DNA from: a virus
IMG/VR virus record: IMGVR_UViG_3300007639_000002
Coordinates: 1 to 64,000 of that record
Direction: 5' to 3' (one strand)
DNA: 64,000 nt
Shown one piece after another: positions 1 through 64,000 of this stretch. The position numbers were made by a program, and so were the translations under genes. The stretch's first letter is position 1; each line of letters opens with the position of its first letter. The notes below the pieces were generated by a model, which was given only the letters and a program-made list of their open reading frames with translations, had not been told where the DNA came from and made no database searches.

Positions 1-887
1 ATGTACAGTGCCTTAACGTCAAGGGCCACACGGCACACGGTGGGCACATAGTTCTTTGTAAACTTCATAAACTGCACACTGCTCGCCGTGACAAACCCCT
101 CAACCATGAACAAAGAAGAGAACACGATGCGGATAGGTAATGGGCTTAAGAACGCAGAGTTGCCATAGTTAACTGATGCGTCTTTTTCAAAGGATGCAGC
201 GTCAAATTCAGTAGCAGAAGCACCTCCAGTCCTAGAGTTGTAAGAAGTTACTGCTTTGTCTACGTAGTTCCAATAGTCTTTTAAGAACGATGTCATATCC
301 GGAGTAATAGACTGCCCAATAATTGAGTCTAAGACATAGAGGTCAGCAAGTACACCTAGGTCAGAAACGTTTGATTGTTGCCAGTTGGCGCCATAGTTAT
401 CAAGGGACCCTGACAAGGTGGCTCCTGTAACTAGGTTTCCATCATTGTCACGGTATTCCGACATGACAACCTCTGCCTGCCTGTCAAACAACAATTCAAA
501 ACTAAACTGAGCATTACCGTTGATTGGTTGAAACATCTGAGCAGGGTCTTGAAGCAGTGGCATCATAGTTTCACCGTTCATTGCCACGCTACGGTCTATG
601 GTTGCAGGGTTAAACTGAAAGAAAAGACGACGTTGTTTTACTTTTGCTGCCGATGGGTTAGATGTCCCACCAAGTACGGCAGGATAGATGCCACGAATAA
701 ACCCTCGTTGGAACCGTGTGTCAACTGTATACCGTTTATTTGAGTTACCTGTAATAGGGTTATAGATGTCAGGTACACGAGAATCCGGATATATGAAGTT
801 AGGGTTATCGTCTACAGTACGTTTAAGGTCTTTAGTAGGACCTTCGTAGTTTGTAAAGTTTTCAAATTGGTTTGTTGCGTAACCCAT
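1..887 (-). CDS. Tail tube initiator/baseplate hub-like protein (3' end runs off the window)
   Basis: ATG overlaps the tape-measure stop; hand translation MGYATNQFEN...RRLFFQFNPATIDRSV; FQFNP motif typical of contractile-tail tube initiators; position after tape measure. Confidence 0.6.
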   Translation of the reverse strand, partial: MGYATNQFENFTNYEGPTKDLKRTVDDNPNFIYPDSRVPDIYNPITGNSNKRYTVDTRFQRGFIRGIYPAVLGGTSNPSAAKVKQRRLFFQFNPATIDRSVAMNGETMMPLLQDPAQMFQPINGNAQFSFELLFDRQAEVVMSEYRDNDGNLVTGATLSGSLDNYGANWQQSNVSDLGVLADLYVLDSIIGQSITPDMTSFLKDYWNYVDKAVTSYNSRTGGASATEFDAASFEKDASVNYGNSAFLSPLPIRIVFSSLFMVEGFVTASSVQFMKFTKNYVPTVCRVALDVKALY

Positions 888-3643
888 TATGTAGTCCTTA
901 GCATAGTTAGGCGAATTTCACGTTCCATTAAAGTGGCTACATCTCGTGCAAGTTTTGGAAGATCATATGTTCCACCGGCTCCACCTTGTAAAGAAATGTT
1001 AGGCGCAACAGTAATATTATAAGAGGCTCCACCAACCATAGTGGTTCCACCACCCATAGCCATTGGAGCGCCTGCTCCAGCACTATTTACTTTTACAGGG
1101 TCACCTGTTGTGCTATACCCTGCCGATTTTACGTATTTAGCAGCAGCGGCTGAGTTTGTATGTGCAGATGAATCCATGCCCTTATACTCACCCCAAGCAT
1201 GGAATGACTTATTACTTGATTTGTAGATAGCGTAAGCAGCACGAGCGTTTACGTTAGGGTCAAGCAATTCTTCATCGGACTTAATGCCAAACTGCTTACG
1301 ACGTGCAGGTCCTAAGTTTCCAATCATGTTGATCTGCATTAAACCAAAAGACTTATCTTTTGTTGTAACGTCAGGGTTATAGGCTCCTGTGTTGAACCTA
1401 GACTCACGTTGTGCAATGGCAACTGCTTTTACAAGATCAGCCCCACGGAATCCTGCGTTATAAAAGATTCGGGCAACTTCAATGCCGCCCAATGTTTTGC
1501 CTTTTGTGGAACCAGTACCGGCCTTACCACCACGTGTAGAGCCTTTTCCACTTCCAGATGATGTTCCAAAGGCAGTAACATGTCCACTTGTACTTAAAAT
1601 CTCACTCATGCCCATTCCAGACCATTTAAAGCCACCACTGCTTCCACCTGCACCGGGGGCAGATTCAGAAAGTGTAGATGCGGCTCCTCCAATAATGACG
1701 GAGTTAGGGTCAAACTTCTCACCCATAGTTCCCCAAGGGGAGCCATTGGCTTCATACTCACGCCGACTTCCCGGAAGTTCTATAGGCTGAACGTGCCATG
1801 GCTCGTTGTTTACATCTGCAAAGTGGCGAAGTCCAAACCGTTCAGCGTTTTCTACAATCCAAGGGAATTCAGATTCTGGTCCTAAGTCTGCTGCAAGTCC
1901 AATTTCGTGCATAGACATTCCCGGAGGAGCAGCAGCAGCACCCTTAACGTGCTTCCAATAAGTACCGTTCCACTTTAAATCTGTCTGTTGATTAGTAGGT
2001 TTATAACGGTCAAGGAACATTGCTTTTTGTTGGGCAGATGAACGAAGCCCGTTACCAATATAAAGGCGAGGGTTTTCTTCTAGCATTGCCTGCACCTTTT
2101 GTGCAAAGCGAGAGTTCAGTTGGCTGAGTGCTCCTGCACTTTTTTTGACGTTAGATGCTTGTGAACCTGACGTAGTTACCTTGGAGTTATTAGGTCCACC
2201 CTTACCTCCACCTTCAGGAGGTCCGTCACCGCTTGCCATGAGTGATGCACCACCAACACCTAGTGCTAAAGAAGCACCACCAGTGGGAGCGGCACCTAGC
2301 GCAGCAGCAGCCATCATACCTGCGCCAGCAATCTTCTTACCCCACTTGGTAACACTGCCCAAGAAACTACGCCCCGGTTTAGTGGCAATGTTTGCACCAA
2401 TTAAACCAGAAGTAAGTTCTTCTATTTTAGTTGTCAGTTTTTCAATGGCTTGAGTATTACGTTCAGCAGCAGCAAAGTTATCATTTTGACGCTTGTAGAA
2501 GTTTTCTTCACGACCAACTTTTACACGTTCTGTTTCTTCAAATTGTGTAGCGTATTGGTTTTTTTCAACACCCATAAAAGAACGTTGTTCTTTGTTACCC
2601 GGGTCATAGAACCCTTTGCCACCCTTTTTTTGGTAGGCAACGTTTTGCTGTGCATATTGGAGAATTGAATCAATCTGGTCTTCAGGTACTCCTGATTGAC
2701 GCAAACGTTCACGGGTCATAGAACCTTGTTGGAACGCTCCCTTTAACATCTTGTCATTAGTTAAACCAGTACGTTTAATAACGTCTTGGTAAACTTCCTG
2801 TTGGGTACGTTGCTTACCACCAACCCCATACATGCCTGTGCCAAGCATCATGAACATTTGGTTGCTGGATTGCGCTGATCCCAATGCTCGTGTTTGTGCG
2901 GCTATGTCAGCGGTGCTGTATTGAAACCCAGAGGATGCTCGCATAGCCTCAACAGAACCTGCTTGACGTTGGGCATTTAGACCAGTAGTAGCCTGAAGAT
3001 TAAGGAGTTCATTAATACCACCCATACCAAGTTTGTACTTTTGAAGTGGCTCTCGGTACGTTTTGTATGTTTGGTTTTGAGACAAACCAGACATCTGCTG
3101 GTACATCATGTTCATGCGGTCAGCACTAAGGCTATAAGAAGCCCCACGTGCAGCACGCTCATCCATTGCGTTTATAGCGGAGCCTGCTAGGTCTTTAATA
3201 GCACCCCATGCTGCACCAGCCATTTGACCTTTAGTAGGAGGAAGTGCTTCGCCACCGCCCCCGCCACCGCCTTGGTAAACGTTTACAGTTTTGTTAGACG
3301 TGTAACTGTTGCCAGAGTTTACGTTGGTAGCAGACCCCGCATCGGGGAAGTAACTTCCACCACCGGCTCCACCTTTAGAAGCAGCAGACATGCCCTTAGC
3401 AACTTTGTTAAGTTCAGATGCCCATTTCTTGGTGCCTTCAATAAGTTTAGGAAGGTCTGCCTGAAACTTTGTTACAAAAGTATTTAACTTTTTAAACTCA
3501 GCGTTAAGTTCTTTAAAAGCAGAAGAGTCAATAGCAGTGCGTGAGTTTACGTTGACCGTGCCAATACCCGGCGACTTACCTACAGCAGCGGTTGCACCGG
3601 GGTCCATTGGACTCCCGCCTACTTGCTTTTCGTTTTCAGCCAT
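887..3643 (-). CDS. Tape measure protein with M15B-type peptidase and lytic transglycosylase domains
   Basis: 918 aa, Ala/Gly-rich, follows chaperone; SMHEIGLAADL...EPWH (M15) and AIAQRES...FGLMQIN (SLT) motifs. Confidence 0.85.
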   Translation of the reverse strand: MAENEKQVGGSPMDPGATAAVGKSPGIGTVNVNSRTAIDSSAFKELNAEFKKLNTFVTKFQADLPKLIEGTKKWASELNKVAKGMSAASKGGAGGGSYFPDAGSATNVNSGNSYTSNKTVNVYQGGGGGGGEALPPTKGQMAGAAWGAIKDLAGSAINAMDERAARGASYSLSADRMNMMYQQMSGLSQNQTYKTYREPLQKYKLGMGGINELLNLQATTGLNAQRQAGSVEAMRASSGFQYSTADIAAQTRALGSAQSSNQMFMMLGTGMYGVGGKQRTQQEVYQDVIKRTGLTNDKMLKGAFQQGSMTRERLRQSGVPEDQIDSILQYAQQNVAYQKKGGKGFYDPGNKEQRSFMGVEKNQYATQFEETERVKVGREENFYKRQNDNFAAAERNTQAIEKLTTKIEELTSGLIGANIATKPGRSFLGSVTKWGKKIAGAGMMAAAALGAAPTGGASLALGVGGASLMASGDGPPEGGGKGGPNNSKVTTSGSQASNVKKSAGALSQLNSRFAQKVQAMLEENPRLYIGNGLRSSAQQKAMFLDRYKPTNQQTDLKWNGTYWKHVKGAAAAPPGMSMHEIGLAADLGPESEFPWIVENAERFGLRHFADVNNEPWHVQPIELPGSRREYEANGSPWGTMGEKFDPNSVIIGGAASTLSESAPGAGGSSGGFKWSGMGMSEILSTSGHVTAFGTSSGSGKGSTRGGKAGTGSTKGKTLGGIEVARIFYNAGFRGADLVKAVAIAQRESRFNTGAYNPDVTTKDKSFGLMQINMIGNLGPARRKQFGIKSDEELLDPNVNARAAYAIYKSSNKSFHAWGEYKGMDSSAHTNSAAAAKYVKSAGYSTTGDPVKVNSAGAGAPMAMGGGTTMVGGASYNITVAPNISLQGGAGGTYDLPKLARDVATLMEREIRLTMLRTT

Positions 3644-3645
3644 AA

Positions 3646-3801
3646 CTAACCTCTACTGTTTGCTCGCCAATGAGCCATTGAATGCCAATATGCCCTTTGT
3701 CTAACGGACATGTTTTTCAAGTCGTTAAACCCAAAACCTTTATATATGGAAGCAATTGATTCGTATTCCCAGTAGGTAACTTGTAAATTAACCGAATAAA
3801 A
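3646..3801 (-). CDS. Probable frameshift extension of the tail assembly chaperone (G/GT-type)
   Basis: Open frame SVNLQVTYWEYESIASIYKGFGFNDLKNMSVRQRAYW... overlaps the chaperone end in the +1/-2 frame and has no start codon near its 5' end. Confidence 0.55.
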   Translation of the reverse strand, partial: FYSVNLQVTYWEYESIASIYKGFGFNDLKNMSVRQRAYWHSMAHWRANSRG

Positions 3802-4573
3802 GTGAAACCCAGTCCATCAAGATCAATAAGTCTCCGTCACATTTGGCGCACTGAGTTTTCACCTCTTCCATTTTTGGACCCGGTGTGTCAGTGGTTAGCG
3901 CCTTTACCAACTTGTTTCTGTCGCCTAAATTCAACTTCTTTGCCCATGCTTCCGTATTATCTGGAGGGCTACCGTTCCAAGTGGAACAGCGTGACAACAT
4001 AAGCGTATTTTGTTCTGCCGTGGTTTTAGCCTTTTTTGCAACGTACAAACTATCCGCACCTGTCGGATAGTTTAATTTTACCACTGACCCATCCTTGAGT
4101 GTTACCTCAATGGGGGTGCGTAAATCACGCTTAGGTGGCTCTACTTTAAAGTCATCATCTAGATTAAGGGTTACAAAGTTTGTAGCATTGCAGTTTCCGC
4201 AACTTACTTCTAAGTCACGCATTCTGCCGTAGGTGGCTTTTACCGTGCCAATGAAAAGCATGTCACGGTCCCCAATCATAAGGTTGTCAATCAACCCGGG
4301 GTTCTCAGATACCTTTAAGTTGCCAATGCTTTGAACAGACCGTTCCAAAAGGATGGACATGTGCTCGGCGTATGACAATTCTTTCTTAGAGGATGCTGAA
4401 GCAACAACCTCTTCGTCTTCTCCAGTAAGTTCCCGGATTGAAGCATTGGTTTGCCATGCCCCTTCTACAGGGTCAAAAACACCCCTAAGCAACTCTACTG
4501 AGGTGTTAGGGGCATCATTGATGCGTGGGGCTGGGTCGGCAATAGCAGCGTTAGCCGCATTTGTATCTGACAT
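3788..4573 (-). CDS. Tail assembly chaperone / T4 gp26-like baseplate hub protein
   Basis: Between tube and tape measure; IRELTGEDE, GDRDML and two CxxC motifs. Confidence 0.65.
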   Translation of the reverse strand: MSDTNAANAAIADPAPRINDAPNTSVELLRGVFDPVEGAWQTNASIRELTGEDEEVVASASSKKELSYAEHMSILLERSVQSIGNLKVSENPGLIDNLMIGDRDMLFIGTVKATYGRMRDLEVSCGNCNATNFVTLNLDDDFKVEPPKRDLRTPIEVTLKDGSVVKLNYPTGADSLYVAKKAKTTAEQNTLMLSRCSTWNGSPPDNTEAWAKKLNLGDRNKLVKALTTDTPGPKMEEVKTQCAKCDGDLLILMDWVSLLFG

Positions 4574-4598
4574 GTTGTACTCCTAATTGTTTAATTAT

Positions 4599-5219
4599 TT
4601 ATTTAGCGGATGGTAATGCGGCGATGTCTTCTGGAGTCCAAGCCAGAATCCAACCCTCATTGTGCAACACCAATTCTTGGATCATGATGTTGTTATCACC
4701 TGCGTTAAGACCACCCATTGCGTATGCGCCGGGCCAGCAGTTGAAGATTTTCATACCAAGTTTTGGTGTGCCTGAGAAAGTAGTTTTACTTCCTGCCTCT
4801 ACGCTGTCTGTATAAGAAGCGTTTGAGTGTGGGTGGTCATATACACGAACTACAACGTCACAACGGTAGTCAGAGCCACCGGTGCTACCGGGAACGCCGC
4901 TCTGCCAGTTGTGAATAAAGCGTTGCCACTTCCACAGTTGGTCTTGTTTTTCAATGACACCACGTGAGAATGTCACGGGATCAAAGTCAGACTGTCCAAC
5001 CATTTTGTGTGGGTGCGTATTCATTCCACCTTCACGGTAAGGAATCATTTCGTTACGTACCGACAAACCTGACATGGCAGCAAATCCAAGTTTGTTGATG
5101 CCTTGAGCAAATTCGCCAAGTCCAATGGTGCTTGGAGCACCTTCATTATTTTGATTTAGCGGGATAAACGAAACTTCAAACTTAAAGTTACGAATTGGGT
5201 CAGTTCTTACAATTGGCAT
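4599..5219 (-). CDS. Tail tube protein (T4 gp19-like)
   Basis: RTDPIRNFKF, YREGG, VTFSRG and NCWP motifs; follows sheath. Confidence 0.9.
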   Translation of the reverse strand: MPIVRTDPIRNFKFEVSFIPLNQNNEGAPSTIGLGEFAQGINKLGFAAMSGLSVRNEMIPYREGGMNTHPHKMVGQSDFDPVTFSRGVIEKQDQLWKWQRFIHNWQSGVPGSTGGSDYRCDVVVRVYDHPHSNASYTDSVEAGSKTTFSGTPKLGMKIFNCWPGAYAMGGLNAGDNNIMIQELVLHNEGWILAWTPEDIAALPSAK

Positions 5220-5229
5220 GTATTACTCC

Positions 5230-6735
5230 TTAAAAGGTTTCTTTGACTTGGTTACCGCCAACAAACTGTGTGACGGAGATGACGATAAATTCAGCAGGTG
5301 CCTGAAGTGCAACGCCAATTTCTACGTGAACTTCACCAACTTCCATAGTGCCGTTTGTGTTGTTCGTGCTGTCACATGTGATGTAATAGGCTTCAGCCGC
5401 ACTACGCCCCTTCAAGCCACCCTGTGCCCAGAAGTTTGAAAGGAAGTTTGCAAGACGGGCTGAGATGTCAGACCACAAACGCTCACCGTTTGGCTCAAAT
5501 ACTGCAAATTGAGTTAATGCTTCCGCATTAGACTTAATGTAATTAAGGCTACGACGAACAGGTACATACTTTGTAATATCAGTCTTCTTAAGGGTGCGAG
5601 CACCATTTACAATAACGCCAGCGCCGGGAACACCCTTAAGGGTGTTGATATTGGAACTGTACAACGTGCCAATTTCTGCTTCGGTGAATGAGTTCACAAG
5701 ACCAAAACAGTTACGCACATCGTATGAATAACCAGCAGGTGCCTTAGCAACTCCACGCTCTGTGTCTACACGAGTGTAAAGACCAGCAAGTGCACCACCG
5801 GGGTAGGTGTCACGAAGTGCAGCAGTTCCTGATGTTGCAGGGTTTGACATCTTCAGCATTGGGTAATACACAGCGGCGTAAGATGAAACTGTGTAACCGG
5901 CAACGGCACTTAAAGCGCCTGCGCTAGTTGTAGCAGTTGCTAATGGATCAATAATTAAGAACGAGTTGCCACGTCCTTCAACATACGCAATTGCACCGTT
6001 GATAATCGTAGAGTTTGACTTACCTACAAGGTTGAAAAGGAGTTGACCCTGTACGGAATCAAAACCAGACAATGCGCTGGACCACGCAGTTTGCGTAGCA
6101 CCGGCGGTGTCGTCAGTCAAAGCAGCACCGGCAGCACCGGCGGTCAAAGTAGCGGTAGCACTAGTTACTGTGTAACTAGCACCAGCAAGGGAGGCTACGT
6201 TGAAAGTTCGGACATATGTAGAGTACGTATTGATAACGTTGTTAACAAAACGATTATTGTCAGGATCAAGACTAAGTTCACTCCAACGTTCTACTTCAGT
6301 ACCACTGTTTTTAACAACAATATTAAAAGTAGGTGTTGAACCTGTAACTAATCCACTTGAGATTTCGCTGGTTAAAGAGTTACCCCATGTACCAACGTTT
6401 GCTGCACGAACAGAAAACACAGTTCCAGAACTGTTACTGAAGGTTCCCGCAACGGTTGCTGCTGCGCTAGAAGCACCTGCACCTGCAACACGTGCAACAT
6501 AGGCAGTACGCCCACCATTTGCAAAGTAGTGGTAAACGGCATAACCTAAATCATATGAACTTGAAAGGTCACCAAAAAGTGATTTATAAGTACCCCAAGA
6601 ATCAACAAGGGTTGGTGTAGTTGGTCCACGGGAAGACGTGCCTAAAAAGGCAGTAGCAGTGGTGGTAGGACCGGTCACTACGGCGGTAGCAAAAGGTCCT
6701 TCGGTTACGTAAACACCGGGTGAGGTGTAAGCCAT
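5230..6735 (-). CDS. Tail sheath protein
   Basis: SPGVYVTE, YFANGG, KAPAG, GARTL, YVPVRR, VFEPN and PAEFI sheath motifs. Confidence 0.95.
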   Translation of the reverse strand: MAYTSPGVYVTEGPFATAVVTGPTTTATAFLGTSSRGPTTPTLVDSWGTYKSLFGDLSSSYDLGYAVYHYFANGGRTAYVARVAGAGASSAAATVAGTFSNSSGTVFSVRAANVGTWGNSLTSEISSGLVTGSTPTFNIVVKNSGTEVERWSELSLDPDNNRFVNNVINTYSTYVRTFNVASLAGASYTVTSATATLTAGAAGAALTDDTAGATQTAWSSALSGFDSVQGQLLFNLVGKSNSTIINGAIAYVEGRGNSFLIIDPLATATTSAGALSAVAGYTVSSYAAVYYPMLKMSNPATSGTAALRDTYPGGALAGLYTRVDTERGVAKAPAGYSYDVRNCFGLVNSFTEAEIGTLYSSNINTLKGVPGAGVIVNGARTLKKTDITKYVPVRRSLNYIKSNAEALTQFAVFEPNGERLWSDISARLANFLSNFWAQGGLKGRSAAEAYYITCDSTNNTNGTMEVGEVHVEIGVALQAPAEFIVISVTQFVGGNQVKETF

Positions 6736-6781
6736 TATAAACTCCTAAATATGTGGGTAGACAGAGAAAACATTTAAAACC

Positions 6782-7453
6782 TTAGTACTCAATATTAGCG
6801 ATTACTTTAGATACCTGCTTGGTTCCATATACATCAGTGGATGGCAACTCTGCCCCCATCTGCAACGTGTAGATTTTGCGGAAAATGCGCTTGCGGTATC
6901 CTGCTTCGGCATCCAGTAGGTCAGCCGTAGTCCAGTCCAAAAGTTCCAAACGACGGTCTGTGTTATCAGCGTCCACATGGATTGACCCCCGCCTAAACGG
7001 GAAAACCTTACGGAGCATCAAAGATGTCATTTGGCGGTCATGTAGAGCAGTACGGGTGTAGGTAGAAATCTGGTAAACAAGGTCTATAGGGACAAACTCG
7101 TTGGTAGACAAGATGGGGAAACTGTTTTTATTGGCAAACTGAGAGAAGTTAGAGGATTCACTAGGCCAATACGTAAGGGCATTGGGTGCTTTTTGCCAGT
7201 TAGCAGGAGCAGACGCACCACCCGCTGTGTTGTAATAATTTAATTCTGACTCCGAGTGCTGCCTATTGCGGGCATGGATAAGGTCAATCATTTCAATTGT
7301 AATGAACGGGTAGTGGCGTTCGGTTTCACCCTCTGGGTACCGAAAGAACACTTGAACGTCACGTGAGGCATCACGATCATCAGTCACAGTTAAACCCGTT
7401 AAACGCTTTTTAATAGCCTCGTCTTCGGCAAGAAGGAATCCAATCTTAGCCAT
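6782..7453 (-). CDS. Probable tail terminator/neck protein
   Basis: Position upstream of sheath; YPFITIE and PIDLVYQI motifs. Confidence 0.5.
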   Translation of the reverse strand: MAKIGFLLAEDEAIKKRLTGLTVTDDRDASRDVQVFFRYPEGETERHYPFITIEMIDLIHARNRQHSESELNYYNTAGGASAPANWQKAPNALTYWPSESSNFSQFANKNSFPILSTNEFVPIDLVYQISTYTRTALHDRQMTSLMLRKVFPFRRGSIHVDADNTDRRLELLDWTTADLLDAEAGYRKRIFRKIYTLQMGAELPSTDVYGTKQVSKVIANIEY

Positions 7454-7872
7454 TAAAGACCGCCCGACAGTCCGGTACGCAGAGTTTGGTTAATGTCAGT
7501 AGACATATCATGTTGGCTACCGATAGCACTTGTACGAAGTAGTGGATCAGGTGGGTTAGTACCATCACCGTATTCAAGGGTCATTGCGTGAGACTGGGTG
7601 GATTCATCGCCCTCAATAGAATAAGAAAACTGCCGACCCTCATGGTCATATGCAACTTTTATTTTATCGGATATATCTTTCCATCCTGATTCCCGTGTAT
7701 TGGCTTCTTTTTGAACACGGGCTTGTTCAGCCTTAGCGTTATCTTTAAACGCTTGCATAAGGATTTCGTCGTACTTTGACAGGATGTTTTGGGCGTAATC
7801 AATGACCCCAAATGACTTCGTAAATACGCCTTTAGAACTCGTGGATGTATAAGAAGAAGAAGAGCCAGTCAT
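7453..7872 (-). CDS. Virion morphogenesis protein (neck region)
   Basis: Position; LEYG motif reminiscent of tail-completion proteins. Confidence 0.4.
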   Translation of the reverse strand: MTGSSSSYTSTSSKGVFTKSFGVIDYAQNILSKYDEILMQAFKDNAKAEQARVQKEANTRESGWKDISDKIKVAYDHEGRQFSYSIEGDESTQSHAMTLEYGDGTNPPDPLLRTSAIGSQHDMSTDINQTLRTGLSGGL

Positions 7873-7934
7873 GGCACACTCCAGAGTTCTAGGCGTTGGA
7901 CCTCCTAGCGCACGCTAAGATTACTTTTAGTTTA

Positions 7935-8471
7935 TCAGGTATTGCCTAGGGTTGAAGGCCAAGGAAGGTTTTTCACAGTCATTGGCGCTGGTCCTGTATC
8001 AAAAGGAAACTCTTGGTCAATGTAAAGTTCCAAGCCTTCAACAACTACCAGTACGTCATCACGAGCACGCCCACGAACTTTGTAAGACTGTACCGCCATG
8101 TATCTACCGTCGTACATAAAGATGTCGTTGAGATGGGCTTGGTATTCAAACGGAGACTGTACCCCTGCTACTCGCATGTCTTCAATGGACGCTACAAGGT
8201 TTACAAGTTGTACAGGTTGGCGACCTTCAGGGATGGCTCGCTTTGTATCTTCTGATTCGGTAATAAGAAGAACGGGAATTGTTATTCCTGTTTTATATTT
8301 ACGACCACCTGTGCCAACGTTGCCTTCGTCATAGACATCATCGTAGGTAGAGCCTGCACTAGCAGCAGCGGCAAAAGGTGAATATTCAAACCACACAACC
8401 GTTTCCCCAACCTTGCGGTGGTATTCACGGTACTGCTTGCGGATTAACCCTAGTTCTCTACGAGCATCCAT
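7935..8471 (-). CDS. Probable head closure/neck protein
   Basis: Synteny after adaptor; YDDVYDE motif. Confidence 0.45.
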   Translation of the reverse strand: MDARRELGLIRKQYREYHRKVGETVVWFEYSPFAAAASAGSTYDDVYDEGNVGTGGRKYKTGITIPVLLITESEDTKRAIPEGRQPVQLVNLVASIEDMRVAGVQSPFEYQAHLNDIFMYDGRYMAVQSYKVRGRARDDVLVVVEGLELYIDQEFPFDTGPAPMTVKNLPWPSTLGNT

Positions 8472-9268
8472 TAGTAGAACGCATTGCTAGTGACCCCAGT
8501 TTCGGGGTCCATGTCAATAAATACGTCGGTACGCAAGTCTTCTTCAGTTTCAATAAGGATATGACCTTCAGACTCTTCAGCAAAAATACGCTCAATTGGT
8601 CCGTAGTCCCCAATTTCCTTGGACTTGTAAAGGGGCACAAGGCGGTTAGTAGTACGGGACATCCGACGAAGACTCAATTGTTCAATGCGTTCAGGACCAA
8701 TATTCAAGTTATTAGCGTGTTTACGGTATTCAACTTCCCAGTGTTGGCACAAACTTTGAAGCATCCGAAACCGCTGGGAGCCGGGGATATGGACAGATTC
8801 AGAAGTCATTACGTCAATGTCACGTGCATACTCCGTCATTAGGGCCTGTAGAGCCTCTAGAAGCGCTCCAAGACCCACAACGTTTAATACCGCCGGAGTA
8901 GCATTTTCTAATGGTGTGCGGATTGTGGGCAGGTGGTAGTTAATAGAATGTTGTGCGTAGTATTGAAGGTCCTCTGGAAGAATCCATTCGTAGTAATAAC
9001 CTTCAACCAAAAGTTGAGTATTAGCCGCTGGAGTGTTAGTTAACCGCAACACACCATTTCGGTGATCCAGTGTGTAGGCAGAAGAAGTTAGAGGAGTTGC
9101 ACTACCACCCACAGTTGTGGCAATCCATACAGTTGTAGGGTCAATGTTAGGCTGACCTACTTCAAAAGTGCGCCCAACAGCATCAAAAGAAACCTGAAAG
9201 AATTTAGGGAAGTCACGCAAATAGTTACGTGCAAGTTGGACTGTGTGCTCTAAAGGTGTTAAAGCCAT
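8471..9268 (-). CDS. Probable head-tail adaptor protein
   Basis: Synteny; ARNYLRD N-terminus. Confidence 0.45.
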   Translation of the reverse strand: MALTPLEHTVQLARNYLRDFPKFFQVSFDAVGRTFEVGQPNIDPTTVWIATTVGGSATPLTSSAYTLDHRNGVLRLTNTPAANTQLLVEGYYYEWILPEDLQYYAQHSINYHLPTIRTPLENATPAVLNVVGLGALLEALQALMTEYARDIDVMTSESVHIPGSQRFRMLQSLCQHWEVEYRKHANNLNIGPERIEQLSLRRMSRTTNRLVPLYKSKEIGDYGPIERIFAEESEGHILIETEEDLRTDVFIDMDPETGVTSNAFY

Positions 9269-9420
9269 TATTGATCTCCTGATCCAACTCCGGGAACGGT
9301 ATCCAGTAACGCCTGATTTAACTGTGGCTGTGTCTCACGATGGCGTGGAGTCATAACACTACGCACCCTTGTGGTGTCAGTAACAGTGCCCGTAGGCTCA
9401 GGAATAAGACGGTCTGTCAT
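9268..9420 (-). CDS. Hypothetical protein (50 aa)
   Basis: Hand-translated MTDRLIPEPTG...; fills the gap with a TAATG overlap. Confidence 0.5.
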   Translation of the reverse strand: MTDRLIPEPTGTVTDTTRVRSVMTPRHRETQPQLNQALLDTVPGVGSGDQ

Positions 9421-9424
9421 CTAA

Positions 9425-10744
9425 TTAAGAGAACGCAACCCAGTTACAACGAAGGGCACCACTAGTCCAGTTAATAACTTTTACGTAAAGGTAAGTAGTA
9501 TCTGTTGAATGTATAGAAAACACATGGTTATTGCCATAACTATTACCATCTCCGTTACAAACAATTGATGTAGAAGGGGTAACCCCCAATCCATGAGGCA
9601 CAGCAAAAAGACCGCCACCCGTTGTACCATAAAGATAGGCTTCTCCAGCACCGGGAGAACTTCTAGCAACAATGGTTCCCTTAGTCATAGTAGTTAAATT
9701 GGTGGCGTTGGTGGCGTTGGTGGCGTTGGTGGCAAAAGCAACGTTAAAGAGGCTTGGGTTGTACACGTAATGGTTTGTACCGTCATTACTTCCCCATAAC
9801 CAATTAGGTTGACCACCTTGACCGTTCCAGTTAAAGGTCATTGCAGGACCAGACCCACTTTGCAATAAACTAGATGCGCTAATACTGCCTAAAGACAAAG
9901 TAACGTTTGCTGATCCGTTAAGAGAAACAGAGCCTGATGCGTTCCCACTTACAGTAATTGTTCTGGCACTAGCCCAACTTCCTGCTGTACCAGAAACGTT
10001 ACCCGTCACGTTACCAGTGAGGTTACCAATAACGTTTCCTGTAAGAGTTCCCGTTACGTTTGCAATAACAGTTGAGGCGGTAATAGTTCCTGCTGCAAAG
10101 TTTCCACTGCCGTCACGACGCACAAGGGTGTTAGCAACTAGTAAATCAGTTTCAGGAACGGTGTATTCAGCAAGGTTTTCCCATAGCGCAGCAGCAGTCT
10201 TAAGCCATACTTGGGATTGACCACTGTTAGAAGAGATAGCGGTATTAACATAAGTATCACCGATTGTCCCTAAAGAGTTGGAAGGGGTTCCCGAACCGGT
10301 GCGTTTTGTATTGCTGGGCTGAGTAATGCTCTTGTCAATAATACGGGTAGACGTAACAACATCTGCTGTACCCGCCGCACGGTATACAGCGGCAAGAAGA
10401 ACATCGCCCGTTGTTAAGGCAGGAAAGGTAGGGTTACTGCCAGCGGTACCTTGGCGTTTAGCCACAGCACCTGCTGAAGTAACTACCACAAGGTCAAACC
10501 TAGGGCTAGTTGTATCCCCTTGACCTAAGGCTAAGGTAGTTCCGGTAACAGTAAAGTACGTACCATTAGATAGTACTTCTCCACTGGCAACAACTACGTT
10601 TTGATCGGCAACTCCTGAAGCGGTAACTGCACAACCGGAAACTACACCGCTAGAACGGTTACCAAGGGTTACAAAATCTACACTATCTGGCTCAGACTGG
10701 TCTGTTACGGATGCATCGGGAGCATTGGGAATTGTGTAACCCAT
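9425..10744 (-). CDS. Structural fibre protein (head/neck fibre-like)
   Basis: Thr/Gly/Asn-rich, GNVT repeats, HGLG C-terminal fibre-type motif, located in head-neck module. Confidence 0.6.
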   Translation of the reverse strand: MGYTIPNAPDASVTDQSEPDSVDFVTLGNRSSGVVSGCAVTASGVADQNVVVASGEVLSNGTYFTVTGTTLALGQGDTTSPRFDLVVVTSAGAVAKRQGTAGSNPTFPALTTGDVLLAAVYRAAGTADVVTSTRIIDKSITQPSNTKRTGSGTPSNSLGTIGDTYVNTAISSNSGQSQVWLKTAAALWENLAEYTVPETDLLVANTLVRRDGSGNFAAGTITASTVIANVTGTLTGNVIGNLTGNVTGNVSGTAGSWASARTITVSGNASGSVSLNGSANVTLSLGSISASSLLQSGSGPAMTFNWNGQGGQPNWLWGSNDGTNHYVYNPSLFNVAFATNATNATNATNLTTMTKGTIVARSSPGAGEAYLYGTTGGGLFAVPHGLGVTPSTSIVCNGDGNSYGNNHVFSIHSTDTTYLYVKVINWTSGALRCNWVAFS

Positions 10745-10752
10745 TAATTACC

Positions 10753-10986
10753 TCAGAGAGTGTCGTAGATGTTCCCGTGAGTCTTGAGGTGTGACCAAAG
10801 ATCCGACGGGATATTGTAAGTCTTGCCATCTTCAAAGTTAAAGATTGCACGACCCCAATACATGGTCCAAGTGCCTTTTATACGGGCACGGCGCAAACCA
10901 GAATCTGCTGGAGGAGCCGGGGTGACCACGACTTCCTCTTCAGAAGTTTCTTCTGCAAAAATGCTAGGTGTACGTTTTGTAGTCAT
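10753..10986 (-). CDS. Small capsid-associated protein
   Basis: Directly after capsid gene, AAGGAG SD. Confidence 0.5.
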   Translation of the reverse strand: MTTKRTPSIFAEETSEEEVVVTPAPPADSGLRRARIKGTWTMYWGRAIFNFEDGKTYNIPSDLWSHLKTHGNIYDTL

Positions 10987-11016
10987 TATTACTCCTTAGT
11001 TTGTGAATGTGTATGA

Positions 11017-11047
11017 GTGGAGCGGGGGTCCGAAGACCCCCCGCCAC
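11017..11047 (-). terminator. GC-rich hairpin with cUUCGg tetraloop after the major capsid gene (terminator or mRNA stabiliser)
   Basis: GGGGGTC-TTCG-GACCCCC on - strand; no clear U-tract. Confidence 0.6.
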
Positions 11048-11061
11048 AACTATCTCCAATA

Positions 11062-12147
11062 TTAGGAGATAGCACCACCCTTAGTGTTGATAAGCACACG
11101 GGATTCTGCGGTGATAACACCGAAGCCCCAGATTGCGTACCATGCCAAACCATGCTCACGACCAAAGTCAATGACACCGCCGTCACGGAGTTCCACTGGC
11201 AATGCAATGGCTTGTCCGAAGGCGTTGTCACCGATCATGATTGCAGAGTATGAGTCAGCGATTGGATCTGTGTAACCGGCAGATGCTGGGTTGAGGTCAA
11301 CAACATCTGTGCCAGCCTGACCCTTAAGAACCTGAGTGGTTTCAATGAATACTACGTCGTACAAGCGACCAATTTCACCGAGCATGAAGTTGCCGGGAGC
11401 GGCGTACTTCGTGACTTCAATGAATTCAGGCCAGTCACGGAGCGCACGGCTCTGTGATGGGTGTACGAAACAAACGTATGTGTCGCCAAGGCGTGGGATG
11501 TTCTGTCCAGCAAGTACTTCAACTGCGTCCTTAACGGCAGCAGGTGAGAGGTATCCCGGTGCAGAAGCCGTACCGAGGGTACCAGCATCGTATGGTGAGA
11601 TGGAACCACGGGTTGCAGCAGCGGTACGTCCGAAGATAACCGAAGGAGCAACAGCAGCGCCACCACCGAAAGGAACTCCGGGGCTGTAAAGGGTGTTGCG
11701 TGCTTGGATGTCCATAGACTGTGCCATGTGACGACCAAGAAGGCGTGAAGATGAGGCCATAACGTCATCAAATGATGCATTGAGCAACAATTCGGTAACG
11801 GCTACAGACTTACCTTGTTCCTTAACTGTAATTTGAATCTGGCTTGCAGAAAGTGCAACTGGGTCCATACGGACACCTTCAACCAATTCTGCTCCAGCGT
11901 AGTCATCAACCGAGAGGTTGTTGTAACGCATGAAGTTAACGGTGAGACCGGGCATAACGCCAAGTTCAGTTTTCTTAACAGCAAACTGCTCAAAGCGAAG
12001 AACTGGCATCGCTTGGAACAAGATTTCTTTTGACCAAATGGTCTGAATTGCGGGTGAAAGTGTTGCATCACTTGAGTAACCTGTAGTCGTAATTGAACTA
12101 AGGTTAGCACCTGTTACTGCACCACCAGCGGGGCCGGGAAAAGCCAT
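11062..12147 (-). CDS. Major capsid protein (N4-gp56 family, HK97 fold)
   Basis: WSKEILFQAMPVLRFEQFA, GEIGRLYDVVFIET and DFGREHGLAWY motifs; GGAGG SD. Confidence 0.92.
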   Translation of the reverse strand: MAFPGPAGGAVTGANLSSITTTGYSSDATLSPAIQTIWSKEILFQAMPVLRFEQFAVKKTELGVMPGLTVNFMRYNNLSVDDYAGAELVEGVRMDPVALSASQIQITVKEQGKSVAVTELLLNASFDDVMASSSRLLGRHMAQSMDIQARNTLYSPGVPFGGGAAVAPSVIFGRTAAATRGSISPYDAGTLGTASAPGYLSPAAVKDAVEVLAGQNIPRLGDTYVCFVHPSQSRALRDWPEFIEVTKYAAPGNFMLGEIGRLYDVVFIETTQVLKGQAGTDVVDLNPASAGYTDPIADSYSAIMIGDNAFGQAIALPVELRDGGVIDFGREHGLAWYAIWGFGVITAESRVLINTKGGAIS

Positions 12148-12184
12148 ATGTTTATCCTCCGTGGATAGTGGTTATGATTGGGTT

Positions 12185-12982
12185 TTAAAACCTGCCCCGT
12201 GAAGGGCGGGCTGACATGAGCCTGTCACGCATCTTTGCATACTGTTCCATCGGCATATTCCGAATATCTTCGGCAGTCAATGTTTGGTGTTCCGTTTGAG
12301 TTTCCATTGGCCCGTATGGGGGAGCCGTTACCGGCGCACCCCGCAACCGACCCTGAGATTGCTGGGTCGCTTGTTGGATTGATTCAATAATAGCATTACT
12401 TCTCTCACGAAGTACGGCAATTGAATTTTCTATCTCTTCCTCAGTGTTTCCTGATACAAGATCAATCAACTCAGGGATGATTCCTTCCGACTCGTCGTTT
12501 AGACGGCGATTACGGTAAGAGTTAAGTGCTTGAAGCGCACGCTCTTTTTCTAGCAGGGCTTCCTGCTGAGCACGTTGTTGTTCAATCTCTTCAAAACGGG
12601 TGCGATAGTCCTGTTCAATCTGGGAAATCTTGACATTGAACTCATCTTCACGTTTTGCAAGAAGTTCTTTAGCGCTTAATTCAGCCACTTCACGTTGGCG
12701 AATGAGTTCCTGCTCTTGCTTAGAACGTTCTTCTGCTTCCTTACGAGCAGATTCACGCTCTTGGGCAATGATAGTCATTTGCTCTTCCACCGTTTTTACA
12801 CGTGTGTCGGCATCTTCAATGCGCTTGTACATCTTGTCTTTTTCCTGCTTACGGATGGCTTCTACTTCATCCTCAGAAAAAACACGGGATTTCTTAGTTG
12901 CGTCCTCTACAAACTGCTCTACCATTGGAGCATCCATAGGAACTGAAATGATGTCCCCTTCGGGAACGTTACGGTTTGACAT
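12185..12982 (-). CDS. Capsid scaffolding protein
   Basis: E/Q/R-rich coiled coil between portal and capsid; C-terminal IRNMPMEQYAKMR. Confidence 0.8.
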   Translation of the reverse strand: MSNRNVPEGDIISVPMDAPMVEQFVEDATKKSRVFSEDEVEAIRKQEKDKMYKRIEDADTRVKTVEEQMTIIAQERESARKEAEERSKQEQELIRQREVAELSAKELLAKREDEFNVKISQIEQDYRTRFEEIEQQRAQQEALLEKERALQALNSYRNRRLNDESEGIIPELIDLVSGNTEEEIENSIAVLRERSNAIIESIQQATQQSQGRLRGAPVTAPPYGPMETQTEHQTLTAEDIRNMPMEQYAKMRDRLMSARPSRGRF

Positions 12983-13033
12983 AATTACTTAACCTCACTG
13001 GTTTGGCTATTAGGAACTTATTTAATAAAACGT

Positions 13034-14725
13034 TTAGTTGTCTTCGTCTGGGCTACGGCGTTGTGCAAAGCGCCCACCGTATGCCCGGGATACTATTTTA
13101 TTTACGAGTTCGCCTTCCATTGGAGCGGCTGCTCCAATACCCGGCAACGGTCCACCTTCGCTTCCCGCATTACTTACATTAGCACCTCCAGCAGATACAG
13201 GTTGTGAGCCACCATCTGGGGTAGGCACCATTCCTGTAGCGAGCATAATTGCTTGCTGGATTTGTGCTCTCATCATGTCAAGGGCACCTTGGTCTAACGC
13301 ATCGTCTTGCAATTCTTCAAAGATTTCCAACATCTTTTCATTTGGAAATTCTTCACCGAGAATGCGAAGAGCGCCTCGCTTAGATTCAAGACCAAGTTGC
13401 ATCTTGGCTTGTACCTCATTGAGTTTGATGAGAACATCTACTGGCAGTGGTTCAGGCCAGTGAACAGTTGTTTTATAAGTCAATTGATCCATTGGGTCCA
13501 ACTGTGTAAGTTGATCCGACTCTGGTTCAGCAGAAACAGCAGGGTTGTACTGCAATAGTTCTGGTCTAAAGATTGCGGCAGTACGGATAATCAATTCGTT
13601 AACACGCTCAAGACCCTTAGTAAAGTGGATCTTTTTCATGCTAAAACGGTTCATTAATGGCTGATACTGAATAGCCAAGGCAACACCTGAAGTGTTGGAT
13701 ACCGGCTGGAACTGACCAAGTGCGGTTTCAGGTACACCCGTAACTTCATGCATTGTGCGCTTAATTACTTGGATGTATTCCAAGGCACCAGACATCTCGC
13801 CACGTGATTCAAGGTTAAAGACACTGGCATCCTTAGGAAGACCAGCCCAAACCTTCTTAGGACCACGTTCTAACTGGGAAGCCTTGGCACCCGTGATGAT
13901 GGTTACCGGCGCTGCGTGGTAGTTGATGATGTCAGATACTTCCAACATCTTTTCGTTAAGTTCACGATTGAGAGGAATAATATCCCATATATCACTTTGC
14001 CCCCAAGGAGATGACGAAATGGTTACGTTCGGGATATGCACGATTGGAATAGTTCCAATTGCGTTGGGGTATTCGTCAATGAGTTCGTCGTTAATAAACT
14101 GCTGAACCATGTCATCAGAAAGGATTTCCGTAAAGGTGTATACCTGACGGGTACCTTCTGGAGATGTACCCCAGAAACGGTATTTAAGTTTGAACCGAGT
14201 AAGACGGTCACGGTCATGGGGGTGGTACTCAGGGAAGCAGTGCGCTGGGTTCAATGGGATAACCCGAATACGTCCTTCTTGTGGGATACCAATACCATCT
14301 ACGTAAGGCTCTTCATAAGCAATCTTTACAAAGCAGTCACCTGTTACTGAGGCAAGTTGCCCCATTTCCCAAAGGGCATAGTGCTTGTTGTTATGTACTT
14401 CCCATACTTGGTGCAGGAGGTTCGGGATGATTGCAGAGTTTTGCTCAGGGCAACGAAACTGGATACCCTTGCCAAAGCAGAAGTTGGTGATGTAGTCCGA
14501 CATAGTACGGACATAGTTCATGTAGAACTGGGATTCACCCATTTCACGACGGTATGAGTAGTGGTGACCCAAGTACCAAGCCCATGCTGCTGCATAACGG
14601 TTTAGTCGGGGACCGTGTACCTCAAACTCTTCGTCTGCAAGTTCTACAAGTCCAAGAGGAGAGATGGCAACGGTGAGGTCGCTAGATGACGCTCTATATG
14701 AGGGTGACCAGAAGTCAATTGCCAT
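13034..14725 (-). CDS. Portal protein (SPP1 gp6-like)
   Basis: 563 aa; IPIVHIPN, WGQSD and SGVAL motifs; upstream of scaffold. Confidence 0.9.
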   Translation of the reverse strand: MAIDFWSPSYRASSSDLTVAISPLGLVELADEEFEVHGPRLNRYAAAWAWYLGHHYSYRREMGESQFYMNYVRTMSDYITNFCFGKGIQFRCPEQNSAIIPNLLHQVWEVHNNKHYALWEMGQLASVTGDCFVKIAYEEPYVDGIGIPQEGRIRVIPLNPAHCFPEYHPHDRDRLTRFKLKYRFWGTSPEGTRQVYTFTEILSDDMVQQFINDELIDEYPNAIGTIPIVHIPNVTISSSPWGQSDIWDIIPLNRELNEKMLEVSDIINYHAAPVTIITGAKASQLERGPKKVWAGLPKDASVFNLESRGEMSGALEYIQVIKRTMHEVTGVPETALGQFQPVSNTSGVALAIQYQPLMNRFSMKKIHFTKGLERVNELIIRTAAIFRPELLQYNPAVSAEPESDQLTQLDPMDQLTYKTTVHWPEPLPVDVLIKLNEVQAKMQLGLESKRGALRILGEEFPNEKMLEIFEELQDDALDQGALDMMRAQIQQAIMLATGMVPTPDGGSQPVSAGGANVSNAGSEGGPLPGIGAAAPMEGELVNKIVSRAYGGRFAQRRSPDEDN

Positions 14726-14752
14726 GTTTAACCTTTTTTAGTTAGTAGTTGA

Positions 14753-15037
14753 TTATTTTTTAGGGGCTGCCTTTTTAGGGGCTGCCTTCTTTTTGGCTAC
14801 TTCTTGCTTAACTTCTTCTACAACAATAGGTGCTTCTTTAGCGGCTTTTGCAAGAAAAGAAGCAGTGGCAGGGTCACCAACTTTAGTACTAGCGTATGCT
14901 AAACCAGTGATTAGTAGTGGCATAATTGCTGCCTGCATCCCGGGGTCAAGGTTTGCCTTGGCAAGGAAGAAAGAAGCAGCGCCAACAATAGCACCCTTAA
15001 TAGTCTGGTCGGTAATTTGGGAATCTTTAACGCTCAT
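14753..15037 (-). CDS. Small membrane protein with basic KKAAPKK tail
   Basis: Two hydrophobic helices plus Lys/Ala repeats. Confidence 0.55.
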   Translation of the reverse strand: MSVKDSQITDQTIKGAIVGAASFFLAKANLDPGMQAAIMPLLITGLAYASTKVGDPATASFLAKAAKEAPIVVEEVKQEVAKKKAAPKKAAPKK

Positions 15038-15081
15038 TGAAACTCCTTAAGGTTCTTCACAATGATACTTTATTTACAAGG

Positions 15082-15687
15082 CTATTGTTCTTGTATATGC
15101 GTATAAAACGGAGAACCAGTATGGGGGTCATATTGGGCGGCAATATTAAGAGCCTTTATACACAGGGTTTTGGCAGAGGCTGGGGTTAACTTGCTCTTAC
15201 CCGTGAGCGCTTTTAATGCTCCTAGAGCATAAGATGCCCCAGTTCCCAATGCATATACACCGCTTTGGTCTGATGCCCATGCGTAACTACTGTCAATGAC
15301 ATAGATGGTGGCGTTAACAACCGCTATGATTTCTGAACTTTGTTCCGCCTTATGGTCAGACGATTCCTTTTCAGGAGAGGCATATCCAGTCTTGTCAAAG
15401 CATTCCCTGAGTTCAGGAATGAACTTGTTGGTAAAGAACTTGTCCAGTTGCAATCCAGACAGATTGGCTGTGGGAGTAGGCGGGATAAAGACATGGTGCA
15501 GAATATTGATAGCCCGCATGTCTCCTGCTGCACCTAGTAGGTACTTACCGTTCTTTGCAATCTTGTTAGCGTTTGACCTGATGGTCATTATCTGAGATAC
15601 AAAGCCACCGGAATCCATTTCGGACAAACGAGAATCATTACCAATTACGGCAAACCCGTCACCTTGAATTCCTACAATTGTGGTCAC
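15082..15687 (-). CDS. HslV/proteasome-beta-like Ntn threonine protease
   Basis: MTTIVG N-terminal nucleophile, DSR, KI, GAAG, ALGTGASYALG and DPHTG motifs. Confidence 0.85.
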   Translation of the reverse strand: MTTIVGIQGDGFAVIGNDSRLSEMDSGGFVSQIMTIRSNANKIAKNGKYLLGAAGDMRAINILHHVFIPPTPTANLSGLQLDKFFTNKFIPELRECFDKTGYASPEKESSDHKAEQSSEIIAVVNATIYVIDSSYAWASDQSGVYALGTGASYALGALKALTGKSKLTPASAKTLCIKALNIAAQYDPHTGSPFYTHIQEQ

Positions 15688-16832
15688 TCCCCGCCCAGCA
15701 ACTTTCCTTTATAGAACATTGTTCCGTCATGGATCGGCAACATCTCAGGATGGAAAGGTCCGTCACCTTCTTGGTAATGAATAATACCAAGACCTTGTTG
15801 CCAATCTTCTACGCAGGTAATTGGGCGACCATCTAAGTCCATACCACCCTTAGTTGATGGCACCATTCCATCTACACGTGCTAGACACCCAAAGGAAATA
15901 GCGGCAATGGTTTTTGGACCATCCCAATCACCACGGGTACGCTCAGCCCACTCACGGCGATGGATGTGCCCGTAGACTACAGATGATTTCTCTGTACCTA
16001 AGTACTTGTGTGCAGTAGAACCACCCGAAGCCACTTTGGTTCCATGAATAATCTTGATGCGGTTATTCAACCAAAACTGACTGGCTGGGTATCCAGCAAA
16101 GTACTCCACTCCAAAGTCTTCAAAGCGACACAGGAAGGGAATAGAAAGTACTGGAAAAGAGTCAGGTGTATTACCCTGCTTCAAACCAAATGCTGCTTTT
16201 GCGTTGTCAATAATGTAGTTGGTAAGACGAATTTCGTGGTTACCCTCCATCCAAACAATACGAGCATGTGGAGCAGCATCTCTAAGTTGTGCACAAAGAG
16301 TTGTCAAATAGTTAATGGTTGCCTGTGTAGTTAATGAGAACGCAGGACTCAAACGATACTTTGACATTTCAGGAAGGTCTGCGTTGTCACCGTTAAGTGC
16401 AATGATGTCAGGCTTCTCTTCTTTAATGACTGTAAGAGCGTAATCCATAGCAACTGGATCATGGGTACTAATTAATTCTCCATTAGCATCTCTAAAAAAA
16501 CCAGCCTGAATATCAGGAAGAACAACACACTTCTTCCAATTAGATATTGATTGCTTAACAGTAACCTTAGGCAACTTAATAGAAGGTCCTTGATATACAG
16601 GGTCCCATTCAGGTCCTTCAGCCCACTTAGGTGAAAACTGAATAGCAGCAAGGTCATGTACTTGTGCTTCACCATCTTGGTCTTTAGTTAAAGACTGGTA
16701 AAGAGATACACGTTTTACAGAACCAATTTCATTGATGTCAATGTTTTGACGATCAAGAATTTCAACAAGACGACCAAGCGCTTGTGCTTTTGATTCAGGT
16801 GGGTTACTCAGTTTATTTGCCAAATCGCTCAC
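15684..16832 (-). CDS. Calcineurin-like metallophosphoesterase
   Basis: PDIQ, GD, GNHE, HG and GHIH motifs. Confidence 0.85.
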   Translation of the reverse strand: MSDLANKLSNPPESKAQALGRLVEILDRQNIDINEIGSVKRVSLYQSLTKDQDGEAQVHDLAAIQFSPKWAEGPEWDPVYQGPSIKLPKVTVKQSISNWKKCVVLPDIQAGFFRDANGELISTHDPVAMDYALTVIKEEKPDIIALNGDNADLPEMSKYRLSPAFSLTTQATINYLTTLCAQLRDAAPHARIVWMEGNHEIRLTNYIIDNAKAAFGLKQGNTPDSFPVLSIPFLCRFEDFGVEYFAGYPASQFWLNNRIKIIHGTKVASGGSTAHKYLGTEKSSVVYGHIHRREWAERTRGDWDGPKTIAAISFGCLARVDGMVPSTKGGMDLDGRPITCVEDWQQGLGIIHYQEGDGPFHPEMLPIHDGTMFYKGKLLGGE

Positions 16833-17097
16833 AAGAACACTCCTTGTTTACGTGGCGTTGAGTGGTGCTTACACTAAGTGAATAACCAAAGTTTTTAAGA
16901 ACTTTAGTAAGCCAAGCAGTACTGTACGTTTTTGCTTTACCTACTCCGGCTTCATCACGAATACCGTTTACGGCTTTATCAAGTGCTGCTTTTTCAGCAT
17001 CGTTAAGGTTCTCACGTATCTGTGAAAACTTACAAGTAGCAGGGTAGTTGCCGTTGTCTGGCTTGTTTAAAGCCTCTAGCAAAGAATCGGGTGTCAT
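16813..17097 (-). CDS. Hypothetical protein (possible Zn/HTH-like)
   Basis: C...H...CxC pattern, coupled to the phosphoesterase. Confidence 0.55.
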   Translation of the reverse strand: MTPDSLLEALNKPDNGNYPATCKFSQIRENLNDAEKAALDKAVNGIRDEAGVGKAKTYSTAWLTKVLKNFGYSLSVSTTQRHVNKECSCERFGK

Positions 17098-17178
17098 GCG
17101 TAATCCTTTTGGTAGCCAAAGTGCCCCTCACGAACACTTTCACTATCATACTAGCACTCCACGCATGGACGCAACTAA

Positions 17179-17430
17179 TTATTTCTTCAGATGCCAATCA
17201 ATATGACCGTCTAAGCGGTCACCAACGTGGGTAACACTATCTTGTACCTTGGTCAACCTACGAATAATTATATTATTCTCATCTTGCACTTGATCTAGTT
17301 TATGCATAACTATGCCGTGATCTAGGCTATTTGATTTCTGCATGTGGCGAAACTCTTTAATTGCAAGCCCAACTAAACCCCCAAGTACGGGAATGGTAGC
17401 GGCAATGATAGTTGCCCATGCAGCGTTCAT
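17179..17430 (-). CDS. Single-TM membrane protein with coiled coil (lysis-associated-like)
   Basis: N-terminal TM helix, C-terminal RLDGHIDWH. Confidence 0.6.
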   Translation of the reverse strand: MNAAWATIIAATIPVLGGLVGLAIKEFRHMQKSNSLDHGIVMHKLDQVQDENNIIIRRLTKVQDSVTHVGDRLDGHIDWHLKK

Positions 17431-17433
17431 AAA

Positions 17434-18477
17434 TTACATCCCATGCCCAAGATCAAAATGAGCACGACGAATGGCAACAGGGACATCAGCCGCTGCACCT
17501 GCTCTATGTTCACGGACAAATCCAAACCTATTGGAATGGGGATTTAATGCATAAGCGCCAGTCCCAAAATTGCCTTGTAGTTTTTCAGTAAGGGCACCAA
17601 TGTGCCCTCTTTCAGGATCTGCCCAACGAGCATCGTCACGATCCATATTAAATGTAGGGGCAGTTATTGTTCTACCTGCTTTATCCTCAATAACCATAAA
17701 TGGATGAGGTTCTTCTTTTCTTGTTTTTATTACTGGAACTGCAACGTTTCTGCCACTTTCCAAAACTTGTTGAATACGTGGAGCAGTAGTAAGTTCACTT
17801 ACGCTTCCTGTAATATGAACACCTTTATAAGGAATTGTTTCTTCTTTATCTACAGCATCCCGCATAGTTTCTTTAGAATATTCAGAAGTTGTAGCCCCCG
17901 TAAGATGCTTCAACTCCTTTGGAATCATAATTCCACTTGGGTGCTTTTCAAAATCACCAATAATAGTTGGGGCAGTAGGTAATTTATGCCAAGGAATATC
18001 ACTTAGAGTGTTGCGGCGAAATACTGGGTGTAAACCATTCTGCCAAGCATCTTCAGCATGTGCTCGTTGGGAATCTCGTAAGTGCGCCAAAAACAAGTCT
18101 GGATGCAAATGGGCAAACTTGGTGCGAATTACCTGTGCTCTTTGTGCTGCATCTTGAGAAAAATGACCAGAATCACTGAGGCAATTTTCTCTACATCCCG
18201 GAGTAGAGCAAGACCCACAAGTGTCTGTAACTCCTGATGTAGCCGCTGGCGCTAAAGCCAGTGTTGCTTGTAGTGATAAACGTGCCATTGGGTTAGTAGA
18301 TGTTTCATTTTTCTTTGTTTTAGTATTAGATTTTTGACCAGTTAGCAACTGTAAATTTGGACTAGCACCCTCTGATTGGGCAAACTTCTTAAAAGCAGCA
18401 CCACCTCGTGCTGGTGGGATGGCTCCTAAGTCAGTATCAGATACTTCCTGAAGCGTTTTAAAAAGTGGTTTTACCAT
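17434..18477 (-). CDS. Mycobacteriophage gp88-like domain protein
   Basis: TCxxCxxxGCxxxCL cysteine cluster and RRNTLSDIPW motif. Confidence 0.55.
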   Translation of the reverse strand: MVKPLFKTLQEVSDTDLGAIPPARGGAAFKKFAQSEGASPNLQLLTGQKSNTKTKKNETSTNPMARLSLQATLALAPAATSGVTDTCGSCSTPGCRENCLSDSGHFSQDAAQRAQVIRTKFAHLHPDLFLAHLRDSQRAHAEDAWQNGLHPVFRRNTLSDIPWHKLPTAPTIIGDFEKHPSGIMIPKELKHLTGATTSEYSKETMRDAVDKEETIPYKGVHITGSVSELTTAPRIQQVLESGRNVAVPVIKTRKEEPHPFMVIEDKAGRTITAPTFNMDRDDARWADPERGHIGALTEKLQGNFGTGAYALNPHSNRFGFVREHRAGAAADVPVAIRRAHFDLGHGM

Positions 18478-18479
18478 AT

Positions 18480-18974
18480 TTAGTCTACCTTTATCGGGTT
18501 GTTACGGCGAGTTTCTGTGTTTCCCCTGTTTTCCGATTTGTAGGCACGGCGACCAGCGTTCTTGTATTCCTTTTTAGTGGCGTTCTCTTCTTGTGGAGTA
18601 ACGACTTCATCGGCAGAGGATTCTTTAAACTGTTGCGGAGCAAAGTTTTGCATAGGGTCAACCGGTGCAGGCCCTACCGCTTCCATGTTCTTTTCAACCC
18701 TTACAACGCCAGTAGAACCCCTGTGCTGGGCGCTGTAATCAGAACCATAGGCTATAGGGCGTGGCAAGGCAGGCTTTGATGCGTGTATACCATTACGGAA
18801 ATGGATGCTTCTAGAAGCGTTGTATTTATTAAATACAAATCCAGAACCGGCGTACACAGGGGATATGGGCATGCCAGATCCTGTAAAGGTGAGTTGGGGG
18901 GTATACCCCTGCCCAACTACTACCTCGTTTTGCCCTGCGTCAGCGGTCTGGGATATTTCCCCAGCCGCTTCCAC
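18480..18974 (-). CDS. Hypothetical protein
   Basis: Tightly packed ORF in terminase operon. Confidence 0.55.
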   Translation of the reverse strand: MEAAGEISQTADAGQNEVVVGQGYTPQLTFTGSGMPISPVYAGSGFVFNKYNASRSIHFRNGIHASKPALPRPIAYGSDYSAQHRGSTGVVRVEKNMEAVGPAPVDPMQNFAPQQFKESSADEVVTPQEENATKKEYKNAGRRAYKSENRGNTETRRNNPIKVD

Positions 18975-18976
18975 GA

Positions 18977-19390
18977 CTAATCGCTTACGACAGTTGGGTT
19001 TGGACGGTTCATTTTACCGCCCGTGTTGTATTCATACTCAAAAGATGGCATTCCATCGCCAGCCATTGCGCCCTGAACAAAGTCAGACAACACTGTAGGT
19101 GCTTCAATCCAAGATGCAGAACCTACGTGAGCACGCTCACGCATTGTGTCCATTGCATGCTTGTAGAACATCTCAGGGTTATTATGGTTGTCACGTCCGG
19201 GTGCAGACGTTGTGTCCATATATGCGCCTTGAGCAAAGTCATTAGGTACATCGGTGTCTGTGGCTACGCCTTCTTCAAAACGAAGTGGTCCCTTGTTACC
19301 GGGAATGCTAGGTGCAAAACTACGTTCAAATACGGGTGTGCCTTTTTCAGGGAACATCGGTGCTGGTGCTACGTTCACTAAATCCTCCAA
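18977..19390 (-). CDS. Hypothetical protein (possibly virion)
   Basis: GPLRFEEGVATDTDVP; downstream of terminase; start uncertain. Confidence 0.6.
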   Translation of the reverse strand: MEDLVNVAPAPMFPEKGTPVFERSFAPSIPGNKGPLRFEEGVATDTDVPNDFAQGAYMDTTSAPGRDNHNNPEMFYKHAMDTMRERAHVGSASWIEAPTVLSDFVQGAMAGDGMPSFEYEYNTGGKMNRPNPTVVSD

Positions 19391-19437
19391 ATAGGGGTGT
19401 GGTTACTTACTATTACTTTACACTATTTTGATAGTGC

Positions 19438-21000
19438 TTACCTAAAAAACGGGTTATCAGCCACCATGATCTGGGGCATCGTGTCCTGAACCGTCATATG
19501 GCAGGCAATAGCAAGACTGTCGGGGTAGTCGTCAAAGGCTCCCTTTTCGTCAGGAGCAGCGGCGAGCATGTACGGGCCACGGTAAACCTTTTCAAGATCA
19601 GACATTTGTTGGTTAAAACGCTTCCACATACGGTTACGTCGTGCCTTAGAGTGTCCCGGAATAATCAACTGATCACGCTGAATCAGTTCAGTTAAGTGAA
19701 CCCACCGCTCATGCTGTGCCTTGGAGTCAGAGGATACCGAAAGTACTTCAATGTCTGGTAGCAATACCTGTAGACGTTCGGCTACCGCACCACCAACACC
19801 CTGTGCGTCTACACCCATGCGTAGAACGTCATAGTTTCTGATGAAGTCAATAATCTGAAAGTATTGGCTTTCCCAGTCCTCGTTGTTAATTTCCATCCAG
19901 TTAAGAATACGGTGCTCGTAGAAGCCAAATGGGTCTGGGTGGTCCCAGTCAACCCATACGGCGGTTACTACCGTGGAGTCATTGGCACGGGCTACGTCCA
20001 CTCCGATAACAACAGGGGTACGCCACCACTGCTTGACCAGCCCCATAGACGGGTCATACATACGCTCCATGCGTTCTTCGGTGACAAACATACCCTTTTC
20101 CAGTACCCACTTGTTGCAGTAGGACATTTGGAATTCGTCAGAGTCTTCCCCAATGCGTAGTTTTTCTTTAGAAATAAACTTGGCATAGTTGTTGTTGTAC
20201 TTAGCGGCAGTGCGCCAGTCATATTCAAAGTGGGCTTGGCGTACCCTACGGCTGTTGATGGTACGTCGTTTGTTGTACTGAATCATTTTGTAGAAGTAGC
20301 ATTTGTTTCTACTAGCCGTACCAGTCAAACAAATAGAACCGTTGTTAAACGCCAACATTGGTTTGATTGACTTGGTAATCATAAACTCGTCGGCTTCTTG
20401 AGCCTCGTCAATAAGAACAAAGTGATAGGTCTTAGATTCAATCTTTGCTTTAGGGTTACAAGTCTGCATACGACAGATAGAGCCTGAGTGCTTGAGGGTA
20501 ATGATGCGACCACGACCACGTGTACCACCGGATGTGGCTTTGTCGTCAATCTCTGGGTCAAGCAGGAAGTCCATTGCATGATCGCTAGTTAACTTACTTA
20601 CAATACGCCCAAACACCGTTTCAGCCTGCTCTTCAACAGGTGCAAACACCCCTACCCAAAAGCCTTTGTCAAACTTACTAAGCCACGTTGGGTATATAGG
20701 TGCCAACTTTGGAAGGATGACCATCATTGAAGCGCATACATTAGAGAGCACTTCAGACTTACCCGACTGACGGGTAGCCACTACAGTTATTTCTTCACCG
20801 TCACCCAAGATGATTGATTCAATAAGACGGTACGCAATAGGTACTTGGTATGGAAAGAGTGTGATATTACAAAACTCTTCCATAAAGATAATCAATCGTT
20901 TTACGAGATTATCAATAAACTCAGCAGAGGTTTCGTCTAACTCTTCTGCTAAATCCGCTTCCGCCTCAGCGTTTTCTATTTGTTCTTCTTCTGTGAGCAC
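19438..21000 (-). CDS. terL: Terminase large subunit
   Basis: Walker A RQSGKS, Walker B LIDEAQ, nuclease GVDVA...DST and DDYPDSLA. Confidence 0.93.
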   Translation of the reverse strand: MLTEEEQIENAEAEADLAEELDETSAEFIDNLVKRLIIFMEEFCNITLFPYQVPIAYRLIESIILGDGEEITVVATRQSGKSEVLSNVCASMMVILPKLAPIYPTWLSKFDKGFWVGVFAPVEEQAETVFGRIVSKLTSDHAMDFLLDPEIDDKATSGGTRGRGRIITLKHSGSICRMQTCNPKAKIESKTYHFVLIDEAQEADEFMITKSIKPMLAFNNGSICLTGTASRNKCYFYKMIQYNKRRTINSRRVRQAHFEYDWRTAAKYNNNYAKFISKEKLRIGEDSDEFQMSYCNKWVLEKGMFVTEERMERMYDPSMGLVKQWWRTPVVIGVDVARANDSTVVTAVWVDWDHPDPFGFYEHRILNWMEINNEDWESQYFQIIDFIRNYDVLRMGVDAQGVGGAVAERLQVLLPDIEVLSVSSDSKAQHERWVHLTELIQRDQLIIPGHSKARRNRMWKRFNQQMSDLEKVYRGPYMLAAAPDEKGAFDDYPDSLAIACHMTVQDTMPQIMVADNPFFR

Positions 21001-21024
21001 GTACTAAGCATACTCCAATAGTAA

Positions 21025-21102
21025 GTGTGAGCACCCGGGAAGGAAAGGGGGACAACCCGGGTGCTCACGGGGCTGCTGGAAAAGAAGGGAAAACCAGCAG
21101 AC
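21025..21102 (-). ncRNA. Candidate two-hairpin sRNA with pyrimidine-rich (anti-SD-like) loops
   Basis: Own TATACT -10 at 21108-21113; perfect 7-bp and 13-bp stems; loops UUUUCCCUUCUUUU and UUGUCCCCCUUUCCUU. Confidence 0.55.
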
Positions 21103-21114
21103 GACTAAGTATAT

Positions 21115-21333
21115 CTAGTGGATGTCTCGCTGTGCAAGTTCATCCCAAACTGAATTAAGAACAGTCAGCGCTTCTGACACTTCTTCTTTAGGACCATCTT
21201 TAAACCGCCACTTATCAAATGACGCTGCAAAGTTCATGATGGTGGAATCCATCCAAGGGGTAAGCGCTGACGTTTCCATTTTTGCAATACGGTTATCCGC
21301 TTTTGCTTTTAACTCTTTGTTAAAAAACCTCAT
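21115..21333 (-). CDS. Hypothetical protein
   Basis: 72-aa ORF coupled by TAATG. Confidence 0.6.
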   Translation of the reverse strand: MRFFNKELKAKADNRIAKMETSALTPWMDSTIMNFAASFDKWRFKDGPKEEVSEALTVLNSVWDELAQRDIH

Positions 21334-21917
21334 TACCAGTTTCCAATTTCACTAGGGGTGTCATCAGTAAACCTACCCTGAATAGCGGCGAGTACGCCAG
21401 TCTCATCAGTCAACTGTTGCCTCTTACAAAAGCCAATTTGAAGGGTGTATTTGAAAGCCCGCACTTGGATACCTTTACCGTGCCTCCAAGGTGGGTTTAT
21501 TTCTTTCATAAACCCTGTAGCAATTAAAGGGGTATTAGCAGGAACGTAGTCTCGTACTATTAAATAAACTCTGCCTACAGCCTGCACGGTGTTTAATGTG
21601 TTTTTAAAAAGAAAATAAGAAAAAAACAAAACAAAATACGTAAAGTACAAACCTTTAAAGCCGTGTACAACGGTCAAGATTAAGGTGGTTAATACAGTTA
21701 AAACAAAACCAACTAAAGGTGTGTACGCTTTACTCAGGGAAAGCGTCTGCTCCACCCAGTTTCGTGTAGTTATACCTATCCAATGACTTATGAACATACG
21801 CTCCCTTTGAATTGCTTCTTGAGAAGTCGTGGTATATAGCGAGTGGGACGTTTTCATATTTGTAGACATCTGGTCCTTTTGGTCTTCCATTTTTTCTAGT
21901 TCCCTCAAATAGTACAT
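21333..21917 (-). CDS. Membrane protein (true start probably near 21730)
   Basis: Two TM segments; listed N-terminus overlaps the KTSC gene. Confidence 0.5.
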   Translation of the reverse strand: MYYLRELEKMEDQKDQMSTNMKTSHSLYTTTSQEAIQRERMFISHWIGITTRNWVEQTLSLSKAYTPLVGFVLTVLTTLILTVVHGFKGLYFTYFVLFFSYFLFKNTLNTVQAVGRVYLIVRDYVPANTPLIATGFMKEINPPWRHGKGIQVRAFKYTLQIGFCKRQQLTDETGVLAAIQGRFTDDTPSEIGNW

Positions 21918-22212
21918 AAACAGTACCCAAGTTATTTGAGGTAGGGATTAAAGTATTAATTCCACCTTTAGGAATAAATTTATGTTTAGTAAGGCGGGTG
22001 CTGAACTGAGGTCCTTTTCCATAGTTCTCAGGTACTTCTACTAAAGAATTTACGTCTTCTGTGTTTGTTTGGTAGAGGTCGGCAATTGTCTTAGTACGGC
22101 TGATAACTTTTTGAGTTACCTCATCCGGAATAGCCCAAGGGAAAGCAGCACCTTCATTGTAGTCTACGTTACCTTTACCCCTGTTGGGACCAAGCCCACC
22201 TTTTCTAGCCAT
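21730..22212 (-). CDS. KTSC-domain protein
   Basis: YKYENVP...Y..F..SNSKGAYV KTSC signature. Confidence 0.7.
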   Translation of the reverse strand: MARKGGLGPNRGKGNVDYNEGAAFPWAIPDEVTQKVISRTKTIADLYQTNTEDVNSLVEVPENYGKGPQFSTRLTKHKFIPKGGINTLIPTSNNLGTVYVLFEGTRKNGRPKGPDVYKYENVPLAIYHDFSRSNSKGAYVHKSLDRYNYTKLGGADAFPE

Positions 22213-22336
22213 TACCTACCTGTTGGGATTGCTGTGAGTTAAGTGCTTTTAAAACTGCCAACTCTACATTGAGTCGTGCAATTTCATTAGTAAGGTGCTG
22301 AATGACCTGTTGTAGGTCTACTTGCTGGTCTTCCAT
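22205..22336 (-). CDS. Small coiled-coil protein (43 aa)
   Basis: Hand-translated MEDQQVDLQQVIQHLTNEIARL..., AAAGGA SD. Confidence 0.5.
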   Translation of the reverse strand: MEDQQVDLQQVIQHLTNEIARLNVELAVLKALNSQQSQQVGNG

Positions 22337-22346
22337 TTGATGTCCT

Positions 22347-22904
22347 TTAGGCTGGTTTTAATGCTGGTGGCACTTTATCAGCAATGGCGTACTGCCAGTG
22401 CCATGCTTCAAACTCTGCTGACGTAGGGTCAGAGCCTTGAAGGTAGAAGCCGTATTTAGGACCATTGGTGCACATCCACTTAAGCATCTTAGGGTGTGCC
22501 GAAAGGCTTTCAATCTTGCCCTTGATCTCTACACCAAGGTCAATAGCAAGACCCCATCCGTGATTTGACTTGCCGGGAGTTGAGCAGGGGGCCATGCCGG
22601 GCTTGAGGTACCAAGTAGCACCTTCATAGGTACGGGTTACTTGTGGCTTGCGACCTTTGTCTTCTTTGGAGTAACGCTCAAGAAACAATTTTAATGCTGG
22701 CTCAAGTGGGCGGTAGTCACCAATGTTCTTAAGTTCAATACCAGCGGCTAAAGCAGCGTCGTACATGGCATTGAAAGACTTAGCGGCGGTAATCCACATT
22801 TGACCACCACATTTTACTTTTGCAAGTAAAGCGGCATCCATTTTACCGTTAGGCACTTTTGCAAGTGAGGGGGGCATGACCAGTTTGATGTAAGGATATT
22901 CCAT
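22347..22904 (-). CDS. Endolysin, M15B (VanY-like) peptidase
   Basis: YR, SNHGWGLAIDL and EAWHWQY motifs. Confidence 0.85.
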   Translation of the reverse strand: MEYPYIKLVMPPSLAKVPNGKMDAALLAKVKCGGQMWITAAKSFNAMYDAALAAGIELKNIGDYRPLEPALKLFLERYSKEDKGRKPQVTRTYEGATWYLKPGMAPCSTPGKSNHGWGLAIDLGVEIKGKIESLSAHPKMLKWMCTNGPKYGFYLQGSDPTSAEFEAWHWQYAIADKVPPALKPA

Positions 22905-22913
22905 GCACCCAGT

Positions 22914-23972
22914 TTAGCGCAGTTCGTACCAGCCAGCGCCCCACAAAGACAACAACCGATTGAAGTATTTGTCATACATCATGGCAACCGTATCTAAACC
23001 GTATCGTTCCTTGGCGTACTTACTAATGGCTTTACGGTCAAGGGTTTTGACGTTCTCAGCGGCATCCACAAACTCTTGCAGAGAATGGCACCTAAAACCC
23101 GTTACGCCGTCAATGACCGTTTCCGTGAATGCACCCCAGTCGGTAGATATAACTGGGGAGCCACATGCCATAGCCTCAATAGCAACAGTGCCAAAAGGCT
23201 CAACATAAAGAGTTGGGGTAAATGTGGCGATAGCACCACCCATTAACTTGGCCCGCTCCTCTGTACCCACCACACCGACGTATTCACCGTATTCTGGGGG
23301 AATGCCCTGCCCAGCGATGATTAGGCGCTTACCGAGCAATTTACATACGTCTACGGCAATCTGGTACCCCTTACGGTCAATCAGACGACCAATGTACAAA
23401 TAGTAGTCATCAGATGTTTCCTGTAGCGGGAAGTCTTTAACGTCAATGTAACTTGGGATTACGGTGTCAAAGAACTTGCCGTCAAGGGCGTGGGGGTCAG
23501 TTACCTTAGATCCATAGCAGGAGTGCATCCACGCATAAGACTCAAACACTTTGTAGTCTGCAAATGAACCACCATACCCAATACCAAACTCTACGCTGAG
23601 CGCTTGAGGGAATGCGTCTGCAATAGGTTTAGAAGCATAACCTGTAATTAGGCAAATAAAGTCTTGTTGTTCAAGGCGTTTGCCAATCTCCCTAATCGCA
23701 TTACCATTAAATGTCTGCCAGTGAGGAAGATTCCAGTCAAAAGAAGCCGCTGAGTAATGGTTACTACCAACTGCCTCTAAACGCTGTTCTTCAGTAATGC
23801 ACGTAATCCATTCGTCACATGGCGCTTCATTGGATGAGCCTGCGTACAAGTACACAGTGTGCCCAAGGCTCTTCATCATGATGCAGAACTTACGGACTTT
23901 CTCTGTGTAGGCACAGGCCGTGAATTCTTCTGTTGTATTTGTGTGGGGAAGGCTAACTACGTGAAAACGCAC
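22914..23972 (-). CDS. GT4-type (GT-B) glycosyltransferase
   Basis: GRL..RKG and EPFGTVAIEAMACGSPVI motifs. Confidence 0.9.
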   Translation of the reverse strand: MRFHVVSLPHTNTTEEFTACAYTEKVRKFCIMMKSLGHTVYLYAGSSNEAPCDEWITCITEEQRLEAVGSNHYSAASFDWNLPHWQTFNGNAIREIGKRLEQQDFICLITGYASKPIADAFPQALSVEFGIGYGGSFADYKVFESYAWMHSCYGSKVTDPHALDGKFFDTVIPSYIDVKDFPLQETSDDYYLYIGRLIDRKGYQIAVDVCKLLGKRLIIAGQGIPPEYGEYVGVVGTEERAKLMGGAIATFTPTLYVEPFGTVAIEAMACGSPVISTDWGAFTETVIDGVTGFRCHSLQEFVDAAENVKTLDRKAISKYAKERYGLDTVAMMYDKYFNRLLSLWGAGWYELR

Positions 23973-24317
23973 TTAGAACCACCAGAAGTGTTTAAGGATT
24001 GAAAGTGATGCAAGTACAACCCAAGCGCAGTTAAACAAAATGATTGTTGGAAGTGTTTTACGGGTTGAAGTCCAAATAAGAGCAACGCTTGAGATAATGG
24101 CAAAGATGTAGAGCCACCAGAATTGTTTGCCAAGAAGTAGACCGGGAAAGATAATTGCAATCTTGGTAGCAAATCCCCACGCCTCTACTGTGTTTACCTT
24201 GTTCCAGTACTTCTTGGAACTCATGGTCTTGACAGCGTTAAATACCTTGTTGTCCATTTTTGGTTTCTTAATAAACGGTTTGTAAGTTTCCCCAAGTAAG
24301 GGGGATAAGTCTTCCAT
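23973..24317 (-). CDS. Multi-pass membrane protein
   Basis: Three hydrophobic helices. Confidence 0.6.
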   Translation of the reverse strand: MEDLSPLLGETYKPFIKKPKMDNKVFNAVKTMSSKKYWNKVNTVEAWGFATKIAIIFPGLLLGKQFWWLYIFAIISSVALIWTSTRKTLPTIILFNCAWVVLASLSILKHFWWF

Positions 24318-24991
24318 TAAAAGCGTTCCTCAAGTTTTTTAAGTGGGTACTGGTCCATCTTTGCAGAGAACCATTCCTTCATAGCATTTGAAATGTTTGG
24401 AAACTCGGTAGGGCGTGTTCTAGCATTTAGGTCACCCTTGAGATATCTAAACACATGCATGTCTGGCATGTTCTCTATTTCTTGATACAACTCTGACGGC
24501 ATCTCCATGACTTCAAAGAAGCGTTTGGAGTGGGTTGCAATTGCTTGGGTATTGTTCCAAGGCTCTTCGGTAACTTTTGACCATTCATATGTCAAGCGGA
24601 GCCACTCTCCAAGGCTCTTTGCCAACCATGTCTGTGTCTCCATAGGTGGATTATGCGTTTCCATCTCTGGTGCAGGTGTACCTAAGTTGCCAAACACCCC
24701 GTCCTCTTTGTACAACTCAAAGTACATTACAAAGAAATCAGGAGCAGCGTCTATTAATTCTTTGTTATTGCCTACGTTTGGTAGGGCAAACCATGTTGCA
24801 CCAAAGTGTGTCTTTGTTTCTGGGTTCCATGCAAACCCTACTGGCGCATAGTTCAAGTTGTCACAACGACCAGCCTGAGCAGCAAACTTGCTTTCGTCTA
24901 CAAAAACAGCCCGTGCAAGAGCAAACAATCCATGATTGTTGACATCAAAAGGTTTAAAAACTTTAGTCTCTTTAAAAGAATCGCTTACCAT
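24317..24991 (-). CDS. Hypothetical protein
   Basis: Coupled ORF in modification cluster. Confidence 0.6.
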   Translation of the reverse strand: MVSDSFKETKVFKPFDVNNHGLFALARAVFVDESKFAAQAGRCDNLNYAPVGFAWNPETKTHFGATWFALPNVGNNKELIDAAPDFFVMYFELYKEDGVFGNLGTPAPEMETHNPPMETQTWLAKSLGEWLRLTYEWSKVTEEPWNNTQAIATHSKRFFEVMEMPSELYQEIENMPDMHVFRYLKGDLNARTRPTEFPNISNAMKEWFSAKMDQYPLKKLEERF

Positions 24992-25790
24992 TTTTTAATT
25001 TACTCCAAAAACTAGACTGTTCTTCCTCTTCAATTCTATCGTCAACAACTTTTACGTATCGCCTGTATGGGGCGGCAGTACCAATCGCAGGGATTGGTTG
25101 CAGCGGAGAATCCCCAAAACCTCTTCCAGATGAGAGTAAGTAATCATCCGTTGTACCCGTCACTATCTTTTCAAAATCTTTATTCCTTTTTATAGGAATA
25201 AGGTGAGCAATTGGCGTGCCGTACTTAATGTTAAAAGAGTTACCAGTAGTAATATTCAACACTACATTCATTGTGTGGTACACATCAGTATGCACAATGC
25301 TTGGGACTATCGTGTAGTTGGGATTTGGGTCAAATAGTGGAGGAAGTATCAAAGTAGACCATCCCGGAGCGGTACGCACCATGAACGGGTTTACTAATTT
25401 TGGGTAACCTGCGTCTTCTATTTCCCGAACGCTGGTCATAGGGCATTTACCAGTGGACTCAAAAGTAAATGGTTCATTTGAAAAGAAATTGCCAAAGGGC
25501 AGGTTTTCCATTTCAACACTCCACTTCAACTCTATATTTGGGTTGGGTGTGAAGTAAGCGTTTGACCAGAAGGGAAGCGTTGCCCCAAGAGACAAGTAGT
25601 CTAATGTCCCAGCACATCTGCGAATAGACCCTTGTTGTTTTGATGAGTTTTTAAACCAGTCCGGCAACGTCTTATGGGTATTTATGTAAGGGGATGCCTC
25701 TAGTAAACGCTCATCCCTTGGCATGATGAGTAGTTCACCTTCTTTTGGTTGATAAACATTTTTGTATAATCTGTGTTTTTTCTTAGTCAT
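24972..25790 (-). CDS. Hypothetical protein (possible beta-clip-like fold)
   Basis: PDWFK, RRC and KYGTPIAHLIP motifs. Confidence 0.5.
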   Translation of the reverse strand: MTKKKHRLYKNVYQPKEGELLIMPRDERLLEASPYINTHKTLPDWFKNSSKQQGSIRRCAGTLDYLSLGATLPFWSNAYFTPNPNIELKWSVEMENLPFGNFFSNEPFTFESTGKCPMTSVREIEDAGYPKLVNPFMVRTAPGWSTLILPPLFDPNPNYTIVPSIVHTDVYHTMNVVLNITTGNSFNIKYGTPIAHLIPIKRNKDFEKIVTGTTDDYLLSSGRGFGDSPLQPIPAIGTAAPYRRYVKVVDDRIEEEEQSSFWSKLKNGKRFF

Positions 25791-27270
25791 ACCTAGTTAA
25801 GTTTCTAAGAGATTCCGCATGATCTACCAATTCGTGGTTATTGCGTCCTGAGGATTTATCATACATATCTTTTTTAACAATATTACGAATACCTAGACGA
25901 TCTATTGCTCTAGTTGTAGATTGTATGTTAAGCACATTTTGTCCTTGTGCAACATGTATAAAATGACCAGACGAGAACAACCCGTAAAAACTACCAAAGT
26001 CGTCGTAACGCATAGGTGGTCTTTCAGACCACAAATCAAGCATTTCTTGTAGTGTGTCGTTTATTGGCATTTCCGATACTGCTTGCCAAAATGGTGTGTC
26101 TCGCCTATCACTGATGTAATGAAGACGAATCATTGTCAGCAAGTTATCCATAACACTGGACATCGCTTTGTTGTATTGCTTTTGTGAGTGCTTATAAGTA
26201 GGAGTATAACTTGCTAAATAAGGAATTAAAGCCTTTATTTGTTGGATAGTACTGCCAATGGATGTGGCCTCTAAAGGTTCCACAAATGACGAGGCAAGCC
26301 CCACAGCACAGCAGTTGTTAACCCAAGGTTTCTTTAAGTATCCGGGGTCAAACTTAAAGTGACGGTGTTTATCAAAAGAATAACCTGTTAGGTTAGATAA
26401 CTCTTCTGCTGCCTTATCCTCATCCATAAATTGTGAAGAGAATACATAGCCATTGCCACGTCGTTCCTGTGTAGGAATCTCCCACGCCCAACCTGAAGAC
26501 ATTGCCCGTGCTCTAGTGTATGGGCGTATTTGGTTAGAGGGGTCTGACTCTGTTGGGCCAGCAATAGCCGAGTCACAGAGTAAGTATTTACTAAACGACT
26601 CCCAATCGGTGTTTCCTATATGGGTCATTAGTACTTTGGAAAAACCGCTTGCATCAATCCAGAAGTCGCCAGATAAAGAGCCGTGAGTCTCCAGTACAAC
26701 AGATTCAATGTTTCCGGTCTCAGGGTTCTGCACCACGGACAGAACATCGTCGTCCATTAATTTTATGCCTCTCTCAAAGCATAAAGATTCAAAATAATTA
26801 TTTAATTTAAAAGTATCAAAATGAAATTGATTTGTATTTTCATGCAGGTTTACACGACGAATCTTATTTTCTGTCAAACCAGCAGACGTGGTTTGTATGG
26901 TTAATAGTTTTTCACGTTCTATAAACCCCATATAAGTTGGGTAAAGACCATAAGCAAAAATGGTCTCATCACCAGAAACGCTATGGAAGTAATCAGGGGT
27001 TTGACGTGTCCAATTTTCAAAACGAATCCCGTATTTGTGAGTAGCGTCTGTGCGTACTAATAATTCTTCAGTTGGTATCTCACAAATACGCATGAATTCA
27101 CGCCAGTGCTCAGTAGAGCCTTCGCCCACCCCTATTATCCCTACTTTTTTAGAAGAGACAACAGTAATGGATGAGTTTGAAAAGGCTTTTTGCAGAGATA
27201 ACGCAGAGATTAGACCAGCAGTTCCAGAACCAATTATGACAATATTTAAGTTGCTATTCATCTGTACCAC
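25783..27270 (-). CDS. Flavin-dependent tryptophan halogenase family protein (PrnA-like)
   Basis: GSGTAG, IGVGEGS, K in ATHKYGI, GWAWEIP and FVEPLEATSI motifs. Confidence 0.9.
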   Translation of the reverse strand: MVQMNSNLNIVIIGSGTAGLISALSLQKAFSNSSITVVSSKKVGIIGVGEGSTEHWREFMRICEIPTEELLVRTDATHKYGIRFENWTRQTPDYFHSVSGDETIFAYGLYPTYMGFIEREKLLTIQTTSAGLTENKIRRVNLHENTNQFHFDTFKLNNYFESLCFERGIKLMDDDVLSVVQNPETGNIESVVLETHGSLSGDFWIDASGFSKVLMTHIGNTDWESFSKYLLCDSAIAGPTESDPSNQIRPYTRARAMSSGWAWEIPTQERRGNGYVFSSQFMDEDKAAEELSNLTGYSFDKHRHFKFDPGYLKKPWVNNCCAVGLASSFVEPLEATSIGSTIQQIKALIPYLASYTPTYKHSQKQYNKAMSSVMDNLLTMIRLHYISDRRDTPFWQAVSEMPINDTLQEMLDLWSERPPMRYDDFGSFYGLFSSGHFIHVAQGQNVLNIQSTTRAIDRLGIRNIVKKDMYDKSSGRNNHELVDHAESLRNLTRYD

Positions 27271-27854
27271 GTTACTAAAGAGTATTTAACCCCGTCAACC
27301 ACGGGATTGGCGTAGTGGGTGTAGGGGTAAGAGGACGGAAATATAAGAACAGAGTTTTCTTCTGCCTTTATAGTTGTATTAAAGTACGGCAATTCTAAAT
27401 CTCCCCCAGTTGATGTGTTTTTAAGATACGCAACAATGCTAAACACCCTGTGCATGTCAGGACCATAATCGTAATGGCTTCTGTAGTGTGCACCTGCCGA
27501 ATACTTTAACAAATTAAAAGGTTCATGTAGCCCATGATGTACTGTGTACTGCTCGCAGTAATCATTGACACACTCATATATTTTATTTCTAATTTCCTGC
27601 GTAAATAAACTTTTTACAGGAGAGTCTTGTCTAGGGTCCATGAATAGATCAAGATGGCAGGCAAGAGATGACCTATAGTCGGAAAGACTGCCATTTCCAG
27701 TAAAAGAGTCATCCCAGTACAGACCCCCAGTGCTGTCGGAGCACTCTTGCTCTATGGCATCAATAAAAGTTGAAACGGCTTTTAGATTAAAAACGTCAGT
27801 ATATATATTTACAGCAGGAACTGGGGTACTAACTGTATTTGGTGCTGATGGCAT
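27258..27854 (-). CDS. 2OG-Fe(II) oxygenase (prolyl-4-hydroxylase-like)
   Basis: HYD, GGDLE, FPS..PYTH and KYSLVTW motifs. Confidence 0.88.
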   Translation of the reverse strand: MPSAPNTVSTPVPAVNIYTDVFNLKAVSTFIDAIEQECSDSTGGLYWDDSFTGNGSLSDYRSSLACHLDLFMDPRQDSPVKSLFTQEIRNKIYECVNDYCEQYTVHHGLHEPFNLLKYSAGAHYRSHYDYGPDMHRVFSIVAYLKNTSTGGDLELPYFNTTIKAEENSVLIFPSSYPYTHYANPVVDGVKYSLVTWYR

Positions 27855-28260
27855 TTATGTCTTCTTCTCCTACTACATTTTGTTTATTTTTTAAAACAAC
27901 ATGCCATCTTCCCAACAGCGGGAGCCTAGCAATATACTTTACATAGCGTTTTTCAACCAAAACAGGGGTACCCTCAACTACGGTACCATCTTCAGACGTA
28001 TATATACAAGACAAATTCTTTATATCAAAATCTTCAAAAAAGGTGCATGACACTGAGTGTGCTTTGTGGACAACTGCTTTTGTGTAAGTTTCAAATGCAA
28101 TAAGTAGGTTTGTATTGATAATTTGAACTTTTGTTCTATCAAAGTTTAAATTAACAGTTTGAGAAGAGTCCCCAACGAGAATGGGAAGTTTTAATTCCTT
28201 TGCTAGTTTTTCAGCCTCTTCTAAACAGTTTTCAGAAGGACAATAGACTAGGCGACTCAT
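27829..28260 (-). CDS. Hypothetical protein
   Basis: Packed ORF. Confidence 0.55.
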   Translation of the reverse strand: MSRLVYCPSENCLEEAEKLAKELKLPILVGDSSQTVNLNFDRTKVQIINTNLLIAFETYTKAVVHKAHSVSCTFFEDFDIKNLSCIYTSEDGTVVEGTPVLVEKRYVKYIARLPLLGRWHVVLKNKQNVVGEEDINAISTKYS

Positions 28261-28261
28261 T

Positions 28262-28531
28262 TTAACTATTTAATGTTTGTATCTGCTCAGTCAATGCTTT
28301 GTGTCTTTGGCACATATCATATAGGTTTTGCTTGTCACCATAATTAGAATGTATTGCAATTACTGTAGGATCAAAGGTTAATGACGGGTCTGGATACGTG
28401 TTGGGGTCAAAAGTCTCGGGGTCTATAGCAAGAATACTGCACAGTCTATAAAGTTCACGAGTTACGGAGTCCTTCATAGAAGTTGCAATAGTCAGTTTTT
28501 CTGCATTTGAAAGGTTTGCAAAAATGGTCAT
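28262..28531 (-). CDS. Hypothetical protein (possible fibre chaperone)
   Basis: Directly downstream of fibre gene, GGAG SD. Confidence 0.5.
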   Translation of the reverse strand: MTIFANLSNAEKLTIATSMKDSVTRELYRLCSILAIDPETFDPNTYPDPSLTFDPTVIAIHSNYGDKQNLYDMCQRHKALTEQIQTLNS

Positions 28532-28539
28532 TAAGTCTC

Positions 28540-30096
28540 CTAGGCGTTTAAAACGATATAAGTATATCCAGATGATCCTGAGTAATTATCTGAATCTGCT
28601 GTCTGTCCAGCAAGCGTATCATAGGAAATTCCAGATGGAGTTGTATCAGTTATAACAATTATACCTCCACCGCCTCCTGCTCCGCCTCGTTTACCAGCAG
28701 AACCGGTTACAGCAGGTGCACCTGCTCCACCAGCGCCACCGACACCACTTGCCCCTCCCGCACCACCTGCACCGCCTGCGTAATGAGTGTGATTTGGAGT
28801 ATGACTTAACGTATGGTGATTTGGGGTATGGTGCCAGCGTGCAGTGTTGTCCGAACCCGTGTTGTGCACGTATGGTTCATATTTTCTATACGACGGGTTT
28901 TGGTGGTGTATGTTTGCGGTTGAGTAAGTGTAATGGTTGTGTGCATATCCAGCACTATCATGATGTGTAGTGTCTATATAAGCAATATGCGGGTAACCAT
29001 GATGAAAGTTTCCAGCGTGCCACTGGTGGCTATTGTGTCCTTGGTGCGATCCATGATAATGCCCTGTATGGTCTCCACTTTTTCCGCTACCACCCGTAGA
29101 ATGGGAATGAAAGTTTCTGCCGACGTGGGCAGTGTTTGTGTGGTTTGGTGTATGAGGTCCGTTGTTATGTGCATGGTAGGTGTGCACTGGGCTGTGGCTC
29201 GTAATTACTGCAATTGATGGTGCCGTTGCGCCCGGAGTTCCAGTTGCACCGTTAGCCCCAGCACCACCGGGGGTTCCCGATGCGCCAGCAGAACCAGCAG
29301 AACCAGCGGCTCCACTTATACCTCTAGAGATAACTTTGCCAGTTCCTGTAATCGTTTTTGCTGCAAGTAAAACTATTCCACCTCCTACACCTCCTGAACC
29401 ACCAGCACCACCGGGTCCAGACGTATGGTTAGTTACAGTTCCCGGTGAACCACTTGCCCCAGCGGTGCCAGAAGCACCAGTTCCACCTTTACCTCCACCC
29501 GCACCTACCGTTGAGGCATTTGGTGGATAACCACCATTTGCTCCAGCAGCACCTGCGCCACCCGGAGAACCCGTTGCTCCTGCTTTACCGGGCCAACTAT
29601 CAGGAGCAGTGTAAGCCGTACCTGTTGCACCAGTAGAACCGCTTGATCCAGCAGATCCACCAGAAATAGTTGTTATGGTTCCATCATTTTGAATTACTTT
29701 TCCACTTATCAAAGAGTTAATATGTTGTCTATAACTCACTGGAAGTTGCGTAGCAGTAGTTGCCGTGCCACCTCCACCAGTGTTACCCACTGAGTAAGTA
29801 AGCGAAGTAGATGTAGAAGTACCGGCAACTGTTCCTGTAGAAACAGAAGATGTTGGTTCAGCGCCTGCCCCGGTGCCATGCCCGATGTAACCGTTTAAAG
29901 TTAATGTTCCCTGCACAAACACACGGAATCCGTTAGTTTTAAGGATAACCCCAGAGTTAATCGTGAGGTTTTTGTAGTTCATGTCTGTTGTCAGAGTGGT
30001 ATCCGCAGAGATAATAACTGTTCCGTCTGCTCCAGTGCCATAAACTGTGTCATTACCAAGACTTGAAACACTTTGTTCGTATCTAGATATAGCCAT
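28540..30096 (-). CDS. Gly-rich fibre protein with His-rich insert
   Basis: YGTGADG domain, GxxG repeats, about 30 His in about 140 aa. Confidence 0.7.
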   Translation of the reverse strand: MAISRYEQSVSSLGNDTVYGTGADGTVIISADTTLTTDMNYKNLTINSGVILKTNGFRVFVQGTLTLNGYIGHGTGAGAEPTSSVSTGTVAGTSTSTSLTYSVGNTGGGGTATTATQLPVSYRQHINSLISGKVIQNDGTITTISGGSAGSSGSTGATGTAYTAPDSWPGKAGATGSPGGAGAAGANGGYPPNASTVGAGGGKGGTGASGTAGASGSPGTVTNHTSGPGGAGGSGGVGGGIVLLAAKTITGTGKVISRGISGAAGSAGSAGASGTPGGAGANGATGTPGATAPSIAVITSHSPVHTYHAHNNGPHTPNHTNTAHVGRNFHSHSTGGSGKSGDHTGHYHGSHQGHNSHQWHAGNFHHGYPHIAYIDTTHHDSAGYAHNHYTYSTANIHHQNPSYRKYEPYVHNTGSDNTARWHHTPNHHTLSHTPNHTHYAGGAGGAGGASGVGGAGGAGAPAVTGSAGKRGGAGGGGGIIVITDTTPSGISYDTLAGQTADSDNYSGSSGYTYIVLNA

Positions 30097-30099
30097 TTT

Positions 30100-30890
30100 T
30101 TACACCTGTTGAATATAAATTGAGGTTCCTGCGTTTGCGCCCGTTACATCAGTAGAGATGGATGCAGGAAGTGCACTAGCAGAGGATACAACAATGATGA
30201 CACCACCGCCGCCGGGAGATGTTGCAGGGGCTTTGATATAACCAGTTCCAGAAGATGGTCCAGAAATGTAACGAGCAGCAACGATTACTACTCCTCCACC
30301 AGCCTGAGTAGTTCCTCCAGCACCCCCACGCAGGGGCGTAGGACCGCCAGAAGCGGTTATTGAATAACCAGTAACTGCTTGCTGTGCAACTCTAAAATAA
30401 CTTGTTCCACCCTGAGCGGCGGTTGGGGCAGTTGCCGTGTACGTGGCTGCTGCGTTTCCACCAAGACTGCATGTAACAGATGTTCCTACGCTTCCCGTAG
30501 TAGAACCGCCTTGGGCAATAGACCCAGCAGTAGAAAACCCAGCAGTAAACCCAATAATTGAGTTGTTGTTTAACTTTAATATATTTTTTACAAAAACACG
30601 GTAACCGTTGGGCGCTATTCGCACGCTTGCGTTAATGGTTAAGTCATTGAAGTAAACATCTCGTGTTAGGGAGTAAACGCTTGATGAGGGAACAATAGTT
30701 GTGGAGTCACCCAATGTAAGAGTGGTGGTTCCGTCTAGTGTCCTATCACCGTCGTAACCGTTTCCATAAACAATGTCTGGGCTTTCGTTGTAGTAGGAAA
30801 CCCAGTAGGAGCCATCCCACTGCCAACTTTTAGAGCCAACAGTGTAAACCTGATACTGGTAAGGAGAAGCAGGAAAAGTAATTGCTGGCA

Positions 30891-30891
<1 letters not shown>
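30100..30891 (-). CDS. Gly-rich fibre protein (paralogous YGxGxDG domain)
   Basis: MPAITFPASP...WQWDG N-terminal module; shares NGxRVFV and GGGGVII motifs with neighbour. Confidence 0.7.
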
Positions 30892-32255
<1,364 letters not shown>

Positions 32256-32288
32256 CTATGTTGTGACCCCTCAAGGTCTATTTAAGTA

Positions 32289-33623
32289 TTAGCCTACTAC
32301 AACGATTGTGTAATCGTTAGCGGAAATAGTACCGTAGAGAACAACGGAGAGAGCATCTGCGTTAGAACGGGTTACATCCCCAATAACGGTTGCACCGGTT
32401 GATACTTCGTAAATCTGTACGTTTACATCAGTAGTATTAAAGTTGTGAGTAACTACGGTAGTAGAAACACCTGTGCTAGAAGCAGCACATCCCTGTTTAG
32501 CAACACGGGCAAGAGCGGGCGTGCTAGTTGTACGACCTGTGGCTTCAGCGGCTGCCGATCCCAAGTTAGTACGAGCAGTTGCTGCCGTTGAAGCACCAGT
32601 ACCACCGCTTGCAACAGCAATATTTGTTGCGCCAGAACCCCAAACACCAGTGGTAATTGTGCCAAGTGTTGTGATTGAGGACTGACCAACATAGTTGGCT
32701 GAAATATCAATAGCATCAGACGTAATTGCTGTTCTGTTAGCGGTTACGTTGACATTGACTTGTGTGCCGGTCTTTGAGAGTCCGTCACCAGCCTCAAACG
32801 AGCCAGCACCAGAGAACTGCGTCCAAGTAATTCCTGTTGAGCCAACAGTTATTGTTCCGTCTGTGGAAATAACAAAACCCGAATCAAAGTTAACGGTTCC
32901 TTCTTCAACAAAAGCAAAAGTTCCTGATTTGAGTTCACCGGTATCGGCTGTTCCGTTAGCGTCAGAAGAACGAGAAGCGGCACCAGAAGCGACAGCAACG
33001 TAGATACCGTTTTCTGATGTAGTAGTTTGGTTTTTGAGAAGTACACGGTCACCAGCGACAAGTGTTACCCCGTCAATTATGTCTCCGGCTTCAAGTCCAG
33101 TTGAAATGGCTACGTTTGCAGTTGATGCCACTCTTACTGATTGTTTTACATCAAGCCCTTGGCGGGCCGAGTCAACATAGCCCTTGGTGGCAATATGTGC
33201 GGAATCTGTTGGGGTAGCGACTTTGGCCCGACCGCTTGCGTCACGAATTACTAGTTTACTAGCAGTAGCATCAGCAGTCGCATCAGCAAGTTTTGTGAAA
33301 TCGGCAGCGCTGAGGAGACCAGCGTTTGTTCCGTCGGCAAGATTTGGTGTGACGGTTATCTGACCATTATCTTCAGTGATTGTTAAAGCAACAGAATGTG
33401 TTCCACCAGAGATAACGCCTGCGGTTACACCATCGTAGCCAGCAACGATTTTTCGCCAACGAGATGCCGTGGAGTCGTAAACCTTGATAACGCCTTCTTC
33501 GCTATCAAAATACATCCGACCATCAAAAAGGTTCGTACTAGGGTTGGTTGCCAAAACCTCAAACTTAGCGTTAACCAGTTGGTTCTGGTTGAGGTCAATG
33601 TTAGTTAGAAATTTCTGAGCCAT
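32289..33623 (-). CDS. Tail fibre/minor virion protein
   Basis: ATKGYVD...KQSVRVAST...GDRVLLKNQ...ENGIY motif; THNFNT C-terminus. Confidence 0.8.
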   Translation of the reverse strand: MAQKFLTNIDLNQNQLVNAKFEVLATNPSTNLFDGRMYFDSEEGVIKVYDSTASRWRKIVAGYDGVTAGVISGGTHSVALTITEDNGQITVTPNLADGTNAGLLSAADFTKLADATADATASKLVIRDASGRAKVATPTDSAHIATKGYVDSARQGLDVKQSVRVASTANVAISTGLEAGDIIDGVTLVAGDRVLLKNQTTTSENGIYVAVASGAASRSSDANGTADTGELKSGTFAFVEEGTVNFDSGFVISTDGTITVGSTGITWTQFSGAGSFEAGDGLSKTGTQVNVNVTANRTAITSDAIDISANYVGQSSITTLGTITTGVWGSGATNIAVASGGTGASTAATARTNLGSAAAEATGRTTSTPALARVAKQGCAASSTGVSTTVVTHNFNTTDVNVQIYEVSTGATVIGDVTRSNADALSVVLYGTISANDYTIVVVG

Positions 33624-33632
33624 TAAGGTTCC

Positions 33633-34058
33633 TTACGTGAGATAGGCAAATCCGGAGAACGCTGATGTAAAGTTTACTACAACTTGTGTAGTACTTATGT
33701 AGTTAATTTCCCCAACAACCACTGTTTTAGCGCTATCTACAATGGTTACCGAAGGGTAGCCCCCTAAGGCGTGGTTAATCGTCCATGCCGTTGAAACAGT
33801 CCCTTGGGTATGGATATGGCGGGTAGAAGTAGGGTAAACAAGATTTAATACTTGGTTTGGAGCAACGCCAGTAATAGTGGCACTTGCGTCAGTTGCAGTT
33901 GTAACTGTTCCAATAGTAAGAACATTTGGAGGTCCGGCAACACCGGGATCGCTTACTTCCAACACCTGTTCCGCTGGTTCAATTACAGTGGATACGTTTT
34001 TTTGTTGAGTGACCGTTACATACCTGTTAGGGGTTCTTGTAACTTCTATAGTGCTCAT
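33633..34058 (-). CDS. Minor virion protein
   Basis: WTINHALGGYPSVT module. Confidence 0.65.
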   Translation of the reverse strand: MSTIEVTRTPNRYVTVTQQKNVSTVIEPAEQVLEVSDPGVAGPPNVLTIGTVTTATDASATITGVAPNQVLNLVYPTSTRHIHTQGTVSTAWTINHALGGYPSVTIVDSAKTVVVGEINYISTTQVVVNFTSAFSGFAYLT

Positions 34059-34765
34059 GTGGGCGGTGCTGAAACCGCTGCCTCAACTACAAGGGTTCCT
34101 GATGATAGGCAGTCCCAGTCACCTGCTGAGTCTTGTACAAAGAGGTCAAAGGAGTAAGAACCTGCGGCTACGTTGTTTGTGTTAGAAACGTGCAATTCTA
34201 GGGTGGCACCAGTTGCCGGAGCCAAATAACCACGCTTGTTGGCGGGTGTTAGGGCAATTACAGTGGCTTCAGATGGCGTGGCGGAATACCATCGCAAGTC
34301 TAGAACGGTAGTACCCGTGGATGTCTTAGCCTGCATAAAGGCACTTTGGACAGAGATAACAACCCCATCTGCGTCTTTCCAAGTGAAGGTACGGCGGTAA
34401 TCCGTGTATTGCTTGAATCGGATTTCCATAGCCTGTGCGTCCTCCAGTGGGGTGATGTTATCTAATGCAGTTACAGTAATTGTACCCTGAGTGATAGGGC
34501 GCTGAATCCCATTAACAGTAGCCAACACGTCGTACTGTAGGTCGCCCAAAGGCAAGTCTTGCGTTTCCTCAGCAGTCAACGACAAAAGAACACCGTTTTC
34601 AGTAGTAATGCTTGTAGTTATTTCAAATTTTGAGGTAGTTCCTGTTTTAATGTAAGAACGGGAATCTGTTGGCTTTAGCAATTTGTGGTTGTACTTATTT
34701 TTGATGATTACTAACCGACTCCACGGCAAGCCACGGGTAAGTGCGTAATTGATAGTACGAGTCAT
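34055..34765 (-). CDS. Structural protein with two BppU-like repeats
   Basis: LSLTAEET...YDV and YSFDL...SGTL repeats. Confidence 0.55.
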   Translation of the reverse strand: MTRTINYALTRGLPWSRLVIIKNKYNHKLLKPTDSRSYIKTGTTSKFEITTSITTENGVLLSLTAEETQDLPLGDLQYDVLATVNGIQRPITQGTITVTALDNITPLEDAQAMEIRFKQYTDYRRTFTWKDADGVVISVQSAFMQAKTSTGTTVLDLRWYSATPSEATVIALTPANKRGYLAPATGATLELHVSNTNNVAAGSYSFDLFVQDSAGDWDCLSSGTLVVEAAVSAPPT

Positions 34766-34785
34766 GTATCTATTCTACTTCAGAG

Positions 34786-34953
34786 TTAGCCGTCTTTTTT
34801 TACGAGCACTCCACCAATGTGGACAATAAGAGCAGAAACACTGATAGCGAGGGCATAAGACTGTACTTGACCAGATAAAGTGATTAAAACTAGACCTGTA
34901 CCAGCCAAAGTCCACGCTAAAGAATGTAGTTCTTTAATTAGTTTTTTAAACAT
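34786..34953 (-). CDS. Two-TM small membrane protein (55 aa)
   Basis: Hand-translated MFKKLIKELHSLAWTLAGTGLVLITLSG...; TAATG coupling. Confidence 0.55.
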   Translation of the reverse strand: MFKKLIKELHSLAWTLAGTGLVLITLSGQVQSYALAISVSALIVHIGGVLVKKDG

Positions 34954-36296
34954 TAATTCCTCATACCAAAACGGCGTTTACGAGACTCGGATGAACCGCT
35001 GGTATCACTTCCTCCCCCACCGCCACTTCCACCAGACGGGCTAGGAGCCGGTGCTGGGGGACTGGAAGAAGGTAAGGAAACAGTTGGTGCTACAAATAAT
35101 ACACCCGTTGCGGCTATCAGCGTTTTACGGGTTCTTACGTTGACTTTAGAGTCAACAGGAACGTATGTACCAAACTTCTCACCAAATACGTTAATCTCTG
35201 ATTCAAAGGCGTTACGGACCGATTCAGGGGCATCCTGTACCGCTGTGATGAGTTGGTCGGCTTGCGCTGTAGACAATTCACCCGTGTCAATGGCATCAAA
35301 GATTTCAGTTGCTTGACTCGTAGTTAGAACTGCAAGTACCTCGGAATTAGTAGCAAGAGCCACAGCCTCTTTATCATTCACTCCGCTAGAGATAATGTCC
35401 TCAACAGCAGATTGAATTTCATCTTGACTCTTGTCCATTAACGTAGTTATCAGGGCTGCTACGGCAGGATCTACTTGTTCAGGGGTTGGTGCAATTGTTG
35501 TAGTTGGAGTTGCTATAGTAGTGGGAGTTTCAACAACGCTGGAGGTAGTAGATGCGACACTTGTGGAAGGCTCTGGGAGCGTTGTTCTTGGTATTGTGCT
35601 GGTGGTTGTGGCGACAACAGTCGTTGTTGTGGCAACGGTTGTCAAAGGAACATAGGCTTGAGTAGTAGTTGTAGGGGGGACAGTTGACGACGTTGTTGTG
35701 GTCGTTGGTAATTCCGTTGTTGTTGTTTGCAACATGGTGGTTGGGACCACGAGAATAGTTGTTGTAGTTGGTTCCTGAGTTGTAGTCGTAGGTGGCACTG
35801 TTGTTGTAGTGGTCGTAGTTGTAGAAGTAGTTGTGGTTGTACTAGTTGTAGTTGTGGTCGTAACTTCTGGCTGAGTAGTGCTCGTAGTCGTCGTTGGCAC
35901 GTTTGTTGGGGCAGAGTCGGATTCCACCATGTAGAACTGGTTGTACCACCTATTAGGGTCGCCACAGCAAACACTTGTGCGTAGACGATAAATACCTGAT
36001 TCCTGAACATTATATGAAATGTACGAATCTAGACCAAACCAGTCGTCATTTACGGCTACAACGGTGTCGGCGCTGTTGTAAAGCCATAACTGACTGTCAA
36101 TGCCATATTGCTGGGCGTAAGTCCTTAGGGTAAAGGTTGTGCCGGACTCTAACTCAAAGTAGTAGTCATTGGCACCTTCAGTACGAAATGACTCTGCTTT
36201 GGCTGGAGATACGGGGTAAATAGCAATAATGCTAAGTAATACGGGAAGTAATGATATGGGGCGACTAATTATCCTACGAAAATTAAATCGTAACAA
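34953..36296 (-). CDS. Exported mucin-like Thr-rich surface protein
   Basis: Signal peptide ending AKA-E, PPC-like domain (DSQLWLY...NDD), long T/P/S stalk, C-terminal hydrophobic segment. Confidence 0.75.
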   Translation of the reverse strand: MLRFNFRRIISRPISLLPVLLSIIAIYPVSPAKAESFRTEGANDYYFELESGTTFTLRTYAQQYGIDSQLWLYNSADTVVAVNDDWFGLDSYISYNVQESGIYRLRTSVCCGDPNRWYNQFYMVESDSAPTNVPTTTTSTTQPEVTTTTTTSTTTTTSTTTTTTTTVPPTTTTQEPTTTTILVVPTTMLQTTTTELPTTTTTSSTVPPTTTTQAYVPLTTVATTTTVVATTTSTIPRTTLPEPSTSVASTTSSVVETPTTIATPTTTIAPTPEQVDPAVAALITTLMDKSQDEIQSAVEDIISSGVNDKEAVALATNSEVLAVLTTSQATEIFDAIDTGELSTAQADQLITAVQDAPESVRNAFESEINVFGEKFGTYVPVDSKVNVRTRKTLIAATGVLFVAPTVSLPSSSPPAPAPSPSGGSGGGGGSDTSGSSESRKRRFGMRN

Positions 36297-36419
36297 TCAT
36301 TCTCCTCTAGAGTATTTAAGGTTATTTAATTCTACCACTAGACACGAAGAGGGACCGCTCGCAAGCAGCCCCCCTCGGTGGGTTAGACCTCACTAATAAT
36401 TATACACGATTAGGTATAA

Positions 36420-36560
36420 TTAGTACACGCCCTCACAGCAGGCATCTCTTTGCCCGCATTGGTTACAACGATAATGGGCATGTTCCTGCCTCATGTCCCC
36501 ACCACACCATACACACTGCTCTGACGTGTCATCAGAGCAAACTACTTTGGGAATTTCCAT
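36420..36560 (-). CDS. Small Cys-rich zinc-ribbon protein (46 aa)
   Basis: Hand-translated CVWC...HAHYRCNQC...CCEG. Confidence 0.55.
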   Translation of the reverse strand: MEIPKVVCSDDTSEQCVWCGGDMRQEHAHYRCNQCGQRDACCEGVY

Positions 36561-36829
36561 TCAGGGTTAATAGATTGACGGATATTGCGCTGAATATCAC
36601 CTTGAATGTTTTTAATGGCACGGGAGTCGCTGGGGGTCTTAGACAAATGCACTAAACCATCTCCAACTATTTTAAGTTTAATGTGTTCACTACCAGCAGA
36701 CGCAACAAACTTAACGTCATTATCTACAAGTTTGCCAAGAGTTTCACGAACGCCTTTGTGTGACGTTAGGCTCTTAATATGAGCGTGATTCATGTGCTGG
36801 TCTGAGTTTAGAGCGTCAGAAGCAGACAT
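36542..36829 (-). CDS. HicA-like protein
   Basis: GSEHIKL...SKTPSDSRAIKN motif resembling phage HicA-like proteins. Confidence 0.5.
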   Translation of the reverse strand: MSASDALNSDQHMNHAHIKSLTSHKGVRETLGKLVDNDVKFVASAGSEHIKLKIVGDGLVHLSKTPSDSRAIKNIQGDIQRNIRQSINPEWKFPK

Positions 36830-36976
36830 TACTTACTCACGTCTAAGGTAATGAGCCATTCCGTTTCAGCAAGCCGTTGAACGCCCAAAGTAATAAAGTT
36901 TGTAAAGCCGTGCGACTTAGCCGTGTTTTTGGCAATGTCAATAGCAGAAGACTGGGAAACTACGTTAACTGGGTAT

Positions 36977-37219
36977 TTAACAATCATAGATATCCTTACG
37001 GCATTCCCATGTTTTTAGAGAGTCACGAGTGTTTTCTTCTGATGTAGTGTCATCCAGCAAACAAGGGCTGTCAAACAAAAAGGATAAGTCATAGGAGTGT
37101 GGAGACTTCTCCATAGCATTCATTGTCTGGTTAGCAACTGCCGACAAAAGTAAGTTTAAAATAAACTTAGTTGCGTCTATTGCCTTGATTAAAGCAATAA
37201 AACGAATACGTTTTATCAT
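36977..37219 (-). CDS. Hypothetical protein
   Basis: 80-aa ORF, weak support. Confidence 0.4.
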   Translation of the reverse strand: MIKRIRFIALIKAIDATKFILNLLLSAVANQTMNAMEKSPHSYDLSFLFDSPCLLDDTTSEENTRDSLKTWECRKDIYDC

Positions 37220-37231
37220 TTTAAATAGTCT

Positions 37232-38050
37232 TTACATATCCCAAGGAAGAGGGTACTTTTCAAAGTCCATGTCACCTGCTGGGTGATGGTGCTCTAAAAG
37301 ATCCTGAGGCTGGAAGAAGGATTCTCCTCCGGCTTTATCTTGAGCAAGCAACGCTTTCCATTCAGGATGTTTTGGGTCAGCAACTTTGTACTCACGCACC
37401 ATTTGGCCTTTACGAGATTGTTTTCCATCTATCATAGGATATACACGGGTGTCTGTAGGAATACTAGGAATTGGTGGTTGGCCCGATGTCCAAGAAGAGC
37501 CTGTACCGGTTTGGTAACGAGTATCGGCACCCATTAGTTCCATACCTTTAGCACGGATGGCTTGGCAACGAGGGTGTTCACAACGACCAGCAGTACGTAA
37601 CATAAATACACCAGTTTGGTATCCGGGGTTTTGTTTGTGAGTTTCGTAGTACCTAGATGGGGCACCACCAAATGCTCCTGCACCTGAACCAGCCATAGAA
37701 GGACGTAAAGACGCAGGGTCATCACCACTGGAGCCTTCGTCAAGTGACGGGTTCTTAACGTAGTCACCAGAACTTCCTGCTGCTTCTTCTGAAACTCTAG
37801 CGGCATCTATTTTATTAACAGAACCACCCAAGTTTACTGAGGTGCTCAGTCCAGCGCCACCACGTTGTGCAGAACGTGTACGTGCGTAAGCAGGATCAAC
37901 CCGTTCATTCATCCTACGAAGACCTTCTACTTGGTCAGCGGTAAAAGAACCATATGATTCTGCTTCAGGAGCGCCGGACTCAATACCGGCAAGTTCTGCG
38001 TCAGAAGGTCCACTTAGACCAGAAAACTGTGATGAGGAAAGATCAGGCAT
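37232..38050 (-). CDS. Hypothetical protein, leaderless-type start
   Basis: TAGAAT-N6-ATG; N-terminus MPDLSSSQF. Confidence 0.65.
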   Translation of the reverse strand: MPDLSSSQFSGLSGPSDAELAGIESGAPEAESYGSFTADQVEGLRRMNERVDPAYARTRSAQRGGAGLSTSVNLGGSVNKIDAARVSEEAAGSSGDYVKNPSLDEGSSGDDPASLRPSMAGSGAGAFGGAPSRYYETHKQNPGYQTGVFMLRTAGRCEHPRCQAIRAKGMELMGADTRYQTGTGSSWTSGQPPIPSIPTDTRVYPMIDGKQSRKGQMVREYKVADPKHPEWKALLAQDKAGGESFFQPQDLLEHHHPAGDMDFEKYPLPWDM

Positions 38051-38070
38051 GTATGTATTCTACCTTATAT

Positions 38071-38325
38071 TTAGAAGTTAGGATTACCAAGATTGTCAAA
38101 TAGTGTTGTAGGCATTTGGTCTTCTTTGCCGTGTGCTTCATGGAACTCTTGCGACCTATTGCCGTATTTGTTGGGTTCGGCACGCCCGTGCAGAATGTCC
38201 ATTTTGCGTTGCAAAGAGTCTGCATCTTGTTGTTTTCTTTTAGCACGCCACTCAGCCATTCTACGGTTTTTGTTTGGCGTAAAATCCCCTGAATAGCGGT
38301 CATAATCTTCGCCGGACATCCCCAT
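38071..38325 (-). CDS. Hypothetical protein
   Basis: TAATG-coupled ORF. Confidence 0.55.
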   Translation of the reverse strand: MGMSGEDYDRYSGDFTPNKNRRMAEWRAKRKQQDADSLQRKMDILHGRAEPNKYGNRSQEFHEAHGKEDQMPTTLFDNLGNPNF

Positions 38326-38483
38326 TAGTGGTCGTCCTCAGAGTAGTGGTACATCTGCTGGTATTCACGATCATTGTGATTAAACTTGCGAAGTCGCCCA
38401 CGCTTGTCGTAATATAGGATGTTACCCTCGTCATCAGCATAGGAATCGTCGTCTGGTTGGCTCCAGTTTTGGGAGGAAGGCAT
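38325..38483 (-). CDS. Hypothetical protein (52 aa), leaderless-type start
   Basis: TATACT-N6-ATG; hand-translated MPSSQNWSQPDDDSY... Confidence 0.5.
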   Translation of the reverse strand: MPSSQNWSQPDDDSYADDEGNILYYDKRGRLRKFNHNDREYQQMYHYSEDDH

Positions 38484-38497
38484 ATCTACAGTATAAA

Positions 38498-39085
38498 CTA
38501 ACTCTTAGGTATATTATTGAAGCGGTAGGCTAACTGCCAGTAGAACTTACCCACGACGGGCCAAGTAACATTCGTACTTCCTTCAAACCATGATGTACCA
38601 CTTGCGTCATTGGGAATTACATCAAATACGTTGGTAACATCGTTAAAATTCAAGGAATTCAACAACTTCTCAACCCTTGTCTCGTGGCAGTTCCAGTGAT
38701 GATGAGCGCCGTCCCACCATTCCAAGCCGGGAACGTGGGTATCAGGAACATCTAAATGCTCCATAACTGACTCTACTAACCACCAAGGCTGAGTGCCATC
38801 TTTCCATAATTTAATAGTTTTATGAACGTCTGGACCAACAACAAGCATCGGTGCATTGGGTTTAGCAATGCGTTGCATATCTTTAAGAAATGTGGATACT
38901 TCTAACCATGGAATGTGCTCCAATACGTGACCCATATACACGGCATCAAACGTATTGTCTTCAAAAGGGTATGGTTCACCGGGAGTTACTTTGACATCTG
39001 GTTTGGTGTCTTCTGTTTCCCACGTATCCGAATTTACCCAACCCTGTGCATAATGGGTTCCACAACCTACATTTAATAGTTTCAT
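38498..39085 (-). CDS. Class I SAM-dependent methyltransferase (type 11-like)
   Basis: LNVGCG, PFEDNTFD and HVLEHI motifs. Confidence 0.88.
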   Translation of the reverse strand: MKLLNVGCGTHYAQGWVNSDTWETEDTKPDVKVTPGEPYPFEDNTFDAVYMGHVLEHIPWLEVSTFLKDMQRIAKPNAPMLVVGPDVHKTIKLWKDGTQPWWLVESVMEHLDVPDTHVPGLEWWDGAHHHWNCHETRVEKLLNSLNFNDVTNVFDVIPNDASGTSWFEGSTNVTWPVVGKFYWQLAYRFNNIPKS

Positions 39086-39867
39086 TTGAGGGAACTACTT
39101 TCATCATCTACTGGAAAACAATAACCGTCACCGTGTGTGTATGCTTCAGGCATATCTTGTCGGTGGTTAATACCCGAATAATGGGCAATTAAAGATTTAC
39201 GTTCCATATCGGGAATGTTTGGTAAAGAACCACGGTGCAATAGTCGCCCATGCCATAAAAGCACATCTCCACGCTTTGGTAGGTGAGAAGTTATTTCTGC
39301 GTTTCTAGATTCAATCTCTTCAGTGAACAAAGGGGTAAGTAGGCGCTCTGAGTGTGTAGGCCACCTGTGGTCACGCTCTGAAGGGTCAAGAGCCTCAAGT
39401 ATCTTTTCACGAGTAACTAAAGGCCACTTATGGGACCCTTTAACGTATTGAAAAGGTCCTGAATCAGGATGAATAGTGTCTAAGGCAATCCAAGCAGCAA
39501 CATAATAGTCACCAACGTGTGGAGGGTTTAAATAGGAATCTTGGTGCCAATTACGGGTGGTTGACTTCCAACCCGTTAAGTTAAGGTGCACACCTGCCGG
39601 TTCCCCAATTAACTTCTGCATTTCCTCTTGTAATGGTCCATAACAAAGGATGTCACGTATTTCTTCATGCTGGCGATAAGGGGTGCAGTAATCCCATCCA
39701 CCTAATCTTGGGTTTACACCCTCTGGTCCATTTTGACGCAACCAGCATTCTTCGTAGGCAACCATTAACTCTTCAGGAATAAAGTTCTCTAGAACTACTA
39801 CTCCGTCTTCATTCCAGTCAATGGCACCATTTGGGCTGTACGGGATTGTTATATCGTCTAGTTTCAC
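39082..39867 (-). CDS. PhyH-family Fe(II)/2OG dioxygenase
   Basis: WHQD, AWIALD, GSHKW and GDVLLWHGRLLHRG motifs. Confidence 0.9.
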   Translation of the reverse strand: MKLDDITIPYSPNGAIDWNEDGVVVLENFIPEELMVAYEECWLRQNGPEGVNPRLGGWDYCTPYRQHEEIRDILCYGPLQEEMQKLIGEPAGVHLNLTGWKSTTRNWHQDSYLNPPHVGDYYVAAWIALDTIHPDSGPFQYVKGSHKWPLVTREKILEALDPSERDHRWPTHSERLLTPLFTEEIESRNAEITSHLPKRGDVLLWHGRLLHRGSLPNIPDMERKSLIAHYSGINHRQDMPEAYTHGDGYCFPVDDESSSLK

Positions 39868-39882
39868 AATTTAAATCCTAGT

Positions 39883-40107
39883 CTATTTTTTGTCTACCTT
39901 GTTAAACACATCATTAACTTCGTCGGCATCAAGTTTGCCGTCGTCCATGAAGGCTCTTGCAAGACCTTCAACTACAAATGCTACACCACCAATACCCGCC
40001 ATAAAACAGGCTTTAAGTGGGGAAACGCCTGCTAAGGCTCCGGCACCAATTACACCAAGGCCAGAAGCGGCAAATGCAGCCATAATTCTAAATAAAATGT
40101 TCTTCAT
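39883..40107 (-). CDS. Two-TM holin-like membrane protein
   Basis: Two TM helices plus DDGKLDADE tail. Confidence 0.55.
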   Translation of the reverse strand: MKNILFRIMAAFAASGLGVIGAGALAGVSPLKACFMAGIGGVAFVVEGLARAFMDDGKLDADEVNDVFNKVDKK

Positions 40108-40249
40108 TACATGCTTTCTCTATAAGGATATAAACATGTTATTCATCGTCTTTAGAAGTGGTTTCACGGATAAACGCCAAGGCTTGGCTAACTATTAAAC
40201 ATGAGACCACGAATATAGCAACAACTGTAAAACGCATTAACCTATTGTA

Positions 40250-40423
40250 CTACCCGCCGTTGCGATAGAATCCCCTACCAACAAGATTTACTGTTGGAGC
40301 GCTAAATACACGTTTTAGTTGTTCAGCGCATTCTGGGCAAAGCATAAGGGGTTCATCGTCATGGATTCCCCGTTCCTGCTCCCACTGGTGTTCATTTGGG
40401 CACTTATATTGGTACGTTGGCAT
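40250..40423 (-). CDS. FmdB-family zinc-ribbon protein (57 aa)
   Basis: Hand-translated MPTYQYKC..H...CPEC...KRVFSAP...GRGFY; TATACT-N7-ATG. Confidence 0.75.
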   Translation of the reverse strand: MPTYQYKCPNEHQWEQERGIHDDEPLMLCPECAEQLKRVFSAPTVNLVGRGFYRNGG

Positions 40424-40438
40424 GGCAAAGAGTATAGG

Positions 40439-41044
40439 CTAAAAAGTCTCCATGCCGGGCAAGGGAGTGTTTTCCGCTGGTGCAGGTGTTGCTTTTTGAC
40501 TTGTTTTTCCACGTAATTCTCTTAGATGCTTTTTTGCACGACGCATTGTGCCCGCTGGAATCTCATGCATTGTGGAATCTTGCCTAAAATCGTCAAGTTC
40601 ACCAGCGTTCATAGTGTTTTCCATTAAACTCATGCTGTTATGGTTTGAAATTGGCTCAGTAGTCACAGGCAATCCTAGTTTTTTAGCGTGTTCTACCAGT
40701 TGACTACTGTATTTAGACAAATCGTTACTAGGAACAATTGGTGCATTGTACTTTTGATGTAAATTTGCAACCATTGTTGGGGCATGAATACGCAAACTAG
40801 GGTCAAATACCATGTAATTTACGTGAATCCCAGCCGGGTTATGACTAAAAAGGGTACGATTGCCATTATCGTCCGTACTATGGTAGTAACTGTAGTAATC
40901 TGGCCTGTATTCACCAGTGATGTTACCGTAAGGTCTTTCAAGGTTGCCAGAAAAGGCTTTTACAGATTGAGAACCAAGCACAAAATGGTCAAAACGCTTT
41001 GTGCCGTCACCCCTAGCGAATTCGCTTTCGTGGAAAGTACTCAT
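40439..41044 (-). CDS. Hypothetical protein
   Basis: 201-aa ORF in singly promoted gene run. Confidence 0.65.
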   Translation of the reverse strand: MSTFHESEFARGDGTKRFDHFVLGSQSVKAFSGNLERPYGNITGEYRPDYYSYYHSTDDNGNRTLFSHNPAGIHVNYMVFDPSLRIHAPTMVANLHQKYNAPIVPSNDLSKYSSQLVEHAKKLGLPVTTEPISNHNSMSLMENTMNAGELDDFRQDSTMHEIPAGTMRRAKKHLRELRGKTSQKATPAPAENTPLPGMETF

Positions 41045-41049
41045 AACTA

Positions 41050-41739
41050 CTAGTATTCTTCTCTTTCGCCTACATGCTTAAGAAGTTGCTCTGTCTCTGG
41101 GTTATAAGTGTACCTTTGAAAACCATGCTCTTCGGTTGGGTGGCCCAAATTAGTGTAATGCTCAACATTAATAAGGTTAGAAAAAGGAGGTAATGGAGCA
41201 GTCAATATTTTCATGCTTTCACCAAGGTTTTTAAGTCTTCCCTCTGCATGCCAGTTACTGGTGTCAATTTTATTATGTGTTGCTAAATGTTCATGAATAT
41301 CTTTAACTGTTTTATTAGTCATGTCGGGGTGTGGTGCCCATACACCGTTTGTATTAAAAGCGCCACCGCCGTTTTTATAGTTTATTTCAAAAAACCTGTC
41401 ATGACCAGTGCCCTCTTCGTCATGTCTTTCATACCCAAGTTCTAGTGGAATCATTGCGTCAACCGCACGAGAGTGGTATCCAGTTTTAATATTACGACCA
41501 GTAGTAATACTGGAAACAAGTGGGCTTTCTGATTGCAATACGTTTGAGTCTAAATGTTCAGTACCCCAACCACCACCACCACCATGATAGTCTTTAAGGC
41601 TCAATGTATGTCCCAGCGCCATGCCATACTTTTTTCCATCAATGTGTGCTGTTTTAGGGTCTGTTAAAACATCATGACCCATATTGGAAGCATGGCGTAG
41701 TGCTTTTTGAACTCGGGTAATGTCAAGGTAATTGTCCAT
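41050..41739 (-). CDS. Hypothetical protein
   Basis: TAAACT-N7-ATG. Confidence 0.65.
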   Translation of the reverse strand: MDNYLDITRVQKALRHASNMGHDVLTDPKTAHIDGKKYGMALGHTLSLKDYHGGGGGWGTEHLDSNVLQSESPLVSSITTGRNIKTGYHSRAVDAMIPLELGYERHDEEGTGHDRFFEINYKNGGGAFNTNGVWAPHPDMTNKTVKDIHEHLATHNKIDTSNWHAEGRLKNLGESMKILTAPLPPFSNLINVEHYTNLGHPTEEHGFQRYTYNPETEQLLKHVGEREEY

Positions 41740-41744
41740 GTCTA

Positions 41745-42032
41745 CTAGTTTACGTTAAACCCACGTTGAATGCCCTGAGACTTTTGAAACTTTCCTAGGG
41801 CAAGGGACTGGCGCATTTTCTGTGTAGCAGGTGGGCAACCATGGCGACCAGAGCAGGTGCTGGACGCAGTATAAGGATTCCCTCTATCGTCAAAGTGCAG
41901 GTGCCCCGGCTTTAACTCAGGAGTTCCGTCTTTACGAGTGTACTCTTGGTCTAACTCAGGCTGTAGAGATACTTCCCAAGCCCAGTCATGGTGCTCTTGT
42001 GGAATGAACTGTGGACCATCAGGTGCGGGCAT
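41745..42032 (-). CDS. Hypothetical protein
   Basis: TAAACT-N7-ATG; N-terminus MPAPDGPQF. Confidence 0.6.
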   Translation of the reverse strand: MPAPDGPQFIPQEHHDWAWEVSLQPELDQEYTRKDGTPELKPGHLHFDDRGNPYTASSTCSGRHGCPPATQKMRQSLALGKFQKSQGIQRGFNVN

Positions 42033-42042
42033 ATCTACTAGT

Positions 42043-42681
42043 TTACTTTACATTTACAATCTTGTAGTCGTAAGCGTTGTCGTCAGAGGTAAGCCACTTG
42101 CTACCGTCCTCAACACCCCATACCTTATCGCTTACTAGTCGCTCAATGAGCGTTTCACCCTTTTTGGTTGTATGAGAGGGGTCCCATAGTTTTATTCTAT
42201 TGTTTGGCTGGATTGCAAAGTTGCCGTCTTCTCGCTCAATAACGTGCCCACACTTGTGGTTAGCGGAGTCTTCTGAGTAGTTTGTGTTCGGGATGTTGTT
42301 GTCGGGGTGGTGCCAGTCAAGAGTAAACAGGTAAGAGCCGTTTACGTCCTTCTTATGCCTGTCAATGTACGTGACAGACCTGCCACGCATGTGCTCAAAT
42401 GTCGTTACTGCTATATAAGGGGAGAAGCAGTTCCACATGACTAAATCATGGATATCCACTTCAGGGCTGTCTTCTCGCATGCAGAACGCATTTATTGGTG
42501 CTCTCCACCAAACTCCCCCGTCTTCCATCAAGAAGTGGAACACAGGCGCTCTATCCGTTACTGAGGCGACTCCAAAGATAACAACTGGGAACTTTAAGTC
42601 ATGACTGTCCTCTTGGTTCCGAAGGAAGTTGCCTCTAACAAAACAGTGAACTGGAGGAACATTGGCGTTAAGTTCAGGCAT
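42043..42681 (-). CDS. Hypothetical phage protein
   Basis: LNANVPP, WNCFS, HKCGH and GNFAIQPNNR motifs; TAAACT-N6-ATG. Confidence 0.7.
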   Translation of the reverse strand: MPELNANVPPVHCFVRGNFLRNQEDSHDLKFPVVIFGVASVTDRAPVFHFLMEDGGVWWRAPINAFCMREDSPEVDIHDLVMWNCFSPYIAVTTFEHMRGRSVTYIDRHKKDVNGSYLFTLDWHHPDNNIPNTNYSEDSANHKCGHVIEREDGNFAIQPNNRIKLWDPSHTTKKGETLIERLVSDKVWGVEDGSKWLTSDDNAYDYKIVNVK

Positions 42682-42690
42682 GCATGAAGT

Positions 42691-43005
42691 TTACTCTATA
42701 TGCTTTAGCATGTACGGGTGAATGTCGTGCGTGAGCACATTACCATGAGATTCTGTCCATCCCCAAGGCGCAGAGTCAGGAAGTTCTACGGAGAACACTT
42801 CGTCGCCGTATTCTTTAGCGGTATTAAGGTCTTCAGTAAGGTACACGCCTGTAGGATGCCCCGAGTCTTCATACCCCTCTGGAAACTGGTCACTATCAGC
42901 AGCAGGGTTATTTGCTTTTAAGCCGTGCTCTTTAATTGACTCCACGTTATGCGCCCCTGTACCGTGGTAATAAGTACGAAACTGATGTGGATTAAGGGAA
43001 GCCAT
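42691..43005 (-). CDS. ADP-ribosyltransferase-fold protein
   Basis: YYHGT...SIKEHGL...GVYLT...AKEY pattern. Confidence 0.65.
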   Translation of the reverse strand: MASLNPHQFRTYYHGTGAHNVESIKEHGLKANNPAADSDQFPEGYEDSGHPTGVYLTEDLNTAKEYGDEVFSVELPDSAPWGWTESHGNVLTHDIHPYMLKHIE

Positions 43006-43048
43006 CTATTTAGTTTACTCTACTACCGAAGATTTTTTAGCCGTCTAC

Positions 43049-43621
43049 TCAATCCCTGCCCCAAGGACCAGTTTCAACGTCCTTGTTCCTAAGCCCTAAG
43101 TAGTCCACTTGGTCGGGGTTAACCAGATGTTTAGGCAACATATAAGAAACAGAGCCTTTATCCTCAAACTGGTTAAGGTATGGCACTACTTTATTACCAC
43201 GCCCCACATCTTCAACGGGCTTTACGGTTGTCTCCCACAAACTTCTTTGCTGTGGTCCATGTATGTTTTCGTTGTCTTGGGGATTAAAGGAATAGGCAGA
43301 ATCTGAATCCATGTGTACTTCGTCAAGCATTGTTTTTGGAACCTTGTAGACATGGTGCCACGAACTTCTTCCAGCCCTAGTACGGGCTGCGCCCAGTGTG
43401 CCAAGGTGGATTACGTCGTTGGACTGGTTAGACGAGAAGGGACTAGAACCTAATTCTAGTAAATGCAAATCAGGATGGTCTTGAGTATGCGGGGGGACTG
43501 GGCTGCTACTTGCGTGGTACGCCAAGACATGTGTGCGTGGTCTTACCTGAACAGGTGTTTCTTGAGGTGTGGGGCGGGCAACGTTCCCAAATAAATCTAA
43601 ATTGAGATGGTCTGCTGACAT
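43049..43621 (-). CDS. Hypothetical protein (possible divergent ART fold)
   Basis: AYHASS...IHLGT..A...YLNQFED. Confidence 0.5.
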   Translation of the reverse strand: MSADHLNLDLFGNVARPTPQETPVQVRPRTHVLAYHASSSPVPPHTQDHPDLHLLELGSSPFSSNQSNDVIHLGTLGAARTRAGRSSWHHVYKVPKTMLDEVHMDSDSAYSFNPQDNENIHGPQQRSLWETTVKPVEDVGRGNKVVPYLNQFEDKGSVSYMLPKHLVNPDQVDYLGLRNKDVETGPWGRD

Positions 43622-43639
43622 CTAACTAGTTTACTATGC

Positions 43640-44623
43640 CTAATCAAAGAGATTGAGTTGTTCTGGTTGTTTTTTAGCAGGAGCAGGCTCATTTTCCATA
43701 TTTTCAAAATGGTGCCCCGTGGCTTTTTTAAAAGTATAATTGCGGGTTTGAACAAAAGTATCCCGTGCTTCAGGATCATTAAATAATTCTGGTTTATACC
43801 CATAACCGGGGCGAGTGCCTGCATCACTGCCTAAATTTCTTATAAGTCTTCCAAATTCCCCACCAGCAGCGTCTTGGTCACGCCTTTTCTGACCACGTGT
43901 AACACGGGCATGCGCCAAACGATAACCTTCTGCAACTCCTTCGGCACGTGGTAATACCAGTGAACCCATTGGATTAGTTGTAGTTGCGTTGTAGGTATGC
44001 CCTGCGGGGTCTTTTTGTGCTTTGATACGCTCACTATGGAATTTAAGTGGGTTTTGGTTAGCATCTAAAGCATGCCCAACTTCGTGCAATAAAGTAGTTT
44101 GGATGTTTGTAGACGTTGGACCCGTTTGAGACATGCCAATATGATAAGGCTCTTCGTCTGGAATAGTTAACTTAACTTCATGATTGATAGGAACATACGA
44201 TGGATTGTCGTCACCTTTAGATACAGAAACTTGTAATTGACCTTCTGGGCGGTGTAATTTCTTTAAATCTGAAATTGGTGCCGTAGAACGTGCAAGACCT
44301 TCTGTGACAAGAGATTTTGCTATTTTGTCACTTGCTGGGATTATTTTATCATGCAGCAGCATGGAATTACGAATGCCAGACGCAGGGTTTGACATGTCAC
44401 GCACATACTCTGGATGAAGGTTAGGAGAACCATTAACATCAAAATGCATGTTGTTAATGGCTTCAATACGCTTAGGATTGTAACCTTTAGGCCATACGTG
44501 CTCATGGAACAGTTTTAACTGCCCGCCCCTGCCTACAGGGTGTTGTTGACCCTCTTTAACCTCTGTGAACTTCTCTGCATGGGCAACTGGTACAGGGGGA
44601 GGTATTTTTCTAGAGGATGCCAT
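43640..44623 (-). CDS. HExxH zinc metallopeptidase-like protein with QLxLF motifs
   Basis: LLHEVGHALD...AEGVAE; QLKLF and C-terminal QLNLFD. Confidence 0.65.
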   Translation of the reverse strand: MASSRKIPPPVPVAHAEKFTEVKEGQQHPVGRGGQLKLFHEHVWPKGYNPKRIEAINNMHFDVNGSPNLHPEYVRDMSNPASGIRNSMLLHDKIIPASDKIAKSLVTEGLARSTAPISDLKKLHRPEGQLQVSVSKGDDNPSYVPINHEVKLTIPDEEPYHIGMSQTGPTSTNIQTTLLHEVGHALDANQNPLKFHSERIKAQKDPAGHTYNATTTNPMGSLVLPRAEGVAEGYRLAHARVTRGQKRRDQDAAGGEFGRLIRNLGSDAGTRPGYGYKPELFNDPEARDTFVQTRNYTFKKATGHHFENMENEPAPAKKQPEQLNLFD

Positions 44624-44667
44624 ACGTCTAGTTTACATGTATACAACAGGTATACAAGTTCAATACA

Positions 44668-44683
44668 TGTTCCACGTGGAACA
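44668..44683. promoter_or_regulatory. parS: parS site 1
   Basis: Perfect palindrome TGTTCCACGTGGAACA. Confidence 0.75.
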
Positions 44684-44685
44684 AT

Positions 44686-44985
44686 TTAGTCTTCTTCATG
44701 AACCATAATTGGTATTTTTTCAATACCTAAATCACGAGCCACAATTGCTCTATGGTGACCATCTATTAATAGGTTTTTTTTAAGAGACACACTAAGTGGA
44801 ACTTTAATACCTTCATTTTTAATGGAATCATGGAGTGAGTTATATCGTTCACTATCGTGTTGAAAGATATTTTCAACGTCTAATTCCCCAATTGTGTAAT
44901 CTTTGCCAGAAGGGTCATCAATTTGCATATCCCTAGAAATGAGACCACGCAGTTGCTCTTGATTAATGTGTTCGTGTGCTGCCAT
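44686..44985 (-). CDS. Stand-alone ParB/Srx N-terminal-domain protein
   Basis: SIKNEGIKVPL...LIDGHHR...ARDLGIEKIP; 99 aa, no room for an HTH. Confidence 0.8.
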   Translation of the reverse strand: MAAHEHINQEQLRGLISRDMQIDDPSGKDYTIGELDVENIFQHDSERYNSLHDSIKNEGIKVPLSVSLKKNLLIDGHHRAIVARDLGIEKIPIMVHEED

Positions 44986-45163
44986 ATACCTAGTATAGGG
45001 CTATCTAGGCGTTGTTTTTTGGTTAGCGGATTTTTGGAATAGGGCTATTGGGCCACTGGGCTGCTAGAGGGGGGTGGGTCCTGCCGGGCCACCCAGTAGT
45101 AGCGGCGACTTAACCATGGGGGGTATCCACAGTATAGCACCGCTACCTTACTGGTCACGAATC

Positions 45164-45358
45164 CTAGGCGAGTAACAACTCCCTGTGCTTCCGAGCCACT
45201 TCCATGTCTAACAGGTTCACCAGTGCATGAGCCAGTACGTCGTACTCGGCTTCACGCCCTGCTAAGACTGCGCCAATATCATCCACCATTGTCTGCATCA
45301 CATCTACCAATGCGACTGCTGTAACCATTTGCTTGCTGAGTTGTTTTGTTGTTGTCAT
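45164..45358 (-). CDS. Cassette protein (MTTTK), leaderless
   Basis: ATG at predicted +1; stop is the repeat TAG. Confidence 0.75.
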   Translation of the reverse strand: MTTTKQLSKQMVTAVALVDVMQTMVDDIGAVLAGREAEYDVLAHALVNLLDMEVARKHRELLLA

Positions 45359-45397
45359 ACTGCCACCTTACCATGTCCCTGCTGGGAGTCACGATTC

Positions 45398-45589
45398 CTA
45401 GATTTCCTCTTCCCAGTCTGAGTTCAGGCGCTCCAATGCCCGCAGTTCCTCCGCCACATCAAATGCAGTAGCGCATGGTGTGCAGAAGTATAACTCAGTG
45501 AGCCACCTGTCCGAGTACATAGGCTCGTGCGTTGGGCTAGGTATTGGAGCGTTGCATTCAACGCAGGTGTTTTGTGTTGTCGTTGTCAT
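45398..45589 (-). CDS. Cassette protein with CxxC...CxxC, leaderless
   Basis: CVEC and CTPC; ATG at +1; repeat TAG stop. Confidence 0.75.
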   Translation of the reverse strand: MTTTTQNTCVECNAPIPSPTHEPMYSDRWLTELYFCTPCATAFDVAEELRALERLNSDWEEEI

Positions 45590-45631
45590 GCTTCCAACCT
45601 ATCACATGACCCTCTCAGGTCACGATTCCTA

Positions 45632-45651
45632 CATAATGAGAATGATTCTCA
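45632..45651. promoter_or_regulatory. Fur/Zur-like box
   Basis: 7-1-7 palindrome TGAGAATgATTCTCA; 15/19 match to GATAATGATAATCATTATC. Confidence 0.5.
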
Positions 45652-45656
45652 ACTAA

Positions 45657-45672
45657 TGTTCCACGTGGAACA
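45657..45672. promoter_or_regulatory. parS: parS site 2
   Basis: TGTTCCACGTGGAACA within a 20-bp palindrome. Confidence 0.75.
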
Positions 45673-45692
45673 TTCCTAGAGTTGGGGCTATA

Positions 45693-45708
45693 TGTTCCAC
45701 GTGGAACA
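45693..45708. promoter_or_regulatory. parS: parS site 3
   Basis: TGTTCCACGTGGAACA. Confidence 0.75.
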
Positions 45709-45766
45709 TTGGTGCGGAGCGTAGGCAGGTATCCACCTACCCACACCCACCCAGCCATTGCTGGCA

Positions 45767-45928
45767 CTACTTGGGAGCACATGATGCCCAGTGCTCCAAT
45801 GCCCACTCTGCCCATGCGTTATGATCCAATGCCCACATATCCAGCGTGACAGTCTCGTCACAATAAACGCAGTGAGCGTTCAAGTACTGTGGGCATTCCA
45901 TGTCGTTGATGTTCTGTGTTGTTGTCAT
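45767..45928 (-). CDS. Cassette protein (53 aa, Cys/His/Trp-rich), leaderless
   Basis: Hand-translated MTTTQNINDMECPQYLNAHCVYC...EHWASCAPK. Confidence 0.7.
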   Translation of the reverse strand: MTTTQNINDMECPQYLNAHCVYCDETVTLDMWALDHNAWAEWALEHWASCAPK

Positions 45929-45967
45929 GTAACCAACCTATCATCTAGTGGCTCTGAGTCACGATTC

Positions 45968-46135
45968 CTAGTCCCTGTATTCTTGGGCGTTGTTGTAGTG
46001 ATATAGAGCCATGGCGTACTGTTGCTTTTTCAGGTCTGCGTATTTGCAAACCTCTGCCCTGTCTGCGTATTTCTTGGACAATCCCATGTAGTAGTCGTAT
46101 TGCTCTTTATTGGTAAATTGTTTTGTTGTTGTCAT
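45968..46135 (-). CDS. Cassette protein (55 aa), leaderless
   Basis: Hand-translated MTTTKQFTNKEQYDYY...; repeat TAG stop. Confidence 0.7.
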   Translation of the reverse strand: MTTTKQFTNKEQYDYYMGLSKKYADRAEVCKYADLKKQQYAMALYHYNNAQEYRD

Positions 46136-46174
46136 GTCTCCAACCTATCACGCCACCCACGTGAGTGACGAATC

Positions 46175-46369
46175 CTAGATAAATATATTCTGATACTCAT
46201 TTTGCGCATAGTACTCAGTGCGTAACCTTTCAGCACTGTTCATGAACCTACCCTCAGCCCGTGTTAGACCATAGGTGTACTCATGTGCCTTTAATGCATT
46301 CATCAGGTCTTCCAAAGCCTGCATTATTTTGATCTCAGTATCTGATAGTTGCTGTTGCGTTGTTGTCAT
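46175..46369 (-). CDS. Cassette protein, leaderless
   Basis: MTTTQ; repeat TAG stop. Confidence 0.75.
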   Translation of the reverse strand: MTTTQQQLSDTEIKIMQALEDLMNALKAHEYTYGLTRAEGRFMNSAERLRTEYYAQNEYQNIFI

Positions 46370-46408
46370 GCTTCCACCTTACCCTAGGGTCACCTTTGGT
46401 GACGATTC

Positions 46409-46576
46409 CTAGAACCTTGTATCTGTCACTGGGCGAACCTGCATATCCCTATGGCTGAGCCAATAGACGTTGCAGGCTTGGCGACTGCCGACCATGACTA
46501 CACACTTACGTGAAGAGTCATAGACTTCATGTGCTTTAGTGCTGGGCTTTACCTTTTTCATTTGCGTTGTTGTCAT
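46409..46576 (-). CDS. Cassette protein (55 aa), leaderless
   Basis: Hand-translated MTTTQMKKVKPS...; repeat TAG stop. Confidence 0.7.
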   Translation of the reverse strand: MTTTQMKKVKPSTKAHEVYDSSRKCVVMVGSRQACNVYWLSHRDMQVRPVTDTRF

Positions 46577-46615
46577 ATCCACACCTTATCAGGTCACCCT
46601 GCTGGGTCACGAATC

Positions 46616-46864
46616 CTACTTCAGCATTGCTTTCAGTTCAGCCTTCACCACACGTGCCGTGTCTCCACGCCATGCAGATGCATTGCTGAGGAAATAGGCG
46701 ACGATATCCCTAGCGGAGTCGTACCCATATGAGCCACTGATAGAGTCCAGCGAACGCATAGCGTCTAGGTACGGCACAGCACCAAAGTATGGCTTTTTCC
46801 AGTCTGCACTAATGTCACGTGCAATGGTTGATATTGGGCGATGTTGTTGTTTTGTTGTTGTCAT
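46616..46864 (-). CDS. Cassette protein, leaderless
   Basis: RPISTIARDI...AVPYLDAM...YFLSNA..WRG; repeat TAG stop. Confidence 0.8.
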   Translation of the reverse strand: MTTTKQQHRPISTIARDISADWKKPYFGAVPYLDAMRSLDSISGSYGYDSARDIVAYFLSNASAWRGDTARVVKAELKAMLK

Positions 46865-46903
46865 GTAATTACCTTATCAGTTAGTCGGGTTAGGTCACGA
46901 ATC

Positions 46904-47113
46904 CTAGATGTTATGTCCATCTAGTTCAGTTATTTTGGCGATTGCCAAAGATAGTACAGGCTTCAGCCCTAAGAGGAACATCCACACGCCGATCATCTCA
47001 GTGCGTAGTTCATCATCCTTTAGGGCATCTTCCACGGCAGTGTTCCATTCACCGAGCCTGCCCAGTACTTCTAATGTTGATGGTAGTGGTTTGGTTGTTG
47101 TTGTCGTTGTCAT
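46904..47113 (-). CDS. Cassette protein (MTTTTTTK), leaderless
   Basis: ATG 47113 fits the +1 spacing; repeat TAG stop. Confidence 0.75.
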   Translation of the reverse strand: MTTTTTTKPLPSTLEVLGRLGEWNTAVEDALKDDELRTEMIGVWMFLLGLKPVLSLAIAKITELDGHNI

Positions 47114-47122
47114 GTTCACACC

Positions 47123-47314
47123 TTACCAGCCTGCTGGCTCTAGTGACGATTCCTGATGCTCTTCTACTAGGTTGTCGTAGCACCATGTGCATACGTCAGT
47201 TCCCCAGTCTTCAGGGTCAAATCCATTATGCCCATCCACGATAGGGATCAGCATAGAAGATGCTCCACACCGTTCGCAGGCTCCGATATAAATGTTGTTG
47301 TTGTTGTCGTTCAT
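47123..47314 (-). CDS. Cassette protein with CxxC...CxxC, leaderless
   Basis: CERC and CTWC; reads through a TAG-to-CAG repeat variant to the TAA of the next -10 box. Confidence 0.7.
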   Translation of the reverse strand: MNDNNNNIYIGACERCGASSMLIPIVDGHNGFDPEDWGTDVCTWCYDNLVEEHQESSLEPAGW

Positions 47315-47353
47315 GTAATCACCTTACCACCTAGGAGCGTTAGGTCACGAATC

Positions 47354-47587
47354 CTAGATACCTTTCATATCGCAGATGTAATTGTGGCGAGCGTCAAAGT
47401 ACCAGTCAGACTCTTGAAAGGCTTGCTCGTCGCTGGGCGTTCCATCCTGTGCATATGCCATGAACTCTGCCCAGTTATCTAGGTAGTCGTCAGAGCCAAT
47501 GTAGGACTCTTCCCATTCTTCTATATCTTCAGGTGTTACGACTAATTTAGCCGATTCCATGTCTTCCACAGATGTGTATGTGAACAC
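47354..47587 (-). CDS. Acidic cassette protein (leadered, GGAGG SD)
   Basis: CA-rich 5' UTR, SD and GTG; repeat TAG stop. Confidence 0.75.
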   Translation of the reverse strand: MFTYTSVEDMESAKLVVTPEDIEEWEESYIGSDDYLDNWAEFMAYAQDGTPSDEQAFQESDWYFDARHNYICDMKGI

Positions 47588-47646
47588 TATGTGCCTCCGT
47601 TGTTGTCGTTGTTGATAGTTCTAACTTAGCACGTCACCCTGCTGGG

Positions 47647-47826
47647 TCACGAATCCTGCCGTGTGTCCATGTTCCACAGAATGCACTTAGCATCTTTTAA
47701 GATGTTGTATAGATTCATCTCTTCCCATGTCATGCCATAGTACCCATCACGCTGGGTCAAATCAGCCATGAACATAGTAAGCGTTTCATACATTTCAGTG
47801 TTGGTTATTTTCTTTGCTGTTTTCAT
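47647..47826 (-). CDS. Cassette protein (59 aa), leaderless
   Basis: Hand-translated MKTAKKITNTEMY...; stops at the in-frame TGA inside the repeat. Confidence 0.7.
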   Translation of the reverse strand: MKTAKKITNTEMYETLTMFMADLTQRDGYYGMTWEEMNLYNILKDAKCILWNMDTRQDS

Positions 47827-47865
47827 ATCTTCACCTTACCATGTAGTCGGGTTGAGTCACGATTC

Positions 47866-47942
47866 CTAGTGGGTATATTTGGTTAGATTAGCCTCAATAT
47901 ACCAGTGAGGTGCTTTCCCCGCTAACCATGCGGGTTTTCGTT
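47866..47942 (-). ncRNA. Candidate double-pseudoknot small RNA cassette
   Basis: Own repeat promoter, no credible ORF; two hairpins whose loops (UGGUUA, GGUAUAU) pair with adjacent 3' tail segments (UAACCA, AUAUACC). Confidence 0.65.
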
Positions 47943-47981
47943 AATCCCAACTTACCATGATGGAGTGTTGGGTTACGATTC

Positions 47982-48050
47982 CTAATAAAGGATGGCATTC
48001 AATGCCTTAGGAGGTGTCATGAATGCCACCCTCTATTAGTTGTCGTCGTT
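47982..48050 (-). ncRNA. Candidate hairpin sRNA displaying anti-Shine-Dalgarno CACCUCCU
   Basis: Own repeat promoter; 20-bp stem with two G-U pairs on - strand; 18-nt loop. Confidence 0.6.
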
Positions 48051-48089
48051 AATCCCAACCTACCACGTGGGTAGGCTGGGTCACGATTC

Positions 48090-48296
48090 CTAGAGGCTGA
48101 TATGCGCTCCTGAGAGCAAGTCTTCAACCTCATTGCGGATGGTGTCGCTGATGCTGTCACTGAAAGATGAGTTATCAGTGAAATCGTATTCATGGAGGAT
48201 GTCGTTAATGCGATCCTCCAAAGCATCTACTACTTGGTTCATTACCTTGTCACTGATTGCATTGACAAGTTGATTAAGCAATTCTTCCATGGTCAT
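48090..48296 (-). CDS. Acidic cassette protein (leadered; also the C-terminal part of a 141-aa fusion)
   Basis: Own promoter at 48354, CA-rich leader, GAAAGG SD; repeat TAG stop. Confidence 0.7.
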   Translation of the reverse strand: MTMEELLNQLVNAISDKVMNQVVDALEDRINDILHEYDFTDNSSFSDSISDTIRNEVEDLLSGAHISL

Positions 48297-48515
48297 GTTG
48301 TTAGTGCCTTTCGTTGTTGTTGATGAGTTCACTTTATCAGGTGGTTGTACTGAGTCACGATTCCTAGACTCCATGGCGATTTGCTCTTCATGATACTCAC
48401 GTAATAACTCTACGGTATAGTTCATGTAGATACCCTTTGCCATGGCATCTTCTACTTCAGTCTTTGCCATTAGTAAATGGAACACTTTAAGTTGTTGTTG
48501 CGTTTCGTTGTTCAT
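48090..48515 (-). CDS. Leaderless cassette protein fused in frame through the 48354 repeat
   Basis: ATG 48515 at +1; repeat read as SRNRDS. Confidence 0.55.
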   Translation of the reverse strand: MNNETQQQLKVFHLLMAKTEVEDAMAKGIYMNYTVELLREYHEEQIAMESRNRDSVQPPDKVNSSTTTKGTNNMTMEELLNQLVNAISDKVMNQVVDALEDRINDILHEYDFTDNSSFSDSISDTIRNEVEDLLSGAHISL

Positions 48516-48554
48516 GTAAGCACCTTATCAGGTGACATTGTTAGGTCACGATTC

Positions 48555-48782
48555 CTAGCGAATCTCTACAACCCTGCCTAAGCAAGTGAGTAAGTTGCCT
48601 ACGCTCGTAGTGGTTTCCCCTGCCGTGGTGGTGATAACTGCATCATCACCCACTACTTCTACAGAGATAACCCTTGTAATGATTGGGCGTGAGACAGGTG
48701 TCCATGATGGAATGACGATAAACTCGCCTTCTATAATTTGGTCAGCCCGTACTGTGAATGCTGGTTGTTGTTTCGTTGTCAT
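48555..48782 (-). CDS. Cassette protein (small beta-rich), leaderless
   Basis: ATG at +1; repeat TAG stop. Confidence 0.75.
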   Translation of the reverse strand: MTTKQQPAFTVRADQIIEGEFIVIPSWTPVSRPIITRVISVEVVGDDAVITTTAGETTTSVGNLLTCLGRVVEIR

Positions 48783-48821
48783 GGTTTCACCTTATCATGT
48801 TGAGTTGGTAGGTCACGAATC

Positions 48822-49133
48822 CTAGTATGACCTGAACACGTAACCATCAAGTTCCCACACGTCACCACCTAGTTCTAGGTCACGTGCGAATGACTCATAG
48901 TCAAAGTATCCAGTTTTGACTGCTTCAGAAAAGATATCGTCTGCCAACTCTTCAGCGTACTCACGTACTGATGTGACTGCTACGTAGGCATCCTCAAATG
49001 CTGATACTTCGCTGTCGTAGTCTTTGGTTATGCCAAGGTTCCAGCAGTAGATGGCAAAGGCTTGCTCGTCTATGTTGTTGTCTTCTGCTACCTGTGCAAT
49101 TTCTGCGTTGCTGTATTTATGTGTTGTTTCCAT
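48822..49133 (-). CDS. ardA: ArdA-like antirestriction (DNA mimic) protein, leaderless
   Basis: Acidic; FEDAY, EYAEEL, YFDYESFARDL and GYVFR match the ArdA C-terminal signature. Confidence 0.78.
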   Translation of the reverse strand: METTHKYSNAEIAQVAEDNNIDEQAFAIYCWNLGITKDYDSEVSAFEDAYVAVTSVREYAEELADDIFSEAVKTGYFDYESFARDLELGGDVWELDGYVFRSY

Positions 49134-49172
49134 ACCTGTACCTTACCCTCTAGTAGTTGTTAGTCACGAATC

Positions 49173-49358
49173 CTAGAACGATGTTCCTACCAGCGCATTA
49201 TCAAATGTGCGATAGATTACAATGCTCCTAGTTTGGTCTATAGATTCCCACATGGATGCCAACCACGTTGGCAGGTGTGCATCATGCAGTGTGCGTATGT
49301 ACGTTTGGGGGTCACCCTCTAGTTGATATTGTACTTCTACTTTTTTCGTTGTTGTCAT
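49173..49358 (-). CDS. Cassette protein, leaderless
   Basis: MTTTKK; repeat TAG stop. Confidence 0.75.
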   Translation of the reverse strand: MTTTKKVEVQYQLEGDPQTYIRTLHDAHLPTWLASMWESIDQTRSIVIYRTFDNALVGTSF

Positions 49359-49397
49359 GGTTTCACCTTAGCATTCTGAGTTAGTGGGTCACGAATC

Positions 49398-49652
49398 CTA
49401 CAACTCAAAAGAATGCAGTATCTTAGACGTTTCGTCTTGTGAATGTTTATTGGATGTCCAAAAGTGAACCTCTGTACGTGTGTAGATACCACCATGGCAC
49501 ACCATGCCTAGGCGATTACGTGCTTCTTTTTCTGCACGTTCTTCATTGTCGTAGTCTGCACCACCTACGTAGTCTTCGTTGTTGTCCCAAAAGTGTACTG
49601 TGTACCCTGAAGCAATATCTTGATTCATGTTGTTGCCTTTCGTTGTTGTCAT
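49398..49652 (-). CDS. Cassette protein (leaderless ATG plus in-frame SD-led ATG at 49628)
   Basis: ATGACAACAACGAAAGGCAACAACATG. Confidence 0.75.
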   Translation of the reverse strand: MTTTKGNNMNQDIASGYTVHFWDNNEDYVGGADYDNEERAEKEARNRLGMVCHGGIYTRTEVHFWTSNKHSQDETSKILHSFEL

Positions 49653-49682
49653 GTAATCAACTTACCACGTGGTGGTGTTAGG

Positions 49683-50048
49683 TCACGAATGCAGTTCCCG
49701 CATTTTGACCAACCCAACCTGATAATTGGCGGTATTGGTCAAGTTAAGCCACCAGCCAGTGACGAATCCATTTTCGTATTCGTCACAGATATGCTCGTTG
49801 TATTCGCCATGCTCGGTGAGAAGATCACCCAGTAGTTCGTTGATGGATTCCCCTGCCCATTCACCTGATAGTGGTGATGGTGGCATGAAATCGTCGGGGA
49901 GATCACACTCGTCATATAGGCGAAGGAACTCTACATATGTTTCCTGCGTAGTGTTACCGTCAAAGATCCATGATGATGCATTCTTGCCAGCAACTAATCC
50001 ACGAATGTATGCATCATATGCATCAGTTGTTTTGGTTGTTGTGTCCAT
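49683..50048 (-). CDS. Acidic cassette protein, leaderless
   Basis: PSPLSGEWAGES; ends at the TGA in the repeat. Confidence 0.75.
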   Translation of the reverse strand: MDTTTKTTDAYDAYIRGLVAGKNASSWIFDGNTTQETYVEFLRLYDECDLPDDFMPPSPLSGEWAGESINELLGDLLTEHGEYNEHICDEYENGFVTGWWLNLTNTANYQVGLVKMRELHS

Positions 50049-50057
50049 GTGAGTACC

Positions 50058-50282
50058 TTACCCTGCCTTGATGTCCAGTGACGAATCCTGCCATACTTCT
50101 TTGTCTTCTTTAAGTTTGTATGCCCATTTGTATGCTGTGTTCATTGCTGTCCACATTTGGCTGTATGGGGAATTGAATGAGTCTTCTTGATGAGCGTGTA
50201 AGTTGTAGCACACTGATTCCAGTGCATCTATCGCATTAAATAGTTCTTCAAGTGTCATGTCTTCGTTGATGTCGTGTTTCAT
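50058..50282 (-). CDS. Cassette protein, leaderless
   Basis: ATG at +1; reads through a CAG repeat variant. Confidence 0.7.
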   Translation of the reverse strand: MKHDINEDMTLEELFNAIDALESVCYNLHAHQEDSFNSPYSQMWTAMNTAYKWAYKLKEDKEVWQDSSLDIKAG

Positions 50283-50321
50283 GTTGTCACCTTATCATTT
50301 TGTTGTTGGTAGTCACGAATC

Positions 50322-50831
50322 CTATCCATACACCACCTCACCAAAGAGAATGAATTGCAGAATGGAGTCTGCTGTGAGAGCGTCGTACCAACCATCAAAG
50401 GCATCATCATCGTTGAAATAGATGGCACGTAAGCATTGCAACGCAGTCTTACCCAGTTGTCCATGGTCAGGTACGTTCTCCTGTGAGAACTCACCTGTGC
50501 CTACCTTGACGATAAAATCTATAACCATTTGCTCGTTGATAGGGTAAGCCTTGCCATAGGTGAACCATTCATCCCAGTCGTTTATTCCTTCTTGAAAACC
50601 ATGTTCTTTGTTGGCATACAGTGGGTGGGTTTTGTCCACCTCTGTTACTTCTTCTTCTACGTAGATGGTTGCGCTACAGTACTGATCAGTGTTACCCAAT
50701 TCGTACTCTCCGTTTGCACTTCCCCATTTGTAGTTCTTGCGAATCGCCCAGTACCCACATCCTAGTTCCAAAGCATCTGTAAGAATTGTGCAGGCTCCGT
50801 ATGTCATTTGTTGTTTATTTGCTGTTGTCAT
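50322..50831 (-). CDS. Acidic cassette protein, leaderless
   Basis: GCGYWA and DALTADSILQFILFGEVVYG motifs; repeat TAG stop. Confidence 0.8.
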   Translation of the reverse strand: MTTANKQQMTYGACTILTDALELGCGYWAIRKNYKWGSANGEYELGNTDQYCSATIYVEEEVTEVDKTHPLYANKEHGFQEGINDWDEWFTYGKAYPINEQMVIDFIVKVGTGEFSQENVPDHGQLGKTALQCLRAIYFNDDDAFDGWYDALTADSILQFILFGEVVYG

Positions 50832-50870
50832 GTCATCAACTTATCAGGTGAGTGTGCTGAGTCACGAATC

Positions 50871-51329
50871 CTACCAACTACTTTGATAGGAGAACTGGTA
50901 CTCTTCGTCAAGAGACAGCGCATTTTTAATGATGGAAATTGAGTACTCTAGGCTCTCAAAGTACCACTCGTCGTACTCAATGTTGCCAAAGAAGAAACCA
51001 CTAGCGGTGGGTAACAGGTCATCGGCAAGGCTATGGTCACCTAGAACCTGTTCGCAGACGTTCATTAACTCCGCAAGTTTCTCACGTGACACGTATGCAT
51101 CTTGGCATTCATCTACGCCATCCTGTACGTTGTCCACGAACCACTGGTGGATGGCGTTGGCTTTACGCCAGTAGCCCACCATGCACCGTACTGTGATAGA
51201 TGGATAGTCAGTGTCTAGTTCAATGTCTAATACTTTCCTGACTGCATGGTACGCTTCATTAACGTCGTCACCGTAGTGTGATGCTGGTGAGAGGTAGCGT
51301 TCTGCTTTGAGGTACTGATCTAATCCCAT
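50871..51329 (-). CDS. Phage protein of MGLDQY...YWRKAN...YQSSW type, leadered
   Basis: Recognisable recurring phage motif set; CA-rich leader with AAAGGA SD. Confidence 0.8.
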   Translation of the reverse strand: MGLDQYLKAERYLSPASHYGDDVNEAYHAVRKVLDIELDTDYPSITVRCMVGYWRKANAIHQWFVDNVQDGVDECQDAYVSREKLAELMNVCEQVLGDHSLADDLLPTASGFFFGNIEYDEWYFESLEYSISIIKNALSLDEEYQFSYQSSW

Positions 51330-51402
51330 GTTGTTATCCTTTTGTTGTTGGTTGTTGTTACTGAAGTTACTTTATCATGTTGTTGTTATGAGTGGCGAAT
51401 CC

Positions 51403-51475
51403 TGTGGAATACACCGATTTCTACGACTAGGGGAAACAACAACGAAACCCTAGGAGCAAACCGATGTACTCCACA
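51403..51475 (-). ncRNA. Candidate hairpin RNA with loop antisense to the cassette (ACA)n starts
   Basis: 18-bp stem with three G-U pairs, inner 6-bp stem, loop UUUCGUUGUUGUUUC. Confidence 0.55.
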
Positions 51476-51479
51476 TGAC

Positions 51480-51674
51480 TCACCACTCATGTTCTTGTAT
51501 AGATAATATCAGCACTAATGCGTTAAACATCAACAATATGCTAAGAAAACCTAAGAGCAAATTACCTGTATTTTCCATACCACCCATGAACCCAATGCTC
51601 AGGATGATAAGAGGCAGAATACAGCGTTTCTTTGTACGTGTCCAGCGATACCAGTTGGTCACCCTGATCCTCAT
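51480..51674 (-). CDS. Two-TM membrane protein
   Basis: Hydrophobic helices; ATGA coupling. Confidence 0.65.
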   Translation of the reverse strand: MRIRVTNWYRWTRTKKRCILPLIILSIGFMGGMENTGNLLLGFLSILLMFNALVLILSIQEHEW

Positions 51675-51919
51675 AACTCTTCCCCGTTTTCGTCAGTGAA
51701 GATCAGGTCAGAGATATCTGTCTGATGACCCCAGCCACATGAAAAATCATCAGTCTTGGCAAGATGTTCAATGTGCTGAACAACATCGTCTAACGTGATG
51801 TCCATGTCTTCATCTATGTCACTATTGAGAGTCCTGATGTCTTTGATTACGTCGTACACGTCATAAGTTATTACTTTTGTAACGTTGATGTACTTGGGTA
51901 GTTCTGTTGTTTCGTTCAT
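51671..51919 (-). CDS. Acidic cassette protein, leaderless
   Basis: ATG 51919 fits the +1 spacing. Confidence 0.75.
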   Translation of the reverse strand: MNETTELPKYINVTKVITYDVYDVIKDIRTLNSDIDEDMDITLDDVVQHIEHLAKTDDFSCGWGHQTDISDLIFTDENGEEL

Positions 51920-51958
51920 ATCCATACCTTATCTTGTTGTTAGTGTTAGTCACGAATC

Positions 51959-52360
51959 CTAGATATTGGCTTCCCAGTCAATATCAGAGTCATAAATGTC
52001 AATGCCAAAACGTGAGTCCCAACGCCATACTTCCTCAAAGGCAACGGTATCTGCACGAACCATTACCCTGCCACGAATGAAACCCTCTTCAGGATTAGTC
52101 TCGTCTGCGTTCCATTGTTTCACGTACTCACCTACACACTCGTACACGTAGCCCTGTAGGGCATCTACGTGCTGTGGGTTATCTAAACACCATGTGTTTT
52201 CTATCACGTCTACGAGCATCCCCATGACCATTAGTTTTGGGTTGCTTTCGCACATATTTATGATGCGATTGAGCATACGCTCTATTTCGCTTGCTGGTAA
52301 TACACCATCCCAGTACGCCATGGTTTCTTGCTCGTAGTACAAGCCTTCACAGCCATCCAT
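51959..52360 (-). CDS. Acidic hypothetical protein
   Basis: TAATG coupling; repeat TAG stop. Confidence 0.7.
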   Translation of the reverse strand: MDGCEGLYYEQETMAYWDGVLPASEIERMLNRIINMCESNPKLMVMGMLVDVIENTWCLDNPQHVDALQGYVYECVGEYVKQWNADETNPEEGFIRGRVMVRADTVAFEEVWRWDSRFGIDIYDSDIDWEANI

Positions 52361-52809
52361 TATGCTTCCAAATCTTCTAGTGGGTACAACACCTTACGTG
52401 CGTACACTTCTTCAATAGCGTCAAGAAGAACCTCATGGTAGTTGCTCCATGCTTTTTCATTGGAAATAGCAAACGCTGAAATAATCTCTAGTGTTTCTTT
52501 ATCAACATCAAAAGCCCATACAACAGAGTCTTTGATATCGGGATCGGGAGTACCCCAATGAACTTCTAATTCTTCACGAATAGAGGCAGGTGAGTAACAA
52601 ACGCTGTTGCTGTAGTTCACGTCACCCCATCCTGTATGGTCACCCATAAACTTCAATGAGATGCCATGCTTACGTGCAATGTTAGATATTTCTTCGTCAG
52701 AAAATGCTTCTAAGGCTGACTCTTCTGATGTAAGGTCATCAGTATCAACGATATAGCAGTTGTCTGCATTAACAATAGTTCCTGATTGTGCGTCAATAAG
52801 TAATTTCAT
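52360..52809 (-). CDS. Acidic cassette protein, leaderless
   Basis: TAAGGT-N6-ATG. Confidence 0.75.
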   Translation of the reverse strand: MKLLIDAQSGTIVNADNCYIVDTDDLTSEESALEAFSDEEISNIARKHGISLKFMGDHTGWGDVNYSNSVCYSPASIREELEVHWGTPDPDIKDSVVWAFDVDKETLEIISAFAISNEKAWSNYHEVLLDAIEEVYARKVLYPLEDLEA

Positions 52810-52825
52810 AGTTGTACCTTAGCCT

Positions 52826-53068
52826 TCAGAGGCTGTTACTCACGAATCCTAGTTTGTCAAGGATAGCGTCACGTACCCATTCAATATCAGGACAAATCTC
52901 ACATACATCGTACTGATTGCATATTTCTGCCCATGCATCTTTGGTAAGTACTTCATAATCATCATCGTCATAAAGGCTTGATGCCCATTCGTATGAGTAG
53001 ATGTCACAACAGATGTCGTCGTCATCTTTTAAGTTTGCGATAATCTCTTTTAAGGTTGATACCTTCAT
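52826..53068 (-). CDS. Acidic hypothetical protein
   Basis: AGAGGA SD; reads through a repeat. Confidence 0.7.
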   Translation of the reverse strand: MKVSTLKEIIANLKDDDDICCDIYSYEWASSLYDDDDYEVLTKDAWAEICNQYDVCEICPDIEWVRDAILDKLGFVSNSL

Positions 53069-53205
53069 GTTGTTTCCTCTATTAGTTTTTCTAGTTTGTT
53101 AATGAGTTCTAGCATTTCATCTGTCAATGGACTGCACCACGTTGTCTTAACGTTACGTAGTTCTGTCAATAGCAGGTGTAAGCCAAAATCTAATTGCTGT
53201 GTCAT
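53065..53205 (-). CDS. Cassette protein (46 aa)
   Basis: Hand-translated MTQQLDFGLHLLLTELRNVK...; short AGAGG leader from promoter 53247. Confidence 0.6.
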   Translation of the reverse strand: MTQQLDFGLHLLLTELRNVKTTWCSPLTDEMLELINKLEKLIEETT

Positions 53206-53483
53206 TGTGTTACCTCTACATTCACTATATTATGAACAGAGCCTGAGTCACGAATCCTAGAGAACGTGCTACCTTTTGTCGGGTCTGTGCGGATGAAATA
53301 GAATGAGTCTGCCCACTGATGGATATCGTCGGCAATGTCTTCATTCATGGCGACTACCTGCCCATGCTCATGGTCAATATAGACTGCCAGTTCACCGTCT
53401 TCTGTTATATACAATCCGATATACCAATCGCCCATCATTATCTGTGCGGAGTTATCGGTTTGCTCAATGTAGTTGTTACTCAT
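53202..53483 (-). CDS. Hypothetical protein
   Basis: ATGA coupling; reads through repeat 53247. Confidence 0.65.
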   Translation of the reverse strand: MSNNYIEQTDNSAQIMMGDWYIGLYITEDGELAVYIDHEHGQVVAMNEDIADDIHQWADSFYFIRTDPTKGSTFSRIRDSGSVHNIVNVEVTQ

Positions 53484-53725
53484 AAACAGAACCCATTACA
53501 ACGTGGGAATCCGCAGGCTGGGCAGTAAGACTCTTCTTCTTCTTCTTCTTCGTCTTTTGTGATGCCAAAGATGGTATAACCAGCCTCAACCAAAAGGTCA
53601 GCAACTAGGTCTAATGACTCACCATCGGTGTACTCGTACTCTAGGTCTTTGGGATTAGAACCTTCAACACGCTTTTCTAAGATGTTGATGATTTCTTGAA
53701 TGAGTTCGTCGTTTGCTGTTGTCAT
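53480..53725 (-). CDS. Acidic cassette protein with C-terminal Cys cluster, leaderless
   Basis: MTTAN; CPACGFPRCNGFC. Confidence 0.75.
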   Translation of the reverse strand: MTTANDELIQEIINILEKRVEGSNPKDLEYEYTDGESLDLVADLLVEAGYTIFGITKDEEEEEEESYCPACGFPRCNGFCL

Positions 53726-53734
53726 ATCATCAAC

Positions 53735-54016
53735 TTACCATACTGGTGGTGCTAGGTCAGGATTCCTGAGAGAAGAGGTATTTGGGATTACGTCACAGTT
53801 CATTAAATAAATGGCGTTGCTGAGTAGTGATGAAAGTTCATCTTCATTGTCAATGTACTCCCCGTCACCAAGATAAGCAACAGACCATTCATGTGTGTCG
53901 TTGTGCTGTACTGTGCCGTCAGAGAAATGCTCTTCCTCAGCGTTAGTATCCCATTCCCACTTGTTGGTGGATGAATCGTATGAGACTATGAAATAGTGTG
54001 TATGGTTTCCGTTCAT
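53735..54016 (-). CDS. Acidic hypothetical protein
   Basis: Start re-assigned to the SD-led ATG 54016. Confidence 0.65.
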   Translation of the reverse strand: MNGNHTHYFIVSYDSSTNKWEWDTNAEEEHFSDGTVQHNDTHEWSVAYLGDGEYIDNEDELSSLLSNAIYLMNCDVIPNTSSLRNPDLAPPVW

Positions 54017-54174
54017 TGTGTTACTTCCTCTATGTCTGTTGTGTTCCATGTTTCTTGCTCGTCTACACACCATGACTCGTTGCTGTCAAAGAGTTGTTTA
54101 GCCTGTTCAATGCTGTCGGCATCTACTTCGTGGCGGTAGTGAGTTACTTTTTCGTATGTGAGTGTGTACTTCAT
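54013..54174 (-). CDS. Small acidic protein (EVDADSIEQA type)
   Basis: Start re-assigned to ATG 54174; similar to neighbour 54171-54365. Confidence 0.6.
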   Translation of the reverse strand: MKYTLTYEKVTHYRHEVDADSIEQAKQLFDSNESWCVDEQETWNTTDIEEVTQ

Positions 54175-54365
54175 GCTGGTTCTTCCTCTTCTACATCTTC
54201 TACATCCCATGGAGTGTTCCACTCACGAAAGCCCCACATATCTTTTGACTCTAAATCGTCATCTGTGAACTTATCGTAAGCCTCTAGCGCACCCTCTTCT
54301 GAGTCTGCTTTAATTTCGTAGCAGTGGCTAATTACTTCATCTACACGTACTAAATAAGTTTTCAT
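54171..54365 (-). CDS. Small acidic protein (EIKADSEEGA type)
   Basis: GAAAGGA SD after CA-rich leader. Confidence 0.7.
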   Translation of the reverse strand: MKTYLVRVDEVISHCYEIKADSEEGALEAYDKFTDDDLESKDMWGFREWNTPWDVEDVEEEEPA

Positions 54366-54425
54366 GTTGTTCCTTTCGTTGTCGTTATTTACAACTTACC
54401 ATTAGAAGTGTGTTGGTCACGAATC

Positions 54426-54845
54426 CTACGTAGCGTCACTCATGACGAATGCCGATACACAAGCCTGCTCGTACTCTTCTGCATTGCGTACCCCATAGAA
54501 GAAATGGTCACCAGCACCTGTAGTAATCTCTGCCCACGTCATCAGTGAGTCTGTTGTGATGTCTCCATTGTCTAGGATCACTGTTCCCCACATAGCGTCG
54601 GCAACAGACATGACGTACTCTTTAATGTTTTCAGCCATATCAAAATGATCTACGTAGTCAATACGCCACCTGCCTTCACAGGGGAACCCACTCTCTAGGT
54701 CTACTGGCTCATTCTCATTGGCAGGTATAAACCCCACAAGTGTAATGTCATCTACATTCTCCACCAGCATTGCTAGGCGGTCATACTTTTGGTTAGAGTC
54801 CGATGGCACTACGCACCTCTTCTTCGCAGGCTTCACGTGCTTCAA
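54426..54845 (-). CDS. Acidic hypothetical protein (start uncertain, possibly 54770)
   Basis: Repeat TAG stop. Confidence 0.6.
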   Translation of the reverse strand: MKHVKPAKKRCVVPSDSNQKYDRLAMLVENVDDITLVGFIPANENEPVDLESGFPCEGRWRIDYVDHFDMAENIKEYVMSVADAMWGTVILDNGDITTDSLMTWAEITTGAGDHFFYGVRNAEEYEQACVSAFVMSDAT

Positions 54846-55392
54846 TGTATGCGTTGTCTACACGCTCCCACATGGTGTCCATGTCAGTATCCTCAAAACT
54901 ACCCTCTACCGTGATGTTCTCTGTGAACGAAGAATGCCATTGACCGTCATGGTATGAACTAGCACCTGCAAAGCCCATGCCCTGCTCGTCATAAGACAAA
55001 ACAAACTTAAAGTTTGGATACAACGTAGAGATATGCTCAAAAGCCTTTTCGGGTGGTGCCCATGCTGAGTTGAAGTAAAACGAACGGTAGCCGATGTCTT
55101 CGCCACCCATCTCAGTATCGTAATCACCCCACTTGGTTCCCCAGTTGTCACAACACCAGTCGTACCAATCCTTGTGACCGTACTTGGCGATGTTCGCCTC
55201 TTGTTGTATGCGATGCTCTTCTGCTTTATCTGCACCCATGAAGCCTGCCACTGTCTCGTATAGTTCTGTAGGGCAAGGGTAAAGAGAACGTATGATCTTT
55301 ATACGCCCGTCTACTGTGATGTCTTCTACAAACTTCTGTAGTGCTAATTCGTTACCCCATACGTAGAGGTTATTACTGCAATCGTTAGGCAT
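54793..55392 (-). CDS. DUF1281/YubB ferredoxin-like domain protein
   Basis: MPNxCxN, WYDWC.DNWGTKW, F.SAWAPP and YDEQGMGFAG motifs. Confidence 0.75.
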   Translation of the reverse strand: MPNDCSNNLYVWGNELALQKFVEDITVDGRIKIIRSLYPCPTELYETVAGFMGADKAEEHRIQQEANIAKYGHKDWYDWCCDNWGTKWGDYDTEMGGEDIGYRSFYFNSAWAPPEKAFEHISTLYPNFKFVLSYDEQGMGFAGASSYHDGQWHSSFTENITVEGSFEDTDMDTMWERVDNAYIEAREACEEEVRSAIGL

Positions 55393-55726
55393 TTACTTTC
55401 CAATCTTCTATGATGCGGTTATTTTTCATGTCTTTTACAAGTAGGCGTACCCACTCAGACGTATTTGCAAATCCAACTTCTTCGCCGTCGTCGTACTCAA
55501 CTGGGTACACGGTGACCATGATGTTTTCATCACCGAACTCATCGTTATAGTCCCATGCAAAAGTGTTGAAATCAAAAGCCAAATCCCCGATGATGATAGA
55601 TTCCCATGCATCTTCGTCGCCAGTGAACTTACGGCGAGAACGGTGATTCTTCTTAAGTATCTTGTAAGCGTGTTTCATTAACGCTTTTTTATTTTGTTTA
55701 ATGTCTTGAAGAGTTGATGTTTTCAT
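55385..55726 (-). CDS. Cassette protein, leaderless
   Basis: ATG at +1 of repeat 55756. Confidence 0.75.
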   Translation of the reverse strand: MKTSTLQDIKQNKKALMKHAYKILKKNHRSRRKFTGDEDAWESIIIGDLAFDFNTFAWDYNDEFGDENIMVTVYPVEYDDGEEVGFANTSEWVRLLVKDMKNNRIIEDWKVNA

Positions 55727-55765
55727 ATATGCACCTTATCATTGAGAGTGGTTGAGTCACGAATC

Positions 55766-55972
55766 CTATTGCTGTTCAATAAGAAAAGATGGGCGTTCAA
55801 TAGTTGAGTGAGTACCCTCTACGACTGTGATGCCGTAGTGAACTTCACCCCAACCTAAAATGTCTGTAGGGTCATTGCCTAACAATGCTTCGTACACAAG
55901 GTCTTGTGCCTGCATTTCGTTCTTGGCTTTGACAAAGTATGTTCCTGTTGCTGTTACTGTGTAGTAGTTCAT
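55766..55972 (-). CDS. Cassette protein, leaderless
   Basis: ATG at +1 of repeat 56002; repeat TAG stop. Confidence 0.75.
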   Translation of the reverse strand: MNYYTVTATGTYFVKAKNEMQAQDLVYEALLGNDPTDILGWGEVHYGITVVEGTHSTIERPSFLIEQQ

Positions 55973-56000
55973 ACCGCCACTTTAACTCACGTGATGGCTG

Positions 56001-56026
56001 AGTCACGAATCCTAGGAATCGTGACT
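56001..56026. promoter_or_regulatory. Back-to-back pair of repeat promoters sharing a central CTAG (divergence point)
   Basis: AGTCACGAATC-CTAG-GAATCGTGACT. Confidence 0.85.
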
Positions 56027-56071
56027 GAAGCAGGTAGAGTGCTAAGTTGTGTTTATGGAAAGGGACAACAC

Positions 56072-57961
56072 ATGAATGGTCTTACACCACGACAACAACG
56101 TGAAATACGTGAAGAACTAGACAAACGTCTTACGCCATTAGAAATGGTGAACTGCGTTGATGACTGGATTACGTTGAACGAACTTGACAGGCTTACCTTT
56201 AGGGGAGCCTCTGAGTTACTTGACTATATCGCACGGTTGCCTGTAGAGAGGACTCCTGCGTTAGCGCACGTTCCATCTACCGCCACCAAGATCATCGTCA
56301 ATAGCGCACGAGGGGTTTGTGCGTTATGTGACGAAATGGTAACGGCTGGGCAGGGGCATAAAGCCTTTGTCAATGGGGCATGGAGTGTTTATCATGCCGT
56401 AGACGTTTGCCCTGCCGTTACCGTGACTCCTGTCGTTACATATTCGTCGGGCTTGCGTAAGCAACTTGATGATTTTGTACAAACGTTAGACAAGACAGAG
56501 CCACCGATTCTCCCTGATGAATCATTATTTAATCTTTCTAATGCACACCAATTTGACATAGATTTTGATCTTGAATTACCGCTATTGGGGTACCAAAAGG
56601 CGGCGATTGAATATGCACGTCGTACTCACCGTACCCTTGTATGTCAAGACATGGGGTTGGGTAAAACGCCTATCGGCATTGCCCTGACTCATATTGCTCT
56701 TAATGAGGGTCACAAGGTGTTAGTGGTTGTACCGCCAAACCTTGTCTACCAATGGACATCGGAGTTCAAGAAGTTTGCTCCATGGATTAAGGTGGGCAGT
56801 GTACGTGGGCGTAAGGTCGGCAAGTTGCCCAAGACGGATGTACTCATTATCGGGGACTCCATCGTTGAGGCATGGCAGAATGTCCTTGCGGAAAAGTACA
56901 CCAGCATCATTGTTGATGAGGCACACCGCTTTAAGACTGAATCCAGCGGGCGTTCTAAGGCTCTGACTCGTATTGCATCGTTTGTTCCCAAGGATGGATA
57001 CTGCGTTCTGCTATCGGGAACCATCATTCCTAACCGCCCATCGGAGTTCATATCGCCACTGCGTATCATTGGCAGGCTTGAGCCTGTATTCGGTACTAAG
57101 AAGCAGTTTCAGATTAGGTACTGCGATTATCAGATGGTCAATGGGTTTCCTGTGACGGGTGGAGCCAGCAACGTGACAGAGTTAAATACTTTGTTGCGTA
57201 GCACGTGCTACACACGTACCAAGAAAGTAGATGTACTAGATGACCTGCCACCTAAGCGCAGGGCACAACTAGACGTAGAACTAACTGAGACATCCATGCG
57301 TAAGTACCGTAAGGCTGAGGAGGATTTCCTTGCCTTTGTGTACGAGAACTATGGGAACGATGCTTTTCTCGCTGCATCCAAAGCACCTGTGATTACACAG
57401 ATAAATAAACTCAGGCAACTACTGGGTGAGGCAAAGATAGATTCTGCAAAGGAGCACATACAGTCCTTACTGGACTCAGGTGAGCAGGTCATTGCCTTTG
57501 CGTACCACACCAATGTCCTGAAGACTCTCAAAGAGCATTTTGAGGATCAGGGCGTAGTGATGGTTGCCGGTGGTATGACCGCTGAGGCTAAAGACAAGGC
57601 TGTGCAGAAGTTCACTAGCGGTGAGGCACGACTGTTCTTAGGTCAGTACGAAGCAGCCTCAGTAGGTCTTAACCTACAGGTCGCCAGTCACGTGGTCATG
57701 GTTGAGATGCCATGGTCACCTGCTACTGGTTCACAGGCAGAAGACAGGGCATGGCGTTACGGCAACAAGAATGCTGTAGTGGCATGGTGGCTCACTGCCA
57801 TTGACCCCAATGCCCCCACCATTGACTCACGTATGTGGAGTCTCCTGAACGCAAAGGCAGAGACCATCTCAGCCTGTTTAGACGGGTGGGGAGAAGACAT
57901 GAAGGCTGAAGCAGGTAGCATTACCGCCCTGCTACTTCAAGACATGATGAGTGCTTCGTAG
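56072..57961 (+). CDS. SNF2-family (HARP/SMARCAL1-like) helicase
   Basis: YQ, DMGLGKT, DEAH, SGT, GLNL and QAEDRAWRYG motifs; start re-assigned to SD-led ATG 56072; stop is the repeat TAG. Confidence 0.9.
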   Translation: MNGLTPRQQREIREELDKRLTPLEMVNCVDDWITLNELDRLTFRGASELLDYIARLPVERTPALAHVPSTATKIIVNSARGVCALCDEMVTAGQGHKAFVNGAWSVYHAVDVCPAVTVTPVVTYSSGLRKQLDDFVQTLDKTEPPILPDESLFNLSNAHQFDIDFDLELPLLGYQKAAIEYARRTHRTLVCQDMGLGKTPIGIALTHIALNEGHKVLVVVPPNLVYQWTSEFKKFAPWIKVGSVRGRKVGKLPKTDVLIIGDSIVEAWQNVLAEKYTSIIVDEAHRFKTESSGRSKALTRIASFVPKDGYCVLLSGTIIPNRPSEFISPLRIIGRLEPVFGTKKQFQIRYCDYQMVNGFPVTGGASNVTELNTLLRSTCYTRTKKVDVLDDLPPKRRAQLDVELTETSMRKYRKAEEDFLAFVYENYGNDAFLAASKAPVITQINKLRQLLGEAKIDSAKEHIQSLLDSGEQVIAFAYHTNVLKTLKEHFEDQGVVMVAGGMTAEAKDKAVQKFTSGEARLFLGQYEAASVGLNLQVASHVVMVEMPWSPATGSQAEDRAWRYGNKNAVVAWWLTAIDPNAPTIDSRMWSLLNAKAETISACLDGWGEDMKAEAGSITALLLQDMMSAS

Positions 57962-58036
57962 GATTCGTGACTACGTACACCCCTGAGATAAAGTAACAAT
58001 AAGAAAGAGGCAAAGCCTCTCAACCAAAGGAAACAC

Positions 58037-59068
58037 ATGAGCAAAGAAACGTTCAAGACATTAAACACAATGACGTTGATCGGCAACACCGACAAGCGCA
58101 ACTCAAAGGCATGGCACTATCGTGCAGACCTACAAGGTGATGAGCCAAACCACTATGCAGGAGCAATCCCCGTAGAGGAAGTACGCCGTCGCTTGTTCAA
58201 CTGGCAGGCTATTGAAGCACCAGTGTTCGTGGGCATCACAGATGGAGACAATAAAGTAGTGCGCTACGTACAACAAAATGATCGCAAGGCAATTATGCGT
58301 AACGACAACAACCATGTAATGGGTGTGTTCAAGGACTCATACGCCATCCACCAATACGACGAATGGCTCATTGAGAACGTCAGCACCATCATTGACGATC
58401 ACCAACTGGTCATTGACTCAGCCGGTGCTTTACGTGAGGGTGCTATTGCATGGGTAACCATTTCTATGCCCGACAACGTAGAAACGTCTGCTGGGTTCCC
58501 TGTTCGCCCATATCTCCTTGCCACCACCTCACATAACGGCACTATTGCCACCACCTACAAGCAGGTGTACAACGCTCCAGTATGTGACAACACGCTGTTC
58601 GCAGGGTTGGCTGAAGACGGGGCACAGCACAAGACACGCCACAGTAAGCACAGCGTCAATCGCATCCAGTCAATCCGTGATGCTTTAGACATTGTGTTCA
58701 CCATGACAGAAGACATCGTTGCTGAGATTGAGCGCCTGTCAAGTATTACGGTCAGTGACCGTGAGTGGGATGCCATTGTGAATCGCATTGTGCCAGTGGG
58801 TATCAGTGGTGAAGTAGCACAGTCTGCTATCTCTAAGATGGAGAATAAGCAAGAGGTAATTCGTAACATGTACCGCAACGACGCAATGGTGTCACCTTGG
58901 GCAGGCACTGCGCTGGGTGTGCTTCAGGCATTCAACACCTTCAACCACCACGTGTCGGGTAACGACAAGACACGCTCTGAGCGCAACGCACTGAACGCCA
59001 TCAACGGCAAGATTCAGCAGTCAGACATCAAAGTAATCCAAGCCATCAACGAATTGGTGTTGGTGTGA
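58037..59068 (+). CDS. DUF932 (phage/plasmid TIGR03299-like) protein
   Basis: AWH, SAGALREG, LLATTSHNGT, VCDNT and RHS motifs. Confidence 0.8.
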   Translation: MSKETFKTLNTMTLIGNTDKRNSKAWHYRADLQGDEPNHYAGAIPVEEVRRRLFNWQAIEAPVFVGITDGDNKVVRYVQQNDRKAIMRNDNNHVMGVFKDSYAIHQYDEWLIENVSTIIDDHQLVIDSAGALREGAIAWVTISMPDNVETSAGFPVRPYLLATTSHNGTIATTYKQVYNAPVCDNTLFAGLAEDGAQHKTRHSKHSVNRIQSIRDALDIVFTMTEDIVAEIERLSSITVSDREWDAIVNRIVPVGISGEVAQSAISKMENKQEVIRNMYRNDAMVSPWAGTALGVLQAFNTFNHHVSGNDKTRSERNALNAINGKIQQSDIKVIQAINELVLV

Positions 59069-59412
59069 CAGGTGCTGTAAAGGATGGGGGGTTCAGTCCT
59101 ATGATTGAACTCCCCAGCCTTAAGCACGTAATGGATTTGGACTGGCGTGAGCATTCTGCCTGTTCCACGGTATCTAAGAATGTGTTCTTTGACTACAACT
59201 CAGTGAGTCTCCTTAAGGTACAGAAGAAGGCATACGAGCGGGAGGCATTAGATACTTGTGCCAGTTGCCCTGTACACACCCAGTGTTACGAGTTCGCTGT
59301 TAAGAACAACGAGAAGTACGGAATATGGGCAGGCACATTCCCTGACCAACGCAAGGCACTGTACAAGATTTATAAAACTACAGGTGTTCTAGAAACTCTA
59401 CAAGTTGTTTAG
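59065..59412 (+). CDS. whiB: WhiB-family transcription factor (start probably 59101 or 59131)
   Basis: W...AC...FF...CxxCPV...C...GIWAG. Confidence 0.88.
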   Translation: MTGAVKDGGFSPMIELPSLKHVMDLDWREHSACSTVSKNVFFDYNSVSLLKVQKKAYEREALDTCASCPVHTQCYEFAVKNNEKYGIWAGTFPDQRKALYKIYKTTGVLETLQVV

Positions 59413-60454
59413 TACCAACCCCGATATCCCTTTGCCATACTGCTTCTCTTAATGCAGAACCTTCAGCAGAACGGGTGTCGGGGTTTTTTAATGCCTTTAA
59501 ATGCTTAATCCACTGGGTAGGTTTCTTTGCAATACGCCCCATGCCCCAGTCACTAGCCAGTTTTGAGTACGCAGAGAGATTTGAAGCAATCCATGGGATG
59601 CCCGCTGCGGAGTATTCAAGTAATTTAATATCACTCTTGGCGTGGTTAAAAGGAGCATCACGTAAAGGTGCAATGCCCACATCCATTGTCAATAATGCTG
59701 GATACAACTCAGGGTCTGAAGCAGGAATACGTAATACAGCGTCTTCAGGTAACAGCCATGCATCAGATACCAATGCATTGCCGTCATGGTAACCGCTGTG
59801 TTGTAGGCGAATGTCCCCGTTGTCATACAACGGTTTTATAATACCCCTAAGTTGCTCTAGGTCATTAGAACGGTGACTGGTAGACCCAACCCAACCGACT
59901 ATTGGAGTAGTGGTGTCTGAATGCTCTAACGGTGTGAACCTGCCAACGTCCACCGTGTTGGGGATGACCTCAATAGGGCAACGAACAAAGTTCTTGATGC
60001 GGTCTGCTAAATACTGTGTTGATACTGTGACTACATCACTAGCGTTTAATACCGACTTGTAGTGGTTGATATTTTCAGTCGGGTTGCTTTTAGGGTGTGA
60101 CGACATGAAGGCGTGGTTGCTGGGGTCTAACCCCCAATACCAATCGTCTAGGTCATTGACAACAATTTGCCCTGTTGCACGTGCTTTGTAGATATGGTCG
60201 GCAAGACCTTGGTGCATAAGACGTTGAATATAAACAACATCTACGTCTACGTAGTACTGTTTATCATCCGTGATGTCAATAGAAAAATGATCCCTGTTCC
60301 ACACCAGTGCGCCTGTGTAGGTCTCAAAGCCATGTTCAGACAGGCGATTTTGATATTGTCCTAGACGAACCCATCCTGCACCACCCCAATGGTTTTTACC
60401 ATCGGTTGCTTTGCTAGGTGAGATCCTATCTCCGCTTGCTATCCCTACTATCAC
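59378..60454 (-). CDS. GT-B glycosyltransferase
   Basis: DLDD, VGWVGS and DVGIAPL...FNHAKSDIKLLEY; start re-assigned to GTG 60454. Confidence 0.85.
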   Translation of the reverse strand: MIVGIASGDRISPSKATDGKNHWGGAGWVRLGQYQNRLSEHGFETYTGALVWNRDHFSIDITDDKQYYVDVDVVYIQRLMHQGLADHIYKARATGQIVVNDLDDWYWGLDPSNHAFMSSHPKSNPTENINHYKSVLNASDVVTVSTQYLADRIKNFVRCPIEVIPNTVDVGRFTPLEHSDTTTPIVGWVGSTSHRSNDLEQLRGIIKPLYDNGDIRLQHSGYHDGNALVSDAWLLPEDAVLRIPASDPELYPALLTMDVGIAPLRDAPFNHAKSDIKLLEYSAAGIPWIASNLSAYSKLASDWGMGRIAKKPTQWIKHLKALKNPDTRSAEGSALREAVWQRDIGVGTKQLVEFLEHL

Positions 60455-60581
60455 GTTTCTCCAGTTCGTAAACCTTGTTGAGTCTCTTCTTACATTCGTG
60501 TGTTGGTGGCTCAGGAATCGTAACACCGATACCTACAGATACCCCACATACTGAACATTCATATTGTGTTATCTGTGTCAT
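60426..60581 (-). CDS. Small zinc-finger protein (51 aa)
   Basis: Hand-translated YECSVCG...PPTHEC; AGGA SD. Confidence 0.55.
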   Translation of the reverse strand: MTQITQYECSVCGVSVGIGVTIPEPPTHECKKRLNKVYELEKRDSRDSKRR

Positions 60582-60593
60582 TGTTTTATCCTA

Positions 60594-61343
60594 CTAAAAT
60601 CCCCAGTTACGCATAGGGTGAGAGTTACTGTCTATCATAAACTTACTAACCTTTAGGTTACAGTCTAGTGTCCGTAGTATGCCCGACTGTGGAGTTGCTC
60701 CACATAGTTCCTTTGTAACGCTGTACCAACTGCTATTGACCTGAAGTAACCCACTATCAAAGGTGTCCCACGCTTTGCAGGATACTAAGTACTTTTTAAA
60801 CTCTTGTCGTTTGCAGTCCCATGCTGATTTACCATGCTTGTAGTTCCAGCCCACTGCTTTTACATCGCAACGGCTTTCACGCCAACTGACATATGACATG
60901 ATGTCCACGGGTAATCCATACTTGCGGAAAGCGCTTTCATACTTAATGCACCTTTTGCTCTTGTCTAATGGCAGGCTAATCTTCTGTTTTTTATAGTGGA
61001 CTGTGTACCACTTGTTGATGTATTTGGTGGGCACATCAGGCAATATGGCGGTGCTAAGGCTGTTGGCAATAAGGTAGGCACGATGTGCTGACCACGTGCT
61101 TGTCCCATAGATACCATCAGTGGTTGTCTTAATGACCTGCTGCAAACGTCGTACTGAAGACCCACGATCATCAAAGTCATAAGACCGTTGAGCAATTTCA
61201 GTGGGGGTTGGGATGGTCTGAGGAGCCACTACAACGAGTGGTGCTCTACTCACACTCCTTACGGGCTGGGGTTCCCTTGTAGGTGTTACTCCTAAGAATG
61301 TTGTAACTGTCAAAACTCCGGCTGTAAGAGTGCGTAATATCAT
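60594..61343 (-). CDS. Exported lytic transglycosylase with peptidoglycan-binding domain
   Basis: N-terminal hydrophobic segment; GSSVRRLQ...DGIYG; WRESRC...DSGLLQVN. Confidence 0.8.
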   Translation of the reverse strand: MILRTLTAGVLTVTTFLGVTPTREPQPVRSVSRAPLVVVAPQTIPTPTEIAQRSYDFDDRGSSVRRLQQVIKTTTDGIYGTSTWSAHRAYLIANSLSTAILPDVPTKYINKWYTVHYKKQKISLPLDKSKRCIKYESAFRKYGLPVDIMSYVSWRESRCDVKAVGWNYKHGKSAWDCKRQEFKKYLVSCKAWDTFDSGLLQVNSSWYSVTKELCGATPQSGILRTLDCNLKVSKFMIDSNSHPMRNWGF

Positions 61344-61364
61344 CAGTCTCCAATGTCCGTACAA

Positions 61365-61402
61365 TAAAAAAGCCTTCATAGGCTCATGGTGAGGTATGAA
61401 GG
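61365..61402 (-). terminator. Intrinsic terminator-like hairpin immediately after a TACACT -10 box
   Basis: CCTTCATA-N14-TATGAAGG followed by CTTTTTT. Confidence 0.55.
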
Positions 61403-61417
61403 AGTTACCCTAGTGTA

Positions 61418-61834
61418 CTAGTCTTTGCTTGACAAGAGACTGAAATGGATCATTTCCAAATCTTTAACTGGTTCTTCCCAAGATGGAATTGCATTCATGT
61501 TGATGTTTTCGTGTTGTTTCTCATGTGCCTCAAGGCACGAACGACATTGGCACCCTTGTCGGTACCTTATCCATGAACCATGTGGCTTATGGGCTGATGC
61601 CGATGGCTTAAGCGCACTAAACACGGTACGTTCAAGTGGCGTAAGACCACCCCACATACCCCAGCGTTCGTCAATACCCGCATCTAAACAGTCTTGCCAC
61701 ACAGGGCATCGGTGACAAAGTTCACGACCCACGGAATAGTATTGTTCGGGTACTTTTGCTTCTAGTGGGGGGTACCAAAAGATGTTGTTACGTTTCTTAC
61801 ATAGGGCATCAGACATCCATTCATGTAACTGCAT
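61418..61834 (-). CDS. whiB: WhiB-family transcription factor with extra C-terminal H...CxCxxC module
   Basis: WMSDALC...CHRCPV...C...GMWGG; HGSW..Y..GCQCRSC. Confidence 0.88.
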   Translation of the reverse strand: MQLHEWMSDALCKKRNNIFWYPPLEAKVPEQYYSVGRELCHRCPVWQDCLDAGIDERWGMWGGLTPLERTVFSALKPSASAHKPHGSWIRYRQGCQCRSCLEAHEKQHENINMNAIPSWEEPVKDLEMIHFSLLSSKD

Positions 61835-62031
61835 TAGTTGTCTGCTTTTCCTTCTCTTGCTACACGTAAAACAGTTTCAATGCTGTCTTGTAGTGTGCTT
61901 AGCATGCGGTCATAACGTTCGTTTAAAGCATTTAATTCTTTTTTAAGTTGAAAGTTCTCTTCTGTAAGAACCTCAACAAGGTCTAGTGAGGTGGCGTTGA
62001 TGTACGCCTTGCTCATCTCCTCAAAATCCAT
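61834..62031 (-). CDS. Coiled-coil hypothetical protein
   Basis: Start re-assigned to the TAATG-coupled ATG. Confidence 0.6.
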   Translation of the reverse strand: MDFEEMSKAYINATSLDLVEVLTEENFQLKKELNALNERYDRMLSTLQDSIETVLRVAREGKADN

Positions 62032-62390
62032 TAAAGATATGTACTCTCTATGCATTCCCAGCCACAACCTGCGTAACCAACAATGTCAAGCCAGTGGTCA
62101 CGTTTAGCAGGAGTCCATGACAGACGTGAAATCTTAAGGAGCATCATCATTACCGCAACGTCATGTGGGTCAAGATAGATCTCTTCCAATGAACGTGCTT
62201 CCATTGCTCGTCGTAGGTACACCTGCCACAACTGAGCAGTCATAGCAAAGTCGTCTACTGGGTCACCGTAATCATTGTTACGGTCACCGTTGATTAGTCG
62301 GGCTGCCTCATGAAGAAGTTTGGTTCTTGGGGGTAATTCTGATTCCTGAATATCAGGTCTTTGTTCTTCTTCTTGTCGGGGTAAATCCAC
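62031..62390 (-). CDS. DUF6378-like (all-alpha NTP pyrophosphohydrolase-like) protein
   Basis: GDRNNDYGDP, DVAVMMMLLKISR and D.WLDIVGYA motifs. Confidence 0.75.
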   Translation of the reverse strand: MDLPRQEEEQRPDIQESELPPRTKLLHEAARLINGDRNNDYGDPVDDFAMTAQLWQVYLRRAMEARSLEEIYLDPHDVAVMMMLLKISRLSWTPAKRDHWLDIVGYAGCGWECIESTYL

Positions 62391-63010
62391 GGTGGTGTCT
62401 CCTGTTTTACGGGGGTTACTGCTGACGGCTTAATAACTACTGAAGAGTTATATCCTTTAATGAATCCAATAAACTCAGTAAGTGTATTTACCCTGTTGAG
62501 ACTATCTTCCGTTTGGTTCCACGGGCGGTTTAAAAGACAAGGGATGATACTGGATGACTTGGCTTCTTTGTAGTATTGCACGTGGTCATCAATCATTACT
62601 GCTTTGCCCTTGGCAATGTTAAATAAGAATTTCTTAGAAGGGTGAAAGTGCAGGCTGTCAGCATACAATTTATGAGCGAATAACCATTCAGCGGTTTGTG
62701 CCCATGCCGACTGAGGGCGAGCGGTCATTACGTGGATACCTAAACCCATGTCCTTCATCTGTTGCCAAGCCTCTATTACCTCTTTGTCAGGGGCATAGGT
62801 AGAAAACACTTTGTGGGTAGTAGCAGCCTCGGAAATCCACTCTTGAAAGGTGTCGTGGTTAATGCCCCAGTCCTCATAGAAGTTCCACTTTGTGGCATCA
62901 GGAAGGTAACTGACGTTGAGGCGTTCTTTGCAATAGATTTTAAAGGCATCAATGAAGGGGTAAATAACACCATCTAGGTCAATACCTACGTCTGTAATTA
63001 AATCGTTCAT
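62294..63010 (-). CDS. HAD-family 5'(3')-deoxyribonucleotidase-like protein
   Basis: IDLDGV, TAR, MIDD and PWN motifs. Confidence 0.8.
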   Translation of the reverse strand: MNDLITDVGIDLDGVIYPFIDAFKIYCKERLNVSYLPDATKWNFYEDWGINHDTFQEWISEAATTHKVFSTYAPDKEVIEAWQQMKDMGLGIHVMTARPQSAWAQTAEWLFAHKLYADSLHFHPSKKFLFNIAKGKAVMIDDHVQYYKEAKSSSIIPCLLNRPWNQTEDSLNRVNTLTEFIGFIKGYNSSVVIKPSAVTPVKQETPPWIYPDKKKNKDLIFRNQNYPQEPNFFMRQPD

Positions 63011-63023
63011 TTAAGGAACCCTA

Positions 63024-64000
63024 TCATGTTTCTTCTGAGAGGTCAATGATCTCCGCATACATAGCGTTGGTAGCATCAGGACCCATTCCACCGCCGGGAA
63101 GCATTCGTGCCTGTTCTCCTGCCTTGTTGCCAAAGAGTCGGGAGAGTACTCCCGAACTACCACGTGCCTCTACCTCAAAACGAACGGTGTCACGGGTATC
63201 GGAAATGTTCTTGAACTTGTCTACAAGGTTAAACAGTCTGTCCATCTCTTGTGACAGGGCGGGGTCAAGACCTTGCCCCTCTAGTTCTTCAGCGAACCTA
63301 GCGAACATCACACGACCTACTTGCATCTCCATAATGGCTCGCATCGCAGCCTGAAGTTGGTCTTTTGTGCGGATCTCAATGGGCAAAGAAAACGCACACT
63401 CAGAATGTTCCTTAAAACTGGGGCAACGTGAGGAGAGATAGCAACTATCACACTGCCTTAAAGGGTTCGCATTGTACTTAATTACAGGGGTAGATTCAGG
63501 GGCAATTTCAATAGATTCCCCTTCATTATCATAGGTTTGGCTACCTATAGACACCACGTTTTCAATGCCCATAACTGGTAGCAATAGACGTTCACTCTCG
63601 TGCCGCTTCTCAGGGGCATTGATAGCAATAGATGACCCCCTCTGTGCCACGTTTGGCAAAGTAGGGTTAGGGGGGGAGATAGCAACTATGTCCCCTGTTT
63701 TAGGGTCAATAAACTCATGCTCATCATCATCACTTACAGGGTCATAGCCCCCAAAAGTTCGGGTCTCCCACTGCTTCCAAGACTCAACTGCTAACGCACC
63801 AACTACGGCAACTTCATCCTCAATCACGGCATCGTAGTCAATACCCAAGCGCATGATGTCGGCACGGTGCTTACGACGAGCAGAGTCTTTTTGCTGTGCA
63901 GGATATCTTCTTAGTCCGTGCCCATCCCACACCTGTGTCTCGCCATAACGCAATACACTCGTCCACGAGACCACGACTACAGACTCCCAAGGGATGCCCT
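63024..64000 (-). CDS. Hypothetical protein with CxxC...C...C cluster (5' end outside the window)
   Basis: Frame open to the window edge (GIPWESVVVVSWTSVLRYG...). Confidence 0.65.
   Translation of the reverse strand, partial: GIPWESVVVVSWTSVLRYGETQVWDGHGLRRYPAQQKDSARRKHRADIMRLGIDYDAVIEDEVAVVGALAVESWKQWETRTFGGYDPVSDDDEHEFIDPKTGDIVAISPPNPTLPNVAQRGSSIAINAPEKRHESERLLLPVMGIENVVSIGSQTYDNEGESIEIAPESTPVIKYNANPLRQCDSCYLSSRCPSFKEHSECAFSLPIEIRTKDQLQAAMRAIMEMQVGRVMFARFAEELEGQGLDPALSQEMDRLFNLVDKFKNISDTRDTVRFEVEARGSSGVLSRLFGNKAGEQARMLPGGGMGPDATNAMYAEIIDLSEET

Follow-up and report, generated by a model that had tools for sequence, protein, structure and literature searches.

A cassette without a gene in an uncultured lake phage carries a hairpin with an anti-Shine-Dalgarno-like loop: a candidate small RNA

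Among the regulatory small RNAs (sRNAs) of Gram-positive bacteria, RsaE/RoxS and the 3' hairpins of S. aureus RNAIII are characterized by C-rich loops, and in RNAIII the terminator hairpin itself bears a pyrimidine-rich loop resembling the anti-Shine-Dalgarno (anti-SD) sequence. Other hairpins delimit transcripts. Intrinsic terminators have loops of 3-8 nt, with paired A and U tracts in the bidirectional type, and the early RNase III sites of T7 contain internal loops and are located between protein genes on one long transcript. In Actinobacteria, the 6C sRNA (6C/B11) binds mRNAs via C-rich loops without the help of a chaperone (PMC6486639). Finally, in the PeSL cassettes of T4-type phages, genes are shuffled at repeated early promoters associated with stem-loops (PMC2839356, PMC4122927).

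The locus presented here belongs to an uncultured lake phage, known from a 79,143-bp IMG/VR viral contig (completeness estimate: 86%) whose first 64 kb are hereafter called 'the window'. Tail sheath, portal, large terminase and other structural proteins are encoded on the minus strand of this contig. The large terminase is nearest to those of Streptomyces BRock-like phages (47% identity), no close cultured relative was found for the helicase, and no DNA-level match of the contig to GenBank phages was retrieved by megablast. An actinobacterial-type host is a guess, the likeness of the terminase being only suggestive. No tRNA or tmRNA gene was found. The structural, late region also includes a 495-aa protein of the phage tryptophan-halogenase family (25783-27270, minus strand; phrog_2928, E 3e-109), and a hairpin with a perfect 13-bp stem and a 16-nt C/U-rich loop, UUGUCCCCCUUUCCUU, is placed on the minus strand at 21027-21068, in the interval that separates the end of a small gene (21117) from the start of the terminase gene (21000).

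Genes of this phage seem to be divided according to the sequence preceding their start codon. Late structural genes display strong Shine-Dalgarno (SD) sequences, e.g. TAAGGAG or TTAGGAG, the latter being that of the sheath gene, which starts at 6735. Between 40439 and 44985, eight consecutive genes are preceded by gTAAACT (or TATACT, TAGAAT) ending exactly 7 nt 5' of the ATG, without any SD-like purine run, and the same pattern is retrieved near 38050, 38483 and 34765. This gTAAACT-N7-ATG arrangement constitutes a second apparent class of leaderless promoters, next to the one found in the array described below, so that early and middle genes look leaderless (TAAGGT-N6-ATG, TAAACT-N7-ATG) and late genes look SD-led. 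Close to these genes, perfect parS-type palindromes, TGTTCCACGTGGAACA, are observed at 44667-44683, 45657-45673 and 45693-45709, adjoining a 99-aa ParB-like ORF. Such a palindrome also separates small genes in a distant relative, the IMG/VR contig L140 (positions 2261, 2588 and 2887), where it replaces the promoter repeat.

This promoter repeat, TAGGAWTCGT(G/C)AC, is present in 33 copies between 45124 and 58001 of the window, all but three on the minus strand, two of them standing back to back at a strand switch near 56.0 kb (56012, minus; 56015, plus). Downstream of every copy come 17 nt (frequently with TGn at their end), a TAAGGT-like hexamer and 6 nt, then, in 23 copies, an ATG which usually continues with ACAACAAC. 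Copies lacking the ATG at this position (48364, 47656, 54426, 51402 and 53257) exhibit instead a CA-rich tract, which forms the leader to a separate SD and start. These copies lead us to regard the hexamer as an extended -10 box and not as an SD and, together with the position of the ATG in the others, most cassette genes as leaderless. The TAG of the upstream gene usually lies within the repeat, as in 19 cassettes other than the one under study. Sigma-70 consensus promoters are depleted in the array (17 versus 30.7 in shuffles), and canonical U-tract terminators are not enriched in the phage (20 found versus 12 expected, and 23 versus 20), whose other gene-end hairpins lack U tracts. Strong stems in the array are limited to the hairpin studied here (48039-47982), to a second one at 51473-51404 and to a spacer hairpin (48080-48054), i.e. 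to 2-3 of the 33 repeats; several other repeat spacers contain short palindromes that include GTGAC. Just upstream of the studied cassette, the repeat at 48364 lies inside a 141-codon ORF (48090-48515, minus strand) with its TAG out of frame, and is followed by a CA-rich leader, GAAAGG and an ATG at 48296. This ORF looks like two cassettes fused through a frame change.

The cassette of interest and its neighbour comprise the following features.

48051-48092, minus strand: copy of the promoter repeat, from the alignment of the 33 copies and the sequence.
48092-48080, minus strand: core of the repeat, TAGGAATCGTGAC, whose TAG (48092-48090) is the stop codon of the upstream gene.
48065-48057, minus strand: putative extended -10 element TGg-TAGGTT, from the repeat alignment.
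48056-48051, minus strand: GGGATT discriminator, from the sequence.
48040-48050, minus strand: predicted transcription start (+1, A48050) and 11-nt CA-rich 5' tail, AACGACGACAA; no ATG at +1.
48039-48020, minus strand: 5' arm of the hairpin, CUAAUAGAGGGUGGCAUUCA, from the sequence, the fold and the stem scan.
48019-48002, minus strand: 18-nt loop, UGACACCUCCUAAGGCAU, from the sequence and the fold.
48001-47982, minus strand: 3' arm, UGAAUGCCAUCCUUUAUUAG, its last three bases being the TAG of the next repeat.
47982-48020, minus strand: 12-codon ORF MTPPKALNAILY plus stop, the sole ATG-started ORF, entirely within the hairpin.
47867-47984, minus strand: adjoining sister cassette without ORF, from the repeat alignment.

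The promoter function of the repeat copy at 48051-48092 is one that we infer from its geometry. A48050 occupies the position at which 23 other copies have the A of their ATG, and the CA-rich tract of the 5' tail is also the leader of SD-led cassettes. An earlier note on this DNA, made from the letters alone, had placed a repeat promoter at 48080 with a +1 at 48050 and no ATG, and the repeat alignment agrees on all three points; whatever else the note stated about the sequence itself is correct as well. The spacer of this promoter (48054-48080, minus strand) can itself form an 11-bp hairpin (CCCAGCCUACC / GGUAGGUUGGG) spanning the -10 box. Concerning coding capacity, the 12-aa ORF which the same note had listed as an alternative is present and does end in the TAG of the next repeat. 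Its SD-like GAGGGUGG (48033-48026) is carried by the 5' arm, five nt 5' of the ATG at 48020. Compared with a protein-coding cassette, for which a plausible ORF length and an accessible start would be expected, the unit offers 12 codons and an SD and AUG that are paired in every predicted folding intermediate, from 41 nt onward.

The hairpin itself (48039-47982, minus strand) consists of 58 bases and begins 11 nt past the predicted start at 48050. All 20 of its 20 positions pair, as the earlier note had claimed and as both a reading by hand and the fold confirm. Two of the pairs (48033/47988 and 48029/47992), G-U in the minus-strand RNA, would turn into A-C mismatches in a plus-strand copy; accordingly, the predicted fold is more stable for the minus strand (-35.9 kcal/mol, z -7.7, with none of 200 shuffles as good) than for the plus strand (-32.3 kcal/mol, z -5.7). 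That the two departures from Watson-Crick pairing become G-U only on the minus strand, which is also the strand of the array, suggests selection on the minus-strand RNA, and the preference of the earlier note for this strand stands. Among the unbroken stems of 10 pairs or more that a scan of the entire contig (79,143 bp) brought up, this one is the longest of the minus strand apart from two adjacent parS palindromes, and the hairpin ranks among the most stable 70-nt windows of the contig. By our own arithmetic, approximately 2e-4 stems of 20 pairs (with at most two G-U pairs and loops of 3-26 nt) would be expected by chance in 158 kb of random sequence. Taken as a whole, the hairpin is probably a selected RNA-level element of the minus strand.

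Folding of this RNA during its synthesis is predicted to go through several stages. UAG-AGGGU would first pair with ACCUC-CUA (-8.3 kcal/mol), GGCAU-UGA-AUGCC would form next, and the long stem would displace both early structures as soon as the 3' arm has been synthesized, so that three pairings exclude one another (GGGUG/CACCU, GGCAU/AUGCC and the long stem). In the 3' arm, the upper part, UGAAUGCCAUCC, gives way to a U-rich tract, UUUAUUAG, which pairs with an upstream A-rich tract, and the upper 12-bp stem is predicted to reach -20 kcal/mol just before UUUAUU is transcribed. No described family was recognized: the whole window gave 0 Rfam hits at gathering thresholds, and a cmscan of 47800-48150 with E-values up to 10 returned only chance matches to microRNA precursors and Trp leaders, and none to 6C.

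The 18-nt loop contains, at 48016-48009 on the minus strand, CACCUCCU, a copy of the sequence by which the ribosome docks onto mRNAs, in agreement with the earlier report of a 16S anti-SD sequence in this loop. With 3 occurrences of CACCTCCT on both strands of the contig (158 kb) versus approximately 2.4 expected, the motif is not common in this genome, and its place in this loop is therefore unlikely to be owing to chance. It is mostly masked: CCU (48014-48012) is paired with AGG (48007-48005) in approximately 94% of the predicted ensemble, so that the masking already suspected in the earlier note is borne out, and all eight bases of the motif are unpaired in approximately 2% of the ensemble, for an opening cost of about 2.5 kcal/mol. 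The loop GGCAU (48006-48002) can alternatively pair with AUGCC (47998-47994). Moreover, the motif is complementary to the purine-rich, SD-like 5' arm of its own hairpin and, because loop bases pair with this arm in the predicted co-transcriptional folding, the motif may act purely in cis. Read on the plus strand, these bases give TTAGGAGGTGTC-ATG, i.e. an ordinary SD and start, with CATG at the stem-loop junction.

In predicted duplexes with SD-containing starts, the loop performs about as well as or better than the generic 16S tail (-9.3 versus -6.8 kcal/mol for a TTAGGAG-type site). Binding at or below -8 kcal/mol is predicted at 35 of the 84 non-array gene starts, versus 22% of random windows, as can be expected of any anti-SD-like sequence. 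A genome-wide duplex scan for extended, specific targets gave none at a ribosome site, complementarity being generic to SDs and not exceeding 7-8 bp; with one exception (76763), itself compatible with chance, the best matches of the loop across the genome are not at starts. Anti-SD-like 5-mers are little enriched in intergenic RNA (3.9 per kb, the value for coding sequence being 3.0 per kb), and this very locus supplies 6 of the 22 intergenic ones.

The second long hairpin of the array (51404-51473, minus strand), directly upstream of the repeat at 51402, contains CUCCUAGGG and has a loop, UUUCGUUGUUGUUUC, which is antisense to the CA-rich 5' ends of cassette messages. The 12-mer ACAACAACGAAA has 3 exact and 10 one-mismatch matches on the minus strand, nearly all of them at cassette 5' ends, with none in shuffles, and the loop of this hairpin is its only minus-strand complement. 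In the relative L112, the hairpin is approximately 100% conserved (4207-4327; 120/121) within a region that is approximately 90% identical. In at least one of its hairpins, the phage thus maintains a loop antisense to translation-start regions, which makes loop-antisense regulation plausible in this phage and raises the prior for the hairpin studied here.

The sister cassette possesses the closest relative of the studied promoter (81% identical; TAAGTT at 47954-47949, putative +1 at 47942). Its payload combines a CCCGC/GCGGG hairpin with an unpaired, exposed GCACCUCAC (CACCUC), and its tail segments UAACCA and AUAUACC are complementary to its two loops, making a double pseudoknot possible. It has no Rfam match, and its payload shows no significant similarity to that of the studied cassette, as 509 of 1000 shuffles score as well.

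Relatives of the array were retrieved, at 90-98% identity, but all end short of the locus. A promoter-pattern scan of IMG/VR identified 12 contigs, of which only L011, starting at window position 54828, is a relative; among the matches listed in a metagenome scan, mostly chance single matches, L112 (covering 55734-48507) and L070 (43040-45435) alone are relatives. A stricter promoter pattern found no match among genome contigs. For the locus itself, neither megablast nor blastn detected a homologue in GenBank phages, and no IMG/VR sequence matched an exact pattern combining the arms with the loop core. At the repeat junction near 48507, L112 carries a different, SD-led gene (7290-7520 in L112), and an indel of approximately 120 nt separates it from our contig near 49640. 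As regards flanking genes, a single database relative, P0002 (76% identical, encoded on a 1,348-bp JGI contig), was retrieved for the upstream 68-aa gene; L140, which encodes an IMG/VR relative of the same gene (53%), is without repeat and hairpin, as are L141-L143, which carry relatives of the 327-aa gene. No viral relative was found for the downstream 59-aa gene.

We place first, although only tentatively, a reading of the unit as a small RNA gene: its hairpin would terminate the transcript that contains it, and the loop would pair with ribosome sites of the SD type. Transcription would start at 48050 from one copy of the array promoter and yield the 11-nt CA-rich tail plus a single 20-bp hairpin. 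The G/C-rich upper stem and UUUAUU would most likely end or stabilize the transcript near 47984, for an RNA of approximately 66-70 nt. The apical loop would then present CCUCCUA(A), the core of the 16S rRNA 3' tail, and loop-to-single-strand pairing would occupy SD regions, the best candidates being the TTAGGAG and CTAGGAG late sites of the phage and strong host SDs. SD-dependent initiation would be damped and leaderless early messages left untouched, in a mode of action comparable to that of the C-rich-loop sRNAs of Gram-positive bacteria.

This reading is ranked first because it explains at once why a promoter is dedicated to a unit that lacks a gene, why the two G-U pairs favour one strand, and why the loop is oversized and contains the motif. 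A full promoter repeat with no ATG at +1, a 12-codon ORF, a short tail and a terminal hairpin make up the classic layout of an sRNA gene. It is further favoured by the exceptional stability of the stem, by the rarity of the loop's CACCTCCT, the duplexes predicted with TTAGGAG-type sites and the 35 of 84 non-array starts predicted to bind the loop, as well as by the second hairpin, both conserved and antisense to 5' ends, and the exposed CACCUC of the sister cassette; 6C provides a precedent (PMC6486639). Against it stand the pairing of the motif in most of the predicted ensemble, the ordinary SD and ATG of the plus strand, the lack of a locus homologue in the databases searched, the short complementarity to phage sites, the absence of a general enrichment in anti-SD 5-mers and the dissimilarity of the two sister payloads. 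Furthermore, the phage's own late genes would also be targeted by such an RNA, so that its timing would need control. The SD-sequestering sRNA of the earlier note is therefore retained in part: the promoter cassette without gene, the strand asymmetry, the split between leaderless and SD-led genes and the second hairpin speak for it, whereas the mostly masked motif, the partner available in cis and the lack of an extended target do not. Within the sRNA reading, a global decoy titrating all host SDs would be the least likely form on stoichiometric grounds, and the damping of strong or TTAGGAG-type sites appears more plausible. A bolder version, in which hairpin RNAs made from the promoter type of the leaderless genes, mimicking the anti-SD tail and complementing the CA-rich 5' ends, would together constitute an RNA-only switch from SD-dependent to leaderless initiation, later releasing the SD-led late genes, is a speculation that we consider improbable.

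The ordinary explanation, nearly as likely as a small RNA gene, is that the hairpin only punctuates transcripts, as a terminator or attenuator, or as a site for RNase III, other processing or 3' stabilization, and that the loop has no function in trans. It would stop or cut read-through from the approximately 30 co-directional promoters and insulate the next non-coding unit, a promoter being present only because the stop codon of each gene sits in a promoter repeat. At 20 bp, a perfect duplex is as long as an RNase III substrate. The hairpin directly adjoins the following repeat, just as the one at 51473-51404 adjoins the repeat at 51402, and its upper 12-bp stem, preceding UUUAUU and bordered by A- and U-rich tracts, recalls bidirectional intrinsic terminators. 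A terminator scan flags only the nested 5-bp hairpin at 48006-47994 (GGCAU-UGA-AUGCC followed by AUCCUUUAUU). The loop motif, for its part, could be explained in cis by its complementarity to the 5' arm, and stem-loops located by repeated early promoters in T4-type PeSL cassettes have been shown to terminate transcription (PMC2839356). However, a loop of 18 nt is far outside the usual range of intrinsic terminators and too long for a plain one, so that something else should account for it, and the rare 8-mer that it contains is left unexplained. U-tract terminators are, in addition, not a habit of this phage, and a stem-loop found at so few repeats is not part of the repeat unit. Lastly, a promoter firing straight into a terminator would be wasteful unless the RNA is the product.

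Rather unlikely is a leftover without selected function, i.e. a decayed cassette that has lost its gene by repeat recombination and holds a palindrome, born of a template switch or an inverted duplication, which has not yet eroded. Cassettes are indeed swapped at repeats, as illustrated by the different gene and the indel of L112, and no homologue of the locus was found in GenBank phages or IMG/VR. As the 5' arm resembles, with 75% identity, the spacer and -10 region of a further copy of the repeat (49163-49144), and cassettes usually begin with ATGACA, the unit may be repeat debris. However, both departures from perfect pairing preserve the RNA pairing on the transcribed strand, which we calculate to have a chance of approximately 1/16 to 1/36, and the stem is otherwise perfect over 20 bp where relatives diverge by approximately 10%. 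The comparable hairpin at 51473-51404, moreover, is under strong purifying selection.

Less probable still is a translational switch in cis around the 12-codon mini-gene, where the loop (CACCU) and the 3' arm would alternately sequester the SD, GAGGGUGG, and the AUG. Ribosomes translating the peptide would open up the hairpin, so that transcription or translation could go on downstream, in the manner of a leader-peptide attenuator. The well-spaced GAGGGUGG-N5-ATG after the usual CA-rich leader reproduces the layout of SD-led cassettes, the ORF ends like 19 other cassettes, and three mutually exclusive pairings are available for switching. Ribosome loading nevertheless looks unlikely with an SD sequestered in every predicted intermediate from 41 nt; the 12 residues show no hydrophobic or regulatory signature, and an in-frame TAG is a 1-in-3 chance.

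A DNA-level or plus-strand element (a protein-binding inverted repeat, a cruciform, or a plus-strand RNA with TTAGGAGGTGTC-ATG and its 6-codon ORF, MNATLY, in the loop) is very unlikely: although the locus does contain a 20-bp inverted repeat with an 18-bp spacer, a canonical SD and ATG on the plus strand and a weak sigma-70-like match on that strand (47852-47879), both the DNA palindrome and a plus-strand RNA are made weaker by the two mismatches, which leave the minus-strand RNA unaffected, the plus strand runs antisense to the entire array and holds only a 6-codon ORF, no second copy of the arms exists anywhere in the contig, and sigma-70-like matches are fewer than in shuffles (17 versus 30.7), so that the one at 47852-47879 carries no weight. 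A CRISPR-repeat mimic, a retron ncRNA, a CsrA sponge and a replication origin were dropped, as their anatomy does not fit.

Returning to the described systems, the small RNA gene favoured here can be compared with each in turn. T7 early RNase III hairpins resemble the element by their long stem, of about two helical turns, located between co-directional early units. Bidirectional intrinsic terminators share the approximately 12-bp G/C-rich stem, the UUUAUU after it, the complementary A-rich tract before it and a hairpin predicted to form before the U tract, but differ by the size of the loop, in a phage with no enrichment in U-tract terminators. The array as a whole is close to PeSL cassettes, as small early orphan genes are flanked by one repeated promoter (33 copies), genes are exchanged at the repeats (as in L112) and a stem-loop can stand immediately upstream of a promoter. 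However, PeSL cassettes possess a stem-loop in every repeat, SD-led genes and sigma-70 consensus promoters, whereas the stem-loop is not constant here (2-3 of 33 repeats), the promoter is non-consensus (GTGAC, 16 nt, TGnTAAGGT), the genes are mostly leaderless-looking and the studied unit carries no gene at all. If the hairpin proves to be only a terminator or a processing site, it would represent the ordinary punctuation of a PeSL-like array, and the interest would then lie in the array.

The element would work most like the C-rich-loop sRNAs, with which it shares a pyrimidine-rich, anti-SD-like loop, theirs pairing with G-rich ribosome-binding regions without any long seed. It differs from them by having one hairpin and one loop, CCUCC instead of a run of C, partial self-pairing of this loop, and a location in a phage genome inside a promoter-cassette array. 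It is yet not a member of the 6C family (RF01066), as it gives no covariance-model match and forms a single hairpin rather than at least two with C-run loops. The RNA-only switch, should it exist, would amount to a host takeover at the level of the translation-initiation mode. More modestly, a small RNA acting on ribosome sites would offer a testable handle on how a virus may favour one mode of translation initiation, in a genome which seems to split its gene classes by mode. Provided that such an RNA is produced and that its loop does bind to ribosome sites, the C-rich-loop sRNAs of Gram-positive bacteria would have a counterpart encoded by a phage.

Follow-up and report, generated by a model that had tools for sequence, protein, structure and literature searches.

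The locus described here raises the question of whether a long hairpin at the end of a phage gene acts, through its loop, on the mRNAs of a whole gene array. It lies in a 64-kb stretch (hereafter the window) of a 79-kb IMG/VR contig, within an array of early genes that carry nearly identical promoter cassettes. A previous inspection of the letters of the window (hereafter the sequence-only reading) proposed that the hairpin is a trans-acting feedback repressor of this cassette array, a view that is partly supported by the computational results of the present study. The translational control of leaderless mRNAs is poorly understood, though such mRNAs are common in Actinobacteria. According to a review from 2022, no sRNA regulator of leaderless translation and no sRNA or protein that masks leaderless mRNAs had been described (PMC9031893). 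With approximately 30 near-identical promoter cassettes, mRNAs predicted to start with AUG(ACA)n, and one complementary conserved loop, the locus represents a compact and testable system.

The phage, its host, and the cassette array

The contig derives from an uncultured tailed phage, in which sheath, portal, and terminase genes were identified. Two genes of the WhiB family, at 59143-59361 (+) and 61625-61819 (-), score above the Pfam cut-off, and since WhiB proteins are confined to Actinobacteria and the phages that infect them (PMC13013590), the presence of two such proteins points to an actinobacterium as the host.

The cassette motif (Table 1) was found 36 times on both strands of the window, against an expected number of 2.4. 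The spacing between its box, the TANNNT element, and the start is constant, and the ATG is located exactly at the predicted +1 in most copies, a geometry suggestive of leaderless mRNAs. The cassette 5' ends referred to below are predictions from this promoter geometry. The first codons of the cassette genes are CA-rich, encoding MTTT and similar starts. CA repeats located 3' of the start codon enhance the translation of leaderless as well as leadered mRNAs (Martin-Farmer and Janssen, 1999, as cited in PMC9031893), and ACA motifs are translation enhancers that are silenced by the GU-rich seed of the sRNA GcvB (PMC3879156).

The gene before a cassette often ends in the TAG of the cassette box, and a Shine-Dalgarno-like sequence, AAGGTGA, overlaps the -10 element, which suggests that cassettes may be expressed in two ways, leaderless from their own promoter and Shine-Dalgarno-led from read-through transcripts. 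One cassette protein, encoded at 48822-49133 (-), matches a PHROG annotated as an anti-restriction protein (phrog_2059, E 2.8e-11), which fits an early array involved in host takeover. At 56001-56026, two cassette boxes stand back to back and form a 13-bp palindrome (AGTCACGAATCCT/AGGAATCGTGACT); this divergent promoter pair marks the border between the - strand array and a + strand SNF2-helicase gene.

Table 1. Positions of the hairpin elements, neighboring genes and promoters, the cassette array, and the perfect loop complements in the window
Feature	Position	Strand	Remarks
Apical loop UUUCGUUGUUGUUUC	51433-51447	-	15 nt; unpaired probability ~1 at most positions
Upper stem CUAGGG/CCCUAG, closing the loop	51427-51453	-	6 bp; apical unit nearly identical to that of hairpin H2 in the relative
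Middle helix, upper stem, and loop	51403-51475	-	middle helix of 20 bp with 2-nt bulge; stretch first reported
Outer helix, 5' arm	51477-51490	-	14 bp; includes the final H E W codons of the 64-aa gene and its stop, UGA (51480-51482)
Outer helix, 3' arm	51388-51401	-	overlaps -35-like cassette box GGATTCGCCAC (51392-51402)
64-aa small membrane protein gene	51480-51674	-	3' end runs into the hairpin; homologue precedes H1 in the relative
Cassette promoter and first gene of the two-gene transcript ending in the hairpin	51671-51959	-	box 51949-51959; predicted +1 at 51919
Next cassette promoter	51362-51402	-	box 51392-51402; -10 TAAAGT at 51369-51374; predicted +1 at 51362
Array of 31 cassettes, GGAWTCGTSAC-N17-TANNNT-N6-start	45124-56012	-	predicted 5' ends are the candidate loop targets
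Perfect 12-nt target ACAACAACGAAA	49344-49355	-	codons 2-5 of the predicted leaderless cassette 49358; net -16.4 kcal/mol
Perfect 12-nt target	49638-49649	-	predicted leaderless cassette starting at 49652; net -15.2 kcal/mol
Perfect 13-nt target	48309-48321	-	leader starting at 48324; net -13.8 kcal/mol

Architecture and strand preference of the hairpin

Folding of the - strand with longer flanks yielded a hairpin of 103 nt at 51388-51490, which comprises 40 bp in three helices and a 15-nt apical loop and has an energy of -58.4 to -59.2 kcal/mol (z -8.15). This fold recovered all elements described in the sequence-only reading, namely, the loop UUUCGUUGUUGUUUC, its closing stem CUAGGG/CCCUAG, and a stem of 17-18 bp in which three pairs are G-U; the extent assigned to them at that time (51403-51475) is part of the structure, but was too short because a 14-bp outer helix extends it on both sides. 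In this outer helix, AUGAGUGGUGAGUC, which contains the last codons and stop codon of the 64-aa gene, pairs with GAUUCGCCACUCAU, which contains the -35-like box of the next promoter, and a 1x1 mismatch separates it from the 20-bp middle helix. The helices thus offer approximately 20 bp or more of near-continuous double-stranded RNA, the length of an RNase III site. The loop is composed of 9 U, 4 G, and 2 C with no A, and the cost of keeping it open was calculated to be 0.97 kcal/mol. In a genome-wide scan of 90-nt windows, the hairpin ranked among the most stable structures of the genome and was the sole long hairpin within the cassette array.

The helix contains six G-U pairs and no A-C pair on the - strand, and these six positions, the only non-Watson-Crick positions of the helix, become A-C mismatches on the + strand, the fold of which reached only -42.5 kcal/mol. 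The strand preference noted previously was thus borne out. This asymmetry also bears on an explanation at the level of DNA, namely, that the palindrome is relevant only as DNA, as a recombination relic, a protein-binding site, or a cruciform. In favor of this explanation, there is an overlap between the arms and a promoter box, and the cassettes of such arrays are thought to shuffle; nevertheless, each of the six non-Watson-Crick positions is a G-U pair on the - strand, the same asymmetry is present in a relative described below, and no other copy of the arms was found anywhere in the genome, such that an exclusively DNA-level function is hardly credible.

Position in the transcript and absence of a canonical terminator

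All genes around the hairpin are located on the - strand, which is, therefore, both the coding strand and the strand favored by the structure; the sequence-only reading had raised the prospect that the + strand may be the transcribed one. The promoter box at 51959 is followed by an 82-84-aa gene and the 64-aa membrane protein gene, which overlap, and no cassette box or -10 element was detected between 51959 and the hairpin. The hairpin is predicted to be the 3' end of this two-gene early transcript, the start of which is placed at 51919. Its 5' boundary falls within the final four codons of the 64-aa gene, the position of an sRNA derived from a 3' untranslated region, and this is also the case in the relative. 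The promoter directly after the hairpin serves a leadered gene encoding a protein of 152 aa (50871-51329).

No U-tract follows the stem, which continues into AACAACAACAUGAUAAAG, and a terminator scan of 50800-52100 identified no terminator-like site. Canonical intrinsic terminators combine a GC-rich stem and a loop of 3-8 nt with a U-tract of 7-9 nt directly behind the stem, and the present hairpin, with 40 bp, a 15-nt loop, and no U-tract, does not have this form. Mycobacterial RNA polymerase requires a U-tract for termination (PMC3993855). With neither its own promoter nor a U-tract, the hairpin also differs from sRNAs of the GcvB type, which are independent transcription units or are processed into discrete RNAs.

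These features need to be weighed against the possibility that the hairpin is structural punctuation only, i.e., that it ends, processes, or stabilizes upstream transcripts as a block to 3'-exonucleases, an RNase III-type site, or a factor-dependent terminator, that it insulates two blocks of the array from each other, and that the complementarity of its loop has no function. A stop codon on one side and the next promoter box on the other delimit the hairpin exactly, its 40-bp helix is a plausible substrate for a double-strand-specific RNase, and it is the only long hairpin in an array that appears to be split into blocks by further structured elements at 47870-48050 and 45040-45800. Strong hairpins are also present at the ends of other gene clusters of the genome (11017-11047, 21013-21060, 36375-36410, and 59080-59120), all without a U-tract, and that at 21013-21060 has a 17-nt C/U-rich loop. 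A canonical terminator is, however, absent because the U-tract needed by mycobacterial RNA polymerase (PMC3993855) is missing, and punctuation does not account for the properties of the loop described in the following two sections.

Complementarity of the loop to cassette 5' ends

On the + strand of the 79-kb genome, the sequence GTTGTTGTT has 15 copies, whereas its single - strand copy lies in the loop; punctuation alone does not explain why the only (GUU)3 of the strand is found there. The 12-mer ACAACAACGAAA has exactly three copies on the - strand, each at a predicted 5' end or leader, and its sole + strand copy is the hairpin loop itself. The 12-nt perfect complements that the sequence-only reading had noted at the starts of cassettes 49358 and 49652 and in the 48324 leader were located exactly, the last at 48309-48320 within a perfect match of 13 nt (Table 1).

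The same reading had recommended a comparison of the loop with all cassette 5' ends against controls, and the outcome was clearly positive. The duplex energy of the loop averaged -11.55 kcal/mol over the 31 predicted 5' ends and -6.6 kcal/mol over the interiors of array genes, and the former mean was matched by none of 1500 random - strand 15-mers and by 0.3% of shuffles of the same composition. After correction for accessibility, 23 of the 31 predicted 5' ends, but only 2% of the gene-interior controls, paired at -10 kcal/mol or better; this applied to 20 of the 24 5' ends downstream of the hairpin and to only three of the seven upstream. Six of the eight - strand copies of ACAACGAAA lie within 31 nt of a cassette start, which argues that the match of the loop is more specific than CA-richness. 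An accessible seed that faces a motif shared by start regions, as known for sRNAs of the GcvB type, was thus found in silico in the window and also in the relative.

The loop may instead act in cis, pairing in read-through transcripts with CA-rich tracts of the same molecule and controlling the translation or decay of that transcript only. Its partners would be its own leaderless 5' end (51919, net -10.5), which is indeed a predicted target, or the AACAACAAC tracts in the next leader (51351-51359 and 51379-51387), which provide exact 9-nt complements adjoining the hairpin. The loop is out of reach for the nearest of these tracts, which adjoins the base of the 40-bp helix; a pseudoknot involving the CA tract immediately beside the hairpin was rejected as sterically implausible. 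Since the sequence after the corresponding hairpin of the relative has a match of 6 nt only, and the best partners of the loop are separately transcribed cassettes, we regard action restricted to cis as quite improbable.

Conservation in a divergent relative

A scan with a relaxed cassette motif identified a relative with the same system (IMGVR_UViG_3300047275_000471 and _000379), which is syntenic with the window, has a GC content of 0.51-0.54, and shows 66-73% nucleotide identity in most shared stretches. It carries at least 31 cassettes with the box variant GGATTCG[T/C]CAC (L173, L172, and L170:1-9400). A homologue of the 64-aa membrane protein (42% identity, E 2e-14) is directly followed by a long hairpin, H1, with a - strand fold of -51.7 kcal/mol (z -6.5) and a + strand fold of -37.6 kcal/mol, the same asymmetry as in the window. 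Its outer stem, in which UGGUGAGUC pairs with GGAUUCGUCA, matches that of the window, while the middle stem differs in sequence and is still fully paired, with at least 11 positions changed on both sides when the structures are read in register. The apex of H1 is GU-rich and contains UUCGUUG and GUUGUUGU. A second hairpin, H2, is located one cassette beyond H1 at the stop codon of the next gene; it has a 10-bp stem and the loop UUUUGUUGUUGUUUGU, and its top, comprising the loop and closing stem, is nearly identical to the apical unit in the window. A scan of IMG/VR for this apical unit returned this relative as the only match. Neither H1 nor H2 is followed by a U-tract.

The rewritten stem, shared strand asymmetry, and conserved GU-rich apex rule out a chance palindrome as well as a freely varying loop; the sequence-only reading had named a hairpin acting only as a terminator, with a non-conserved loop, as the finding that would speak against its proposal, and the relative keeps the hairpin, its GU-rich apex, and, in H2, a near-identical top. 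As in GcvB-type sRNAs, in which the seed is conserved and other parts vary, UUCGUUG, GUUGUUGU, and the apical unit were retained whereas the middle stem was rewritten, a pattern that derives from this single relative. At the relative's syntenic site upstream of the homologue of the 152-aa gene, no hairpin was found, and the hairpin travels with the membrane protein gene and not with its supposed targets. The box variant GCCAC inside the hairpin was considered as an adaptation to the stem, an idea that was rejected since GCCAC is frequent among the boxes of the relative.

Against its own 34 predicted 5' ends, the loops of the relative ranked in the top 0.5-1.3% of its - strand oligomers and the top 0.7-1.7% of shuffles. 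The enrichment was weaker than that in the window, with 53% of the 5' ends at -11 or better versus 12% of interior controls, and in RNAduplex calculations with the 26-nt apex of H1, interior controls scored equally well. CAACGA is common all through the array of the relative. The most common 5' motif of the CAACGA type is ACAACGAAA in the window (six copies) and GCAACGAA[A/C/G] (five copies) or ACAACGAAC (two copies) in the relative, and the core of the loop follows the local motif, being UUUCGUUGU in the former and GUUCGUUGC in the latter. This co-variation between two phages is suggestive of pairing, not proof of it.

These comparisons bear on two of the explanations. The first, mentioned above, is structural punctuation, which leaves unexplained the persistence of the loop motif and apical unit despite a completely rewritten middle stem, as well as the rank of the relative's loops in the top ~1% against its own 5' ends; we consider it unlikely that punctuation is the whole function of the hairpin. 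The second is that the A-free, GU-rich loop presents a binding site for an RNA-binding protein of the phage or host on a rigid helix, with the antisense likeness as a by-product. The conservation of the loop and closing stem as a unit and the extreme composition of the loop (9 U, 4 G, 2 C, and no A) are consistent with a protein site, and the array encodes many small proteins without an assigned function. No candidate protein was identified, however, and the loop of H1 differs in the same manner as the 5' motif of its own phage, which is predicted by base pairing and not by a fixed site, making a protein site improbable.

A branched structure is present in the relative at L170:2865-2964 (-), directly after H2 and before a degenerate cassette box; it is large (-53.6 kcal/mol), equally stable on both strands, and has no counterpart in the window.

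Searches for further relatives and RNA families

Rfam 15 and tRNA scans of the window returned no family at the gathering threshold, and a permissive Rfam search produced only sub-threshold matches to miRNA-precursor models, which represent generic long hairpins; the Rfam C4 family did not match the hairpin. Among GenBank phages, no match was found at the DNA level, and protein-level matches were limited to weak ones from Klebsiella phages for the 152-aa gene. Relatives of this gene were collected at 80 loci in IMG/VR and 80 in metagenomes, all of which were at most 55% identical, and none were found in GTDB genomes. These loci contained no cassette motif and no hairpin with a GU-rich loop. 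Among 49 distant relatives of the 152-aa gene, 21 had one of the most stable windows of their locus at most 260 nt upstream, against no more than 12.8 expected, which weakly suggests a tendency towards a strong upstream hairpin and adds to the points in favor of structural punctuation. Loci retrieved using the 84-aa gene (L083-L085) had no hairpin.

Closer relatives of the 152-aa gene were found at the protein level (P0001-P0004, with 82-97% identity). A strain from another sample (L082, IMGVR_UViG_3300037189_004981) matches the window at 98% identity from position 54828 on; its contig breaks inside the cassette array at this position, short of the hairpin, perhaps as an assembly break at repeats. 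The strict cassette pattern matched only this strain, the relaxed pattern added the one informative relative together with two chance matches in Granulosicoccaceae MAGs, and a search using the membrane protein led to the same single relative.

Proposed mode of action

The conserved (GUU)n/UUCGUUG loop occurs in phages with conspicuous CAACGA-containing, CA-rich 5' ends, and base pairing with these ends is, therefore, the simplest function for it. Whether a co-transcribed, stable hairpin RNA does pair with the CA-rich 5' ends of leaderless early mRNAs is, in our estimation from the sequence evidence, evenly balanced. The hairpin is in any case a good candidate for an RNA that may control the translation of a whole gene array. 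We propose more tentatively, and with somewhat less than an even chance of being correct, that the hairpin RNA is the master antisense of the leaderless early array, the loop of which pairs with the CA-rich enhancer after the 5'-terminal AUG and either switches translation off or protects the 5' ends.

In the broader reading of a hairpin RNA that pairs with the 5' ends, the 40-bp helix would give rise to a long-lived, exonuclease-resistant fragment, and the hairpin may also mark the end or a cleavage point of upstream transcripts. Its A-free 15-nt loop is complementary to the CAACGA-containing, CA-rich sequence that would follow the 5'-terminal AUG in most cassette mRNAs, and it would pair mainly with the 5' ends of cassettes downstream of the hairpin. 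A free 5' end is only a few nucleotides away from the predicted targets, which would allow the duplex to form through the loop. The CA-rich enhancer and start region would then be masked, and the translation of the leaderless early mRNAs would likely fall; alternatively, the 5' ends may be stabilized through protection from a 5'-exonuclease. A further effect of the hairpin on the 3' end of the upstream transcript, through stability or processing, is very probable and is compatible with an antisense role.

Among the points that weigh against pairing are the lack of both a separate promoter and a U-tract, the weaker enrichment in the single informative relative, and the linkage of the hairpin to the membrane protein gene instead of its supposed targets. 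In addition, the formation of 12 bp inside a closed 15-nt loop needs the target to be threaded or the upper stem to open, and one RNA would have to titrate approximately 20-30 mRNA species. If the master antisense proposal is true, the hairpin RNA would be the first sRNA regulator of leaderless translation and a phage counterpart of GcvB-type enhancer silencing, which would extend the silencing of CA enhancers to leaderless messages and viruses. Pairing would enable the phage to shut down or stabilize an entire early-gene array with one short RNA, and the elements of the system may provide parts for the synthetic control of leaderless expression in actinobacteria.

Comparison with known systems

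A functional parallel is offered by GcvB of enterobacteria, which lowers translation by masking C/A-rich (ACA) enhancers near the start sites of many mRNAs (PMC3879156). In both cases, one GU-rich single-stranded segment, the R1 seed in GcvB, is complementary to a CA-rich motif of many mRNAs. In contrast to the phage hairpin, GcvB is encoded by the host, has a promoter and a U-tract terminator of its own, and depends on Hfq; its seed links hairpins instead of forming an apical loop, and it acts on mRNAs that carry Shine-Dalgarno sites in their leaders, whereas the putative targets here are leaderless actinophage mRNAs. The two RNAs share no sequence or Rfam similarity.

The phage antisense RNAs c4 of P1/P7 and CI of P4 are encoded ahead of their targets within one early or immunity region and transcribed together with them, and their exposed loops pair with short repeated sites. 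The present hairpin resembles them in being phage-encoded, in its co-transcription within the early region that holds its putative targets, and in the predicted pairing of a loop with short repeated complementary sites. However, c4 and CI address two or three sites in one transcript, not approximately 20 separate 5' ends; RNase P or RNase E releases them as defined RNAs, and they control the immunity of temperate elements.

In the IS10 system, the loop of a long stable hairpin, RNA-OUT, pairs with the extreme 5' end of RNA-IN and covers its start, and the free 5' end permits the helix to form. The phage hairpin shares with this pair the arrangement of a stable-hairpin loop facing an mRNA 5' terminus, but RNA-OUT is encoded opposite a single target with approximately 35 nt of complementarity, whereas the proposed pairing would occur in trans over 9-13 nt with many targets.

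Long imperfect hairpins without a U-tract are also found between the early genes of T7, in which cleavage by RNase III leaves a 3' hairpin that stabilizes the upstream mRNA. The phage hairpin has the same length class, imperfection, lack of a U-tract, and location between early genes, and cleavage is putative in this case. The loops of the T7 hairpins have no known role, while in the present structure it is the loop that is conserved and statistically exceptional. The sRNAs 6C, MrsI, and RsaE of Actinobacteria and Firmicutes carry their seeds in apical hairpin loops and do not need Hfq; their loops are C-rich and target G-rich Shine-Dalgarno sequences, in contrast to the G/U-rich phage loop and the CA-rich coding 5' ends that are its predicted targets.

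Other structured elements of the array

Further elements were observed in the array and at its end. A 20-bp hairpin at 47982-48050 (-) is predicted to be transcribed from its own cassette promoter, and its 18-nt loop contains CACCUCCU, which is identical to the 3' end of 16S rRNA; CACCTCCT, which is located in this loop, has a single - strand copy in the 79-kb genome and was not found in the available contigs of the relative. A small structured non-coding cassette at 47870-47945 (-), ACCCGCAUGGUUAGCGGGGAAA..., has a counterpart, CCCGCACGGUUGGCGGGGAAAA, at L172:305-404 of the relative. The parS-like perfect palindromes TGTTCCACGTGGAACA at 45648-45713 are situated at the end of the array and are kept in the relative (L173:273-372).
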